From: Rebecca billardiae RCC1528
Lineage: Eukaryota > Protista > Haptophyta
Length of the DNA: 64,000 nt
Direction: 5' to 3'
NCBI GenBank assembly: GCA_965240325.2
Contig: OZ251224.1
Location: 1,736,001-1,800,000, forward strand
A model generated the notes under the pieces. That model was not told the DNA's origin. It saw only the letters and a program-made list of their open reading frames with translations, and made no database searches. Position 1 is the stretch's first letter. Each line of letters begins with the position of its first letter. The position numbers were made by a program, and so were the translations under genes. Of the stretch, positions 1-64,000 are shown piece after piece.

Positions 1-319
1 GCGCAGCCGCGTGCGCATCCAGACTGCTGCTAGGCCCGCGGCCACGCCGCACGCGGCGACCACTACCAATTGCCCAAGCTCGTTGGCCGCCATAAGGACT
101 GGCCGCGACGAGAGCCTCGATGTAGGCCGTTTTGAACGCGCGAAGGCACGACGAGGCGATGTGTGCAGGGGCGTGTGCAGCGCTGTCGGCGCCTTGGTGG
201 CGTTGAGGAGGCCCGCGCTCACACGGCGGTCGTCCCCCAAGTCGGAGGTGCCAACGGCGAGCTCACGCGAAAGCCGGGCGGCAGCGGCCGACCAAAGGAA
301 TTGGGCCGACGGACGTCCA

Positions 320-494
320 AGGGCGTTCCCCGCACTGGTCATACGCCAAATCGAACCGCGTTCCTATTGAAATTGGCTTCCTCTATTTAAAGCGGGTACA
401 TTTGATTACGGCCCGCGCCAGTCCGGTAGCAATGCCCCCCCCCAGGGGGGGGCATTGCTTTCGGGAGCGTGTGGCAGGATCCCGGGAACGCCCT
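320..494 (-). mobile_element. Short MITE (family H, TIR AGGGCGTTCCC), empty-site copy
   Basis: AGGGCGTTCCC at 320 and GGGAACGCCCT ending at 494. Internal hairpin AGCAATGCCCCCCCC/GGGGGGGGCATTGCT at 429-459. Homologous, reversed, to 37580-37779 and 38326-40485. Confidence 0.75.
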
Positions 495-551
495 TGAGAA
501 GGCCCCACCGAATTGTCATCATCGTTATCACCAGTCAAGTGAGCAAACAAC

Positions 552-878
552 GCGGCAAACTGCTTTTACAGTCTACAATGTTTTAACGTGCACACTTGGT
601 AAAACACGGCGAGATACAGCATAGAATTAGTTCGCGTAAGCTATGCTGTACAGTTTACTAAGAATAAGAGACGCACACAGCTCAGGCAGGCGACAGTACC
701 GACCTGCGGCAAACTGCTTTTACAGTTTACTATGTTTTAACGTGCACACTTGGTACTGAAACACAGCTTCATAGGCAGGCGAGATACAGCAGCATAGAAT
801 TAGTTCGCGTAAGCTATGCTGTACAGTTTACTAAGAATAAGAGACGCACACAGCTCAGGCAGGCGACAGTACCGACCT
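552..878. repeat. Imperfect tandem duplication (~155-170 bp units) that includes the left TIR of the adjacent transposon
   Basis: The block GCGGCAAACTGCTTTTACAG...GTACAGTTTACTAAGAATAAGAGACGCACACAGCTCAGGCAGGCGACAGTACCGACCT occurs twice, at ~552-705 and ~706-878. Confidence 0.85.
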
Positions 879-1443
879 CGGGCAGCAGCCGTACGTGCCG
901 GCCAGCACGAGTGGTGGGGTGGCACCAGTGCCGGCCCCAGCCCGCAAGAGCAAACAGCCGGACGCCCCGCCCCCGGCCCCCGCAGCTGGTGACACAGCGG
1001 ACCCTCCGGGCAACAGAACCCCGCAGCCGGATTTGAGGCCGACACGCCACATTGGGGCCCATATCACCTGAGGGCCAGGCCTTCTGTGTGATATGCTCCC
1101 CCAGTCATGCCGCTTGATACACACCTTCCCCAACAGACAGTGGGGCTCCACATTCCATACTACATCCTCATCGGAATAATAACCTCATCCTGTCGGCGCG
1201 CTGTCGCATCTGCGCCCAGTCGGAGAGTTCGGACGACGACGTTTTGTGGACGACGGTAGGGCAAGGACGACGGGCGCTGGCGCGCCGCGAGGCGGCCGCA
1301 GCCCTCATCCAGGCCTCGCAGGCGGACGGCTGAACGAATCTTCCGACGGCGCTACCATCGGCGACGGCTTCATGGGCGGTGACAGTTGGCGGGCGTCAAT
1401 CGCGCCTGCCTGAGCTGTGTGCGACTCTTCTTTTAGTAAACTG
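824..1443 (-). mobile_element. Non-autonomous TIR transposon (family C, CAGTTTACTAAG TIR, TA TSD; Tc1/mariner-like ends), deletion derivative of 38542-40456
   Basis: TA|CAGTTTACTAAGAATAAG... and ...TTTTAGTAAACTG|TA. Interior 875-1443 is the diverged reverse complement of 38542-39095. Confidence 0.85.
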
Positions 1444-2504
1444 TACAGTACGCCGGTCTGTTTTGTCGCGGTGTCTTTGTGCGGTGTTGGATCTTGGATG
1501 GCGTCAATCATGCCTGCGTAGTAATAAGTAAACTGTATACTACGTATTAGATGTATTTATTCGGCCGGCGGCGGAGGGGCGATAACCATAAACTGGGACA
1601 CAGCGCGTTCATGCGAGCCGCTCACTTGGTGGATCGCGCTGTGCACAATAGCTCAAAAGCCGCGTTCATGCTGTTCGATCGCGGAGCAGGTGGTGCGCTG
1701 CCACCACGCCGACTAGTCGACGACCGGATGATCGTCGGGCACTGCCGGTGAGACAGTGAGTGCCGCGATGACGAATCTAAGTCCGAGAAGGCAGGCGGCC
1801 ACATTATTATCGTCAGCCGATTATCACCGTCGGGTGGACTGTCGACAGAATAGTCGTCGTAATCATACTAGCTAATGATCGGCACTCGGCAGTTGAGAAT
1901 AGTTAGTAGCTAAGTAACAGCAGACGATGTAATTGTAAAGTGTCAAGTGACTCTGAGTGAACCGCCTCGATGCCAATAATCAATTCGATCGTCACCGATG
2001 TTCGTTCGGATGTTATAACGCGCGATGTTAGTAACTTAAACTTTGGCTATTCTAACAGTAATAATGCTGACGCGAGTTGCCAATTAGCCTTAGGTGATGA
2101 ATCGGACAAGGCGGGATAAGCTATCCGGATACGCGCGTGCTCCCGCGGGCTTGAATATAGTTTCAAACTAGTTATTCATGTATATTTAATGTGCGCGTAC
2201 TGACAGTCGCTGTCAGTCGCGGACTGCTCACTCTGCTGACAATGCAGCCGTGCCATACCGCGCTCAGCCTGCTGACCTGCTCCGCTGCCAGCAGCCAGTT
2301 ACAGTAACTCCCGTCAGCACTCAATCTTCGTGATGAAGCTTTCGACTAGGATCCTAGTTATACGCTGACCGTCGCCAGGTTGCCCGAGCCCCAACAATAA
2401 GCAACATGTATGCCGGGACCTTTAAAAATAATGTTGCGAGGGACTCGGAAGGTGGCTGAGACTGAGAGCAGCCACGGGTGCGAGGTGAAAGACTGTGAGA
2501 TCAG

Positions 2505-3017
2505 CTAGCGGATGTATGCCCCGGGGGTGTTCTGGATACCAACGTCTGGGTTTCCCACATTCAGCTGCGAGAGGCATGCCAGGACGACGACACCGAGGAG
2601 CACGACAACAGTGAGGTTCCACTGGCTCGGGTCGAGCAGGTCCTGGCGGCCGCCTGTCTTGCCCACCGTGCTGCCAAGCTGCTCGATGGTTTCGTCAGCG
2701 GCACGCTTGAAGCTATCCACGGCCGATTCCGCGCTGAGGCGCGCCTTCTCTCGCTCCATGAACTGCGCGTATTCTGCGTTCAGATCCAGCTTCGCTGGTT
2801 CCGCTGGTGGTTCGTTGCTTTGCTCCTCGGGCGGCTCAGCCATGGCCACAATCTTAGAGCGTGCCCGCGCGGCAGCCCCCCGGCTCGGCGTGAAGCGAGT
2901 CCTGGGAGACATCTGCTTCTGGCCAGCTAGTGCGTGCGTCTCCGGGCACAGCACCGCGAGCAAAAGCGCAAGCATCGCAATCACCTTGATGGCGCGCATC
3001 CTCGTGGGGGCAGCCAT
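2505..3017 (-). CDS. Hypothetical plastid-targeted membrane protein (170 aa)
   Basis: Hydrophobic signal peptide, Arg/Ala/Ser-rich transit-like stretch, acidic middle and one C-terminal TM helix (WNLTVVVLLGVVVLACL). Confidence 0.7.
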   Translation of the reverse strand: MAAPTRMRAIKVIAMLALLLAVLCPETHALAGQKQMSPRTRFTPSRGAAARARSKIVAMAEPPEEQSNEPPAEPAKLDLNAEYAQFMEREKARLSAESAVDSFKRAADETIEQLGSTVGKTGGRQDLLDPSQWNLTVVVLLGVVVLACLSQLNVGNPDVGIQNTPGAYIR

Positions 3018-3310
3018 CGCGACACGCCGCAGGCAGCAGGGTGCGCAGCGGCTGTTGTGGTTTATTATTCATTCCTTCCTCGATCTACGACGACCAGGTT
3101 TTCAATATTTTTCGATGACTTTTGAACTTTCTTCACTCGGTCCTGTTTCAGACCGGACTGACGTGATCAGACCGGACCGCTGTGCAGTCCAGACGCGCGG
3201 AACTCACAGCATCAACATCACATGACACGCTAAAAGCTCCGCCCTCGTCCGCTCGCACGCGCTACGCCCGTCGCCGCTGCGGCCGCTGCCGGTACTGCAT
3301 CGACCGCGCT

Positions 3311-3418
3311 GTCGTTGAGTGCTCGTGTATACGCAGCCTTGAGCCTAGCTAGTAGTACTGTAGTAGTAGTCGTTGAGTGCTCGTGTATACGCAGCCTTGA
3401 GCCTAGCTAGTAGTAGTA
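3311..3418. repeat. Direct tandem duplication of a ~47-bp unit
   Basis: GTCGTTGAGTGCTCGTGTATACGCAGCCTTGAGCCTAGCTAGTAGTA occurs twice, separated by a TACTGTA/TAG-rich spacer. Confidence 0.85.
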
Positions 3419-4040
3419 CGTCGTCTCTCACACCTCTCACCCTCGACCGTGCCGATCGCCCGTCACCAGTCCGCTCCCACAGGCGCGGGACCGGACGAGC
3501 CCGTGCGAAACGCCCGCGTCACCAACAACCATCACAACCTCTTCACAATAGCGGCCCCTCTTTGTTAAATTATAATAATAATAATAATAAATTCCCCTTT
3601 ATAACGGGCTCCGGGTGATCAGACTGGCGGCCGAAGCCTCCAGCCCTACCCTGGCCAGCCCCCAACCAACCACCACTGTAATTGTAATGCCCCCGAACTC
3701 CCGCCCTAGGCTTTACAGCGCAGTCTTACGACTACTTTATCTAACTATGCCGGCTGGCCTACGTAACAGTCTTACTGACTACTGAGTACTGTGGTCCGAC
3801 GAATCGGGCATCGGTGCAGGCCACGGCCCGCGTCATCATAGTAGATATAGACATCGTGTTGGCGCGTCGGCTGCGCCGCCGTTCGACGGTCGTGACACGC
3901 AGTCCGGACCGTCGGAGTCCGCGCGCGCCGGCCGCGGTGACACTGACCGCGCGCGGCGCGGCGTAAATCCGTTTCAATCCGCGTTACTACCGCCAGCCGG
4001 ATCCGCGCGACAGCGGACAGCATTGACCAAGGAGACTTTA

Positions 4041-4478
4041 AAAATCCACTGGGGAGGAAGGCAAGTGGACCCATGCTCCGTACCCTGGGGTTCGAGAGTC
4101 CGGTGTTTTGGAAGACTGGCCACTGTGGCTTTTTGTCCGAAGATCGGCCAGAATAGGCGTTTCAGCTATTATCTGTGTTATATATATTATAAGCGGAGTG
4201 ATGGGCGACTACGAGGGGGGGGGGGGGGGGGGGACGACGGCGAGGAGCGCTGGTCCTGGTGTTTGTCTCTGCTGCTCGATCTGCTGCTACAGCTTGCTGA
4301 CTCTGACGCCTGCCCGTTGCATACCACGTCGTTAATATATTATAAGCAGCTAGAAATAAGAAAAGACGCCATCACTAAAGTACCGCTGAAGCCTGAACAG
4401 CACCGGACTCTCAAACCCCAGGGTACAGAGCATGGGACCAAGCTCGCACTGGGGGCTTCCTCTCAAGCAGTGGGTTAT
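4041..4478. mobile_element. Degenerate MITE with imperfect terminal inverted repeats
   Basis: CATGCTCCGTACCCTGGGGTTCGAGAGTCCGGTG (4072-4105) is inverted at ~4401-4434 (CACCGGACTCTCAAACCCCAGGGTACAGAGCATG). Weaker symmetry extends outward. Confidence 0.6.
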
Positions 4479-4809
4479 TGGTAAGACCCCTTGCATTGAC
4501 ACCGTTGAAGTGATTGACAGGCTTGACAGCCTCTGTCTCTGACGGACCCGGTTGGCAACCCGGCGGCCCGAGGTTGGCGTCCGAGATGTGGCCTGAGGGC
4601 CAACCACCATTGTCAGACGAGGATGGTCATGATGGGGGCGTGTTCCGCGCATGGCGAGCTCGGCACAGGCAGACACATACGTCATGCGCATGCGCAGCGT
4701 CAGAGATGGCCGCGTGAGCCCACAGATGACAACGTCAACGTGCTGCTGAGAGATGATGAGCACTGCGAAGGCCACAACTGGTGAAACTGCACGACACTGC
4801 CCATGATCT

Positions 4810-5651
4810 CTAGATCCCCTTGCTCGGCTCGATGACGCGATCGATCAGCCCGTAGTCGACCGCCTCGTATGCCGAGAAGAAGTTATCCCGATCCAAGTCT
4901 CGCAGAACCTGCGCGCGCAGTCGCGCAGAGCGGGACGTCCAAAGAGGTGGACAAACAGAATGAGAAGATGCTCGGCGCAGCCGCGCGCGCGGCGCGAGCG
5001 CACCTTCTCCTTGGGCTGGCCGGTCAGGCGCGCAAACTGCGTCGCGACCCGGTCGCGCACGTTCATCACCTGGATCGCCTCGACCTTGATGTCCTCGGCC
5101 TGGCCCTGCGTCGCCCCCATTGGCTGGTGGATCATCACACGCGAGTGCGGAAGCGCCATCCGCTTGCCGCGCGCGCCAGCGGCGAGGAGGAACGACGCCA
5201 TCGACGCGGCAAGCCCGACGTTGATCGTGATCACATCCGACTTGACGTGGTTGATGGTGTCGAACATCGCCATGCCCGCGGTGACCGAGCCGCCCGGGCT
5301 GTTGATGTACATGTACATGGGCTTGGTGTTGTCCTCTGAATCGAGGAAGAGCATGATACCCAGGATCTGGTTGGCGATCTCGGTGTCAATCTGCTGCCCA
5401 AGGAACATGATGCGCTCTCTGTACAACCGGTTGTAGATGTCCACCCAGTCGCCCTGCGTCGAGCCCGGCGCGCGGTAGGCCACCTTCGGCACGCCGACCG
5501 GCATCATGCGCACGCCCGACGCGGCCGAGCGGCCCGGCGAGCGAGCCGCCCTGCCGCTCGCCGAGCGGGCGGCGGTGAAGGCGTGCGCCGGAGTGGCCAG
5601 CGCATGCAGCGCGATGAGGGCGACCGATCCCAACCCGGCCGTAACCCGCAT
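4810..5651 (-). CDS. clpP: Plastid-targeted ATP-dependent Clp protease proteolytic subunit (intron 4909-5003)
   Basis: Signal+transit, then [23 protein letters not shown] (catalytic Ser) and IHQP (His). Removing the GT-AG intron restores [23 protein letters not shown]...*. Confidence 0.93.
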
Positions 5652-5808
5652 GGCGCGATCGATCGGTGTTCGCCGTGATCGCGCGCAAGTTCGGAGCGGC
5701 GCGCGGGCAGCGCAAGCGCAGCCGTGCCGCCCCGGCCGGCGCGCCGTGACGCTCCGGGTGCGCACGCACGGATCACGGACAGGCACAAACGATTGATTGA
5801 TTTCCAGC

Positions 5809-6704
5809 ATGGCGGCCGCGGCGCTTGTCGCGGGTGCCCTTGCCTTGAATACCGGTGTGCTGCCCGCCTTGGCTTCGTGGGGGTGGGCACGATTGCCTCT
5901 GCCGTCGTCCGCGGGCTGTGCAGTGACACACTCGCAGCTCCCCCGCAACCGATCCTGCTGAGCCCACGCGGCGCAAGGCACAGCGCCGCTCTGGCGACAC
6001 AGCTCGAAGCGAAGGTCGAGGTAGCGCCTCACAACCAAGCAGTCGTTGACGGCGCGGATGTCGTCTTCCTCGGCGTGCTCCCCACGCAGGTGGATGCGGT
6101 GCTGGCTGGCCTCACCTTCGACCCCGGGAGGCACACACTCGTCAGCCTCGTCTCGACCGCGCGACGCGATCGGCTGGTGCTCGCCTCACGACTCCCAGCA
6201 GCGCGCGTCATGCGCGCACTCCCGCTCCCCGCGGTGGCGCGTCAGCGCGGCGCGACGGCGCTATGGCCCGTCGAAGCGTGCCCGCCCGGAGTGTCCCTCT
6301 TCGCCTCGCTCGGCGAGGCTGTGCCTGCCCGCACCGAGGACGAGCTGATCAGTCTCGCGTCCGCAACGGCTCTCATGGGGCAACTGTTTGAGCAGCTCGA
6401 CGTGGCGGAGCGATGGCTGTGCGAGCAGGAGGTGGACAGCGCGGCAGCGGGGCGCTATCTCTGCGCGCTGTACTCGGGGGCACTTGCCGATGCGTCTGAC
6501 CGCGTAGCGGTCACCTTCGGCGGCGAGCCAACAACGCTGGAGGATCCCGAGGACATCCGCCCGTTTGGCACGCTCGTGCGTGAGCAGACACCTGGGGGCA
6601 TCAATGAGCAAGTTGTGCGAGGGTTGCGAGGTTATGGCGCATTCGAGAGGCTTCGGCAGGAGCTGGACCAGGTGCGATCGCGGCTGAATAGCGGTGGGTC
6701 CTAG
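5809..6704 (+). CDS. Pyrroline-5-carboxylate reductase-like NAD(P)-binding oxidoreductase (start uncertain)
   Basis: Rossmann motif [31 protein letters not shown] and C-terminal TPGGINEQ. No in-frame ATG upstream of the fold; the ATG at 5809 is out of frame. Confidence 0.75.
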
Positions 6705-7137
6705 TGACTCAGACTGATGGCGCTGCCGCTGCCATCAGCTGGTCGTCGGCCAGTGGCAGTGAAGTGCAGAGTGTGCAGACGGTCCGCCGGTTCTATACGA
6801 CTCTGTCGTCTCTGATTGATAAGGCTCGGGAGTAGCTTACTGACGAATCTTTAATATAATTCCTTTGGCCTGACCGCGGCCGGCCGATTCCTCCGACTAT
6901 ATTATATATATAATATATATATATATTAATATATATATTCTATACTGACGCGATTCGTCCATCGGCAGGGTGAACCGCGTAAGTGTTGTTTTATAAAACA
7001 GATCGAATTCCTGTCAAACTCATCAAAGTCGATACTTTTATTATTATAAAAACTCGCGCTATGATACTGCTGAGACTACTACTGCATGATGACGACGGGC
7101 GCGTCCTAGAGGCGATCGTCCTGGTAGCTAGTCGTCG

Positions 7138-8520
7138 TCATATCCTCGGGGTGCGGCGATCTTCTCTCCGGATGCTCATTGCCTCGACACGAGTTGTGCG
7201 GTTGGCAGCAAGCTCTGCGGCGAGCTGCACCACGGCTCGCCAGCGCTCGTACGCACCTCCCATCATCCAGGTGCCGTCGGGCATGTCGCCCTTCCGCCTG
7301 CTATCCATCACGGGCTGCCAGGATGCCGCGCCGCCGAGCTCCTTGCCAGCATCGAGCGCGGCTGCGTCGACCGAGCACAGCGTGTGGCGCTCCCCAGCGT
7401 CCGCATCGAACGCCTGCTCAAATGCCTCGCGCGTGTGCCACTGCGGGAGCAGCGCCGCCTCGCCCTGCATGGCGCGCGCTCGGAGCTCACCGAGCGCATC
7501 GCCGCGCAGGCACTCTAGCCCGAGCTCCTGCACGCTCGGCGTGGACGGTAGGCCCCTGAGCTCCTTCAGCGTCTTCTGCACACCCGCAACTTGGCAGTGG
7601 GCACGCGGCACGTCCCCGCGCTTGACCACATGCATCAGCACGTCGAGCAATTGCAGGTCGCTGGATGGGTTGGCGTGGACAGCCTTGGAGCTCAGCCGTG
7701 CTGCTGCGCACGTCCGTGGCGCCGGCATATGGGCGCACACGAGCTCCTCCAGGATGTCAGTGCAGTTTGCGCACAGCGCGTGCATGTTCAGGGCGAGCAC
7801 CGACCCGCTGCCAAAACGGGCGGTGAAACGCGCGGCCAGGGGCGGAGCCCAGGCCTCCGACGCCAGGACGTTGGCATACTCGCCGCGCAGCCAGTCGACA
7901 AGACGCACGTACTTGCTCGCGAAGCCTGCCAAACTGCCCTGCTGCTTGCCGTACAGCTGGTTGTGCCAGCTCGCCAGCCAGTCGGTCAGTCGGCGGTACA
8001 CGACCAGGAACCTTACGCGAGGCATCGGGCGCAGCACGTCTGCGAGACCGGCTAGGTCCGTGTATGGCCGACTCAGCTCCTCGGCCGAAAGAAACACGCA
8101 GGCGCGTGCTCGCGCAGCGTGGCGCAGCTTCGCAGCAAAGTGAGCGAGTGTCTCGTTCCGAGGGACCTGCACAATAGCCTGTGCCCCCTGCAGGGCCATG
8201 GCCAGCTGCGCGTGCGCCTTCTCGCCAGAGCAGCACGCGGCGCGCGTTGAGGCCGGGTTCGGCACGACAACCCCGTCCTCGCGCTGTAAGATGGCTGACA
8301 GGTGCGTGTGCGCCACTAGCTGCCTCTGGATGCTTGTCGAGGCCGTCTTGAGCGGCCCGAGGTGCACGTACGCCGTACCCGAGCAGGGCACTGACGCGGG
8401 AGCTGGCGCCACGACATGGTGCAGCCACGCGAGCAGCAACTTGGCAGCCGCCGCCCAGAGTATCGCAGCTGTCCGCCGAGTGCGCACGGTCGCGCCTCCA
8501 GGTGACGCAAGATCTGGCAT
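7138..8520 (-). CDS. Type II membrane sulfotransferase-like (P-loop) protein, 460 aa
   Basis: N-terminal anchor, YVHLGPLKTASTSIQ resembling a 5'-PAPS-binding loop, FLSAEELS and VVYRRLTDWLASWHNQ. Confidence 0.7.
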   Translation of the reverse strand: MPDLASPGGATVRTRRTAAILWAAAAKLLLAWLHHVVAPAPASVPCSGTAYVHLGPLKTASTSIQRQLVAHTHLSAILQREDGVVVPNPASTRAACCSGEKAHAQLAMALQGAQAIVQVPRNETLAHFAAKLRHAARARACVFLSAEELSRPYTDLAGLADVLRPMPRVRFLVVYRRLTDWLASWHNQLYGKQQGSLAGFASKYVRLVDWLRGEYANVLASEAWAPPLAARFTARFGSGSVLALNMHALCANCTDILEELVCAHMPAPRTCAAARLSSKAVHANPSSDLQLLDVLMHVVKRGDVPRAHCQVAGVQKTLKELRGLPSTPSVQELGLECLRGDALGELRARAMQGEAALLPQWHTREAFEQAFDADAGERHTLCSVDAAALDAGKELGGAASWQPVMDSRRKGDMPDGTWMMGGAYERWRAVVQLAAELAANRTTRVEAMSIRREDRRTPRI

Positions 8521-8653
8521 CGCGATGGCCGGTGCGTGTGGTCCCCGCCCCGGCCCGGGCGGTTCGTGCTGTACGTCCGAAATATTGATGATGGCGGAAT
8601 AATTGATATATTAATTGATGGAATTGATTGAGGCGGCGAGCAGCGTGATGGTA

Positions 8654-8959
8654 CAGTTTACTAAGAATAAGAGACGCACACAGCTCAGGCAGGCGAGATT
8701 GACGCCCGCCAACTGTCACCGCCCATGAAGCCGTCGCCGACAGATGGTAGCGCCGCCTAGTTCGGGAGTTTTCCGTCCTGCACACGAAGACCCCCGCCCT
8801 CTCGGGAGGGGCGCCGGGGAGGCGGGTCGTCCACAGTGAAATGGCGTGACCGTGTCATTTGCCGCCTAGCAGGTTTGCTCAGCCAGGGTCTCCTGTCTGA
8901 GAGTGAGTCACTCAGTGAGACTGTGTCTGCGTCTCTTATATTCCTATAGTAGTAAACTG
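8654..8959 (+). mobile_element. Family C MITE (~300 bp), TA TSD
   Basis: TA|CAGTTTACTAAGAATAAGAGACGCACACAGCTCAGGCAGGCGAGATTGACGCCCGCC... with a degenerate right TIR ...GCGTCTCTTAT...AGTAAACTG|TA. Confidence 0.75.
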
Positions 8960-9572
8960 TAACTAGTGAGGTTGCCTCAGGTCGGGTGGGGCCGGACGCC
9001 GGTGGCGGTTGGAGACTGGAGTAGCTACGGGTCAGGCCGACTCCGGACCCGTCCCAGGAAGCCCGCGTGACGCGCGTCGCCAGTGATATAATTATAAGAG
9101 TGAGCCCGCGTCCCGGCTGGCAGCGGCCACCCGGAGTAGCCCGTCCGTGCCCGCGGCGCCGTCATATTCATTCAATTCATCGGGCGCAGTCTGTTTAACT
9201 TTATGACGACCGCGAACGGCCGGGCCACAGGCCCGCCCCGCCTACCGGCACGGTACCGCTGTAGCAGCAGTCTTATATACCAATATAGTTTGCACGAAGC
9301 TACGCTGACGATCGATCGATCAATCAGCAATGTAAGTTACGACAATGACAGGCCGCTGTCGCCGCCGGTCACGGTGCCAGGGTTGACATCAGGGTGAGTC
9401 TCAGGGCGTGACCGCCGCCGGGCCGGGGACGGGGCAAGGGTGGTGGCCTCCTTGCACCCTCCCGAGTGGAGGCCTCGACTGTCAGGGTAGAGCAGGTCCA
9501 TGCGTGATGCGAGGTGCCCGTGGCAGCCGTGAGGTGGATCGCGCTGCGCAGGTACTACTGTAGTACAGTTAC

Positions 9573-10530
9573 TTAAGATGCAGTGCTCGGCTGTGAGGAC
9601 GCAGTGTACGACACGCCGCCCATCCAAGAGCCGTGGGGGTCGAGCTTGACGGCCTTGTCGATGACAGCACTCTCGATGCACACGTAGCGCTCCCACTCGC
9701 CCGGGCCCAAATCGTTGAGGCCCGAGGCCTTCTCCGCGCCAATGTTCCACACGACCGCGTCCTGAGCGGGGCCAATGTGGGCGGGGATGGGCGCGCTGTC
9801 TCTTCAGCTGGGTAGGCAGCAAAGGTGCGCGCGCACGCAGCCGGCGTACCTTGAAGCCCTGCGCGAGGATCTGCAGGGAGTCGGTGCCATCCGTGAGCGT
9901 GAGCTTGTCCGGGGACGCAAGGTACACGCGGTCCACCTCGCCCTCGATCTTCAACTGCTCCGCCGACTCGACCACGCGCGCCGTCTGACCGTCCGCGCCG
10001 CGCGGTGCGACCGAGTCCTCGTACGTGAGTCCGCTGAGCCCGTCGATGGCGACCTTGCCAACGCTGGAGACGGCGAAATACGTGTGCAGCGCCGTCGTGA
10101 ACTCGAGCGCTTCCTCGCCCTTGTTCATCACCTGCATCGCCATCGTGAGCTCCGCGTCCGCCGGCAGCGTGACGTGGTACAGAACACGGAATTTCGATGG
10201 CCACACCGCTCGCGTCTCCTCATCGTCGCAGAGCTCAAATGTGACGGTCGGCGACGGCTCGGTGGCCGTGCTGAGCACCTTCCACTTGGCCGAGGTCCGC
10301 GCAAAGCCATGCTTTGGCCCGCTGCCCCTGGCAGCAAACTGCGGCCAGCAGATGGGCACGCCGCCGCGGAGGGCGGTGGGAGGCGGCTTCGTTGTGGACG
10401 AGACGAAGAGGCGCTCACGCCCATCGGGCCGCCACGACTTGACGTGCGCCCCGAACAGCGCAATCTGGCAGGAGGCGCCCGACGCGCGCTTGAGCTCCAC
10501 GCAATCATCCGCCAAGCGGCTGGTCGCCAT
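9573..10530 (-). CDS. Glucose-6-phosphate 1-epimerase / aldose 1-epimerase family (intron 9762-9849)
   Basis: FGAHVKSW, LRGGVPICWPQF, HGFAR, FTTALHTYF and EVDRVY. The spliced exon gives DAVVWN...YVCIE. Confidence 0.92.
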
Positions 10531-11041
10531 GATGACGCGCGCTGCTGCTCGCGAACCCCCGGATTTTCGATTTTTCGCCGTCCCATCAAGGGTTCCCCGA
10601 TCGGACCCATCCCTCCCGCTCGGGCCGCCACCCGTCCGGGCGGCGGGCAGACAGGCGCCGAGTCGACTGACGGTCATCAGTGTTCACGCGGTTACTTAGT
10701 GATACTAGTCCGCTGTACACGCTGGCGAGAGTGAGCATGACATACGCGACAAGTCCCTCAGCTGTCGTGCTCAAGTCATCCGCCGTCGCTGCGTGCCTCT
10801 GAATCGTTGTTGATACAAGTTGCAGAGGGCACCGCACCGATCGGCCGCCGAGTGTCCGACTCACTCACGTCGGTCCAGTCCGCGCTGGCCGCGCCAGCAG
10901 TCGTCTGCGCGGGCGGTGCCGGGAAAACGGATGCAGGCCTGCGCGTGCGTAGCTCGGCATACAAGCGAGCACGGATGCGCAGCCGTCGCCGCACTCTCAG
11001 CTGATGGCGTGTCGAAGAGGGCCGAGAGGTGAACGCTGTAC

Positions 11042-11479
11042 TCACTCCTTGTTGTATTGCGTCACCTCGAGCGTGGCTCCAGACTGCGCGCACGAGCGCG
11101 TGGGTCGCGGGGCGTGAGTTCACGGCAGGGAGCGCCACACCAGGGGCGCGCGTGTAGCGTACCTCCTCCTCGCTATTGTAGTTCGGATCGCGCGTATCCG
11201 TCGCATTCGCGGCGCCAAACGTGTACTCGTCGCCCTGCGAGGAGCGACATGCATCGCGCAAAGCGATCGCGTGAGCACTTGCGGGGGCAACAGACACGCG
11301 CGTCGGACAAGTGCAGGCGGACGCATGGTGACGAGGCGAGCGATCACCTCTTTCCCCCACGCGCCCTTCCCACCAGCACCGCCCTTCTTGATGTCCTTGC
11401 GGTGCCCCGTCTCTGCGGAGACATTCTCCTTCCGGCGGTGCTCGGGCGGAATGTGCTTCTTCTTGTGATCCTGCTCCAT
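11042..11479 (-). CDS. 81-aa microprotein with a PDCD4-type N-terminal ribosome-binding motif (exons 11479-11348, 11234-11163, 11083-11042)
   Basis: Phase-0 GT-AG introns give MEQDHKKKH...KDIKKGGAGGKGAWGKE|GDEYTFGAANATDTRDPNYNSEEE|SGATLEVTQYNKE*. Compare PDCD4 KKGGAGGKGVWG...DPNY. Confidence 0.72.
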
Positions 11480-11903
11480 ATTGACCTGATAGCGCCGGGG
11501 GGTCGTGTGGGGGATGCATCCGGCCGCCCACGGGTCATCAGCGAAGCCCGTGTGGCGCGCGCACGTGCACGAGTGCGCGCCGCCGCGCCGCCGCAAGTCG
11601 GGCCGCCGCGGCGCGCTACTCACGCTCGCTGTCAACCAATAATCGCCGGCGAAGTCGGCGTCCAAGCCATTTCCTGATTTATTACCCACTTGTCGATAGC
11701 CAATAGGGTTGCGGGTTCTCGCGCTGGCAAGGAGGCTTCGGCCGCGCGTTTGGACGATGCAGAGCTACCGACCGGATAGCTGCGCGGAGCCAACTGATCC
11801 GGACTCGTTGGCCCTCCAGCCGACCAGCCCGGCTGACCGCCGCAGCCGGGGGCGCTTTGCGCGAGAACTCTCGCGCTAGATCCCGAGCTCCGCCATCATC
11901 ACG

Positions 11904-12305
11904 ATGATGTCCGTGCGCTTCATCCTCGCCCTGGTGGTGGCAATGCTCGCCGCCGACGGCGCTGCCGCCTACGCGCGCATCCCAGCCGCGCGCAGCGTGC
12001 TTGCGCGCGCGCGCCCGGCGGCCGCCGTCGCCATGGCCGCGAAGAAGGACATTCGCGAGGAGAAGGGCTACTGGCCCGGTGAGTGGGTGTGCGCGGATTG
12101 CGGCTACATCTACGCGCCCACGGAGCGCATCCCGTTCGAGGAGCAGCCCCGTGGCTTCGTCTGCCCGCAGTGCGCTGGACCGCGTCGGCGCTTCGTCAAG
12201 AAGGCGGGCGATGTCGTCGGCTCGCTCGATGACTCGCAGCTCGTGATTGGCACCGTCATCGGCCTCGTGGCGGTCGTCGGCCTGCTCTACGTTGGCATGT
12301 CGTAA
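11904..12305 (+). CDS. Plastid-targeted rubredoxin-like protein with C-terminal TM helix
   Basis: Signal+transit, WVCADCGYIY...FVCPQC (two CxxC) and a hydrophobic C-terminus. Confidence 0.88.
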   Translation: MMSVRFILALVVAMLAADGAAAYARIPAARSVLARARPAAAVAMAAKKDIREEKGYWPGEWVCADCGYIYAPTERIPFEEQPRGFVCPQCAGPRRRFVKKAGDVVGSLDDSQLVIGTVIGLVAVVGLLYVGMS

Positions 12306-13533
12306 GCGCCGGACCACACACGTCTAGCGGGCGCCGCACGCGTGGGACGTCTCTCGATGGTCGTGTCGTTGCGCCGGTGGCAAGCCAGGGCTCAGCTGCC
12401 GCACATCGCAGGCTGGGCGCAAGGATTGTTCTCGCATCACTCATTGAGCCGCTGATCCTACAGTCTACAGTACAGCCTTCCGGGCTTCTGACGCCGGCCG
12501 CGCGCTTTGAAGTTCGGCTGCACTTCCGAGTGACGGACTTCATCCGCCGCCGGGCCTCGTCACGGAACGTCTTCGGAGTCAGTCTGACGACGACGAAGTC
12601 GGAGCAGTCTCATATGAAAAAATAATGATGGCTTAGAATATTAAATTACTTAATTAAAGTGTAGAGCGAGTATCGGTACGCGGATGACGCGGACCGCGAA
12701 GTCCTCCGTCAGCCGTCCGTGTGTCAGTGTGCCGCGGCGGCGGCCGCGTACATACATGGGCGGTCATGGCACATGCGCCGCGGCGGCCAGCGGGCCGCGC
12801 CGCCCGGACAGTCACTAGCGTACGGCCCGTACGGGCCGCGCGCTCCGGGCCTCCCGCTCCGGCCCCGCTCTGCTGTGAGTGAGTCTGACTGATCGGGTAT
12901 CTGGTTATGGTCCGTTATGGTAACTCACTGAGTCAACTGGTGCACGGACACTCAAGTCACTGTAGACAGTGTCAGCCCCGTGCCGGAACAGCATCCGGAA
13001 CAGCTGCCAACTCAATGCCAGTCGGCCGCGGGCGCCGCGTGCCGCAGCAGTCGGATCGACTGGCCGGAGCGGCGGAGCGAGCACTCCGCACTCGCCCACT
13101 CAGGTAGTCATCGGGTCTCGATCGCCAGACTCTGCGACGCTCGGCAATGCCAACGTCGCGCTGGCGGTGATTGCAGATTGTGACGGCGTCACTGGAGTCG
13201 TGACAGAGCGGCCGTCGAGCCACACCCCGGCAGCATGCGCCGCACGCCGCCTGCCGCCACGGAAGCGAGCCGGCGGCGGCAGGTCGCAGGCAGCCGGCGT
13301 TGCCACACATTGGCCTGAGCACGCACGTGAGAGTTTGATCGATGAGCTTGGCGGGAGGGCGACGGGAGGAAGGCACAGACCGCAGACAGGGCCGGCGCAT
13401 CGTGGCTCCTCCTCACGCCATCCCGCGCACATGGACACGGTCAGCACACCGGTGCGCGCTGGTGCAAGCACCAAACCATGCTTGAGCTCTTGGGAGCAAG
13501 GCCGGTACGGCCCAGCTGATTCGGCGCGACCGC

Positions 13534-15273
13534 TCAATGATCGGAGGACTCGCTCGAGGCGTCACGCTGTGGCGGCTCATCCTCCGCGCCGCCCTCACCG
13601 CCGTCGTCCTCTGCGGCGTTGAGCTCGGCCGTTCCGGCGGCACCTGTTGGGCCCATCGCGCCGCGGAGGGCCAGCACCGCCGCGAGGACCTTGCGCTGCT
13701 TCACCAGCTCGGAGCGGAGCAGCAGCAGCCGGCTGTGGACCGAGCGCGAGCGCAAGAGCTCGAGCCTCTGCTCGACGGTCTTCACGAGCTCAGGCAGCAG
13801 CGCGGTGAGGAGGAAGCTGGCGCGCGTGCGGCGCACTGGCCCGGGGAGCGTCACCGCTGTCGTGAGGCACACGCCCTCGTCATCCATCTCGCCCGGGCAC
13901 TCGTCCCACCCACCGGGTGGCGGAGGCGGCATCAGCGACGTGAGCATGGGCGGCAGGTCGCCCAGCTTGAGCGCGCGCAGCCGGCCGGCGAGCGTCCACG
14001 TCGCCAGCAGCTCGTTCCAGCAGCTCGCCTCCACACTCGCCAGGGAGAGCTCCTCCTCCGCCGCCGCCTCCGCCGCCGCCGCCACCTCCTCCGGAGCGTC
14101 TGCGTCTGCGTCCTCATCCTCCTCGCCCGGCTGCGCGCCGCGCCAGGTGTCGTGCGACTCGGGCTCGTCCGCGAGCTCGTCCTCCTCGTCGAGGACGAAC
14201 GGCGACGCCTCTACGGGCGGGCCAAGCCTCGCGTCGACGCCCATGGCGAACTCGCCGAGCGCGCTCTCGGCCGCCTTGGAGGCCGCCGCGACCGCCGCCA
14301 CGCTGATGCGCGCCCTGGCCTGCTCGAGCTCGTCCGCGCTCGCGACATCGATCGCGCTGAGGGCGGGGATGCCCTCGCCTGAGGCCACGGGCAACGTCGC
14401 TTCGAGGGCGGCCCACTCGCACGCCATCGTCGACGCCGCCGCAAGGGTGGCCGCGTTCACCGCGCCGGTGATGCGCGCGAGCGGGGTGTCGTCCGTGGCC
14501 AGGCTGGCGACCGCCTCGGTGGCCATGTCGTCGAGCAGCTCGAGCTCCTCCTCGTCGGTGTAGAACTCGCAGTCGGCGCGGGCGTACGGCAAGGACTGCG
14601 TCTCGCGCAGCACCTCGATGCGCCCGACCGCCCGGATGCCCAGCAGCATCCGTCCGTCCGTCTGCCGCTGGCACGTGACGATCTCGCACAGCGTGCCCAC
14701 GTCGCCCGGCCGCGCGTCCTGCCCCTCCGCGCCGAGGTTGCGCGAGCCGCCCTCGAGGAAGAGGGAGCCGAAGAGCCAGGGGCGCTCGCGCGACATGATC
14801 TCAGAGAACATGTGGCAGTAGTGCGGGACGTGCACGTTGAGCAGCTCGTTGTGGTGCGGCAGCGTCACCCACTGCACGCGCCACAGCGGCAGGTTGGGGA
14901 AGAGATGCGCGCCGGTCGGCGCGACTGCAGCCTGCTCCGCGGTGGGCGGCGAGGGCGAGGGCGAGGAGTAGTGTGGCTCGCGCGTGTCGGCCTTGAAGCA
15001 CGAGTTGAGAAGATCCACGTGCTGCTGCAGCTCGGTTGGTTCGCCATCGTCAAGCATCTGAACGCCCGCGCCGCGCTGCTGCGCGCCTGCCGCCCAGCGC
15101 GCGCGGGCCGCGCGCCGCGCGCGCGCAGCAGCTGCGGGGCTCGCCGGCGTCGACCATCGTGGGGTCGACGCCTTCGCCCGGAGGATGGTCGAGGACGCAC
15201 CCGCGCCCAGCACCCCCGCGCAGGCGAGCAGCATCAGCGCGGCGGACGCGTCGCCAAACCGTCGTCGCGCCAT
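13534..15273 (-). CDS. Plastid-targeted Lon-protease N-terminal (substrate-binding) domain protein
   Basis: LPLWRVQWVTLPHHNELLNVHVPHYCHMF, VGTLCEI, DGRMLLGIRAVGRIEV and C-terminal QRLELLRSRSVHSRL. No AAA+ or protease motifs. Confidence 0.78.
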   Translation of the reverse strand: MARRRFGDASAALMLLACAGVLGAGASSTILRAKASTPRWSTPASPAAAARARRAARARWAAGAQQRGAGVQMLDDGEPTELQQHVDLLNSCFKADTREPHYSSPSPSPPTAEQAAVAPTGAHLFPNLPLWRVQWVTLPHHNELLNVHVPHYCHMFSEIMSRERPWLFGSLFLEGGSRNLGAEGQDARPGDVGTLCEIVTCQRQTDGRMLLGIRAVGRIEVLRETQSLPYARADCEFYTDEEELELLDDMATEAVASLATDDTPLARITGAVNAATLAAASTMACEWAALEATLPVASGEGIPALSAIDVASADELEQARARISVAAVAAASKAAESALGEFAMGVDARLGPPVEASPFVLDEEDELADEPESHDTWRGAQPGEEDEDADADAPEEVAAAAEAAAEEELSLASVEASCWNELLATWTLAGRLRALKLGDLPPMLTSLMPPPPPGGWDECPGEMDDEGVCLTTAVTLPGPVRRTRASFLLTALLPELVKTVEQRLELLRSRSVHSRLLLLRSELVKQRKVLAAVLALRGAMGPTGAAGTAELNAAEDDGGEGGAEDEPPQRDASSESSDH

Positions 15274-15599
15274 AGCACGGTTGGTCGCCGGTGGCGGGAG
15301 CCGGGATTTGGACGGTGGCAAGTGCGCCTGTTCACGGTGGCTTCCTTCAGTCTCGGCTGCGGATGCAGCGTCACGAAACCTTTCGTTTCAGGCCAAAACG
15401 GACCTTTTCATCGGCCAGGACCGTGGTGAACGCGCACGCTGCTCGCGCCCAGCCAAACGGCTGGGATCAAGGCAGTGGCAGCCAATCAGCGTCGCGATCC
15501 GATCATTCTGATGCTGATTCCTTATTTCCTCGTCCCGCGTTTTCGATCCCGCCGCCGCCTGCCCGATCGGCGATCGTGACGACGGCTTTTCCACTGGGC

Positions 15600-16343
15600 A
15601 TGCAGCATCTCGTGCTCGTCTCGATGGTGGTCAGCGCCGGTGTGCGGACGACGTTCTACACCCACGGGCTGTGCCCCTACGCGCAGCGCGTCGCTCTGGC
15701 TCTCGAAGAGAAGGGCGTCGCCCACGAGCGCGTCGAGATCGACCTCTCCAACAAGCCATCCTGGTACGTGGAGACGACAGGCACGTCGCTCGTGCCTGCG
15801 ATCAAGCTGCCGGACGGGCGCGTGCAGGCTGAGTCGATCGATATCTGCCAGATGCTCGACAGCGAGTTCCCAGACGCCCCCACCCTCAACCCACCCGAAC
15901 GCGACGCGGAGATCCAGTCTCTCGTCTCGTACGCCCGCGAGGTGGAGAGCGCTGGTTGGGCACTGCTCGGTGGCGCGTGGAATTTCCCGACATCCGGTCA
16001 GGCTTCGCCGCGTGGCAAGAGCGCGATGGACCGTGCGCTACGCCGACTCGAAACGTCTATCGAGAGCTCCGGTGGGCCCTTCCTGTGCGGCGATCGCCCG
16101 ACAGTTGCCGATTGCGTGATCGCGCCATTCGTCGCACGCTTCTGCCTGGTCGCTCCACACACGCGGAACTACAACCCCCTCGATTCGTCGCTAGCCGTGA
16201 AGCGCTGGATGGAGGCCCTCAAGGCGCGTGAGTCGTGGAAAGCCACCTTCCCAAACGAAGAGGCGTTTCTGCGCTCCATCTTGAAGCACGGGGGCAGCCT
16301 CGACTACTTCGACTACACGCCTGCCACGCTCGCCAACCCATGA
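15600..16343 (+). CDS. Glutathione S-transferase, Cys-type (omega/lambda/DHAR-like)
   Basis: CPYAQR active site, IDLSNKPSWY, VPAI, ESIDI and GPFLCGDRPTVAD. Confidence 0.9.
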   Translation: MQHLVLVSMVVSAGVRTTFYTHGLCPYAQRVALALEEKGVAHERVEIDLSNKPSWYVETTGTSLVPAIKLPDGRVQAESIDICQMLDSEFPDAPTLNPPERDAEIQSLVSYAREVESAGWALLGGAWNFPTSGQASPRGKSAMDRALRRLETSIESSGGPFLCGDRPTVADCVIAPFVARFCLVAPHTRNYNPLDSSLAVKRWMEALKARESWKATFPNEEAFLRSILKHGGSLDYFDYTPATLANP

Positions 16344-16700
16344 CGGATCACTCTGTGACTGTGCCGTCGGACAGTCTGCTGTGCCGGTAGTACGTGCGTT
16401 GGCTGACAGACAGTACGCGAGCTATACAGTAGCTGCTAAGCGCATAATGAGTCCGATGTCGTCAGATACATACATCGCTGAACGTGGTCATCATGCATGC
16501 GCTGTAGTGCATAGCCATATGGATCAATAAGTGCGCGACGGCTCTGACAATAACCCCTGAACTCGTGTGTAACCCGTAGCCATTCAGCGCGGGCCGCATC
16601 GCCGTCAATAAACCCTGTGCGCTGCCTGCTCGATCTTCGAATAATATCTGCGGAAGCGCCGCTGGTCCATCAGCCACCTCGCTGATCGTGTGGTGGACGT

Positions 16701-19700
16701 TCAGACGCGTTGTGGTACCACCTGTGTCTCTGTGGGCGCGTTGCCATCGGCTGGTAGCGCTTCGGCTGTGAGCGCTTGCTGTGAGCCGCCAAATGTCCAA
16801 CGACGGCTTGGTGCGCGAGCTGCCGCGTCGCCGTCGGCTTGCAGCGCTCGCTGCGATCCGCCAAATCGGCTGAGGAGGCTGTCACGGCGTGTCGCAATCC
16901 TGCTGATCAAGACCGTTGGGCCTGCGAAAGCGTCTTCCATCTTGCGATTCCGGAGGTACATCACCAAGACCACCAACCAACCGAGGAGGCAACAGCACAC
17001 AAAGCCGATGGCGACGACGATGCCAACCTGCGCGCCGTAGGACAGCTGGGCACCCAGGAGGTTCGCCTCACCGGGAGGGGGCGACGACGGCGGCGCGGGT
17101 GGCGGCGAGGGTGGCGGCGGCGAGGTCGGCGAGGGCGGCGGCGGAGGGCTGGGCGGCGGGCTTGGCGGGGGTGGTGGGCTCGGCGGCGAGGGCGGCATGG
17201 GAGGCGGCTTGGGCGGCGAGGGCGGCGGAGAGGGCGGCGGTGGGGACGGTGGCGGCGCTGGAGGTGGCGAGGGCGGCGGTGAGGGCGGGCTCGGCGGCGG
17301 GCGGCTCGGCGGGCTCGGCGGGAGTGGTGGCGGCGAGAAGAAGATGCAGGAACCGTCGTTGTAGGTCGCCAGCGAGAAGAAGTTGCTCGCCGCGGGGGCA
17401 GTGCAGCCTCCGATCGAGCAGCTGCCACTGTCGACCGTGGCGATCGGGTCATAGTTGTCCGCGAGGGAGTTGGTGCAGCCCGGGAAGTCATAGGAGCAGC
17501 CGTCGAGCGCCGTGGCCGTGGAGTCATAGTTTGCGGCGGCGGTGTCCGTGCAGCCTGTGTATGAGCACGGCCCGTCGAGCTGCGCGTCGCTGCGGTAGTT
17601 GACGGCGGAGGTGTCGCGGCAGCCGGTGATCAGGAAGATGCACGAGTCGTCGGGCGTGTTGGCTGTCGAGTCGTAGTTGCTCGCGATCGTGGAGAGGCAG
17701 CCGAGGAAGATGCAGGTCGAGAGGTCGAGCTCGGTGACGCTCGAGTCGTAGTTGGTCGCGCTGAGCACGCTGCACCCAACGACCGGCGCAACACAGCTGC
17801 CATCGTCCTCCGTTGCGGCCGAGTCGTAGTTGGATGCGCTCTCGTCGGTGCAGCCTGACCGGATGCAGCTGCCATCGTCCCCGTCCGCGCTCGAGTCGTA
17901 GTTCTCAGAGCCAGAGTCGGTGCAGCCGAGCACGGGGCACACGCAGCTGCCGTCGTCGACGGTCGCGCTCGAGTCGTAGCCGCTGCACGACGGGCTCGTG
18001 CAGCCGAGGTACACGCAGCTGCCGTCGTCCGACTGCGCGCCCGAGTCAAAGTTGGGCGCCGTCACATCGGTGCACCCCGTCGAGGGCAGCGTGCACGAGC
18101 CGTCGCTCGCCGTCGCCGTGGAGTCATAGTTGAACGCCGCGGTGTTGGTGCAGCCGAAGTAGACGCAGCCGCCGTCCACGTCGGCATTCGAGTCGAAGTT
18201 CGCGGCGGCCGGGTCGAGGCAGCCGACCGTGGCGATGTCGACGCAGTCGTTCGACTCGAGCGTCGCGCGCGAGTTGTAGTTGGACGCGAGCGAGTTCATG
18301 CAGCCGGAGATCACGCACGAGCCGTCGTCCGCCTCGGCCGCCGAGTCGAAGTTGTCCGCAGTCGAGTCCGTGCAGCCGAGGAGGGGGATGACGCACGAGC
18401 CAGCATCGTTCACGCCCGCGGACGAGTCATAGTTGGTCGCGGACGTGTCGAGGCAGCCCGCGTACACGCACGATCCGTCGGTCGTGTCCGCGGTCGAGAG
18501 GAAGTTCATCGCCGCCGAGTCGGTGCAGCCAAACCGCGGGTAGATGCAGCTGCCGTCGTTGTCGGTCGCGGTCGAGTCGTAGTTGGGCGCGAACGTGAGG
18601 GTGCAGCCGCGGAACACACAGCTGCCGTCGTCGCTGGTCGCGCCGCTGGCGAAGTTGGCGGCGCCCGATGCGGTGCAGCCGGGGATCACCCCAGTGCACG
18701 AGCCGTCGTTCTGGGTGGCGGCGGAGTCGTAGTTGTCGGCGCCCGCGAGCGTGCAGCCATTGATGACGCACGAGCCGTCGCTCACGGTAGCAGAGGCGTC
18801 GAAGTTGCTCGCGCGCGAGTCGAGGCAGCCGTTGACGAGGAAGATGCAGCTGCCGTCGTTGAACGTGGCGCCGGAGTTGTAGTTGTCCGCGTTCGTGTTC
18901 GTGCAGCCGCCGAGCACGCACGAGCCGTCGTCGGTGACCGCAGACGGGTTGAAGTTGTCCGCGCCCGAGTCCGTGCAGCCCCCCGCGGGCGCGACGCACG
19001 AGCCATCGTTCGTGTTGGCGCTCGAGTCGTAGTTGGTCGCAGTTGGGTCGACGCAGCCGGGCACAGTGGACACGCAGCCGCCGTCGCGCGTCGCGAGCGA
19101 GAGGTAGTTGAGCGCCGTCGAGTCCGTGCAGCCGATGATGTCGTACTCGCAAATCGCGCCGCCCGCCGCCGTCGCGTTCGAGTTGTAGTTGGCCGCGAGC
19201 GGGTCGATGCAGCCGAAGATCTCGTCGACGCACGAGCCGTCGTCGACGGTGGCGATCGGGTCGTAGTTGGTCGCGTTGTTGCGCGTGCACCCGCTGAACG
19301 CGCAGCTCTCGTCGTCCACCGTCGCGTCGGGGTCGAAGTTGTCCGCGGCGGAGTTGACGCAGCCCTGCACCGGGCACACGGGCGCCACGTACGTGTCCTG
19401 CAGCTCAGAGTTGCCGCACGTGGCCAGCCGGCGCCGCCCGCCGTCGTCGGCGCTCGTCGACCAGATCGAAATCACCTCAGCGGCACGCGCGGCGTACGCC
19501 TCAGCCGCCGAGCTCAGCTCGCCGCTCGACGGCCCGTTCCCGCCGAGCGCGGTGCGGACGGCGATGAAGGTGGCAGCGTCGGCGAGCTCTGACAGGATGT
19601 GCGCGCTCGAGTCGGTGCACAGCGCGCCCACGTGCTGGAGGACGGCGGTCTGGACGGCGCTGGCGGACGAGTAGCCGGCGAGCAGCGCGGAGGCGCGCGA

Positions 19701-22469
19701 GAGCAGCTCGCTCAGCAGCACCGACGCCTGGATCACCGGCAGCGCCTCGGCGTCACCGGCGAAATAGCGGCGGAGCGGGCTGTAGCCGAACACGTCGATC
19801 GCGTGCGAGAAGTTGAAGCAGCGGCCGAGCTGCAGGTGCGCGCCCACGCCCATGTGCAGCGAGAGCGTGGTGATCGGCGAGAGGGCGACCGAGTAGAGCG
19901 GCGCGCGCAGCGTGAACGAGAGCGAGTCGCCGCTGATGGCGTCGCGGCACTGCGCGCTCGGCTCGACCACCAGCGTCGCCGAGCGGTCGGTGTAGAGCAG
20001 GTCGTACTTGCCATTCACCGCGCTCACCGCCGTGCCGACCACCTCGCCGCTCGACTTGACCGCCTTCACGACGCACTGCCGCCGCTGCGCGACCGACTGC
20101 ACGACGCCCGTCGCGCGCTCGAACTGGCAGCTCCCGTCATTGAAGTTGGCCTTGGGGTCGTAGTTGATCGCGCTGGTCGCCGTGCACCCCTTGTACTCGC
20201 ACGTGCTGCCGAGCGTCGCGCGCGGCTTGTAGTTGGCCGCCGTCGCGTCCTGGCAGCCCCACACGTGCGGCACGCACGAGCCGTCGTCCACCGCGGCGAA
20301 CGGGTCGTAGTTCTGCGCCTTCAGGTCGGTGCAGCCCCGGCGCACGCACGTCGACGGCACGAACTCGGTCGTGGCGAGCGAGTTGAAGTTGACCGCGCGC
20401 GGGTCCGTGCAGCCGAAGACGGGATACACGCAGCTGCCGTCGTCCACGTTGGCTGTCGCGTCGTAGTTGGTCGCCTTGCGCGCCGTGCAGCCCCAGTGGG
20501 CGGCGATGCAGCCGCGGTCGCGCGTGGCGTCCGAGCGGAAGTTGAGCGCCGTCGAGTCCGTGCAGCCCAGGATGGGGTACGTGCAGCTGCCGTCGTCAAC
20601 CGTCGCCGTCGGGTCGTAGTTGTCCGCGAGCGAGGCGATGCAGCCGGGGTGTGCGAGGGTGCACGAGCCGTCGTCCAGAGCTGCGGCGGGCGAGAAGTTG
20701 AGCGCAGCCGAGTCGGTGCAGCCGCGCACGGGGAACGTGCAGCTCCCGTCGTCGACGGTGGCCGAGGAGTCGAAGTTGGCGGCGCGTGGCGACATGCACC
20801 CGCTCGCCGCGAAGACGCAGTTCTGCCTCACGTTGGCGTCGGGCCGGTAGTTGATGGCCGAGGGGTCGGTGCAGCCATACACGGCCGCGGTGCACGAGCC
20901 TCTGCGCAGCGTGTTGGCAGTCGGGTTGTAGTTGAGCGCCGTCGGGTCGGTGCAGCCCTCGACGACGGAGACGCAGCTGCCGTCGTCCACGTTGGCGCGC
21001 GAGTTGTAGTTCATTGCGGCCGGATCGCGGCACCCCGGCCGCGCGAGCGTGCACGGCGTCGTCGCCAGCTGGATGGTGGCGGTGGACACGTAGTTGAGCG
21101 CACTCGGGTTGCGGCAGCCCTCGACGAGCGGGATGCACACGTCGACCGAGCTCTCCGCGTCGATGGCGCTCGAGTCGTAGTTGAGGCTGCCGGGGACGTT
21201 GCACTTGAGCGTCGCGAAAGTGCACGAGCCGTCGTACATGGTGGCCGCCGAGTTGTAGTTGGACGCGGACGGCGCCGTGCAGCCCTGCAGCGCGTACGCG
21301 CACAGGCCGTTGTCCACGCCTGCATCCGAGCGGAAGTTGACGGCCGTCGAGTCGGTGCAGCCGCGCACGGGGTACACGCAGCTGCCGTCGTTCGCCGTGG
21401 CCGCCGGGTCGTAGTTGCTCGCAAGCTGCACGTTGCATCCAAAGCGCACGCACGGCCCCGCCTGCGTGGCGAGCGAGTCGTAGTTGTCCGCCACGCTGTC
21501 CGTGCAGCCGGCGCGCGCAAAGGTGCACGAGCCTGGCAGGAAGCGGTTGGCGCGCGAGTCGAAGTTCTCCGCGGCCGTGTTGGTGCAGCCGGGGTACACG
21601 CAGCTGCCGTCGTCCCGCGAGATGCTCGAGTCGTAGTTCTGCGCCGACGTGTCCGTACATCCGCGGCAGCTCGTGAAGTCGCAGCTGGTGAAGACGGTGG
21701 CTGACGGGTTGTAGTCGCATGCGCTCGAGACCGTGCAGCCGCGCACGTCGAGCACGCACGAGCCGTCGTCGACGGTGGCGCACGGGTCGTGGTTGAACGC
21801 CGCGGAGTCCGTGCATCCGAGCGTGTACGGCAGGCAGCTGTCGTACGTGTCGGCGAGCGAGTTGTAGTCCGGCGCCCACGAGTCGGTGCACCCAAACACG
21901 GCGTACAGGCACTCGATGTCGCCTTGCGTCGTCGCGTCGGGTCGGAAGTTGATGGCCGCCGAGTCGGTGCAACCGAAGACGGGATATTGGCAGCACGGCG
22001 GAGTGCGGCACTCGTAAGCGAGCGAATCGTAGTTCAGCGCGATCGGGTCCGTGCATCCGGCCCGGGGCGGTGGCGGCGCGGGCGGCTGCGAGGGCGGGCT
22101 CGGGTTTGGCGAGGGCGAGGGCGGCGGCGGCGGCGGCAGCGGCGGCAGCGGCGGGAGCGACGGTGGCGGCGGCGAAGGCGGAGGCGGCGACGGTGGTGGT
22201 GGCAAAGGCGGAGGGGGCGACGCGATTGGTGGTAGAGAAATCACTCCTACCACCGAGCTCGCGGCGAAGCTGAACACGGGCGTGCTGGGAACGATCGACA
22301 GCGGAAACGACAGCAGCTCGCGCGGCACGAGGGGCGGCTTGTCAGGCAGCGCCTGCGGCACGGAGAGAGGTTGTGCCATCTCGAGGCCATCGTATAGCCG
22401 CTCGCCGGGCGTGCCGTGCGCGCACGCCGTCAGCAGCGCGGCGACCACGATGCGCGCCGTGCGCTGCAT
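16701..22469 (-). CDS. Giant type I membrane surface protein with 52 Cys/Asp-rich GCTDxxAxNYDxxAxxDDGSC repeats and SPPP stalks
   Basis: Signal peptide (MQRTARIVVAALLTACAHG), Pro-rich segment, 25 repeats, unique ~240-aa middle, 27 repeats, Pro-rich stalk, TM with CCC and a cytosolic tail. Single exon. Confidence 0.88.
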   Translation of the reverse strand: MQRTARIVVAALLTACAHGTPGERLYDGLEMAQPLSVPQALPDKPPLVPRELLSFPLSIVPSTPVFSFAASSVVGVISLPPIASPPPPLPPPPSPPPPSPPPPSLPPLPPLPPPPPPSPSPNPSPPSQPPAPPPPRAGCTDPIALNYDSLAYECRTPPCCQYPVFGCTDSAAINFRPDATTQGDIECLYAVFGCTDSWAPDYNSLADTYDSCLPYTLGCTDSAAFNHDPCATVDDGSCVLDVRGCTVSSACDYNPSATVFTSCDFTSCRGCTDTSAQNYDSSISRDDGSCVYPGCTNTAAENFDSRANRFLPGSCTFARAGCTDSVADNYDSLATQAGPCVRFGCNVQLASNYDPAATANDGSCVYPVRGCTDSTAVNFRSDAGVDNGLCAYALQGCTAPSASNYNSAATMYDGSCTFATLKCNVPGSLNYDSSAIDAESSVDVCIPLVEGCRNPSALNYVSTATIQLATTPCTLARPGCRDPAAMNYNSRANVDDGSCVSVVEGCTDPTALNYNPTANTLRRGSCTAAVYGCTDPSAINYRPDANVRQNCVFAASGCMSPRAANFDSSATVDDGSCTFPVRGCTDSAALNFSPAAALDDGSCTLAHPGCIASLADNYDPTATVDDGSCTYPILGCTDSTALNFRSDATRDRGCIAAHWGCTARKATNYDATANVDDGSCVYPVFGCTDPRAVNFNSLATTEFVPSTCVRRGCTDLKAQNYDPFAAVDDGSCVPHVWGCQDATAANYKPRATLGSTCEYKGCTATSAINYDPKANFNDGSCQFERATGVVQSVAQRRQCVVKAVKSSGEVVGTAVSAVNGKYDLLYTDRSATLVVEPSAQCRDAISGDSLSFTLRAPLYSVALSPITTLSLHMGVGAHLQLGRCFNFSHAIDVFGYSPLRRYFAGDAEALPVIQASVLLSELLSRASALLAGYSSASAVQTAVLQHVGALCTDSSAHILSELADAATFIAVRTALGGNGPSSGELSSAAEAYAARAAEVISIWSTSADDGGRRRLATCGNSELQDTYVAPVCPVQGCVNSAADNFDPDATVDDESCAFSGCTRNNATNYDPIATVDDGSCVDEIFGCIDPLAANYNSNATAAGGAICEYDIIGCTDSTALNYLSLATRDGGCVSTVPGCVDPTATNYDSSANTNDGSCVAPAGGCTDSGADNFNPSAVTDDGSCVLGGCTNTNADNYNSGATFNDGSCIFLVNGCLDSRASNFDASATVSDGSCVINGCTLAGADNYDSAATQNDGSCTGVIPGCTASGAANFASGATSDDGSCVFRGCTLTFAPNYDSTATDNDGSCIYPRFGCTDSAAMNFLSTADTTDGSCVYAGCLDTSATNYDSSAGVNDAGSCVIPLLGCTDSTADNFDSAAEADDGSCVISGCMNSLASNYNSRATLESNDCVDIATVGCLDPAAANFDSNADVDGGCVYFGCTNTAAFNYDSTATASDGSCTLPSTGCTDVTAPNFDSGAQSDDGSCVYLGCTSPSCSGYDSSATVDDGSCVCPVLGCTDSGSENYDSSADGDDGSCIRSGCTDESASNYDSAATEDDGSCVAPVVGCSVLSATNYDSSVTELDLSTCIFLGCLSTIASNYDSTANTPDDSCIFLITGCRDTSAVNYRSDAQLDGPCSYTGCTDTAAANYDSTATALDGCSYDFPGCTNSLADNYDPIATVDSGSCSIGGCTAPAASNFFSLATYNDGSCIFFSPPPLPPSPPSRPPPSPPSPPPSPPPAPPPSPPPPSPPPSPPKPPPMPPSPPSPPPPPSPPPSPPPPPSPTSPPPPSPPPAPPSSPPPGEANLLGAQLSYGAQVGIVVAIGFVCCCLLGWLVVLVMYLRNRKMEDAFAGPTVLISRIATRRDSLLSRFGGSQRALQADGDAAARAPSRRWTFGGSQQALTAEALPADGNAPTETQVVPQRV

Positions 22470-23033
22470 CCTGTGGGCAGTTGGCGGATGGGAAATGGCC
22501 AGGGTGGGGCGTGCTCGGCGCCCAACTTTTTTGCTGCGCCGCGCCTCAATTCGGTTACAGCAATCTAGAAGGAAATCAGAGCATCTGCATGCAAGAAGTT
22601 GGTCACTGGAGTACCCGGCACGTATTTCATCCCATGAGCCGATTATGATTTTGTGAAACTTTCTGATCTTATGTGCGAAGGGGTGATCACGCGCAGGGCG
22701 CGCCGATCGGCGCCGGTCCAGCAGGTGTGCATCAACAAGCCAACTGGCGCGCGATGGGTGATGAACCGTCTGTGATTGGTCCACCCAGCCACGTCGCTAA
22801 AAGCTCTATAGAAACGGCGTCTCAACGGCTTATGATACGAACTCAGCTATTTTTAACTTATAATATGTAACGGGCAATCCCAGCTTGGGGGGATTAAGGA
22901 TTTGAGATTTCCGATTTCCCCTCCGGCCAACGGCCCTGGCTTTTCGTCCGCGGCAAATCGGCAAGACATCGCAAGGGGCCGCGGTCGGGCGGGTCGAGCC
23001 TGTTTGCCCCCGGGCTCAGCTCAGCAGCTGGAC

Positions 23034-23828
23034 ATGTCATTCAACCTGGGCGAGGTAGTCAAGGCACTCTTCGTCTCCGGACACAGTGAGCGCACGATCA
23101 CCCCCACGACGCTCAAGACCATGTACGGGGAACTCAAGTCCAGGCGCGTGCTGCTCGGCTTCGTGCGGTATGTCGCGTTCCCCACCGGGCGCACGCTTGC
23201 TTGGTGCGTGTCCCACCTGCCCACCGCGTGGCAAGCGCGCTGTCAGAAGGCAATCCCTCTGCTGTACGTGATACGCGCTCACGATGGCCCGCGTGTCGGC
23301 ACCCCCATCCCGGAGGACTTTGAGCTCACGTTCCTCACGGGCGAGAAGACAACATCCGGCCAGCTGCTCTCGCAGCACGAGCTCGTGGTGGTCAACTGCG
23401 GCAGCCTCACCTGAGGCCCCTTCCGCCTGTCCCTCCGGTCGCTCGAGGACTCTCTCCTCGGAGCGGAGGGTCAGGCGGGGAAGGGCGCGCGCCTTGTCCA
23501 CCTGTACATCCGAGAGGCCCACCCGACAGATGAGTGGCGCATGGGCTACAACGAGCCCTCTGATGAGCACGCTGGCGGGCTGTGCTATCGCCAACCGCGC
23601 ACGATGAGCGAGCGTATCGCCATTGCCAACGATATGGTCGAGCAGCTCGGCGTCAGGGGCGAAATCGTGTGCGACAGCATGCAGAATGCTGCGGACACGT
23701 GGTTCGCCGCATGCCCCGACCGCCTGTACGTCCTCTCGCGTGGGCGGGTGGTGTACAAGGGCGGGCGCGGGCCCTTCTTCTACGACCCTGACGAGATGCT
23801 CGCTTTCCTCGAGTCGACGGAGCGCTGA
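23034..23828 (+). CDS. Iodothyronine deiodinase family selenoprotein (Sec UGA at 23412-23414), 264 aa
   Basis: One continuous frame reads VVNCGSLT-U-GPF...LVHLYIREAHPTDEW...QPRTMSERIAIA...CDSMQNAA...PDRLYVL...YKGGRGPFFY, matching deiodinase FGSxTUPxF, YIxEAHPxDGW and ERLY...YxGGxGPxxY. SECIS downstream. Confidence 0.92.
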
Positions 23829-23939
23829 AGTGGGCGCGCATCGCCTTGGTCCCCCCGCTCACCCGACGAGGCTGACCCCGAGGGCCATTGCCCGTTGCCG
23901 CCCTGATGGAGGAGAGTGTCCGCGTTGTGCACTGCTGCC

Positions 23940-24024
23940 TCACGTGCCCCATGACTTCCCTGTGGGTAACTCGCGGCCGAGATCCCAACCGCAGCCCCAG
24001 GGCACGACACACATCTGCGCGTGA
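23940..24024 (+). promoter_or_regulatory. Eukaryotic SECIS element in the deiodinase 3' UTR
   Basis: Lower stem TCACGTGC/GCGCGTGA; ATGAC (23951)...CGAC (24005) quartet; upper stem TTCCCTGTGGGT/GCCCCAGGGCA; apical AA (23968-69) plus mini-stem CTCG/CGAG. Confidence 0.82.
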
Positions 24025-25010
24025 AGCCGAAGCAGGCGGCAACTTAGAACTTTCACGGTGGCATACGGTATTATTATTTGCATCGCACTATTAATATAAT
24101 ATATATATCGTAATATATTATTGTCCGCATCTTATTGCTATTATAATTATTATTGTCAGTATTTAATTATAGTTACAAACTAAGACTGGCTACTGCCCAC
24201 TGCCCGGCTCAGACACTACAGGTGGATACGGGTGATCTGGACAGTGGCCGACCCAACTCACGCGCGGAGGCCTTCCTGGGAGCATTGGGGTCGAAGGGGC
24301 GCCAGGGACGGACTTCAGGGGGTCCCTGGAGTTCCGCCGCAGCGCGCTTTCTGCGCTGCGGGCCCGTCTCCGCGCGTGGCGGCCGCAATGGCACTGTCCA
24401 ATTAGCCCCTGGCACTGGCTGAGGCATGGGAATCGAGCTCAGAGACGCGCGCGCGGAGGAAAAGCGTGTGCAGCGGCTCGGACGGTTGCTCTGGGACCTA
24501 CCCACGCCAGCGCAACCGCGCCTTGCCTCGGAGTCCGCCCTTCCTGAGTCCGCGCACGCGCCTTGCGGCTTGAAACGCTGGCGTTCGCCCTTGTGCGCGA
24601 GACTCACGAAACAAGGCGAAGGCGGCGAGAAGCGCGACCTGGCGCGTGCGCAGACGACGTCTCACGACCAGGTGAGTTCAGCGAACATCGTGCGCCGTCG
24701 TGGCGACCCGCCAGTGGGCGCTCGTGCTCGTTCGCCCACGAGCCCTCGCCACGAGGCCCGCCGCCCGCTGAGTGTCCAGATAGCCCCTGTGTCCAGTTAG
24801 CCCGTATCCACCTGTACTGCATGATCCTAGATCGAGATGACGAGGCACCCTGCGCCGGTTGGGGCCCGCGTTGCCACTGCTGGCGGCCGCGGCGCTGGTG
24901 CCTGGTGGCCGCGGAGCCGCCCACCGCTGTCCGCTTCATCAAGTAGCGCCGGGCCGCGCGTGACACTGGTCAACATCACTGAATGACTGATGATACATAT
25001 TACATGTAGT

Positions 25011-26336
25011 TCACAGGCCGCGTCGCTCTTGCACCTCGCCTGTCGCCTCCGCCTCGCGCAGTCTGTACCCCGTGACGAGCTGCCACATACACACCTGCGC
25101 GAAGGCCTCCTTGGTGAGCACGAGGCCCGTGTCCGGCGGAAGCTTGCCGTCCTCGTCCTCATCGTCGAGCCCGAGCGTGGTGCCCTTGATGACAAAGTCG
25201 ACGAGCATCTTCATCGCGTCGGCAACCTCTGGCTGCACGCTCGCCGTGAGCTTCTGGACCTCGCCGGGCGCGAGCGACTCGATGTACGCGCCGATGGAGC
25301 TCTGCCGCTTCGCCTTGAGCGCGAACGACTCGGCGTTTGCCCGCTCGAGCTCGCCGCGCAGGCTCGCGACGCGCTCGCGCAGGCCAGCGACGTATGCCTG
25401 GGCATCCATCTCGAGCTCGGCGCCGTCCGAGAGCTCGACCTTGAGCGTGCCGCTCACGTTGGGCTGCGGCAGCTCGTCCTTGGCGGCGGGCAGCAGCGAA
25501 GGCACCGGCTCCGGCTCCACGTCCGGGCCGAGCACCGCCTTGAACTCCTCCCACGACACGCGCCGGTCCTTGTCCGAGTCGAACACGTCGAGGAACTCGC
25601 GCACGTCGCCCTGCGAGACGCCGCCGGAGACGAGCGTGCCGTTCACGCGCACGACGGGGCCCTTGATCTGCTCGAGGAGCACGCGCGCCTCGCCCGCGTC
25701 AATGTCGCCCGACCCGTCCTTGTCAGCCGTGTCGAACGCCTTGCGCAGCTCGGCCTCTGTGTTGTGCTTGATCTTGAGCACCTGCTTGAACTGCAGCACG
25801 TACTCGGCGTTGCGGAAGAGGTAGCCCGTCATCTGCAGCTGGTAGATGAGCGCGGTGAACTTCTCGAGGGTCGTGGAGTACTGCTGCGAGAACTGCGGGG
25901 GCAGGCTGCCCAACAGGCTCATCACCGCGGACTGCATCGCCTCGACGACCAGTGGCGACGAGTTGCGGATGAAGCGGAGGATCACATCGGGCGGCTCATC
26001 CTTGGTGATCATCCGGTAGAGCTCCTCGGCCGCGCCCGTCGAGCCCGCCTCGAGCTCACGCACGCGCTGCTGTAGAAGCTCCATGTCCTTCGGGCTCAGC
26101 AGCCCGCTCGCCGGCTGATCGAGCTCATCCGGTTCGTCGTCGTCCTGCGGCGATGCGGACATCACGTGGGCCGGAGCCCGCGCGCGCCGGAATGTACGCG
26201 CAACCCGCGTGGCGGGCAGCAGCTGCGAGGAGGCGAGACGCGCGACTGCAACCGACTGCACGGCGTGCAGCGATGCCATCGACAGCACCACCACGAGTGC
26301 GGCGGAAGGGAGCCAGCAGGCCAGCCGCACGGCCAT
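25011..26336 (-). CDS. Plastid-targeted DUF760 protein with two inserted EF-hands
   Basis: Signal+transit; DUF760-like motifs AMQSAVMSLLGSLP...LQMTGYLFRNAEY and WQLVTGYRLREAE; EF loops DKDGSGDIDAGE and DSDKDRRVSWEE. Confidence 0.82.
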   Translation of the reverse strand: MAVRLACWLPSAALVVVLSMASLHAVQSVAVARLASSQLLPATRVARTFRRARAPAHVMSASPQDDDEPDELDQPASGLLSPKDMELLQQRVRELEAGSTGAAEELYRMITKDEPPDVILRFIRNSSPLVVEAMQSAVMSLLGSLPPQFSQQYSTTLEKFTALIYQLQMTGYLFRNAEYVLQFKQVLKIKHNTEAELRKAFDTADKDGSGDIDAGEARVLLEQIKGPVVRVNGTLVSGGVSQGDVREFLDVFDSDKDRRVSWEEFKAVLGPDVEPEPVPSLLPAAKDELPQPNVSGTLKVELSDGAELEMDAQAYVAGLRERVASLRGELERANAESFALKAKRQSSIGAYIESLAPGEVQKLTASVQPEVADAMKMLVDFVIKGTTLGLDDEDEDGKLPPDTGLVLTKEAFAQVCMWQLVTGYRLREAEATGEVQERRGL

Positions 26337-27813
26337 CGTTGCTGGGGCTGCCGGCAGCCGCCGCCACGTCAGCAGTCTCAAGTTCATGCTCGGAAGTCCC
26401 ACAGCGGGACTTCTCCGGGCCTGCGGTACTCGCCAGTGAAAACCTCCCGCGCCCCTCGAGATCATACGGAGTTGGCGGCGAGATCGCGCTCTTGCGCGGG
26501 CGGCGGGCGGGAGCGCGCGCCGGCGCTCGCTCGCGCGCTCGCTGCCCGCAGCGCGCGCGTCAGGTCGTCGCGAGCGCTTGCGCACCGGCGCTAGGGCGCG
26601 TGCCACCTGCGCACGCCGCTGGTTCGCGCCTGCGCGCTCTGCTCCGCCGCTGCGGCGCTTGCGAGCGCTCGCCGTGTCCTGCGCTGGTTCCGGGCCGCGT
26701 CGAAAGCCTGGTTGTGCGGCCAGCCAAGTGTGGCTTTTGCGGCTTGGCGCGCGAGCGCGCGACGCAGCGGATGGCGCGTGTGAGCCGTCCAGCCAGCGTC
26801 ACTCGCCTCGTGCGCCGCGTGCCGACCGCGAGACCCAGATTCGACGCCGAGCGCTGCTCGGTCCGACGGTGAGACGCCAGACGGGTCGGCGCTCTGCATC
26901 GCAGAGCCGCGCGTGGTCGCGCAGAAGAGGCCGCGCGTGGCCGGCGCGGCCGCTGTGTGCCGTGGTCTAGACGTCAATCGCGTCCTCAGTTGCTTGCCTT
27001 GCCCAAGCGGTCACGCCGCACTCACGAGTGGGCGACTTGACCTGACTCTGCGTGCCGGGCCGTATCTCGTGCCGCCAGAAGCGGGCTCGAACAAATCCAT
27101 CCTACTCCATTGGTAGACGGCTTCAAGAACTCGATGGTTATGGTCTGGTCGCGCGCTGATGACACGTACACGATCTCCGTGAGCGCAGCTCTTCCACGCA
27201 AGGGCTTATGTGGCTACGATCGGTGACGGCGTGACCTCGAGACACCTTCCGGAATCCACCTCACGTGTCACGCGCTGTGTACGGGCAGAAGATGAGTGAC
27301 CGCTTGGGCGAGGCAAGCGTTCTCACCTACTGCGGACGCAATTGACGTCTAGACCACGGCACACAGCGGCCGCGCCGGCCACGCGCGGCCTCTTCTGCGC
27401 GACCACGCGCGGCTCTGCGATGCAGAGCGCCGACCCGTCTCACCGTCGGACCGAGCAGCGCTCGGCGTCGAATCTGGGTCTCGCGGTCGGCACGCGGCGC
27501 ACGAGGCGAGTGACGCTGGCTGGACGGCTCACACGCGCCATCCGCTGCGTCGCGCGCTCGCGCGCCAAGCCGCAAACGCCACACTTGGCTGGCCGCACAA
27601 CCAGGCTTTCGACGCGGCCCGGAACCAGCGCAGGACACGGCGAGCGCTCGCAAGCGCCGCAGCGGCGGAGCAGAGCGCGCAGGCGCGAACCAGCGGCGTG
27701 CGCAGGTGGCACGCGCCCTAGCGCCGGTGCGCAAGCGCTCGCGACGACCTGACGCGCGCGCTGCGGGCAGCGAGCGCGCGAGCGAGCGCCGGCGCGCGCT
27801 CCCGCCCGCCGCC

Positions 27814-30800
27814 CGGCAGCGCTAAATCATCCCGGGCTGATTTAAGCTTATCTCAGCCCGGGCTGATTTAAGCCCTTAAATCAGCCCGGGCTGAGATAAG
27901 CTCCGCGCGAGCTTATCTCAGCCCGGGCTGAGATAAGCGCTTATCTCAGCCCAGCGGCTCGCGACTCGGCCGCCGTGGACTCGGAGCGCACGTCGCGCGG
28001 TGCGGCCCGCCCGCTCCATGGCTGCACGCGCTGCTGTGTCTTCGGTGGCCACAGGGTGAAGTGCGCTGAGTCTAGTGGCGGGCCCAGCTCCACCCACCCC
28101 CTTCTCCCTGGCCCGCCCCGCCTGCCCTCGCCCGCATCGGATGCCTTCCTCGCGCATGCAACGGCCTCAGCCAACGCCATTGTTCCACCATCGATTCCAC
28201 CATCGACGGTCGCGGGTACTTGTACGTCGTGTACTGTACATGTGTGTCATGTGTAATCGCACGCATGTGGCCACGGCCCACGTGCACCTGTCTGCCGTGT
28301 GCCGTCGCCCTTGTACCGCGTTGCCCTTGTACCGTTCGCGCGTTGCGGCATGTGCTTGCCCAGCTTGGCATACTTGCCGGTCACGCTCGACGCTGGATCA
28401 GCCAGTCATCGCGATCCCGTCAGATCGAAACGGTCCCTTCGCGCGGCGCACTACTCTGCGCGGCGGCTGCCGGTTCATGACCGAGCTTGGACCATCAGCT
28501 GACAGCTGTGGTGTGCGGCTCGCTGCGTCTCAAGCGTGGCAGGCGCTTCGGCAGAGTAATACACTGTCGACGGTCGTGGCGCCGCAGCTGGTGGGCTCAC
28601 CGGCGCCCTCGCGCTCGCAGCTTTCGGCGCGCTTGGCGAGCACGGCAAGGTCGCCGCGCGCACCGTGGTCCGCGTGCACACAACGGCCGCCGCGCGCGCC
28701 GCAGCCGTCTTGCGCGCCACAGCCGGCGAGCGCGCCGCGGCTGGCGAGCGCGCCGCGGCTGCTGAGCGCGCCCGGCCGGTGAGCGCGCCGCGGCTGCCGC
28801 GCGCCGCGCGGCTGGCGATTGCGCCGCGGCTGCCACGCGCGCTGCGGCCGGTAAGCGCGCCACGGCGGCAGACAGCGTAACTCGGCCGTCGCGCCCGGCC
28901 GGCGAGCGCGCCGTGGCTGCTGCGCGCGCCGCGGCTGCCGCGCGCGCCGCGGCTGGCGAGCGCGCCGAGGCCGACCAACGCGCCGCGACCGCCCCGCGCA
29001 CGGCGACCGAAGGCGAGTCTGTGGCGGATAGCGAGCTTGCCGCTGCGGCTAGTGAGCGCGCCGCAACCGGCGCGGATGGATGGTGCAGCCGGGGCTTGCG
29101 CCACCGCGACCGGTGAGCAGGCCGCGCCAGCATGCGTAGGTATTGGCGAGCGCGCCACCGCAACCGGCGAGCGCGCACCGCACGGGCCACAGATGCCCAT
29201 TGGTCCAACGCCGCAGGTGCCCATCAAGCCTGGCGCCAACACGTGACAGTTGCGCGATGAGGCTGAGCGTGCTCGCCGGCCGCTACGCGCTCACTGGCCG
29301 CGGCGGCGCGCTCGCTCGCTATCCGCCACAGACTAGCCTTCGGTCGTCGCGCACGGCCGCGGCGCGCTGGTCCGCCGCGGCGCGCGCGGCAGCCACGGCG
29401 CGCGCGGCAACCGCGGCGCGCGCGGCGGCCACCGCGCGCGTGGCGCATGCGGCGGCCGCTGCGTGCGTGCGGACCGCGGCGCACACCGCAACCTTAGCTT
29501 GCTGTCCGTGCGCACCAGCCCCTGAGCCGCGGCACGCGCTGCGAGCTTTGCGTGCTCGCCGTGCGCGCCGACAGCTGCGGGCGTGCCGGCGTCGGCGCGC
29601 CCACTAGCCGCAGCGCCATGATCGTCCATGGAGCTGCGCCGGTGCCCATGCCTGTGCCGCTGGCACCGGTACGCCCGCGCGCGGCGGCCGCGGTGGCAAC
29701 GTTCAGCACATTTTGAACAACGTGCAATGGCAACAGCACACAACCGACTGTAGCGCACGGGCCGTGTTCACCCGCGTGCGACTACGCGCGGACATGGTCA
29801 ACTGGCGAACGTCGATGGTGCGTCCATGGTGTTGGCTGCATGCTTCTCATGCGGGCAGCAAGTCCACAAGCCGAGTTGCCGCCGTGGAGTTGCATGCGCG
29901 AGGAAGGCATCCGATGCGGGCGAGGGCAGGCGGGGCGGGCCAGGGAGAAGGGGGTGGGTGGAGCTGGGCGCCCGCCACTAGACTCAGCGCACTTCACCCT
30001 GTGGCCACCGAAGACACAGCAGCGCGTGCAGCCATGGAGCGGGCGGGCCGCACCGCGCGACGTGCGCTCCGAGTCCACGGTGGCCGAGTCGCGAGCCGCT
30101 GGGCTGATTTAAGCCCTTAAATCAGCCCGGGCTGAGATAAGCTTAAATCAGCCCGGGCTGATTTAAAGCCCGTTCTAGACAGCTTTCGGACACGCACGGC
30201 TTTTTTTTCCTTCGGACAATTTCATGGGAAGACCTACAACAATTCCGAAGACAAAAAAACGACGAAACCCGTCGGAGGAAAAAGAAAGTCAACGGTTGTT
30301 TCGGGCCGAAACAACCGTTGACTTTCTTTTTCCTCCGGGGGAATCGTAGCTCAATAAGAAGGAGATCGCGCTGAGGAATCTGGCCTCCTTCAGGAGAGCG
30401 GTCCCCAGATGCGCGGCAGAGGGTGTCTCGGGCCGCGGGGCATGACGACGCCAAACCACGTGCCCGCAGGTGCGCGCGAACGCGCGGTGATCGTTGGCGA
30501 CAGGAGTTGCGTGCTCCATGGCGCGCACGACTATGGTCATCGCTCTCTGTCGTGCAGCGTGCCGGCGTAGACTCAAGTTGCCGGCGCCGTGCCGCCTTGC
30601 GACTTGAGCTTGACGTGGCATGTATGGCATTTGTTCCTGGGGCCTCGAATGACGGCTGGGGCGTCTTGCGTCTCCCGACAGAGAGCTGTCCCTTCCTGGC
30701 TTGATCAGCCCTCGACAACAGCCCACAGGACGCACAGATTTGAACAGCGGCGCCCGGCAACGCCCGGCTTGTGCGTGGCGGACAGCTCTGTCACATTCGA

Positions 30801-31197
30801 ATGAGTGGGAACGCACTAGACGCAGAGCGAGAGGCGACGTATCTCCCGCGGCTGACTCGACCATCTCCGAGCGCTCCCCGGACCACATGTGACGGGGCGC
30901 ACGTGCCAAGCAGCCGGCACAGGACGCTGCCGAGCTGGCCAACTCTCCTTGCAACCCTCTCTGCGCCTTTCGCGGCTTTCGCCGCCAATCTTTCCCGCGT
31001 TTGGGGCTTTTCTTGCAATCTCCTCTATGTCTTTCCGTATCTCGTTTCTCCACGGAGCGGCTGCAAAAGGCTGTCTGGAACGCATTTTTTTCTTCCGGCG
31101 TGCCTTCTATGTACGAATAGAACAATTGCCCGGGGAAAAGTACCCGGGAAACTCAGCTGCAAAAGCTGTCTGGAACGGGCTTTAGCGCTGCCGGCCG
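27814..31197. mobile_element. Nested MULE/foldback-like element with ~350-bp TIRs and a 9-10-bp TSD
   Basis: TSD GCCCGCCGCC at 27804-27813 and 31198-31207. Termini CGGCAGCGCTAAA...TTTAGCGCTGCCG. Arms 27814-28160 vs 29892-30165. Low-complexity GC-rich interior. Confidence 0.8.
30166..31182. mobile_element. Third-level ~1-kb non-autonomous element, ~21-bp TIR, TA TSD
   Basis: TA|AAGCCCGTTCTAGACAGCTTT ... AAAGCTGTCTGGAACGGGCTT|TA. Removing it rejoins the right TIR of the host element. Confidence 0.8.
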
Positions 31198-31686
31198 GCC
31201 CGCCGCCCGCGCAAGAGCGCGATCTCGCCGCCAACTCCGTATGATCTCGAGGGGCGCGGGAGGTTTTCACTGGCGAGTACCGCAGGCCCGGAGAAGTCCC
31301 GCTGTGGGACTTCCGAGCATGAAAGTCGCGATGCATCAGCGAATTCAGTAGGAGCTTTTTCACGTCCGGACGTGGGCATGATCAACCAACGCGTGGCGGG
31401 CGGCGCGGATGAAATGCATGCGAGCTCTGGAGCCAGTATTGTGGGGGCGGTAAGACAGGGTACGACGGTAATGTGCCTCGAGCACGACCGAGCCCCGGCC
31501 CCGGCCGGCCGGCCTCGTCGCGCCGCACACCGTCACGGCCACTCTATTCGGACGTCATCACGTGCTCAGGCACAGGGCGCACAGGCCACTTGAGCCTCAG
31601 GAGGTGCGCCGCAGTGCGTATCGCTGTGAGTCTGAGTCTCAACATCGTCGCCGGGTTGCGGCACAGCGAGTCGGCGCGAGGACGAA

Positions 31687-34578
31687 TCATGGTGGCTGCT
31701 GCCGCCTGCCTGGCCCCTCGCTCATGGCACAACCGAGTGCGCGCTGCTCAGCCGGGAGCCGGGGCCAGGGCCAGCCCCCACGTCCGTCGCGCTCGCAGGC
31801 GCGGACTGGTGCACGGCGGCGGCCATCGTCGACTCCGAGTCGGTGTACTCGGGCGGCACCGCCGATGCCAGGCCTGCGAAGCGGGTGCAGGGGCGGATGG
31901 CGCGTGGGGCGGGGCGCGGGGGGGCGCGTCGGTCCGAGCGCAGCGAGCACGCGGTGCGTCACCGCCAACCCGCTCTCACCTGCTGCGCCGTCGGTCGCTC
32001 CCTCCGCGGCCGCGAACGCTGCCGACACGGGCGGCAACGGGAGCAGGTCGATGGGTGGGCCGGGCGGCGGCAGCGCGCGCGGCCACCAGTTCACGCGGTC
32101 GAGCAGCCCCATCGCGGCGGGCACGAGCACCGTGCGCACGAGCAGCGCGTCAATCAGCACCGACGCCGTGAGCAGGAAGGCGAGCTCGTTCAGCGAGGTG
32201 GAGGAGGAGAAGAGGAGCGCGCCGAAGGCGATGGCCATGATCATGCCCGCCGCGGTGATCAGCGGCCCCGAGCTCTCCAGCCCCGCGGCGACCGACTCGC
32301 GCTCGCTCAGCCCCTGCTGCCGGAACTCGAGGATCCGGCCGAGCAGGTAGATGTCGTAGTCGCACGCCAGCCCGACCATGATCGGGAGGGAGAGGATGGG
32401 CGTCGACCAGGAGAGGTTGCCCGCGTGCGGCACGGAGGGCCAGTGCGTCCACGCGAGCGCGCCGCGGCCGTACACGAGCCACGCGCAGCCCATCGAGAGC
32501 ACGAGCGAGCCGCTGATCGTGAGCACCGCGCGCAGCGGCACCACCGCCGAGCGGAACGCCGCGCCGAACAGCACGAACACGACCGAGAGCGTGATGCCCA
32601 CCATCAGCGGGAAGTACTCGTACACCAGCGCCACCGAGTCGTTCATCGCGATGGCGCCGCCGACCAGCCCGAACGTGTCGGTGCCGCCCGCCTCGGCCTC
32701 CACCTGCGCGAACGCCGCGCGCACCGCCTTGAGCCACGCCGTCGCGCGCGCGGAGAAGGCGTCGTACGAGAGCGCGAGGGACACGTAGGTCGCGCTCGCG
32801 TTCACGCCCGCGTCCGCGTCGCCGTTGGTGAACTGTCGCCACGCAAGCCTGGCCTCAGTGCACACCGGCCGGCGCGCGAGCTGCTCGAGCGCGGCGCACG
32901 CGGCGGCGTCCGCGTGCAGCGCCGCGTGCAGCAGCTCGAACGGCACGTCCGTCGCGCCCGACATCATCACGCCCGTCACGTTCACGCTCTCGGTCGCGTT
33001 GGCGAGCTCGAGCGCGCGCCGCACGTACGCCCTCGAGCGGTTGAAGAAGTCTGCCGACTCGACCACGCCGTCCGCCGGCTGGATGAGCACGTTGAAGGGG
33101 AAGAGCGCGCCGGAGCCGAACGCGTCGACCATCTCGGTGTACGCGATCGACGCCTCCGCGTCGCGCGGCATCGTCTGCTGCTGCGACTGCGACGTCTCGA
33201 TCGCCGCCACCTGCAGCGCGCTCGGCAGGAGCGCGGCCACGAACGCGACGAGCACGAGCCAGCGGTACTCGAGCGCGAGCGTGCTCAGCCGCGCCCAGAA
33301 GGTGCCCGGCGCGGCGCGCTCGGGGAGGCTGCCCACGCGCGTGGGGTCCTTGCGCACGAGCGAGGCCGACATGCCCTGCTCGTCCGCTGCCGCCGCCGCC
33401 ATCTCGGAGTCTGCGCCGCCGTCAGCAGCGCCGCCGCCGCCGGCCGCGGCGGCGCCAGCGTCCGCCGGCCGGCGGCCGCAGCGGCAGCACAGCTCGATGC
33501 GCGAGAAGAAGGCGGGGAAGGCGAGGATGAGCGCGGGCAGCAGCGTCAGGTTCACCGCGACGGACACGACGATCGTCAGCCCCGTCGCGAGCCCCAGGCT
33601 CGAGATCAGCCCGATCGGAAAGAAGAGCAGACCGAAGAAGCAGAGGGCGAGCGTCACGCCCGACACGAGCACGGTGTGGCCCGCGTAGCACAGCGCGGCC
33701 GCGAGCGCGGCGGCGGTGTCCGGCGCGGCGCCGTGCGCGAGGATCTCCTCGCGGAAGCGCGAGAGCAGGAAGAGCGAGTAGTCGATGCTCGTCGCGAGCG
33801 TCGCCGAGAGCATCATCGACGGCGCGAAGTTGGCCACGAAGATGAGCTCGGAGATGGGCCACATCAAGAAGTACGAGGTGCCGGCCGTCGCGCCGATGCA
33901 CGCGAGGGTGATGAGCGCGAGGCGCCAGGAGCGCACGATGTACAGGAACGGGATGAACGCGAAGGGCACCACCTTGGGGTGCACCTGCTCCACGTCGTGC
34001 GTCACGCCGTCCAGCGCCGCCTGGAGGAAGTAGGGCTCGCCCGCGAGCTTCACGTCGAGCCCGGACGGCGCGCGCGCGTGCACGTGCTCGCGCAGCCCGG
34101 TCGAGAGCGCGTCCGAGGCGTTGGTGGGCAGGGACACGACGATGAGCGAGGCCGTGCTGCGCTCGGGCGCGCTCGGCTCGTTCACGAACGGGCCGGTGAG
34201 CTCGGGCAGCCCGCGCTCCTCAAACGTGTAGTACCCGACCATCGAGGCGTTCGCGTCGAGCCCGGCGCCGCGAGCCCAGTGGGCGAGGTCGTGGGTCAGG
34301 GCGCGCAGCTCAGAGCCGAGCACCGCGGCCCCGTCCACGCGCCGGACGACCGCCGTCACCTTCACGTCCGTCTGGGGGAAGAGCTCCTCGAACGCGCGCG
34401 AGGCGTTGTACCCGAGCGACGCCTTCGGGACGGAGAAGTCAATGGCGGTGTTCGCCGTGAAGCGCGAGGCAAAGATCGCGCCGAGGACGGTGAGCACGCC
34501 CCAGGTGCCGATCAGGGCGTATCGAAACCGAGTGAGCGCCGCGACGGCCACGCCGTTCGGAGGCTGCTGAGGGCGCAT
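31687..34578 (-). CDS. MMPL/RND-family multi-pass membrane transporter (C-terminus uncertain)
   Basis: Two repeats of TM bundles with IDYSLFLLSRFREE, AGHTVLVSGVT, GLACDYDIYLLGRILE, ITAAGMIMAIAF and LIDALLVRTVLVPA...NWWP. Confidence 0.88.
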   Translation of the reverse strand: MRPQQPPNGVAVAALTRFRYALIGTWGVLTVLGAIFASRFTANTAIDFSVPKASLGYNASRAFEELFPQTDVKVTAVVRRVDGAAVLGSELRALTHDLAHWARGAGLDANASMVGYYTFEERGLPELTGPFVNEPSAPERSTASLIVVSLPTNASDALSTGLREHVHARAPSGLDVKLAGEPYFLQAALDGVTHDVEQVHPKVVPFAFIPFLYIVRSWRLALITLACIGATAGTSYFLMWPISELIFVANFAPSMMLSATLATSIDYSLFLLSRFREEILAHGAAPDTAAALAAALCYAGHTVLVSGVTLALCFFGLLFFPIGLISSLGLATGLTIVVSVAVNLTLLPALILAFPAFFSRIELCCRCGRRPADAGAAAAGGGGAADGGADSEMAAAAADEQGMSASLVRKDPTRVGSLPERAAPGTFWARLSTLALEYRWLVLVAFVAALLPSALQVAAIETSQSQQQTMPRDAEASIAYTEMVDAFGSGALFPFNVLIQPADGVVESADFFNRSRAYVRRALELANATESVNVTGVMMSGATDVPFELLHAALHADAAACAALEQLARRPVCTEARLAWRQFTNGDADAGVNASATYVSLALSYDAFSARATAWLKAVRAAFAQVEAEAGGTDTFGLVGGAIAMNDSVALVYEYFPLMVGITLSVVFVLFGAAFRSAVVPLRAVLTISGSLVLSMGCAWLVYGRGALAWTHWPSVPHAGNLSWSTPILSLPIMVGLACDYDIYLLGRILEFRQQGLSERESVAAGLESSGPLITAAGMIMAIAFGALLFSSSTSLNELAFLLTASVLIDALLVRTVLVPAAMGLLDRVNWWPRALPPPGPPIDLLPLPPVSAAFAAAEGATDGAAGESGLAVTHRVLAALGPTRPPAPRPTRHPPLHPLRRPGIGGAARVHRLGVDDGRRRAPVRACERDGRGGWPWPRLPAEQRALGCAMSEGPGRRQQPP

Positions 34579-34858
34579 CGCGGCCTCCGCTTTGGCGCGC
34601 CCGCTTCAAGGGTCCCAGCGCGGGTGCGTCCGGAAGGACCGCATTGTTTTTGTGGCGCGAAAATGAGGCGAGGAAAACCATTTTCATTTTTTTCGCCGCC
34701 TTGCTGGGCCTTTTCGGGCTTCGGTTGTTATTAGTGAGCTTTCGAGCTTTCGACCAATCAACGGCCCGCGCAGCCAAGCTAGCTGAAAGCGCGCTTGCTG
34801 GCTATCATAGAGCGACCAAACATCAGCAGCAGGGCGCGAGCAACCCCGGCCCGCTCAC

Positions 34859-37119
34859 ATGGACGCGACGCCACCCAAGCGCCGCGGCCGCGCCGGCGTG
34901 CTGCTCGTGGCGCTATGCGCCGTGGCAGCCATCTACTTCACCGCGACCACACTCGTCTTCTCCGGCATCCGGCCACACGGCGCGGACTCAGCCGGCGTCG
35001 AGCAGCGCGCGTTTCCTCGCATACACCGCGCCGCGGCCTCTGCCGGCGCCGAGGATGGGCCCCACGAGCGCGAGGCCCGCACAGAGGCGACGGTGCGCGC
35101 CGCGGAGATCGTGGAGACGCCTGGCGGCCCGCCAGCCTCCCTCCCCGCCGAACCCGCCGAATGCCTCGACGACGATGAGCACTGCCCGGGCTGGGCCGTG
35201 CGCGGCGAGTGCTGGTCGAACGAGGATTTCATGCGCACGTCGTGCCGCCGGTCCTGCGGCACGTGCGCCCCGCCCTCGCGGCTGGAGGCCTGCCCGACCG
35301 CCTCCACCGACGTCTCGCGCCGCGACCCGTCGTCCGAAGTCAACCTCGAGATCATTAACGAGCAGATGCGCAACTTGGAGCTGCTCTGGGTGCAGCCGGA
35401 CGGCGCGGAGAAGCGCTACTGGGTGATCGACGCGTACGGCACGTTCCAGACGTCGACGGGGAAGGGCGACATCTGGCGACTGCGGATGAAGACGGGCGAC
35501 CTCGCCGCCGAGATCCTCGTCACCGCGAGCTCTGGCCACCAGATCCACGTCGTGCGCCCGTGCCTGCCCGAGCCGCAGCGCGCGGCCGTCGAGTACGCAG
35601 AGCGATTGGACGTCGAGCTCGAGGGCGGTGCGGACGCGCTCGCGGCGTGCGACCCGTGGGCGCAGCTGAGCACGCGCGAGCCAGTGCCCGGCATGCACGT
35701 CGCGTGCGTGCTCCGGCCCTCGGCGCGCGCGCCGCCCGGCTCGCACGCCACGCTGGCCGTGTACGCGGAGGCGTGGACGCGGCACACACGGCGCAGCGCG
35801 AGCGTGCTGCCCACGGCGGTGCTCGCGCTGCCCGAGGCCGTGGAGACGGGCGAGGGCGTCGCGCGGCTCGTGATGGACCGGCTCCAGGTCGTCCGTCGCG
35901 GCCCGCTCCACCAGCCGCCCGCCCTCTTCTCGCCCGCGGGCGTGCGGCTCGAGTCGTGGGCGCAGGTGTCGCGGCACGCGTGCGTGATCGTGCAGGAGGG
36001 CGGGCAGTGGATCTGGCCGCCCGTCGAGGTGGGCCACACGCGCACGCTGTGGATCGACGACGGCGTGGCGCCGCGGCACGTGACGCTGGAGACGCGCAGC
36101 CTCCGCCCGATCGCCTTCTCCTCGCCCGACTTCATCCGCGAGGAGGAGGCCAGCCTGATCGTCACGCGCGCGGACGGGCACATGTTCAGGTCGGGCGTCG
36201 CGCTCAAGACGGCCGACGCGGGGCACAAGGACGCCGAGTACCGCACGTCGTCGCAGTGGTCGTTCCCGCTGTGGGAGGACGCGATCATGCCGCTCAACCG
36301 GCGCGTGCAGCAGCTCACGCGCGTGCCGGTCTCGCAGGCGGAGCAGATCCAGGTGCTCCGGTACAACCACATGGAGCACTACTCTGCACAGTGCGCGCGC
36401 GCGCCCCGCGCGCGCGCCGCGCGTCCCGGCGCGCGCGCGCGGCGCGAGCTCTGGCCGACGCGCGTGCGGTGGCGTGCCCCCGCGATGCCACCTTGCCTCG
36501 TATCGCAGCCACGACTTCTTCGACCCGGGAGACTACAACGGCCGCGATCGCGAGGGCGGATATGCGAGCAACCGCATGGCGACGGTGAGCGCGCGCGCAC
36601 ACTGCGCCGCCCCGCTTGGCCCGCGGCCCGCCCGCCTCGCTCGCCCGACGGCGCGGACTCGCGAGGGGCGCGTGCTCACGCTCTTCCCCCTGCACGCCGC
36701 GCCGCCCGACGCTCGCGCGTGCGCCCCCGCGCTGCCCACGCGAGCAGGTCTTCTTCTACCTCAACCAGCCCGTCCGCGGCGGGCAGACTGCGTTCCCACG
36801 CGCGGGCAAGCTGCCGCAGCCGAGCGACTTCCTCGACTGCACGATCGGCCTGCCCGTCGATCCGCAGTACAAGGCGGTGCTGGTCTTCTACTCCATGCTG
36901 CCGAATGGCGAGTTCGACCACTGCAGCCTGCATGCCGGCTGCGACGTCCACGAGGGCGTGAAATGGTCGGCGAACTACTGGCTGTGGAATACGCCGCGGC
37001 GAGGGAACCCCAAAGCGCAGGCGATCACTGGCGATCTGAAAGAGGACTTTGCGGCCCCTGCTAGTGCAGGAAGTGAGGAGACCGTCAGCGCCGCAAGGGG
37101 GGCGCACGGCAGCGAATGA
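34859..37119 (+). CDS. Type II membrane prolyl 4-hydroxylase with ShKT and VHL-beta-like domains (introns 36391-36508, 36585-36747)
   Basis: The spliced product has QVLRY...YSAHHDFF (HxD), NRMATVFFYLN...GGQTAFP and SLHAGCDVHEGVKWSANYW. ShKT CLDDDEHCPGWAVRGEC...CRRSCGTC. Confidence 0.88.
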
Positions 37120-37579
37120 GCAGTCCTGAAATGATTGTGCTGAGACGTACTAGCGCGCTGTCATATTCTGAGTACGTTTGTCATAATTATTATTATTATA
37201 ATTTGCATGTCGCAGGACAGACGATGTCGACATCGCGTATGTACTAACTCACTATTTCGTAGTGCCAGCCCGTCAGATAATAATGCTGAGCGGCTACACA
37301 CCGCCGCCGCCGATCATCTCGGCAGCAGTTATTTGAGGACGATGTTTCGTCGTCATGAATGACTGCTGACGACGTCCTGAGTCAGTGCTGACGACCGTGC
37401 TGGGGCTGTCTATGCGCAGGCCGCGGACGCCACCGACGAAGCGCCGCAATATTCCGAATAATAAGCCGCCGCCAAGCCGCAAGCGGACCCTGCGACTGAA
37501 CTGTCATCTGCTGAAATCTGCGCATCACTCGGGATCATCACTGCATGATGACGAAGACGAACACTCGGAACAATATATA

Positions 37580-37779
37580 AGGGCGTTCCCGGGATCCTGC
37601 CACACGCTCCCGAAAAGCAAAGCCCCCCTGCAGAGGGGTTTGCCTTTTTCCGTATTCAATGTACCCGCTTCAAATGGACGAAGCCCGTTACAATAGGAAG
37701 ACGGTTCAAATTGGCGTACAGTTTACTAAGAATAAGAGACGCACACAGCAACAGTATGACCGATGCGGGGAACGCCCCT
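37580..37779 (+). mobile_element. Family H MITE containing a 36-bp remnant of a family C transposon
   Basis: AGGGCGTTCCC...GGGAACGCCCCT ends; TTGGCG-TA-CAGTTTACTAAGAATAAGAGACGCACACAGCAACAG-TA-TGACC at 37711-37761. Confidence 0.8.
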
Positions 37780-38541
37780 GAGGCGGCGGTATAAGTGTTT
37801 CAGTCTAAGTGGCGTTCACAACAACGCGCACGGAGTATCAGCCGAGTGCCGACCACCTACCGACGACACCAGTAATACGGTCAGTAGTTACCTCAGTTAG
37901 AAATCCGCTGACAGTGACCGACAGCGAGTCCGTTTCAGCATCATCACTACACAGTCTGAATGTGCTAATGACTTTGAGTCTGCTCATCAGTAGTAGTCAC
38001 TGGCTTTTATATCACGACGCGGTTGCACTCGACGGACGCGTGATGACGGGGCGCAGACCGACGGCGAGCCGCCATCACGCCTCGCGCGGCTGGCGTGCGG
38101 CGCGGCGCGTGGCTGCGACGCGGACCGGTTAGTCTGGTGCAGAGGTCAGCGCCGCTGTGGCCGGCTGTGGGACCGCCTTCGCCACTGTCGGCCGTGTCGG
38201 CATCGGACGAGAGCGGCGGCGAGTGCCTGGCCGACTCGGACCTCCTGTCTTAACAAGGTGCTGCAGGGGTGCTGCCTGCTGGCGACTACTCCCCTTGTGG
38301 CGGCGGCACTTGCTACTTGCTTCCGAGGGCGTTCCCGACCGGGATCCTGCCACACGCTCCCGAAAAGCAAAGCCCCAATTTGCCCCCCTCTCCGTCTGGG
38401 GGGCTTTGCCTTTTTTCGTATGAATTTAATGTACCCGCTTCAAATGGACGAAGCCCGTTCCAATAGCTAGGAAGATGGTTCAATTTGGAATTTTTTTTCC
38501 GGCGGCGCTACCATCGGCGACGACGGCTTCATGGGCGGTGA

Positions 38542-40456
38542 CAGTTTACTAAGAATAAGAGACGCACACAGCTCAGGCAGGCGAGATTGACGCCCGCCAA
38601 CTGTCACCGCCCATGAAGCCGTCGCCGATGGTAGCGCCGCCGGAAAAATTCGTTCAGCCGTCCGCCTGCGAGGCCTGGATGAGGGCTGCGGCCGCCTCGC
38701 GGCGCGCCAGCGCCCGTCGTCCTCGCCCCACCGTCGTCCACAAAACGTCGTCGTCCGAACTCGCCGACTGGGCGCCGATGCGACAGCGCGCCGACAGAAT
38801 GAGGATGTAGTAGGGAATGTAGAGCCCCACTGTCGGTTGGGGAAGGTGTGTATCAAGCGGCATGACTGGGGTAGCTTATCACACAGAAGGCCTGGCCCTC
38901 AGGTGATATGTGCCCCAGTGTGGCGAGTCGGCCTCAAAGCCGGCGGCAGGGTTCTGTGGCCCGGAGCAGGGTTTGCTGGCGCATCAGCTGTGTGGGCCGG
39001 GGCGTCCGGCTGTTTGCGTTTGCGGGCCGGGGCCGGCACTGATGCCACCCCACCGCTCATGCTGGCCTGCATGTATGGCTGCTGCCCAAGGTCAGCCCCT
39101 GCTGGCTTCTCCCGGGCAGGCTGTGTCGGCGCGCCGGGTGCGCGCGAAGCGTCGTTTTGCTGGTGTGGAGCTGCAGTCATGCCTGCGCCGCGCGTGCGGC
39201 GCTGGCACAGCCTGGCAGACTTGCGTAGGGGCGGGGCGTCCGGCCCCGCAGGCGTCGGGGGTCTGGGCTGGTCAGGAGAGGGGGCGCCAGGCCAGAGAGG
39301 CTGCTTCAGGGTATCGGAATCCGGGCGGCTCCGTTTGGCCGGCGGGCCACGCCCCACCGCAGGGGGGTCGCCACGCGGCGCGACGGGTGGTGCTTGAGCG
39401 CCGGCGCTGCTGCTGGCACCTCCTTGGCTACACCCCCGGGGGTGTCCAAGCGGGGGGGCGAGTGCCACCGGTGACTGGGGGCTGCCTGTGCAGGCCCTGT
39501 GCATAGGGCGCTTACCGGTGCCCGCCGCGGTGCTGGGCGGAGGCAGCGCAGAGCTGTCAGGCAACCGCCGCTGCCCATCACCAGCACCTGTGCCATGGTC
39601 TTCAGGGCAGTCGTCTGGCCGGTCCCTGGGCTGTTTGCCGCGCCGGTTGCTTGTGGGGCAGCTCTCCCTGTCCTTGAGCCCCGGTCGGCTCGGCAGCGGC
39701 AGCACAGGCTCGTAGTGCCCGGTGCCATCAAAGTACACTGCTGCAAGAGTTGGGTCACGCGCAAGGAGGCGTTCGCGTACCGACTGTTGCTGGCGCGGGC
39801 CCACTGGAGCTCCTGCAGGCTCCCCCTGCGGGTGTTGCCAGCGTTGGGGGTCCGTATACACTGGGTTGTTCATGCTGGACCACCGCGGCACGTGCCTATA
39901 CAGCGTGCACGCCACCAGGTGCCCGAGTGCATCAGAGCTCTCGGGCCTGCCTGCTGTCCCACCAGCAGGGGCAGCCTGGCTGGCGCGCGGCTGGAACACG
40001 GCGATGTCACGCCCCATGACGGCAGCAACCGCTGGTATCATGACCGTGGGCCAGTACCTCGACGCCCCACCGGCGGCGAGCCTGCCATCGGCCCCGTATC
40101 GTGCGGCAGCCCTGAGCGGCGCGGCGAACTCTTGCAGGGTTGGCTGGGCGCCCTGCCCATGGTACGTGGCCCTATAGCTGTCTGACATGCTGATGGCCTC
40201 CAGTCCATCCGCATCCACGAGCCCCAGTTGGAGCCGGTGAGTCCGTGAGAGACGTGCCGTGCCGAGCACCCAGTCCACAGCAGCTGCCCTGAGGAAGCGG
40301 ACTGCCTGGTAGGCGGCGGTGCAGGGGCCCACTGCGGCGGCACGCTCCTCGACATAGCCCATGGCTGCCAGCAGGAGGCAGTCCCCATGCATGCACGTAG
40401 GCGGGCGTCAATCTCGCCTGCCTGAGCTGTGTGCGTCTCTTATTCTTAGTAAACTG
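38542..40456 (+). mobile_element. Family C TIR transposon, 1.9 kb, ~57-bp perfect TIRs, no recognisable transposase
   Basis: CAGTTTACTAAGAATAAGAGACGCACACAGCTCAGGCAGGCGAGATTGACGCCCGCC and its exact inverse at 40400-40456, followed by TA. Confidence 0.9.
38899..40392 (-). CDS. Transposon-borne ORF with an OTU-like cysteine protease domain and Pro-rich tail (497 aa)
   Basis: GDCLLLAA (Cys loop), YW...IPAVAAVMGRDIAVF and VYFDGTGHYEPV (His loop), in OTU order. Confidence 0.55.
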   Translation of the reverse strand: MHGDCLLLAAMGYVEERAAAVGPCTAAYQAVRFLRAAAVDWVLGTARLSRTHRLQLGLVDADGLEAISMSDSYRATYHGQGAQPTLQEFAAPLRAAARYGADGRLAAGGASRYWPTVMIPAVAAVMGRDIAVFQPRASQAAPAGGTAGRPESSDALGHLVACTLYRHVPRWSSMNNPVYTDPQRWQHPQGEPAGAPVGPRQQQSVRERLLARDPTLAAVYFDGTGHYEPVLPLPSRPGLKDRESCPTSNRRGKQPRDRPDDCPEDHGTGAGDGQRRLPDSSALPPPSTAAGTGKRPMHRACTGSPQSPVALAPPLGHPRGCSQGGASSSAGAQAPPVAPRGDPPAVGRGPPAKRSRPDSDTLKQPLWPGAPSPDQPRPPTPAGPDAPPLRKSARLCQRRTRGAGMTAAPHQQNDASRAPGAPTQPAREKPAGADLGQQPYMQASMSGGVASVPAPARKRKQPDAPAHTADAPANPAPGHRTLPPALRPTRHTGAHIT

Positions 40457-40978
40457 TATGAGGAACCGATGCGGGGAACGCCCCTGTCGTGACAACTCAT
40501 GCAAGTCAATTCGGTCATACAGTATTACCCCCATACTATAATTAGTACTACCCTCATACTAGTACTAATCAACGCCTATCACAATCCCTTGGTTGGAGCA
40601 AGGGCGGTAGTTGGAGACTTGCAGGTCGTAACTTCAAACTTGTTAGTACTAGGGTGTTGCGCTCGCTCTATGGTGCCTCCGTGGGTTGTCAGATGAAGCG
40701 CATTTTTTTCGCGCACAAGCGCCATCATCCAATCAAAGGGACCAGGGCGGGAAACCAGGTGAGATGCCAATCTCGCGGCGGCGCTGATGTCTGATTGGCC
40801 TATTTCACAACCAACTGTAAATTGCATGATGCAAAGATTCCGCACAGTCGTCATCAATTTGAGAATAAAACTCCTTGGGAAGCCGCCGCGGCTGGTGCAA
40901 GCGGAGGGAGACCCGCGCGCGAGGGCGCACTGGTGGGCGCCCCTCCCCGCGAGCAAACCGCGCACTCGGTCGGCGGCG

Positions 40979-43900
40979 ATGGTGACAATGGCGGACGCAA
41001 TGACGAGGATCAAGGAGCTGCGCGCGGTGCGGCTCGCCTTGGCCGGCCGTGCGCTGGACGGCCCGATCCTCGCGTGCCTGCTGCGGCACGCCACAGACCA
41101 CCGCGACGGGCCCGCCGCAGAGGAGCCTCGCGCCGCGCTGAAGCGCGCACTCGACGATGCGCGCGCCGAGGCGGCGGCGCTCGACGGGTACGCGGAGCGC
41201 GACGAGGCCCTCAGTGCGATCGCCCTCCTCGACGACGACGCCATGCGCCCTCTCTACGTGCGCACGATGCTCGGCCTCCACGGCGCGCTCCAGGCCGCGC
41301 CCAAGACGCTCGCGGCTGACGCGCTCGCGGCCACCGAGTCGCACTGGGTGGATGGCGTGGGCGGGCTCGGGCGGTGCGCGGACGAGCACCTGAAGGAGCT
41401 GCCGCTCGTGCTCGACACGCACCTTGCCGGCTCGGAGTACGCCTCGGGCCGCGACGCCTCCGACACGCTCAAGTGCATGCTCTCGTGCCTGCGTGCGCAC
41501 CTCGGCGCGAGCGCAGTGCGCGCATGCATGGAGGAGCTGCGCGGCGCGGCGCGCGGCGCGGCGCGCGGCGCGACGAAGGTGCTGCCGCCCAGCGAGCTGC
41601 GGCGGCTTGAAGCGGGCGTCACCTACCTCGCCTCCGCCCTCCCTCACGTCGAGGGCGCTGAGCAGGGTGGGAATGTGGAGCTCGTCAGCTTGCTCGACAG
41701 ACACACGCGGCGCATGCTCGCCCACCTGCACCCAGACAAGGGCGGCGAGGAGGGCGCGTTCGTGCTGTTCACGAACGCGCGGGACAAGCTCAAGGATAAG
41801 GGCGCGCGGCACGACTACCTCGTTGCCATGCTCACCTCGCTGCAAGCAGAGCTGCGCGCGGGCTGTACGCAGGGTGCGCCCGCGCGCGCGCAGCTGCTCA
41901 GCCGACGCACCAACGAATGGCTGCGCGCGCGCGGCGAGGGTGGCGGCGCGTCAGAGGGGGCAATGGCGGCGTTCACGGAGGTGCCGGCGGGCGCGGCGCG
42001 GCCCGCGCCCGCGCGGATCGACGGTGCGCTCGCGTACACGCCCGAGCCTACGCGCGCCAACGACGGCGGCGCGCGCGTGGGGTGCGTGCGCTTGCTGGCC
42101 CCTCCCACGCGCCCACTGGACGCGGGCTCCGCGGACGCGGGCACCGATGCCGACGCTGCCGTTGGCGACGATGAGAGCGGCGGCGGCGCGAGCGTGCGCG
42201 CGCTCGCGGCGGCTGAGGAGAAACGGCTCGGCACGCAAGCGCTCGCGCGCCGCGCCGCGCTTCACGCCACGGCGGAGAGCACGGCGCTTTCCAAGGCGGC
42301 GGACAACGCGGCCGCGACTCGGCGGAGCGTGCGCGACGCGGTCACGAGCGCGGCCGCGACCTTGGGCGCAGCCTCGTCTCGCCTGGAGAAGGCGCGGGCG
42401 GGCGCGGTGCGCGCGGGCGTGGCGGCGGGCAAGGCGACAGCGTACGCGGTTGAGCTCCGTGGGGAGGGCGACCGCGACGCGCTCCGTCAGCGCGTCGAAG
42501 CGATCGAGTGCGCGGCGGCGGAGCGCGCGGCGCCTCACGCTGAGGCGTCCGAGCGCGCGCGCGTTGAGATGGACGCGGCGGCCAAAAAGGTGGTGCAGCT
42601 GGAGGCGGAGGCAAAGGCGATCGAGAGCGTGGCGGCGAAGCGCGCGGCGCGTCACATCCAGGCGTCCGAGCGCGCGCGCATCCAGGCGGCCGCGGCGGCC
42701 AAAAAGGTGGTGCAGCTGGAGGCGGAGGCAAAGTCGATCGAGTGCGCGGCGGAGGAGCGCGCGGCGCCTCACATCCAGGCGTCCGAGCGCGCGCGCGTCG
42801 AGGCGGACGCTGCGGCTGACGAGGTGGAGCGGCTGCAGGCGGAGGCAAAGGCGAACGAGAGCGCGGCGGCAAAGAGCGCGGCGCCTCACGTCGAGGTGGA
42901 CGCGGCGGCTGACGAGATGGAGCGGCTGGAGGCGAGCAACGCGTCGAAGTGGCTTGCGGACGGTGGCGTGCTTTCCTTCCTCCGCCGCACGCGTATCACG
43001 AACGGCATCGCCCAGCCCGTCGACACCGAGGCGGAGCTGCACTCGAAGCAATTGGACGAAGCGCGCGCGCGCATGCAGCAGCTGTGCGAGGCCTCTGCTA
43101 GCGAGCGCGCAAAGTCAGAGCGGCTGGTGACGGAGGGGCACGAGGCGGCGGAGCGGCTGCGCTCGAAGCAGCTGCTCCCCGCGCGCGAACGCATGCAGCA
43201 GCTGCGTGCGGCCTTTGCCGACTCGCTCGCAAGGTTGAAGTGGCTGGAGGAAGAGCGCGAGAATGCGATGCGACTGCGATCGAAGGAGCGGGCCCGCGCG
43301 ATCGCGCGCGTGAATGAGCTGCGCACGTCCTCTGCCGCATTGCGCGCAAAGTCAGAGCGGCTGGTGGCGGAGGGGCGCGAGGCGGCGGAGCGGCTGCGCG
43401 CGCCGGGCGGGCTGCGCGCCGCCGTGGAGCGCGAGGCGAGCGAGGCGCGCGCCGCGCACGCCGCCGCGCTCAAGGGCGTGCGCGCGGCGCAGGCGGAGGC
43501 AGAGGCGGCTGGCAAGAAGCTCGGCCGCACGCGCGCGGTACTGGCCGAGGCGGAGGCGGTGGTGGCGGCGTTGCGCGGTGCGGCGGAGGAAGCGGAGAGC
43601 GCACAACGCGAGGCGGAGGCAGCGGAGGCCGCTGGCGGCTCGAGGGGCTCGTCCGCGCCGCCGCAGCCGCAGCGGCCGCAGCAGCCTCAGCAGCAGCCGC
43701 AGCTACACTTGTGTGACGTGGCGCTGCGCGTGGAGCACGCTCAGCTCGCGCAGCTCAGGGGCGCGGCGGCGCGCGCGGCGGGCGGCGCCACCGCCCCGCT
43801 CGTGCTCTCCGCCGAGCTGATGGCCCTGCACGCGCAGGGCGCGCGCGAGTGGCACGCCTACCCCCGGCTGGCGCTGCCGGGCGGAGGCGCGCCGCACCGG

Positions 43901-46900
43901 CCGCGCGGCGCGGCCGGCGCGGACGAGCACCGCGTGCAGCTCGAGCTGGGCAGCTGGGGGCAGTTCGCGCTGCGCTGGCGGTACGTGCTGCACGCGCCCA
44001 CGCCCGCCGACGCGCCGCCCCTCGCCGCCTCCGAGTGGTCCGAGAACGCCGCCATCGTGCACCTCGACGCGACGACGCCGCAGGGCGCGGCCGCGGAGGG
44101 CGCCGCGCGCCAGCAGCTCGCGGCCGCGCGGCAGGAGCTGAGCGGCTTCGTGGACCAGGAGCGCGCCAAGGTGCTGCGCGGCGGCGCGTCGCGCGACGTT
44201 GACGCGCTCGACGCGTTCCAGCGCGAGCTCGACCAGCGCGTCGTCCGGCTGCGCGAGGCGCTGTCTTTGCACGCGCAGCACGGCGGCGTGCACCCGGGAG
44301 ACGCTGAGCACGGCCAGTGCGAGGTGGCGGTGCGGCGCGCGCAGCAGCTGCAGTATGACGTGCGCAAGCGGATGCCCGCGCACGCGCGCAGGGCGGAGGC
44401 GGAGCGCTTCATCGACGCGGTGCGCGCCAAGGCTCACGACGGCGAGGCCGCGGGCTGGCTGCGCATGCTCGAGGCGCACCACGATCCGAGCGCCGAGCTG
44501 GTCAAGATGGGCGGCAGCGCCAACCGGCTGTTTCAGCTGATCGCGCAGGACACGTCGCTGCAGCTGCCGAGCGCGGCGCTGCGCGAGTGCGCGGGCGCGG
44601 GCGCGCTGTTCGGGGCGAAGCAGCGGGCGCGACTCGGTCAGATGGCCGACGACGCCGAGCGCGCCTTTGCGCGCTGGAGCGCGGAAGAGGCGGCGGCGCG
44701 CGCCGCCGCGGACCGGCGCGCCGAGGCTGAGGCGGCGGCGCGCGCGCGCGGCATCAAGCTGCACGGCCGAGTGCTCGTGCGCACCGGGCCGAGCTCGGCG
44801 GCGGAGCTGGGCGCGCTGCCGGAGGAGACGCGCGCGTACCTCCGCGCCGGCAACGCGCACGCTGCCGACGAGCTCGTCGGCCTCGTCATGGAGCTCGGCC
44901 CCGGCCCGCACCCCGGCCGCGCCCGCGGCGGCGGCGCGGCGCGGCGCGCGGGCGGCGGCGGCGGCGGCGGCGCGCCCAACGACAGCGGCGCTGCGCCGGC
45001 CGCGGTGCCGTGTGCGCGGCTTGCGTGGCTGTCGGACTTTGAGCCGCGCGCGGAGGCGGCGGGCGTGCAGCCGAGCGTGTGGCTCCCCATCGCCGTGCTG
45101 CACGCTGGCGACGCCGCGACCGCGCGCGTCGAGGCGGTGGAGGCGGAGCAGCTGGAGCGCGTGTGCGCTGAGGCGGAGGCGCGCCGACGGCGCGAGGCTG
45201 CGGAGGCGGCGCGCGCCGAGGCGAGGCGCGCCAAGGAGAAGGCGGCGCGCGCAGAGGAGGCGGCGCGCACGCTCGCAGCAGCGCGCGCGCTCGCGCGCGC
45301 GCTGCCGCCCGCGGTGCGCGCCGCCGCGCAGCCCGCGCCGACGGCGCCCGCAGCATTCCAGTCTCCACAGCCTCCGCCGCCGCCGCCGCCGCCGCCGCAG
45401 TCCGACGCGCGCGACTGGCCCTCGCTCGGGCCCGACGCCGAGGCGGCCGCGCCGCGGCTCAACCCGCCGCCGCGCTCCGCCGCCGCCGCGGGCCGTGAGT
45501 TGGCGCCCGTCGAGCGACTGGCGGAGTGCACAGGGCGGCCGCTCGACGAGTGCCGCAAGGCGTACTTTGCGCACGGTCAGGACGTTCAGCAGGCCGCCGC
45601 CGCGCTGATCGACGACTGTGTGCTCGTGCCTCCGGCGCATGGGATGGTGCCGCAGCCGCCGCAGCTTCCGCAGCAGCCGCAGCAGCCGACCGCCGCGCCG
45701 CACCCGCTTGCGGTGACGGCGCCGCCGCTTCGAGCGCCAGCCGGCATCGGCGGCGGCTGGGCGGCGCACACGCCCGTCGAGGCGCTCTACCCGCCGGACG
45801 GCGACGGCGTGTGGCACCGCGCCACCGTGCTGTGCAGCTACCCCGACGGGTGCGTGCTGCTGTCTTACGACGACTACGAGGGCGAGCGCCGCGTGCTTCG
45901 CGCTGAGGAAGTGAGGGCGGCGCGCCGACACGCCGCCGCGGCGCCGATGGCCTGCGTGCGCGAGGGCGGCGGCGTGCGTGGCGCCGAGCTGTTCCGAGGC
46001 CCGATGGCGCCAGACGCGCCACCACCGATGCAGCCGCAGCCACGGCCGCCCGCGCTCGGCGCGCCGCGCGGCGCGCTGCAGCAGCGGCCGCCGATCGCCG
46101 TCGGGATCACGTGCGTGGCCTACGACGAGCTCACGCGCGCGACGTCCAACTGGGCGGCCACGCGCGTGCTTGGCCGCGGCAGCTCGGCCGTCGTGTACGC
46201 CGCGTCCGCCATGCGCGCGCGCGACTCCGGCGCGCAGCTCCACGCGCCCGACGGCCGGCCGCTGCCATTCGCCGTCAAGCGAGCCGTGTCGGCCGAGATG
46301 CGCAAAGCATTCGATCGGGAGTTTATGGCGCTGCGCTGGCTGTGCCACCCGCATGTGCTGCGGGTGCTTGCCTACTCCGACGATCTGGGGCGGCCGATAT
46401 GCCTCGTGACGCCCGCCATGTGCGGCACGCTGCACGCAGTTCTGCACGGCGCCGCGCTGCCGGGCAGCGCGCTCGACGCGTGGCGCCGCGAGCACCTGCA
46501 CGCGCGGCGGCGGCTGGCGCTCGCGTGCGGCGTCAGCTCGGCGCTCGCGCACGTGCACGAGCGCGGCATGCTGCACAAGGACGTCAAGTCGCTCAACGTG
46601 CTGCTCGACGCCGGCTGCGAGGCCGTGCTCGGCGACGCCGGGCTCGCGCGGATTGCGGCGGCCGACGGCGGTGCAGCGCCGGGTGCTCGCGCCCCCACCC
46701 TTGCGACCAACCAGGGGGGCGATGGGCTGCAGGGGACGCAGGGGTACCAGCCGCCCGAGCTGATGATGATGGATGTGCTCCACGCCTCCAAGCAGTCCGA
46801 CTGCTACGCGCTCGGCGTGGTGCTGCTCGAGCTGGCGACCGGGCTGCCGCCTGTGTGTCGCAACACGCATCAGCCGCCGCTTCTCGCGCGCCGCGCGCAG

Positions 46901-47468
46901 CTGCTCCCGGATGCGCGTGCGCTCTGCGCTCTCGCCGCCGCCGAGGTGCCGTGGTGCTGGGGCGAGCCGACCGACGGCGGGCTGCAGCTGCTCGCAGGGG
47001 CGGCGCGCGAGCTCACCCTCGCCGAGCCCGCGCGCCGGCCGAGCGCCGCGGACCTGAGAAAGCTGCTTCACGACTGGGGCGCGCACAGCGAGGCCGCCGG
47101 GCTCCGCGCGCCGCCGCCGCCGCCCTCCGAGCACGCGCCGCCCGAGCGCGCGTGCCACGTGTGCCTGGAGGACTACGCGGCGCTGCGCGTGCGCGCCCCG
47201 CCCGTACTGCAGGCGCTGCTGCTGCCGTGCAGCCACCAGTGCCTCTGCGCCAACTGCTACGCCACCCTCCGCGCCGAGGCGGCGGGGGGGGCGGTGCTGT
47301 GCCCGCTGTGCCGAAGGGACGTCTCCTCCGTCCAGCTCAGCAGCCGCTTCGAGGAGGCGGCCACCTTCCAGGGCGCAGTCGGCGCGGCCGCGGCCGCGGC
47401 TGCGGCACCGCACGCGCGCCGCGGCGGCCTCCCGTCCGGCGGCGGTGGACCGCGCCCGCCGCGCAACC

Positions 47469-47505
<37 letters not shown>

Positions 47506-47527
47506 GTGGCAGCACCCGAGGCGCTGA
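40979..47527 (+). CDS. Giant single-exon protein: J-domain-like, coiled-coil repeats, UBA-like, Tudor, IRAK/Pelle-like kinase, RING, RGG tail (~2180 aa)
   Basis: LHPDKGG...AFVLFTNARDKL; Tudor VEALYPPDGDGVWHRATV...YDDYEGE; kinase YDELTRATSNW...LGRGSSAVVY, FAVK, HKDVKSLNVLL, DAGLAR, GTQGYQPPE; RING CHVC...PCSHQCLCANC...CPLCRR. Confidence 0.85.
42490..42940 (+). repeat. Intragenic ~120-bp tandem repeats (coiled-coil)
   Basis: Repeats of IECAAxERAAPHIQASERARVExDAAAKKVVQLEAEAK, about 3.5 copies. Confidence 0.8.
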
Positions 47528-48086
47528 CAGGCGCGCGCCGATCGCGAGGCCCTGCTGTTCTGGAATAATGCATGATCTACGACACAGTGATGATGACTGC
47601 TGCTCTGATGGCGATGAAGCAGCGCCCTGTGTCGAAGCGTTCAATGAGCTGATGAGCGGTGGCTGCTACGAGCGCGGCGACGGCTTGGATGGGGACATCG
47701 GGCGGCTCCGGCGCGCTGCTAAGCGCGCGCCGCAGATGTGAGATGGGCTTGTACTTTGTAGTTGTATGGTGACGACGGTCGCTCGCAGCTCCGCCGAGTA
47801 GTGCAAGTACTCTACCAAGGGCGGTAACTCTGTACGCAGTACGCTCTGATGGCAGGCTCGTCTCGTCTGTGCTGTAAGCTATATTTGGTCATCTATTATG
47901 TATATATATATATATATTCGGGTCTGTTGCACTCTGAGCCTGACGCTTGTCCGATGCTGCCACGTCGTTAAATATATTCGGGTCTTCCTGATGAAATAAT
48001 TAGATAAATGTATAGATCTCGTCCCGCGCCGTTCGCGCTGAAGTAATAATAATCGTAGTAACTAATAGTCGATCGTCATTACTCGA

Positions 48087-49568
48087 TCTATAGCTAGTTA
48101 TGGCCCGCGGTGCAGGGCGGAGCGCGTAGCGTGGAGCCCCGCCGGGGGCCCTCACTACGTTGTCAAAAAGATCTTTTGATCAAAGAAAAGGGGACGGGGG
48201 ACGATTTTGAGGGCTGTTGGAGGGTGAGTTTTCGCTTTTTCGAGGGGTACATTGGCCCATTGCTTTGCATTAGCAAGACTCGATTGACGAAATAGCCGCG
48301 CCCGCTCCAATTCCGTATCTACGGACGGACGTGAGCCTGTGGACGTGCATTTGTCAGTATATCTGGGTGAACGAATCTGCGATTTGTTGTAAATCTTCAT
48401 ACGACCATAATGTTGCCAAATAGGACGAGGACCCAAGCGCGTGCGATGGAGGTCCTGGGCTCCTGGCAAAAAGTCTCGTCAAGTACTCAACTTTACTGAC
48501 GACGAACCTTTGCGCTCCCGGCGAGTATGATGCGTCGCATCCGATTACCGATTGGCCGAGTCTGAACTATGACGAACGGCACCCCAAGGGAGGACCTCCC
48601 TTGGGCACCCGGTATTGGATGGCGGCCCGAGGGCCGAGGCCGAACACAGCAGGTTTTTTACCCGGGCGCGGGCCCTGCCCGCGCGGGCGCGTTCGTCCTC
48701 GAGGAGGAGCGCGCAAGGGCGAGCCGAGTCCGGAGCACTACGCGTAAGCTCGTTCGTTGCTAGAGGAGGAGCGCGCCGCGAGCACGCAACGGATGCGCCC
48801 GGAGCTAGCGCGGCTGAAGGGCGAGCTCGAGCACGCGAGCTCGCTCCTCGTGACGTCGAGCGCGAGCTCCTCCTTAGCAACTCGGTCGACGGCGGCGTGG
48901 AGGTGCAGCAGCGTGAGGACAAGCAGGAGCAGTGACAGTCGTGGAACGCGCGCCGGTTCCCGTTCGGTCGCGCAGCCGGGCGCCCAGCTGACTCGGGCCG
49001 TGCATCGGAGCACGTGCGCGCGCAGGCGCTGGGCGCCGAGCTGGCCCGGAAGCGCGGCGCCGAGCTCGACGCGCTGCGCCGTGCGCGACGCGGCGACGGA
49101 CGCGCTGGCTGGGCGCGCGCGGCGCCCTCGTCGCGACGCCCCGTGCAGCAGCTCGAGCAGCCAGCTGTGGAGTAGACGGCCGTCGACTCGAGGGCGCCAC
49201 CGCGCCGGGTGAGTGAGCACGCACGGGCTCAGCCTCGGTCGGCTGGCTGGCCGCCGCTGCTTCGAGGCCGACGCGGCGGAGGAGGCGGCGGGCGAGCACG
49301 CTGCACGGTGGCGCGGTGGAGCAGGCGCGCACGCGCGGCGGCAGGCGCGACCCGCCGCTCGCCTCGTTCCACCCCGAGCTCCGCGCTCGGTCTCGCCTCT
49401 CGGTGCGCGGCTGCGCAGCGCCGTGAGTGAGCGCACGGGCCCGGGGGGCGGGGCCGCAGCAGTGGCGCGCGCTCTCGCTCTGCCGGCACGAGGCGCAACG
49501 GAGGGTGCACCGCGGGCCTCTAACTACGTTGGTTCTACGGAAGGACCGCGGAACGCGGTCATATATAG
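48087..49568 (+). mobile_element. Non-autonomous Helitron-like element, copy 1
   Basis: 5' A|TCTATA..., 3' hairpin GACCGCG-GAA-CGCGGTC followed by ATATATAG|T. Both ends and part of the interior are homologous to 58696-60748. Confidence 0.65.
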
Positions 49569-49846
49569 TATCGTCTGACTGTCAGTTCGTTACTCATCAT
49601 CACGGTTCGCTCGTCACGCCCAGCCCAGGGGCTCAGGGGTCTGACTAGTCTGTCTAGTGACAGTCCGTGATAGTAGACTCAGGGGGCGGCAGCGGCCGGG
49701 CACCCGCCGCTGCGGATTCCGAGCTGGAGGGGCCGAGCAGCCGGCAGGTCGCCGACGGCCACGGCCACGGGCCACGGCACGGGCACGGGAAAAGCTGTGT
49801 GCAGCCGCTGCTGCTGCGACGATGCGTCCTGAGCGAGAGCCTGCTT

Positions 49847-50836
49847 TTATGTCGACAGTCGCAGCCCGCCGGCACTGACACGGCGGTGGATCTCTTCACT
49901 TTGAGCGCGCATCGCCCGCAGAACATCGAGCTGTGCTTGCGCGGACGCCAACGCGGCCTCAGGGCCAGATGTGATGTCGGCATGGCCCTGGCCGCTGCGG
50001 CCGCTTGCCGAGAGACGCGCGGGGCTTCGCCCAAGCTCAAGAAGCTGCGGCGCTGATGCTGGTGGCTCACCGTGCGCACTCGTGCGCGGCATCCTGGATG
50101 CGCGCTCGCCTCGGGCAGGTCCGCGCTTGGCTTGCCGCTGACGCAGATGTTCCAGAGCGCGCGCGTGGCCACGGTTGGCCTCCTCGACGAGAGACTCGAG
50201 GTCGGCGAGCGACGTGGGCAGTGTGCTGGGCGAGTGCGAGCGCACGCGCCGGCCGCTAACTTTGCGCTGGCTGTCGGCCACCTGGGCTCGACGCGGCTGC
50301 AGATGCGACTGCTCCGGGGGTGGCGGTGGCAACGCCTTGTATTGCTGGATGCGCCCACGCGCTGTCGCTGGCCTCGTGCGGTCGGCGGTCGAGCGGGTCG
50401 TCGCCTTCGATGCTCGAAGGGCGGAGGAGTCCCGTGCCACTGGGCGGCGCGCCGGGCTGTTGGCAGGGAGGATGTCACCGCGCAGTTGCTCCACCCTTGC
50501 ACGCAGGGCAGTGAGGTCGATGTCGTCCACGCTCGTTCGACTCACGCTGAGCGCGTCGCCATCGCCGAGCATACGGCTTGCATGCGCCACGTCGTCGTCG
50601 GCCGCCGCGGTTGACGGCGTGCACAGCTGGCATGTCCTCACGTGCATTGGCCCCAGCTCGGCGTCGAGATTTCGGGCGCCGAGCGTGAGCTTCTCGAGTG
50701 CGGAGCCCTCAAGAGCCGTCTTCAGCGAGTGAAGGTGCTCCGACGTCTCTGGCGAAGAGCCGATGGACGCGCGCAACGAGTTGAAGCGCTTGCGCAGCTC
50801 GGCCACCTCGGGGTCGACTCCGCCCACGCCAGCCAT
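49847..50836 (-). CDS. Hypothetical coiled-coil protein
   Basis: Long ORF MAGVGGVDPEVAELRKRFNSL..., divergent from the thioredoxin gene. No family motif recognised; the 3' end may be spliced. Confidence 0.55.
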   Translation of the reverse strand: MAGVGGVDPEVAELRKRFNSLRASIGSSPETSEHLHSLKTALEGSALEKLTLGARNLDAELGPMHVRTCQLCTPSTAAADDDVAHASRMLGDGDALSVSRTSVDDIDLTALRARVEQLRGDILPANSPARRPVARDSSALRASKATTRSTADRTRPATARGRIQQYKALPPPPPEQSHLQPRRAQVADSQRKVSGRRVRSHSPSTLPTSLADLESLVEEANRGHARALEHLRQRQAKRGPARGERASRMPRTSAHGEPPASAPQLLELGRSPARLSASGRSGQGHADITSGPEAALASAQAQLDVLRAMRAQSEEIHRRVSAGGLRLST

Positions 50837-51041
50837 GGCCGGCCGGAGCTCCGACAACGCGGCCGTTGCAAGAAAAAAAAGCTTGATGCTGCTGCTTGAA
50901 AAGAAAAGAAATGATGAAGCTTAGAGGCTTTCGTCATCGTGACACTGCTATTTTCGCGCTTTTCCTCGCGGCGGGTCGTCGGTTTCGACTTTCGACCCCA
51001 GCTCGGGTCAAGCGGTTGCTGCTAGCGCTGTGCTCGTCAGC

Positions 51042-51496
51042 ATGGCCCCCGGGGGAGACACCGCGTTCATCTCCTCTTTGAAAGATCTCGAGGACTGGAA
51101 CGCCGAAGTGCTGAAGAACCCGGTGCGCATGCTCGTGCGGTCGCACGCACATGGCAAGCCCCCTCTCACCACGCCGCCGCCCGCGCCTGGCCCTCGCGCA
51201 CACAGCATGCGCTGATCACAGTCGATGCGTACACAGAGTGGTGTGGTCCGACAACCATGCTGCACAGAACGCTGAAGAACCTCTTCTACGAGCTTGGTGA
51301 GGAGCATAACATCAAGTTCTGCGAAGCCAACTCGGACAAAATCGCGCCGCTCAAGGTGGAGAAGGAGAAACTCGGGTGCAAGCCCCTTTGGCTCTTCTAT
51401 AAGGATGGCACAGAAGTCACGCGCGTCGAGGGTGCCGATGTGCCGATGATCGAGAAGATTATCCGCCAGCACGCACCAAAGAAGATCGGTGGATGA
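51042..51496 (+). CDS. Thioredoxin-like outer-arm dynein light chain (LC3/LC5 or NME8-type), WCGPT site (intron 51123-51205)
   Basis: Spliced: AFISSLKDLEDWNAEVLKNP|HALITVDAYTEWCGPTTM...LFYEL...GCKPLWLFYKDG...VEGADVP. Confidence 0.8.
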
Positions 51497-52557
51497 GGAT
51501 CTCCCGAGTCACCGGGCTTGGCCTCATGTCACGCGTGCATGACGCTCTCGTGCACTGCAAGTAGGCCATGCCGCACCTGTGGAACGGACCGTCGCGAGCG
51601 GCGGCCGCCGGTCGGACGGAGCCGGCCGACGTGTCGAATTCTCTTATCAGACAGACCGCAGCCTTTAGCAATGTCGGATCGACGCCACATTAAACTGCGT
51701 TCTTAAGTACGAGGAGTAGCAGCTATGTCATCACATCCATCAATTATAATATAACATTGGCATTTGGCAACCGTGCTAGCTTAGCGGACACCGTCACTGA
51801 GTCGGGCTCGCCTGCGGTGCCGACAGACTCGCCTGATGTGACTGACACTGTGAGTGTGACTAGCCGCGTACTGTTACTCTACTCACTACTGGCTCTAGCT
51901 GAACACAGAACCGAGTGTCAGTCAGTTCAGCCGCTCCGGGCGCTCGCGCGGACGCCCCTCAGAGGCCCGCCGCCCGACCCCGTCAGTGCGTCACTCACGT
52001 GTACGCCGCCCATCGCCGGTCAAGAGTGGCGGTCAACCGGGTCCGCGGACTGTCGGTCTAGCTAGGACTCTAGGAGCCGCCCGGACTGGCCGGAGCCCGG
52101 ATTATTCTCACAGTCAGATCATCAGAGTCAGGCGCGGCTGGATCAGACCCGCATCAGACTGAGATCGTCATGGCAGTCGGTCACGGCCCGTCACGGGCCC
52201 CGGAGGCCGGGAGGCGGAGTGCGTGTCACGTTGCGTGCCGCGGTGCCGCCCTCTCTGAGAGTGAGAGGCCCTCTGCTCTGAGTCTGGGCCACGCCCCCTG
52301 CTGGCAGGCTGGCCTGGGCCTGGCCCTGCCCCCCACCGCGGTCCGCGCCTGCGGGCCCCGCGCGCGCGGCGCCTCGGAACCGAGACGAGTAGACGACTGC
52401 TGAGTAAATATTAACGAAACTCTTAAGGCGGCTAGCAGTTAAGGCCTTGTCATCTGAGTAGAACTACGGCGACGCATTATCTGTATATCAGTATCACTCG
52501 ATCAATCGTCATGATCCGAGATGACTGAACGCTGCCGCGGCTCCCAAGGGCAAGAGG

Positions 52558-55500
52558 TCAGAGGATCTCCTCGTCTGACAGGTCGACGACGTCATCCACG
52601 CCACCAAAGGCGCTGCCCAGCGCAGGCGCCGCGGGGGGCGGAGGCGCCGGCTCGTGGGCCCTCGGCTCGGTACGCGCCCCCGGACCCGTCCCCGCAGCAA
52701 TCGCGTTGCCGGACACGGTCGTGAGCGGCACCGGTCGCGCCGCAGGTGCCTTTGGCTCGTCCGGCTGCAGCCAGGACGGGCGGCTGGCGTTGGTGCCGGT
52801 AGGTGCCGGCGCCGGCCGCATGTCGGCGCCGCCTGCCGCTGCGGGCCCGTTCATTCGGGCCGCCCCAAGCCCAGCACCAGCAGCGCCGCCGGACTCGCCC
52901 GCGTCTGCCGCGCGCCGGCTCATCGCTGTGAGCGCGTCTGGCACGGCGCCGAATGGGTCAGCGACCGGCGCGCGCTTGTGCTGCTCGATCACCTCGGTCG
53001 GGTCGGGCACGGAGGCGAAGGGGTCACGCGCGACCACGCGCTTGGCGCCCAGCACGTCCGCCGCCGCGTCGGGCGAGCCCTTTGCGAACGGGTCGGCTGC
53101 GGGCAGCCGTCTGGGCGGGGCAAACAGTGAGCTGCCCGTGGCGGCACCGCCGCCAAAGCCCGACGCGCCGTCCTCCGTCGCTGCAGCCTCCTGCTGCGCC
53201 GACGGCCGCCTGCGGCCTCGGCCGACCGCGCCCGTGTCGCCGCCCACCGCGCCCACAGCCGGGCCGGGCTCGCTCGCCCCAGGCCAGGACGGCCCGGGCG
53301 GCGTCGCCCCCGCCCCGCCCGACCCGCGTCGCTGCGCGCCGAGTGGCACGACGTCCGCTCCGCCGCTCGCGGATGGTGCCACCGCGAGCGCAGGAGCAGG
53401 CCCAGCCGCCGCGGGCGGAGCGGCGCCGCTCGCACCTGCGTCGGGTGTGATTGGCCGCGAGCTGCGGCGAGACGGGACGCCGCTCCCGGCGCTAGGCACG
53501 TAGGCGTGCGCCGGCTCGGCGGGCCCAGCGCTCACCGCCCCCTGCGGAGACGCTCTGTCTGCGCTGGCCGCCGCGCCGCTGCAGGCTGGTGCCGCGCTGA
53601 TGCCACCCATCGCAGCGGGGCGGCATGAGGCAGCCGCAGGATTGGGCTGCTGGACAAAGGACGGGACGTAACCGCCGCCGCCGCCGACGCCGTCCGGCGG
53701 CTCCGGCGAGTCCAGCAAGCGCCGCCGGCCCTGCCGCCGCCCGGCCGCCGCGGGCGGCTGGGATGGCGGCGGCGCCGGCTGTAGCGCCGCTGGCTGCGGC
53801 GCCGCCTCGGCCGCCTGGCCCGCGGGCGGTGGCCCACCGAGCCACGAGGGCAGCGGCGCTGCGGCCGCCGCGTCGGCTGGCGCCGCGCGCCCCTCCGTTC
53901 CCACGGGCGCGTCGGCCGGGAGGAGCGGCGGCCGCGCGGCACTCGGCTGCGCAGCCGCAGGCTGCTGCGGCGGCGCGTGTGGCGCGGCCCCGAGTGGCGG
54001 TGCTGGCGCCTGCGCGGGCTCGTTGGCCCAGACGGAGAAGGTGGGCTTGTGGCTGGCCAGGCTCATGCTCGGCTTGCTCGCCGGGCCAGGCGGTGGCGGC
54101 GCGACCGCGCCGCTCGAGAGCGCGGGCAGCGCGCCCGCCGAGCCCGCCGAGCCCGCCGCAGCCTGCTGCTGCGGCTGCTGCTGCGGCAGAGCACTCACCG
54201 AGACCAGCACAGGTGCGTTCGGATCGAGGGTTGGCGGCGGCGGCGAGCCCGGGGCGGCGGGCTGCGGGGAGGGCTTCGGCGCCGCGGCCATGCCCGGGTT
54301 GCCCACCTCCCACGGCTTCTTCTTCGCCCCCTTCCGCCCGCCGCCGAACGGGTTGATCACGCTCGACACCGGAGCTGGCGGCGGTGCCGGCGGCGACGGT
54401 GCCGGTAGGGATGTCTCGGCCGGGGGCGCCTCTGCGGCGGCGGCTGGCGCTGCGACTGGCGGCGTGGACGGCGCAGGCGTCGGCGCAACCGGCGAGACGG
54501 CCGCCGGCGCGGCGTGGAGCGCTGCGCGCGGCGGGCTCTCGCTCACCGCCGGCTGCGCCGTCGGCCGCGCCTCGTCGACCGCCGGCGCCGCTGCGGGCGC
54601 ATACTGCAGCTCACGCCTCGTGGCGGACGATCGTCGTCTGAACGTGAGCTGGATGATGGCCGCGGCGCTCTCCGCGGCGTACTCCTGCAGATCGACGCCG
54701 GCCTCGTCGTCGGCGACGGGCGCGGCGGGCGCGGGCGAGCCGTCGGGCGAGCCCACAGCCGAGCTGAGCGCGGGGTCCGGCTCGCCCAGCCGCTCCGCGT
54801 TGTCGCGCGTGCGCGTCTGCTTCTCCTGCGCGCGGAGAAGGCGCCACGCACACGGGAGAAAGAGCGAGGGAGAGAGAGAGGCGCGCGTGAGCCAAGGCGG
54901 CAGCGAGCGTGTGCCGTGGCGCCACGCCCATGCTCGCGCGAACTCGCGTGCGGCCTGCCCCAGCGCGAGCCGGGTGCTCGGCGCGACGGCGCGCACGTCG
55001 GCCGCGCCGGCGCGCGCTGCGCTGCGCTCACCTCGAGTTTGGCGGCCAGCCTGTCTCGCTCCTTGCGCATCGCAGCCACCTCCGCCTCGGCGTCGCGCAC
55101 CTTGACCTTGATGCGCTTGTCGTCGGCCTCGTGCTCGCGCCGCACGTGCGCGAGCCGCTTCTCCATCTGCGCGAGCTCCTCGCGCTCCGCGCCGAGCTCG
55201 GGATCATCCTCGTCCGCGTCCGGCCGGTCGATGTCAATGTAGCCGGCGGCCACGCGCTTCTGCATGCGCTTCACCTTGTCCTGCTCGAGCCTGAGCTCGC
55301 GGCGCAGGCGCTCGGTGCGCATGGAGGCGCGCGTGAACTCCTTCTGCAGCTTGGCGCGCCGCTGGTCGTCCAGCCGCTGCAGCTTCTGGTACTTTTTGAG
55401 ACGGCTCGTCAGCTGCGCCTGCTCCTCCTCGAGCGCCTTCAGGACGGTCGGGTCGTCGTCGTCGTCGTCTTGCTTCAGCTGGTGGAGCTGGCGCTCGAGC

Positions 55501-55953
55501 ACGCGGTTCTCGGTGGAGAGCGTCGCGTGCTCCTTCGCCTTCTCCTTCACCAGATTCTGCAGCCGCGTCACGCTCTCGTCCTGCACGGCATTGTCGAGCT
55601 GCGACCGCATGCGTGCAATCTCGCGCTTGAGCCGAGCCACGTCTCGGTCGATCTCGTGCAGCTCGTCCCTCGCCACGCGGCTGCGGCTGTCGGGCCGCTG
55701 GGCGACGCGCATCATGCCGCCATGCCGTGCATCCTCCAGCTCTTTCCTCGATTGCGCGAGCTGCTCCGCCCAAGCGCCGCGGGCGCGCGCGGTGGCAGCG
55801 CGGGCCCGTTAGTGATTCGCGCGCGCACACCGCCGTGTCGAGGCAGCAGGCTGGGTGCGCGCGGTGGGATGGTGCGCCGATACACGGAGAGCGCAGACGT
55901 ACCTGATTCAAGAGCGCCTGGTGCTCGGCGCGCAGCGAGTGCAGCGCCGACAT
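52558..55953 (-). CDS. Lebercilin-like coiled-coil protein with IQ motif and Pro/Ala-rich disordered tail (exons 55953-55903, 55760-55032, 54825-52558; ~1015 aa)
   Basis: Phase-0 GT-AG introns join the frames; coiled coil with LSTENRVLERQL; IQ-like AAAIIQLTFRRR. Confidence 0.65.
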
Positions 55954-56175
55954 CGCGCCCGGCGGCGAGGGCCAAGGGCGAGCCCCCCAAACCGCCGCCA
56001 CCAGCACTCGTTCAGGCCAAGGTCGATGGCGGTCGTTCTTTGAAGCTTCAAGCTTTCCTCCATCATTGTCCGGACGAGTTCAAGGAGTCCGGTTGGCATT
56101 GAGTCGAGGCATCATCATCGGGAGGCAGCTCCCACGCCTCTCGATCGGGCGCACCTCGGGCAAGACAGTGGCGAC

Positions 56176-56987
56176 ATGTTGGCTGCGCTTCGTGCAACGA
56201 CGGCGAGGTCGTGCCGCGTGGCGGCGGCGCCGATGCTGAGCCGCGCTCAGTCGACGGCGGTGTCGACGACCGTGAAGGCCACCGAGAACAGCCTCCCCCT
56301 GCCGCACGAGAAGTACACGGACGCCACTCCCTGGGAGAAGCACCAGGAGTACACGCGCCACGGCGAGCCCAACATGCGCACATACAACTACATGCTGATG
56401 GGCGGCGCGCGCCTGATGGGCGCGTCGGCGTCGCGGCTCGTGCTGATCAAATTCCTCGCTCAGATGAACCCCTCGGCTGACGTCCTCGCCCTCGCCAACG
56501 TCGAGGTGGACGTGAGCAAACTTGAGCAGGGGCAGTCGATGACGATCAAGTGGCGCGGGAAGCCCGTCTTTGTGCGCCGCCGGACGGACGAGGAGATCCA
56601 GTTGGCGAACGACGTGAACCTGTCAGAGCTCCGCGATCCGCAGACTGATGCGGACCGCATCCGCCACGAGCCCGAGTGGCTCGTCCTCCTCGGCGTGTGC
56701 ACGCACCTGGGATGCGTGCCGATCGGCAACGCGGGCGAGTACAGCGGCTGGTTCTGCCCTTGCCACGGCTCGCACTACGACACGTCGGGCCGGATTCGCA
56801 AGGGTCCCGCCCCGTACAACCTCGAGGTGAGCGCGCGCGCGCGCGCGCGCGCAAGAAGCCTCGCATCCTCGCGCACCTGCCGCTGAGCGGCCACGCCTGC
56901 CGCCCCACCTCGCCCGCCCCACGGGCACCGCGCGCGCAGGTGCCGCCATACAGCTTCATGGAGGACGGCAAGCTGATCATCGGCTGA
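56176..56987 (+). CDS. RIP1: Mitochondrial cytochrome bc1 Rieske iron-sulfur subunit (intron 56827-56939)
   Basis: Mitochondrial presequence, [29 protein letters not shown] and CPCHGSHYD...GPAPYNLE|VPPYSF. Confidence 0.96.
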
Positions 56988-58695
56988 GCAATGTCTCCGC
57001 CACACCCGGAGCGGCAGGCGAAGAACGACGCGGCAGTCCCATACCATGGGAAGCGTCGTTGCCCCTTCTCCTGTCGGCTCTGTGCAGCTGGGACACCTGC
57101 TCCGACGTGTGATCTCTTTGACAGCGCGGGCCCGACAGGCAATCCGTGCGCGGTCGTCGTCGCCGATCTGAGGTGTCTCTGCTGGGGCAGGGGGATGCGC
57201 CGCCTGCCCAGTGCCCGCCTGCGACGTGCAGCGTGCAGCCGCGAGGCTGAAGTTTCGGCCCTCTGGAGCTTCGTGCCATTTGCTGTCAGCTGTGTTGTGA
57301 GCAGCTCAGCCGTCAGCGGTCCGTGCGGTGTCACGACTGTCACGTGACACGTCACGACGATTCGCGGTACGCAGTCCCCAGTCGGCCCTGCCACTTGGCC
57401 TTGGGTTCGGCCGGGCTCGCTCTCACGGGGCTCGTCGCTGCCGCGGCCGATTGCTCATTATTAGTCATTGCCATCGGGCCCGGCATCATTCAGGGCGTTG
57501 CCGCCAACTGACTATGAACTGTTATAATATTGTAATATTGTTAACGACATAACGTTATTCGTTAACGTTTCGCCGCCCGACCGCCACTCGGCCTCGCCAG
57601 CGGGCCCAGGCGCCAGCCGACCGTGGGCGACTGATGACTGATCCGGGTGCCGCCCGCGTCGGGCTCGGCGTCTGCGGTGGCAATGCCAATTAATGAGTGT
57701 AGTCGTCACGGAATAATAATAATATGATGCCGCCACGCCCGCACCGGCACCGGACCCCGGGTATCAATCTTAGAGTAAATATTCTTAGCGTAGGAATAAT
57801 CGTATATATATATATATATATATAGTTATCTCGGTTTTAAAATATCGGTAAACTTGAGTTGATACGGTCACCGATCGGCAGCCAGTCGTCGCGTGGCCAA
57901 AAAGCTATATTAAAATATAGACGATATGTGTGCATCAATATTAACGTGAGACGTGACCAGGATGAGGACGAGGCAGTACAGTAGTGAGCAGGACCGTGCA
58001 TTTATCATGTGACACTGATGCTGCATGTCACGACGTCGACTTGTGAGCTTTGATGTGCGCTGCCGCGCTGGGACCACTGATTGGCTGCCTGTGCCGGGCA
58101 GCAGCCGCGCCGCTGCGCGGATCATCCGGTCATGTCTCATGAGTCGTCATGATATGTCATGTAGCTATAGCTGAATCATCATGATGTGACATGTGACTCA
58201 TCATCGGTCCGAATTGTACGGGCTGGTCGTCACTCGGGCGCCACTGACACTGTCACTCGGCCGTGTCCGTGTAATCGGATGCCGCGGACGAACACTTTTC
58301 TTGTGACATTGACAATGTGACTGGCAATGCTAGCAGTGACTGACATTTGCACCCGAGCCACCGCCGGGTGGCGCGCGGGTGCCCGCGGCAGGCGCGGCCG
58401 CTAGGCCGTCGGCGCCGCGCCCGGGGCCGGGCCCGGCCGCCCGCGGCCGAGACCCGATCATCAGACGTCAGCATGGACCCGCGGCGCAGCCGCCCTGACC
58501 GGTGACCCTGTCCCTGTCCCGCAGAGAATGACCGGACCGTCCGGGCCGCAGCGGCGGTGTGGGGCCGCGGACCGCCAGACCGCGTCGGCGTGGGTCCGCA
58601 CGCCCAGGCTTAGGGCGAGGCTTATTTATTAGCGCCGGACATCAGTCTCATCCGTCATCGGCAGTGGGCCAGTGGCACAGACTGGCAGTTACCGT

Positions 58696-60748
58696 ATAGA
58701 TATGACCGCGTTCCGCGGTCCTTTTCCGTAGAACCAACGCAGTTGGGGGCCCGCGGCGCAGTGGTTGAGAATGAGACCGTGACGTCGTCAATCCGCACGG
58801 TCTGGCGTCTGCCTGGCAGTCAGACAGGCCGAGCCGCACCGTCTCGGAGAGTGAGTGAGAGTCAGACCCGTCCGTCGGACTCGCGGCGCGTGAATGGGCG
58901 CGCCGACGGCCAAGGGTGGCACGGGACACCAGCGGACGGGCCGCGCGGGGAAGCGGGGCGGCGCGCGCGCAGGGCGAGAGGCGCGGACGGGCCGCGCGGG
59001 GAAGCGGGGCGGCGCGCGTGCAGGGCGAGAGGCGCCGCGCGGCGCGGGCCGGCGCGTGCGCGCGCGCGCGCGCACCTGCTTGAGGTGCTCGCGCTGCGCC
59101 ATGCGCTCGACGAAGGGCCGCTGGTCGCTCAGCCGGCGCGCCTCGGGCCGGCATAGCGAGAGCGCGCGCCACTGCTGCCCGCCCACGCTGCGCAGCCACG
59201 CGCAGACCGAGCGGAGCTCGGGGTGGGACGAAGCGAGTGGCGTGTCGCGCCCGCCGCCAGGCGCACGCGTGCCCTGCTCCGCACCGCGCCGCCGTGCTCG
59301 CCCGCCGCCTGCTCCGCCGCGTCGGCCTCGAGGATGGCGGCGGCCAGCGGCAGGCTGAGCGGCGCGCGCTCGCCCACCGTAGCTTCGAGGGCCGTCCACA
59401 CCTGCTCGAGCTGCTGCAGGGCGTGGACAAGGGCAGCGCGCGCGCCCAGCGCATCCGTGCCGCGTGACGCAGCGCGTCGAGCTCGGCGTCTCGCTTCGCC
59501 AGCTCGGCGCCCAGCGCCTCTGCGCGCACGCGTCGAGCTCGGCGTCGCGCTTTGCCAGCTCGGCGCCCAGCGCCTTCACGCGCACGTGCTCGTGTATCTG
59601 CGCGCGCACGGCCTGCGCGCCGCCGCCCATCTGCGCGCGCAGACTCGGACTCGTCGCGGCTGGCTGCTAGGGAGTGCTAGGGTGCGCGCCGCGTAGTCGA
59701 TGGCCAAGGCCTGCAGCCAGCGCGCCTGCACCGAGAAAAGAAGGCGCGGCACGCGCGCTATAACCCAGTCCACGCAGACACGCGAGCGCGTGCTGGAGCG
59801 GCGCGCCGGGGCAACCGTCCACGTCGGCCGCGCGGGAGCCGCAGGTACTCTCGCGTGCCTGCGCGACGCAGCGCGCACGCACAGCGAAACGGGCGCGGGG
59901 TAGAAATCAGGAGAGCGCCGCCGCCCGCGCACCACCCCACCGAGAGTGCGCACATGCGCACGCCACGACATGGCACGACATGGCGCACGAGTCGGACGCA
60001 ACGCCCGACAGACAGAAGCCTTCGAAAATCCGCGCGCGCCCGCAAACGCGGCCGCGCGCGCGGGCGGGCGCGCGGGCGGGCGCGCGGGCGTGCGTGCGCC
60101 ACCCGCGCGGGAGGCGCCCGCGGCCGCGCGGGCGGCGCGCGCGCGGCGCGCGCTCCGCGCGGTCGTCCACACCGATGGCGGTCGATCGAGGGCGACGAGG
60201 GCTCGCCCCGTTTTGGAGCGAGCGCGTGCCGCGCGCCCCCTGGCCCCCAACTGGGTATGATAATACCCACAATTACCCAAAATGACCTTATGCCCCCAAC
60301 ACCGTTAGCGAGCCAATGTACTGATATGATATACTGAACGAGAGTACCCACAATTACCCAATATACTCCAGTAGTGAATACGACCCCGACGAAGCCAATA
60401 TATATCGGTTGGTTACTTCGCTGATCCCGTAAGGACGTGCAAAAATAGCCTCAAAGAAGCTGACGCTTGTATTGGACTTGTAACCGTCCTACTTCACACA
60501 GAAGTGAACTCTCACGCCCGGCCGTCCACGATTGATTAGGGGAATGTCGTGGACGCGGTTTTTTTCTCCGTGATGCATCTGTAGAGAGGGTCTCAAAATT
60601 CGAAACTCGGTCTCCGCCAGCCCTAAAAATCGGCCCCCGCGTCCCTTTTTCTTGATCAAAGATCTTTTTGAAACGTGGTTCCGGCCCGCTGGTGCGGGCT
60701 CCACGCTGCGCGCTCCGCCCTGCACCGCGGGCCATTAGAGAGTAGAGA
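58696..60748 (-). mobile_element. Non-autonomous Helitron-like element, copy 2
   Basis: Minus-strand 5' A|TCTCTACT..., 3' hairpin GACCGCGGAACGCGGTC then ATATCTAT. Homologous to 48087-49568. Confidence 0.65.
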
Positions 60749-61287
60749 TTCGAGTGGCACCGTCTCAGGCTCTCACACAGGCCTGCCAGCAGAGAGCTTG
60801 GCAAGCCCTGGCCCGGTGCGGCGGGACGGCACGGTAGCGCGGCCGCGGGGGCGTTCGCGCCGCCTATAGCGGGTAGTCAACCCGGTAGTGAATCAGCGTC
60901 ATCGGGTAACTTACACTTACTGTACACATACAGTCAGACCGTAGTCTGTCTCTGAATCGGCCCCGGCGGCAGTATTAGTAACGGTCGTAACCGACTCGAC
61001 GAGTCGTGCCGGTCCGCGCGGTGGTGGTCCTGTCACGAGAAGGTTACACCCCCCAGAAAAGCCGTATAGTAGAAATGTAGCCTATGCCTCCTATATGTAA
61101 CGTCGTGGTCTCCTATGTGTAACTAGTAAGCCCGGTCCAGCCCTGTCACTATGTAAAGTGTAACCTTCTCGCGGCTCTGCGGAAGTTTCTAGGAAAGGCA
61201 CGCGCGCCCCGCGCGCGCGCAGTGCCGCCGCGCGCGCGCGACTGATCTGGCCGGCGCGACCATATGAGCCAGGCCACCACCCACTTC

Positions 61288-64000
61288 GGCGTGTAAAGTT
61301 GTAAAGTGTAAAGTAGGTCCGGGAGCCCAGCCGGACATGTCCGGCCAGTCCGACCGGACGCATGCTAGCCGCCGCGCCGCCGGCCGCGGGCGCGAGAGGG
61401 CCTGTAAAGTTGTAAAGTGTAAAGTAGGTCCGGGAGCGCACGTCCGGACGGGGCATCGAGCACGAGCCAGGCAAGCACCCAGCCCGGCGTGTAAAGTTGT
61501 ACAGTGTAAAGTAGGTCCGGGAGCCCAGCCGGACATGTCCGGCCAGTCCGACCGGACGCGTGCTGGCCGCCGCGCCGCCGGCCGCGGGCGCGAGAGGGCC
61601 TGTAAAGTTGTAAAGTGTAAAGTAAGTCCGGGAGCGCACGTCCGGACGGGGCATCGAGCACGAACCAGGCCAGCACCCAGCCCGGCGTGTACTAAGTTGT
61701 AAAGTGTAAAGTAGGTCCGGGAGCCCAGCCGGACATGTCCGGCCAGTCCGACCGGACGCGTGCTGGCCGCCGCGCCGCCGGCCGCGGGCGCGAGAGGGCC
61801 TGTAAAGTTGTAAAGTGTAAAGTAAGCCCGGGAGCGCACGTCCGGACGGGGCATCGAGCACGAACCAGGCCAGCACCCAGCCCGGCGTGTAAAGTTGTAA
61901 AGTGTAAAGTAGGTCCGGGAGGCCAGCCGGACATGTCCGGCCAGTCCGACCGGACGCGTGCTGGCCGCCGCGCCGCCGGCCGCGGGCGCGAGAGGGCCTG
62001 TAAAGTTGTAAAGTGTAAAGTAGGTCCGGGAGCGCACGTCCGGACGGGGCATCGAGCACGAGCCAGGCAAGCACCCAGCCCGGCGTGTAAAGTTGTAAAG
62101 TGTAAAGTAGGTCCGGGAGCCCAGCCGGACATGTCCGGCCAGTCCGACCGGACGCGTGCTGGCCGCCGCGCCGCCGGCCGCGGGCGCGAGAGGGCCTGTA
62201 AAGTTGTAAAGTGTAAAGTAAGTCCGGGAGCGCACGTCCGGACGGGGCATCGAGCACGAACCAGGCCAGCACCCAGCCCGGCGTGTACTAAGTTGTAAAG
62301 TGTAAAGTAGGTCCGGGAGCCCAGCCGGACATGTCCGGCCAGTCCGACCGGACGCGTGCTGGCCGCCGCGCCGCCGGCCGCGGGCGCGAGAGGGCCTGTA
62401 AAGTTGTAAAGTGTAAAGTAAGCCCGGGAGCGCACGTCCGGACGGGGCATCGAGCACGAACCAGGCCAGCACCCAGCCCGGCGTGTACTAAGTTGTAAAG
62501 TGTAAAGTAGGTCCGGGAGGCCAGCCGGACATGTCCGGCCAGTCCGACCGGACGCGTGCTGGCCGCCGCGCCGCCGGCCGCGGGCGCGAGAGGGCCTGTG
62601 AAGTTGTAAAGTGTAAAGTAAGTCCGGGAGCGCACGTCCGGACGGGGCATCGAGCACGAACCAGGCCAGCACCCAGCCCGGCGTGTAAAGTTGTAAAGTG
62701 TAAAGTAGGTCCGGGAGGCCAGCCGGACATGTCCGGCCAGTCCGACCGGACGCGTGCTGGCCGCCGCGCCGCCGGCCGCGGGCGCGAGAGGGCCTGTAAA
62801 GTTGTAAAGTGTAAAGTAAGTCCGGGAGCGCACGTCCGGACGGGGCATCGAGCACGAACCAGGCCAGCACCCAGCCCGGCGTGTACTAAGTTGTAAAGTG
62901 TAAAGTAGGTCCGGGAGGCCAGCCGGACATGTCCGGCCAGTCCGACCGGACGCGTGCTGGCCGCCGCGCCGCCGGCCGCGGGCGCGAGAGGGCCTGTAAA
63001 GTTGTAAAGTGTAAAGTAAGTCCGGGAGCGCACGTCCGGACGGGGCATCGAGCACGAGCCAGGCCAGCACCCAGCCCGGCGTGTAAAGTTGTATAAAGTG
63101 TAAAGTAGGTCCGGGAGCCCAGCCGGACATGTCCGGCCAGTCCGACCGGACGCGTGCTGGCCGCCGCGCCGCCGGCCGCGGGCGCGAGAGGGCCTGTAAA
63201 GTTGTAAAGTGTATAGTAGGTCCGGGAGCGCACGTCCGGACGGGGCATCGAGCACGAGCCAGGCCAGCACCCAGCCCGGCGTGTACTAAGTTGTAAAGTG
63301 TAAAGTAGGTCCGGGAGCCCAGCCGGACATGTCCGGCCAGTCCGACCGGACGCATGCTAGCCGCCGCGCCGCCGGCCGCGGGCGCGAGAGGGCCTGTAAA
63401 GTTGTAAAGTGTAAAGTAGGTCCGGGAGCGCACGTCCGGACGGGGCATCGAGCACGAGCCAGGCAAGCACCCAGCCCGGCGTGTAAAGTTGTACAGTGTA
63501 AAGTAGGTCCGGGAGCCCAGCCGGACATGTCCGGCCAGTCCGACCGGACGCGTGCTGGCCGCCGCGCCGCCGGCCGCGGGCGCGAGAGGGCCTGTAAAGT
63601 TGTAAAGTGTAAAGTAAGTCCGGGAGCGCACGTCCGGACGGGGCATCGAGCACGAACCAGGCAAGCACCCAGCCCGGCGTGTAAATAAAGTTGTAAAGTG
63701 TAAAGTAGGTCCGGGAGGCCAGCCGGACATGTCCGGCCAGTCCGACCGGACGCGTGCTGGCCGCCGCGCCGCCGGCCGCGGGCGCGAGAGGGCCTGTAAA
63801 GTTGTAAAGTGTAAAGTAAGTCCGGGAGCGCACGTCCGGACGGGGCATCGAGCACGAACCAGGCAAGCACCCAGCCCGGCGTGTAAATAAAGTTGTAAAG
63901 TGTAAAGTAGGTCCGGGAGGCCAGCCGGACATGTCCGGCCAGTCCGACCGGACGCGTGCTGGCCGCCGCGCCGCCGGCCGCGGGCGCGAGAGGGCCTGTA
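61288..64000. repeat. Tandem satellite, ~199-bp monomer of two subunits (~111 + ~88 bp), at least 13.5 copies, running off the window
   Basis: Each subunit starts TGTAAAGTTGTAAAGTGTAAAGTA(G/A)GTCCGGGAG and is followed by one of two alternating GC-rich blocks. Confidence 0.97.

Follow-up and report, generated by a model that had tools for sequence, protein, structure and literature searches.

A single TGA separates two open reading frames on the forward strand of the 64-kb stretch of Rebecca billardiae DNA analysed here (the window). The locus raises the question of whether the two frames are one gene in which UGA is read as selenocysteine (Sec) and, if so, what reaction the enzyme would catalyse. 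A preliminary description had placed the two pieces, one ending at 23414 and the other starting at 23541, in one frame with a single TGA between them. This was borne out: TGA 23412–23414, in the context NCGSLT-stop-GPF, is the sole internal stop of the frame 23034–23828. The features of the gene are as follows.

23034–23828, + strand: intronless CDS for a predicted deiodinase-like selenoprotein of 264 residues, from ATG to the TGA stop at 23826–23828
23034–23411, + strand: N-terminal half; a clade-specific region (residues 1 to about 80), then a peroxiredoxin-like N-module and strand beta1
23412–23414, + strand: in-frame UGA, putative Sec127 at the catalytic position (S124-L-T126-U127-G-P-F; codon 127 of 264)
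23505–23537, + strand: Y158-I-R-E161-A-H163-P-T-D-E-W168, equivalent to Dio3 Tyr197/Glu200/His202/Trp207; predicted proton relay and start of the omega loop (roles from PMC7506546, PMC11592359)
23538–23597, + strand: omega loop of 18 residues with Cys184, ending in Q187-P188; Pro where Dio3 has His219
23712–23723, + strand: C227-P228-D229-R230; clade-specific Cys at the position of Dio3 Tyr257, before the Sec-flanking Pro (Dio1 Pro213/Dio3 Phe258)
23940–24024, + strand: predicted type-II SECIS in the 3'UTR, from our own scan, with an architecture common to three orthologs
24069–24180, + strand: probable 3'-end/polyadenylation region; AT-rich tract with low-complexity repeats

The GC content at third codon positions (GC3) was 0.84 before the UGA, 0.83 in the 42 codons from there to the next ATG and 0.84 beyond, compared with 0.58 upstream and 0.68 downstream of the CDS. 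Three independent Logan assemblies of this organism (ERR14847148/49/52) carry the gene stretch without a difference, TGA included, and the TGA is therefore not an assembly error. A T/C difference between the window and the Logan contig L004 was seen at 22985, upstream of the start codon. In the Logan assemblies a public gene caller splits the gene into products of 126 and 95 aa, as had been anticipated for standard callers, and the read-through frame thus rescues for annotation a gene that callers break in two.

For local alignment, X stood for the UGA codon in the read-through protein; profile and homolog searches took each half separately. The C-terminal half matched Pfam T4_deiodinase (PF00837) with an E-value of 5.6e-20 (72.1 bits against a gathering cut-off of 27), and the mouse Dio3 and Dio2 structures with E-values of 2–3e-11. 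The motifs used to recognise the PF00837 family are present: S-x-T-U/C, the Y-I-x-E-A-H-x(4)-W insertion, P-[DE]-R and G-x-G-P. The motifs IREAHPTDEW, PDRLY and YKGGRGPFFY, previously noted downstream of the TGA, all lie in frame, PDRLY being preceded by a cysteine (CPDRLY). With NCBIfam NF038285, the C-terminal half alone scored 90.6 against a cut-off of 250. The N-terminal half alone matched no Pfam or NCBIfam model and a word-index search with it returned only itself; its nearest ESM Atlas clusters were T4_deiodinase fragments (score 0.95). From residue 83 or so, the read-through protein aligns across the UGA with 41 full-length homologs, in which the residue at the Sec127 position is Cys in 31, Trp in 7, Ser in 2 and Arg in 1. 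The tryptophans are probably UGA codons read under another code. The predominance of Cys agrees with the earlier placement of the TGA at the deiodinase catalytic site. A metagenome scan gave one distant locus only.

Three orthologs (L001, L002 and L006) are 55–61% identical to the window protein in the C-terminal half (56–62% after the UGA) and 36–43% in the N-terminal half, with start codons in register. Each has UGA at the same codon, within G-S-Y-T-U-G-P-F, and on either side of it the third codon position is the one that differs most between the window gene and the orthologs. L001 is an intronless 1.2-kb contig, probably a transcript. L002 (1881–2019, 139 nt) and L006 (2870–2978, 109 nt) carry a phase-2 GT-AG intron whose 3' end is one base short of the UGA; splicing therefore retains the codon. 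In a fifth member of the clade, L009 (821–1748), the same intron is followed by Cys in place of the UGA, giving S-Y-T-C-L-P-Y after splicing; the YIREAH strand is deleted, and this is possibly a degenerate or non-catalytic copy. The five members formed one clade (support 99/92) in a tree of 126 columns, with the sister group not resolved, and did not group with the His219-type (animal-like) sequences. The phase-2 intron before the Sec codon in L002, L006 and L009 (1177–1369 in the last) is missing from the window gene, by intron loss or because this is a retroposed copy. When unspliced, the frame of these three contigs reads T-C at the Sec site because the intron donor is GTGC.

A core-plus-helix scan gave exactly one SECIS match in each 3'UTR: 23951–24008 in the window, 886–932 in L001, 2628–2680 in L002 and 3511–3617 in L006. 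All four elements belong to type II and have a helix I and a helix II of 10 pairs. In the window copy the core is formed by AUGAC (23951–23955) and CGAC (24005–24008), helix I by 23940–23947 and 24017–24024, and an unpaired AA (23968–23969) and a mini-stem complete the element. The helix sequences differ among the four while pairing is kept, the first pair after the core being U-A, G-U, U-A and G-C. The apical AA occurs in the window copy only; the loops of L001, L002 and L006 read CCC, UCAU and AU, and standard SECIS patterns could miss the ortholog elements. Relaxed thresholds were chosen after the matches had been seen, and the figure relied on is the background of the original looser scan, 0.07 matches per 250 nt in the window, at which matches in 4/4 UTRs would arise by chance with a probability of about 2e-5 if independent. 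A strict AUGA_AA_GA scan gave 2 matches in 128 kb (both strands) and 2 in 500 shuffles of the UTR. The Rfam SECIS models did not match the window, and the free-energy z-score of the window element taken alone was unremarkable (-0.4 to -1.0). The preliminary description had placed a canonical SECIS about 110 nt past the stop. The position and the type II fold stand (111 nt to helix I, 122 nt to the core); "canonical" was slightly overstated, as CGAC in the 3' core does not fit the KGAW consensus of SECISearch3 (PMC3753652) and Rfam gave no match. Two ortholog elements share the C-C mismatch after the core seen in the window copy, and that of L006 has an apical mini-stem of about 70 nt.

The gene almost certainly encodes a selenoprotein, judging from its sequence and those of its orthologs, because the UGA is kept in the orthologs, each of the four UTRs has one SECIS, the helices are unrelated in sequence, and the SECIS scan gave no match in the Cys-form relative L009. 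Three features by which eukaryotic selenoproteins are recognised were found: coding conservation on both sides of the UGA, Cys in homologs, and a 3'UTR SECIS with a UGAN/NGAN core, a helix II of about 10 bp and an unpaired apical AA. Very probably, then, Sec is inserted at UGA127. Haptophytes are reported to possess the Sec machinery (PMC6627142); no tRNA was found in the 64-kb window. Together with the PF00837 match, these observations uphold the earlier proposal of a deiodinase-family selenoprotein with a Sec-UGA and a SECIS.

Active-site residues were mapped by alignment to mouse Dio3, with roles taken from PMC7506546, PMC11592359 and PMC9141512. The window protein keeps Dio3 Ser167, Thr169, Sec170, Tyr197, Glu200, His202, Trp207, Gln218, Arg225 and Arg260; Arg275 is kept (as Arg245) in the window copy only and is Gln in all three orthologs. 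Like vertebrate DIO1–3 (PDB 4TR3, 9H48), it has the thioredoxin fold with the D-insertion, S-x-T-U, the Y/E/H/W relay and loop residues, and a 3'UTR SECIS. It resembles Dio1 in having Pro at the Phe258 position, which in Dio1 makes the substrate cleft wider (PMC11592359). In contrast to the vertebrate enzymes, it has U-G-P-F in place of U-P-[PS]-F, and Tyr257 is replaced by Cys. His219 is replaced by Pro188, as in all four proteins and in 242/268 mostly microbial homologs; this change need not abolish deiodination, since human DIO1 H174A remains active (PMC9141512). The omega loop is 18 residues long, compared with 13 in most homologs and 10 in Dio3. The best 19-residue hydropathy value in the first 100 aa was 0.96 (1.3–1.8 in the orthologs; 2.0–2.3 in the His219-type sequences P0142 and P0199), and by this measure no clear N-terminal transmembrane helix was found; the values of the orthologs leave room for an amphipathic or weak anchor. 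An AlphaFold model of the C-terminal half alone, built with 4 sequences, was too poor for use (pLDDT 44).

A distal Cys is found in all DIO isoforms and a proximal Cys in DIO1 and DIO3 (roles in PMC9141512). Both are absent here, with Leu/Tyr at the proximal position (Cys168) and no counterpart of the distal Cys239. The clade has three extra cysteines, at 184, 213 and 227. The Cys227 position is Cys in 5/5 clade members and in 0/267 other homologs, and by the alignment to Dio3 the residue should lie near Sec127, because Phe258 of Dio3 covers the Sec. As both animal recycling cysteines are missing, Cys227 is proposed as a candidate resolving Cys. Cys122, in the N-C-G-S motif, was ruled out for this role, being Leu/Ala in two orthologs.

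Our main reading, with a probability of roughly 0.5, is that the gene is functional, consists of a single exon and encodes a thioredoxin-fold selenoenzyme of the deiodinase-like family PF00837, a predicted dehalogenase. Reductive dehalogenation of some halo-aromatic, the route suggested in the preliminary description, is plausible and our best guess for the reaction, at about even odds. The 3'UTR SECIS would recode UGA127 to Sec, and the selenolate of Sec127 would attack the halogen of a halogenated aromatic, with protons delivered by Thr126, Glu161, Tyr158 and His163. The resulting Se-halide would then be reduced by a thiol, for which Cys227 is the candidate. The substrate would probably be an iodinated or brominated phenol, tyrosine or diaryl ether of algal or environmental origin, not necessarily a thyronine, and the protein is probably soluble or peripheral, not membrane-anchored. 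The neighbouring genes (a DUF760/EF-hand gene and a large repeat surface protein) give no pointer to halogen metabolism, and the residues kept in the window protein are common to hundreds of bacterial homologs. A narrower version, rather unlikely, gives this small and probably haptophyte clade a soluble, Sec-dependent dehalogenase that takes non-thyroid marine halo-aromatics as substrates and uses Cys227 to recycle its selenium. If true, it would reveal a recycling route not seen in animal deiodinases and the first non-animal substrate for the deiodinase family, and would give selenium a role in algal halogen cycling.

A real selenoprotein acting as a general, peroxiredoxin-like thiol/peroxide oxidoreductase is a tentative but serious alternative to the dehalogenase: the substrate reduced by Sec127 would be a peroxide, a disulfide or an oxidised halogen species (HOI/HOBr), with Cys227 or Cys213 as the resolving residue. 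The deiodinase fold carries a peroxiredoxin module (PMC11592359), a redox role has been proposed for bacterial deiodinase-like proteins (PMC1088965), and the three additional clade cysteines and the absence of His219 and of a membrane anchor would suit such an enzyme. However, the omega-loop insertion with E/H/W is retained and has even grown longer; in Dio3 this insertion serves to bind and protonate the halo-aromatic. Neither a CxxU nor a UxxC motif is present.

That the protein is a true iodothyronine deiodinase serving thyroid-hormone-like signals in the alga is improbable. Arg245 of the window copy does match the Arg275 carboxylate clamp of Dio3, and Dio3 E259/R260 are kept as D/R. Against this, the three orthologs carry Gln at the clamp, Cys replaces Tyr257, the loop exceeds that of Dio3 by 8 residues, the clade stands apart from the His219-type sequences in the tree, and a literature search, not exhaustive, turned up no report of thyronine signalling in haptophytes. 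The label algal iodothyronine deiodinase given in the preliminary description accordingly holds for family (PF00837) and catalytic residues, and fails in the animal DIO1–3 sense on the membrane anchor, His219 and the recycling cysteines. Least probable is that the UGA is a plain stop in a pseudogene or split gene, or is spliced out: formally, 15 in-frame GT..AG pairs would allow its removal, but any intron there would delete the conserved catalytic motif and the ortholog introns leave the codon in place, while the same UGA in three orthologs at 55–61% identity (one on an intronless contig), a SECIS in all four genes and uniform GC3 across the UGA speak against a stop.

The gene is no surprise, as Sec deiodinase-like proteins are already known from algae, Dictyostelium and bacteria, and it is not new in kind. 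DIO is one of 42 algal selenoprotein families, 80% in the Sec form (Jiang et al. 2020, PMC7539508); those genes, like the window gene, are deiodinase-family genes of eukaryotic algae with a Sec-UGA and a SECIS, and that study assayed no function. The Sec deiodinase homolog of the amoebozoan Dictyostelium discoideum (Lobanov et al. 2007, PMC2375036), compared by its published description, is likewise a non-animal eukaryotic member, and its SECIS is of type II. The mini-stem of that element is very long, as in L006. All Dictyostelium SECIS elements carry AAA (PMC2375036), whereas in the present clade the window copy alone has AA. The deiodinase-like proteins of bacteria (Zhang et al. 2005, PMC1088965; review PMC13188914), reported in Sec form from marine species and suggested to act as general redox enzymes (PMC1088965), belong to PF00837 with Sec or Cys at the same site, and most homologs outside the clade share Q-P (not Q-H), R-E-A-H and P-[DE]-R with the window protein. 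The bacterial proteins differ in having the SECIS in the coding region, UxxC as the listed motif, a 13-residue loop and no Cys before the Pro. A Symbiodinium transcript has also been annotated as a Sec deiodinase-like gene (PMC3329448). The marks that are the clade's own are the Cys before the Sec-flanking Pro, the longer substrate loop and the non-AA SECIS loops of the orthologs. A literature search that was not exhaustive turned up no substrate for any deiodinase-like protein of algae or bacteria. The most worthwhile lead is Cys227 of this clade and the substrate; an intronless, apparently anchor-less algal member is convenient to express and assay, and could show the role of the family before there were thyroid hormones, and whether selenium serves algae in the dehalogenation of organic compounds.

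Immediately after the gene, at 24219–24814, lies a MITE-like element with imperfect terminal inverted repeats starting CAGGTGGATACGGG; it is flanked by TA on both sides (Tc1/mariner-like) and is single copy in the window, and its left repeat is where the Logan contigs stop. Divergent to the deiodinase-like gene, 16701–22460 (- strand) encodes a membrane-anchored protein of about 1,900 aa in which two proline-rich stretches enclose dozens of copies of the repeat GCTDxxAxNYxxxAxxDDGSC. The DUF760/EF-hand gene lies at 25011–26390, its nearest named relative being from Pavlovales sp. CCMP2436 (50% identical, against 30–36% for stramenopiles), and this one gene thereby points to a haptophyte. Further along are an MMPL/RND-family transporter at 31687–34578 (- strand, E-value 2e-60) and a ShK-domain protein at 34859–36961 (+ strand).
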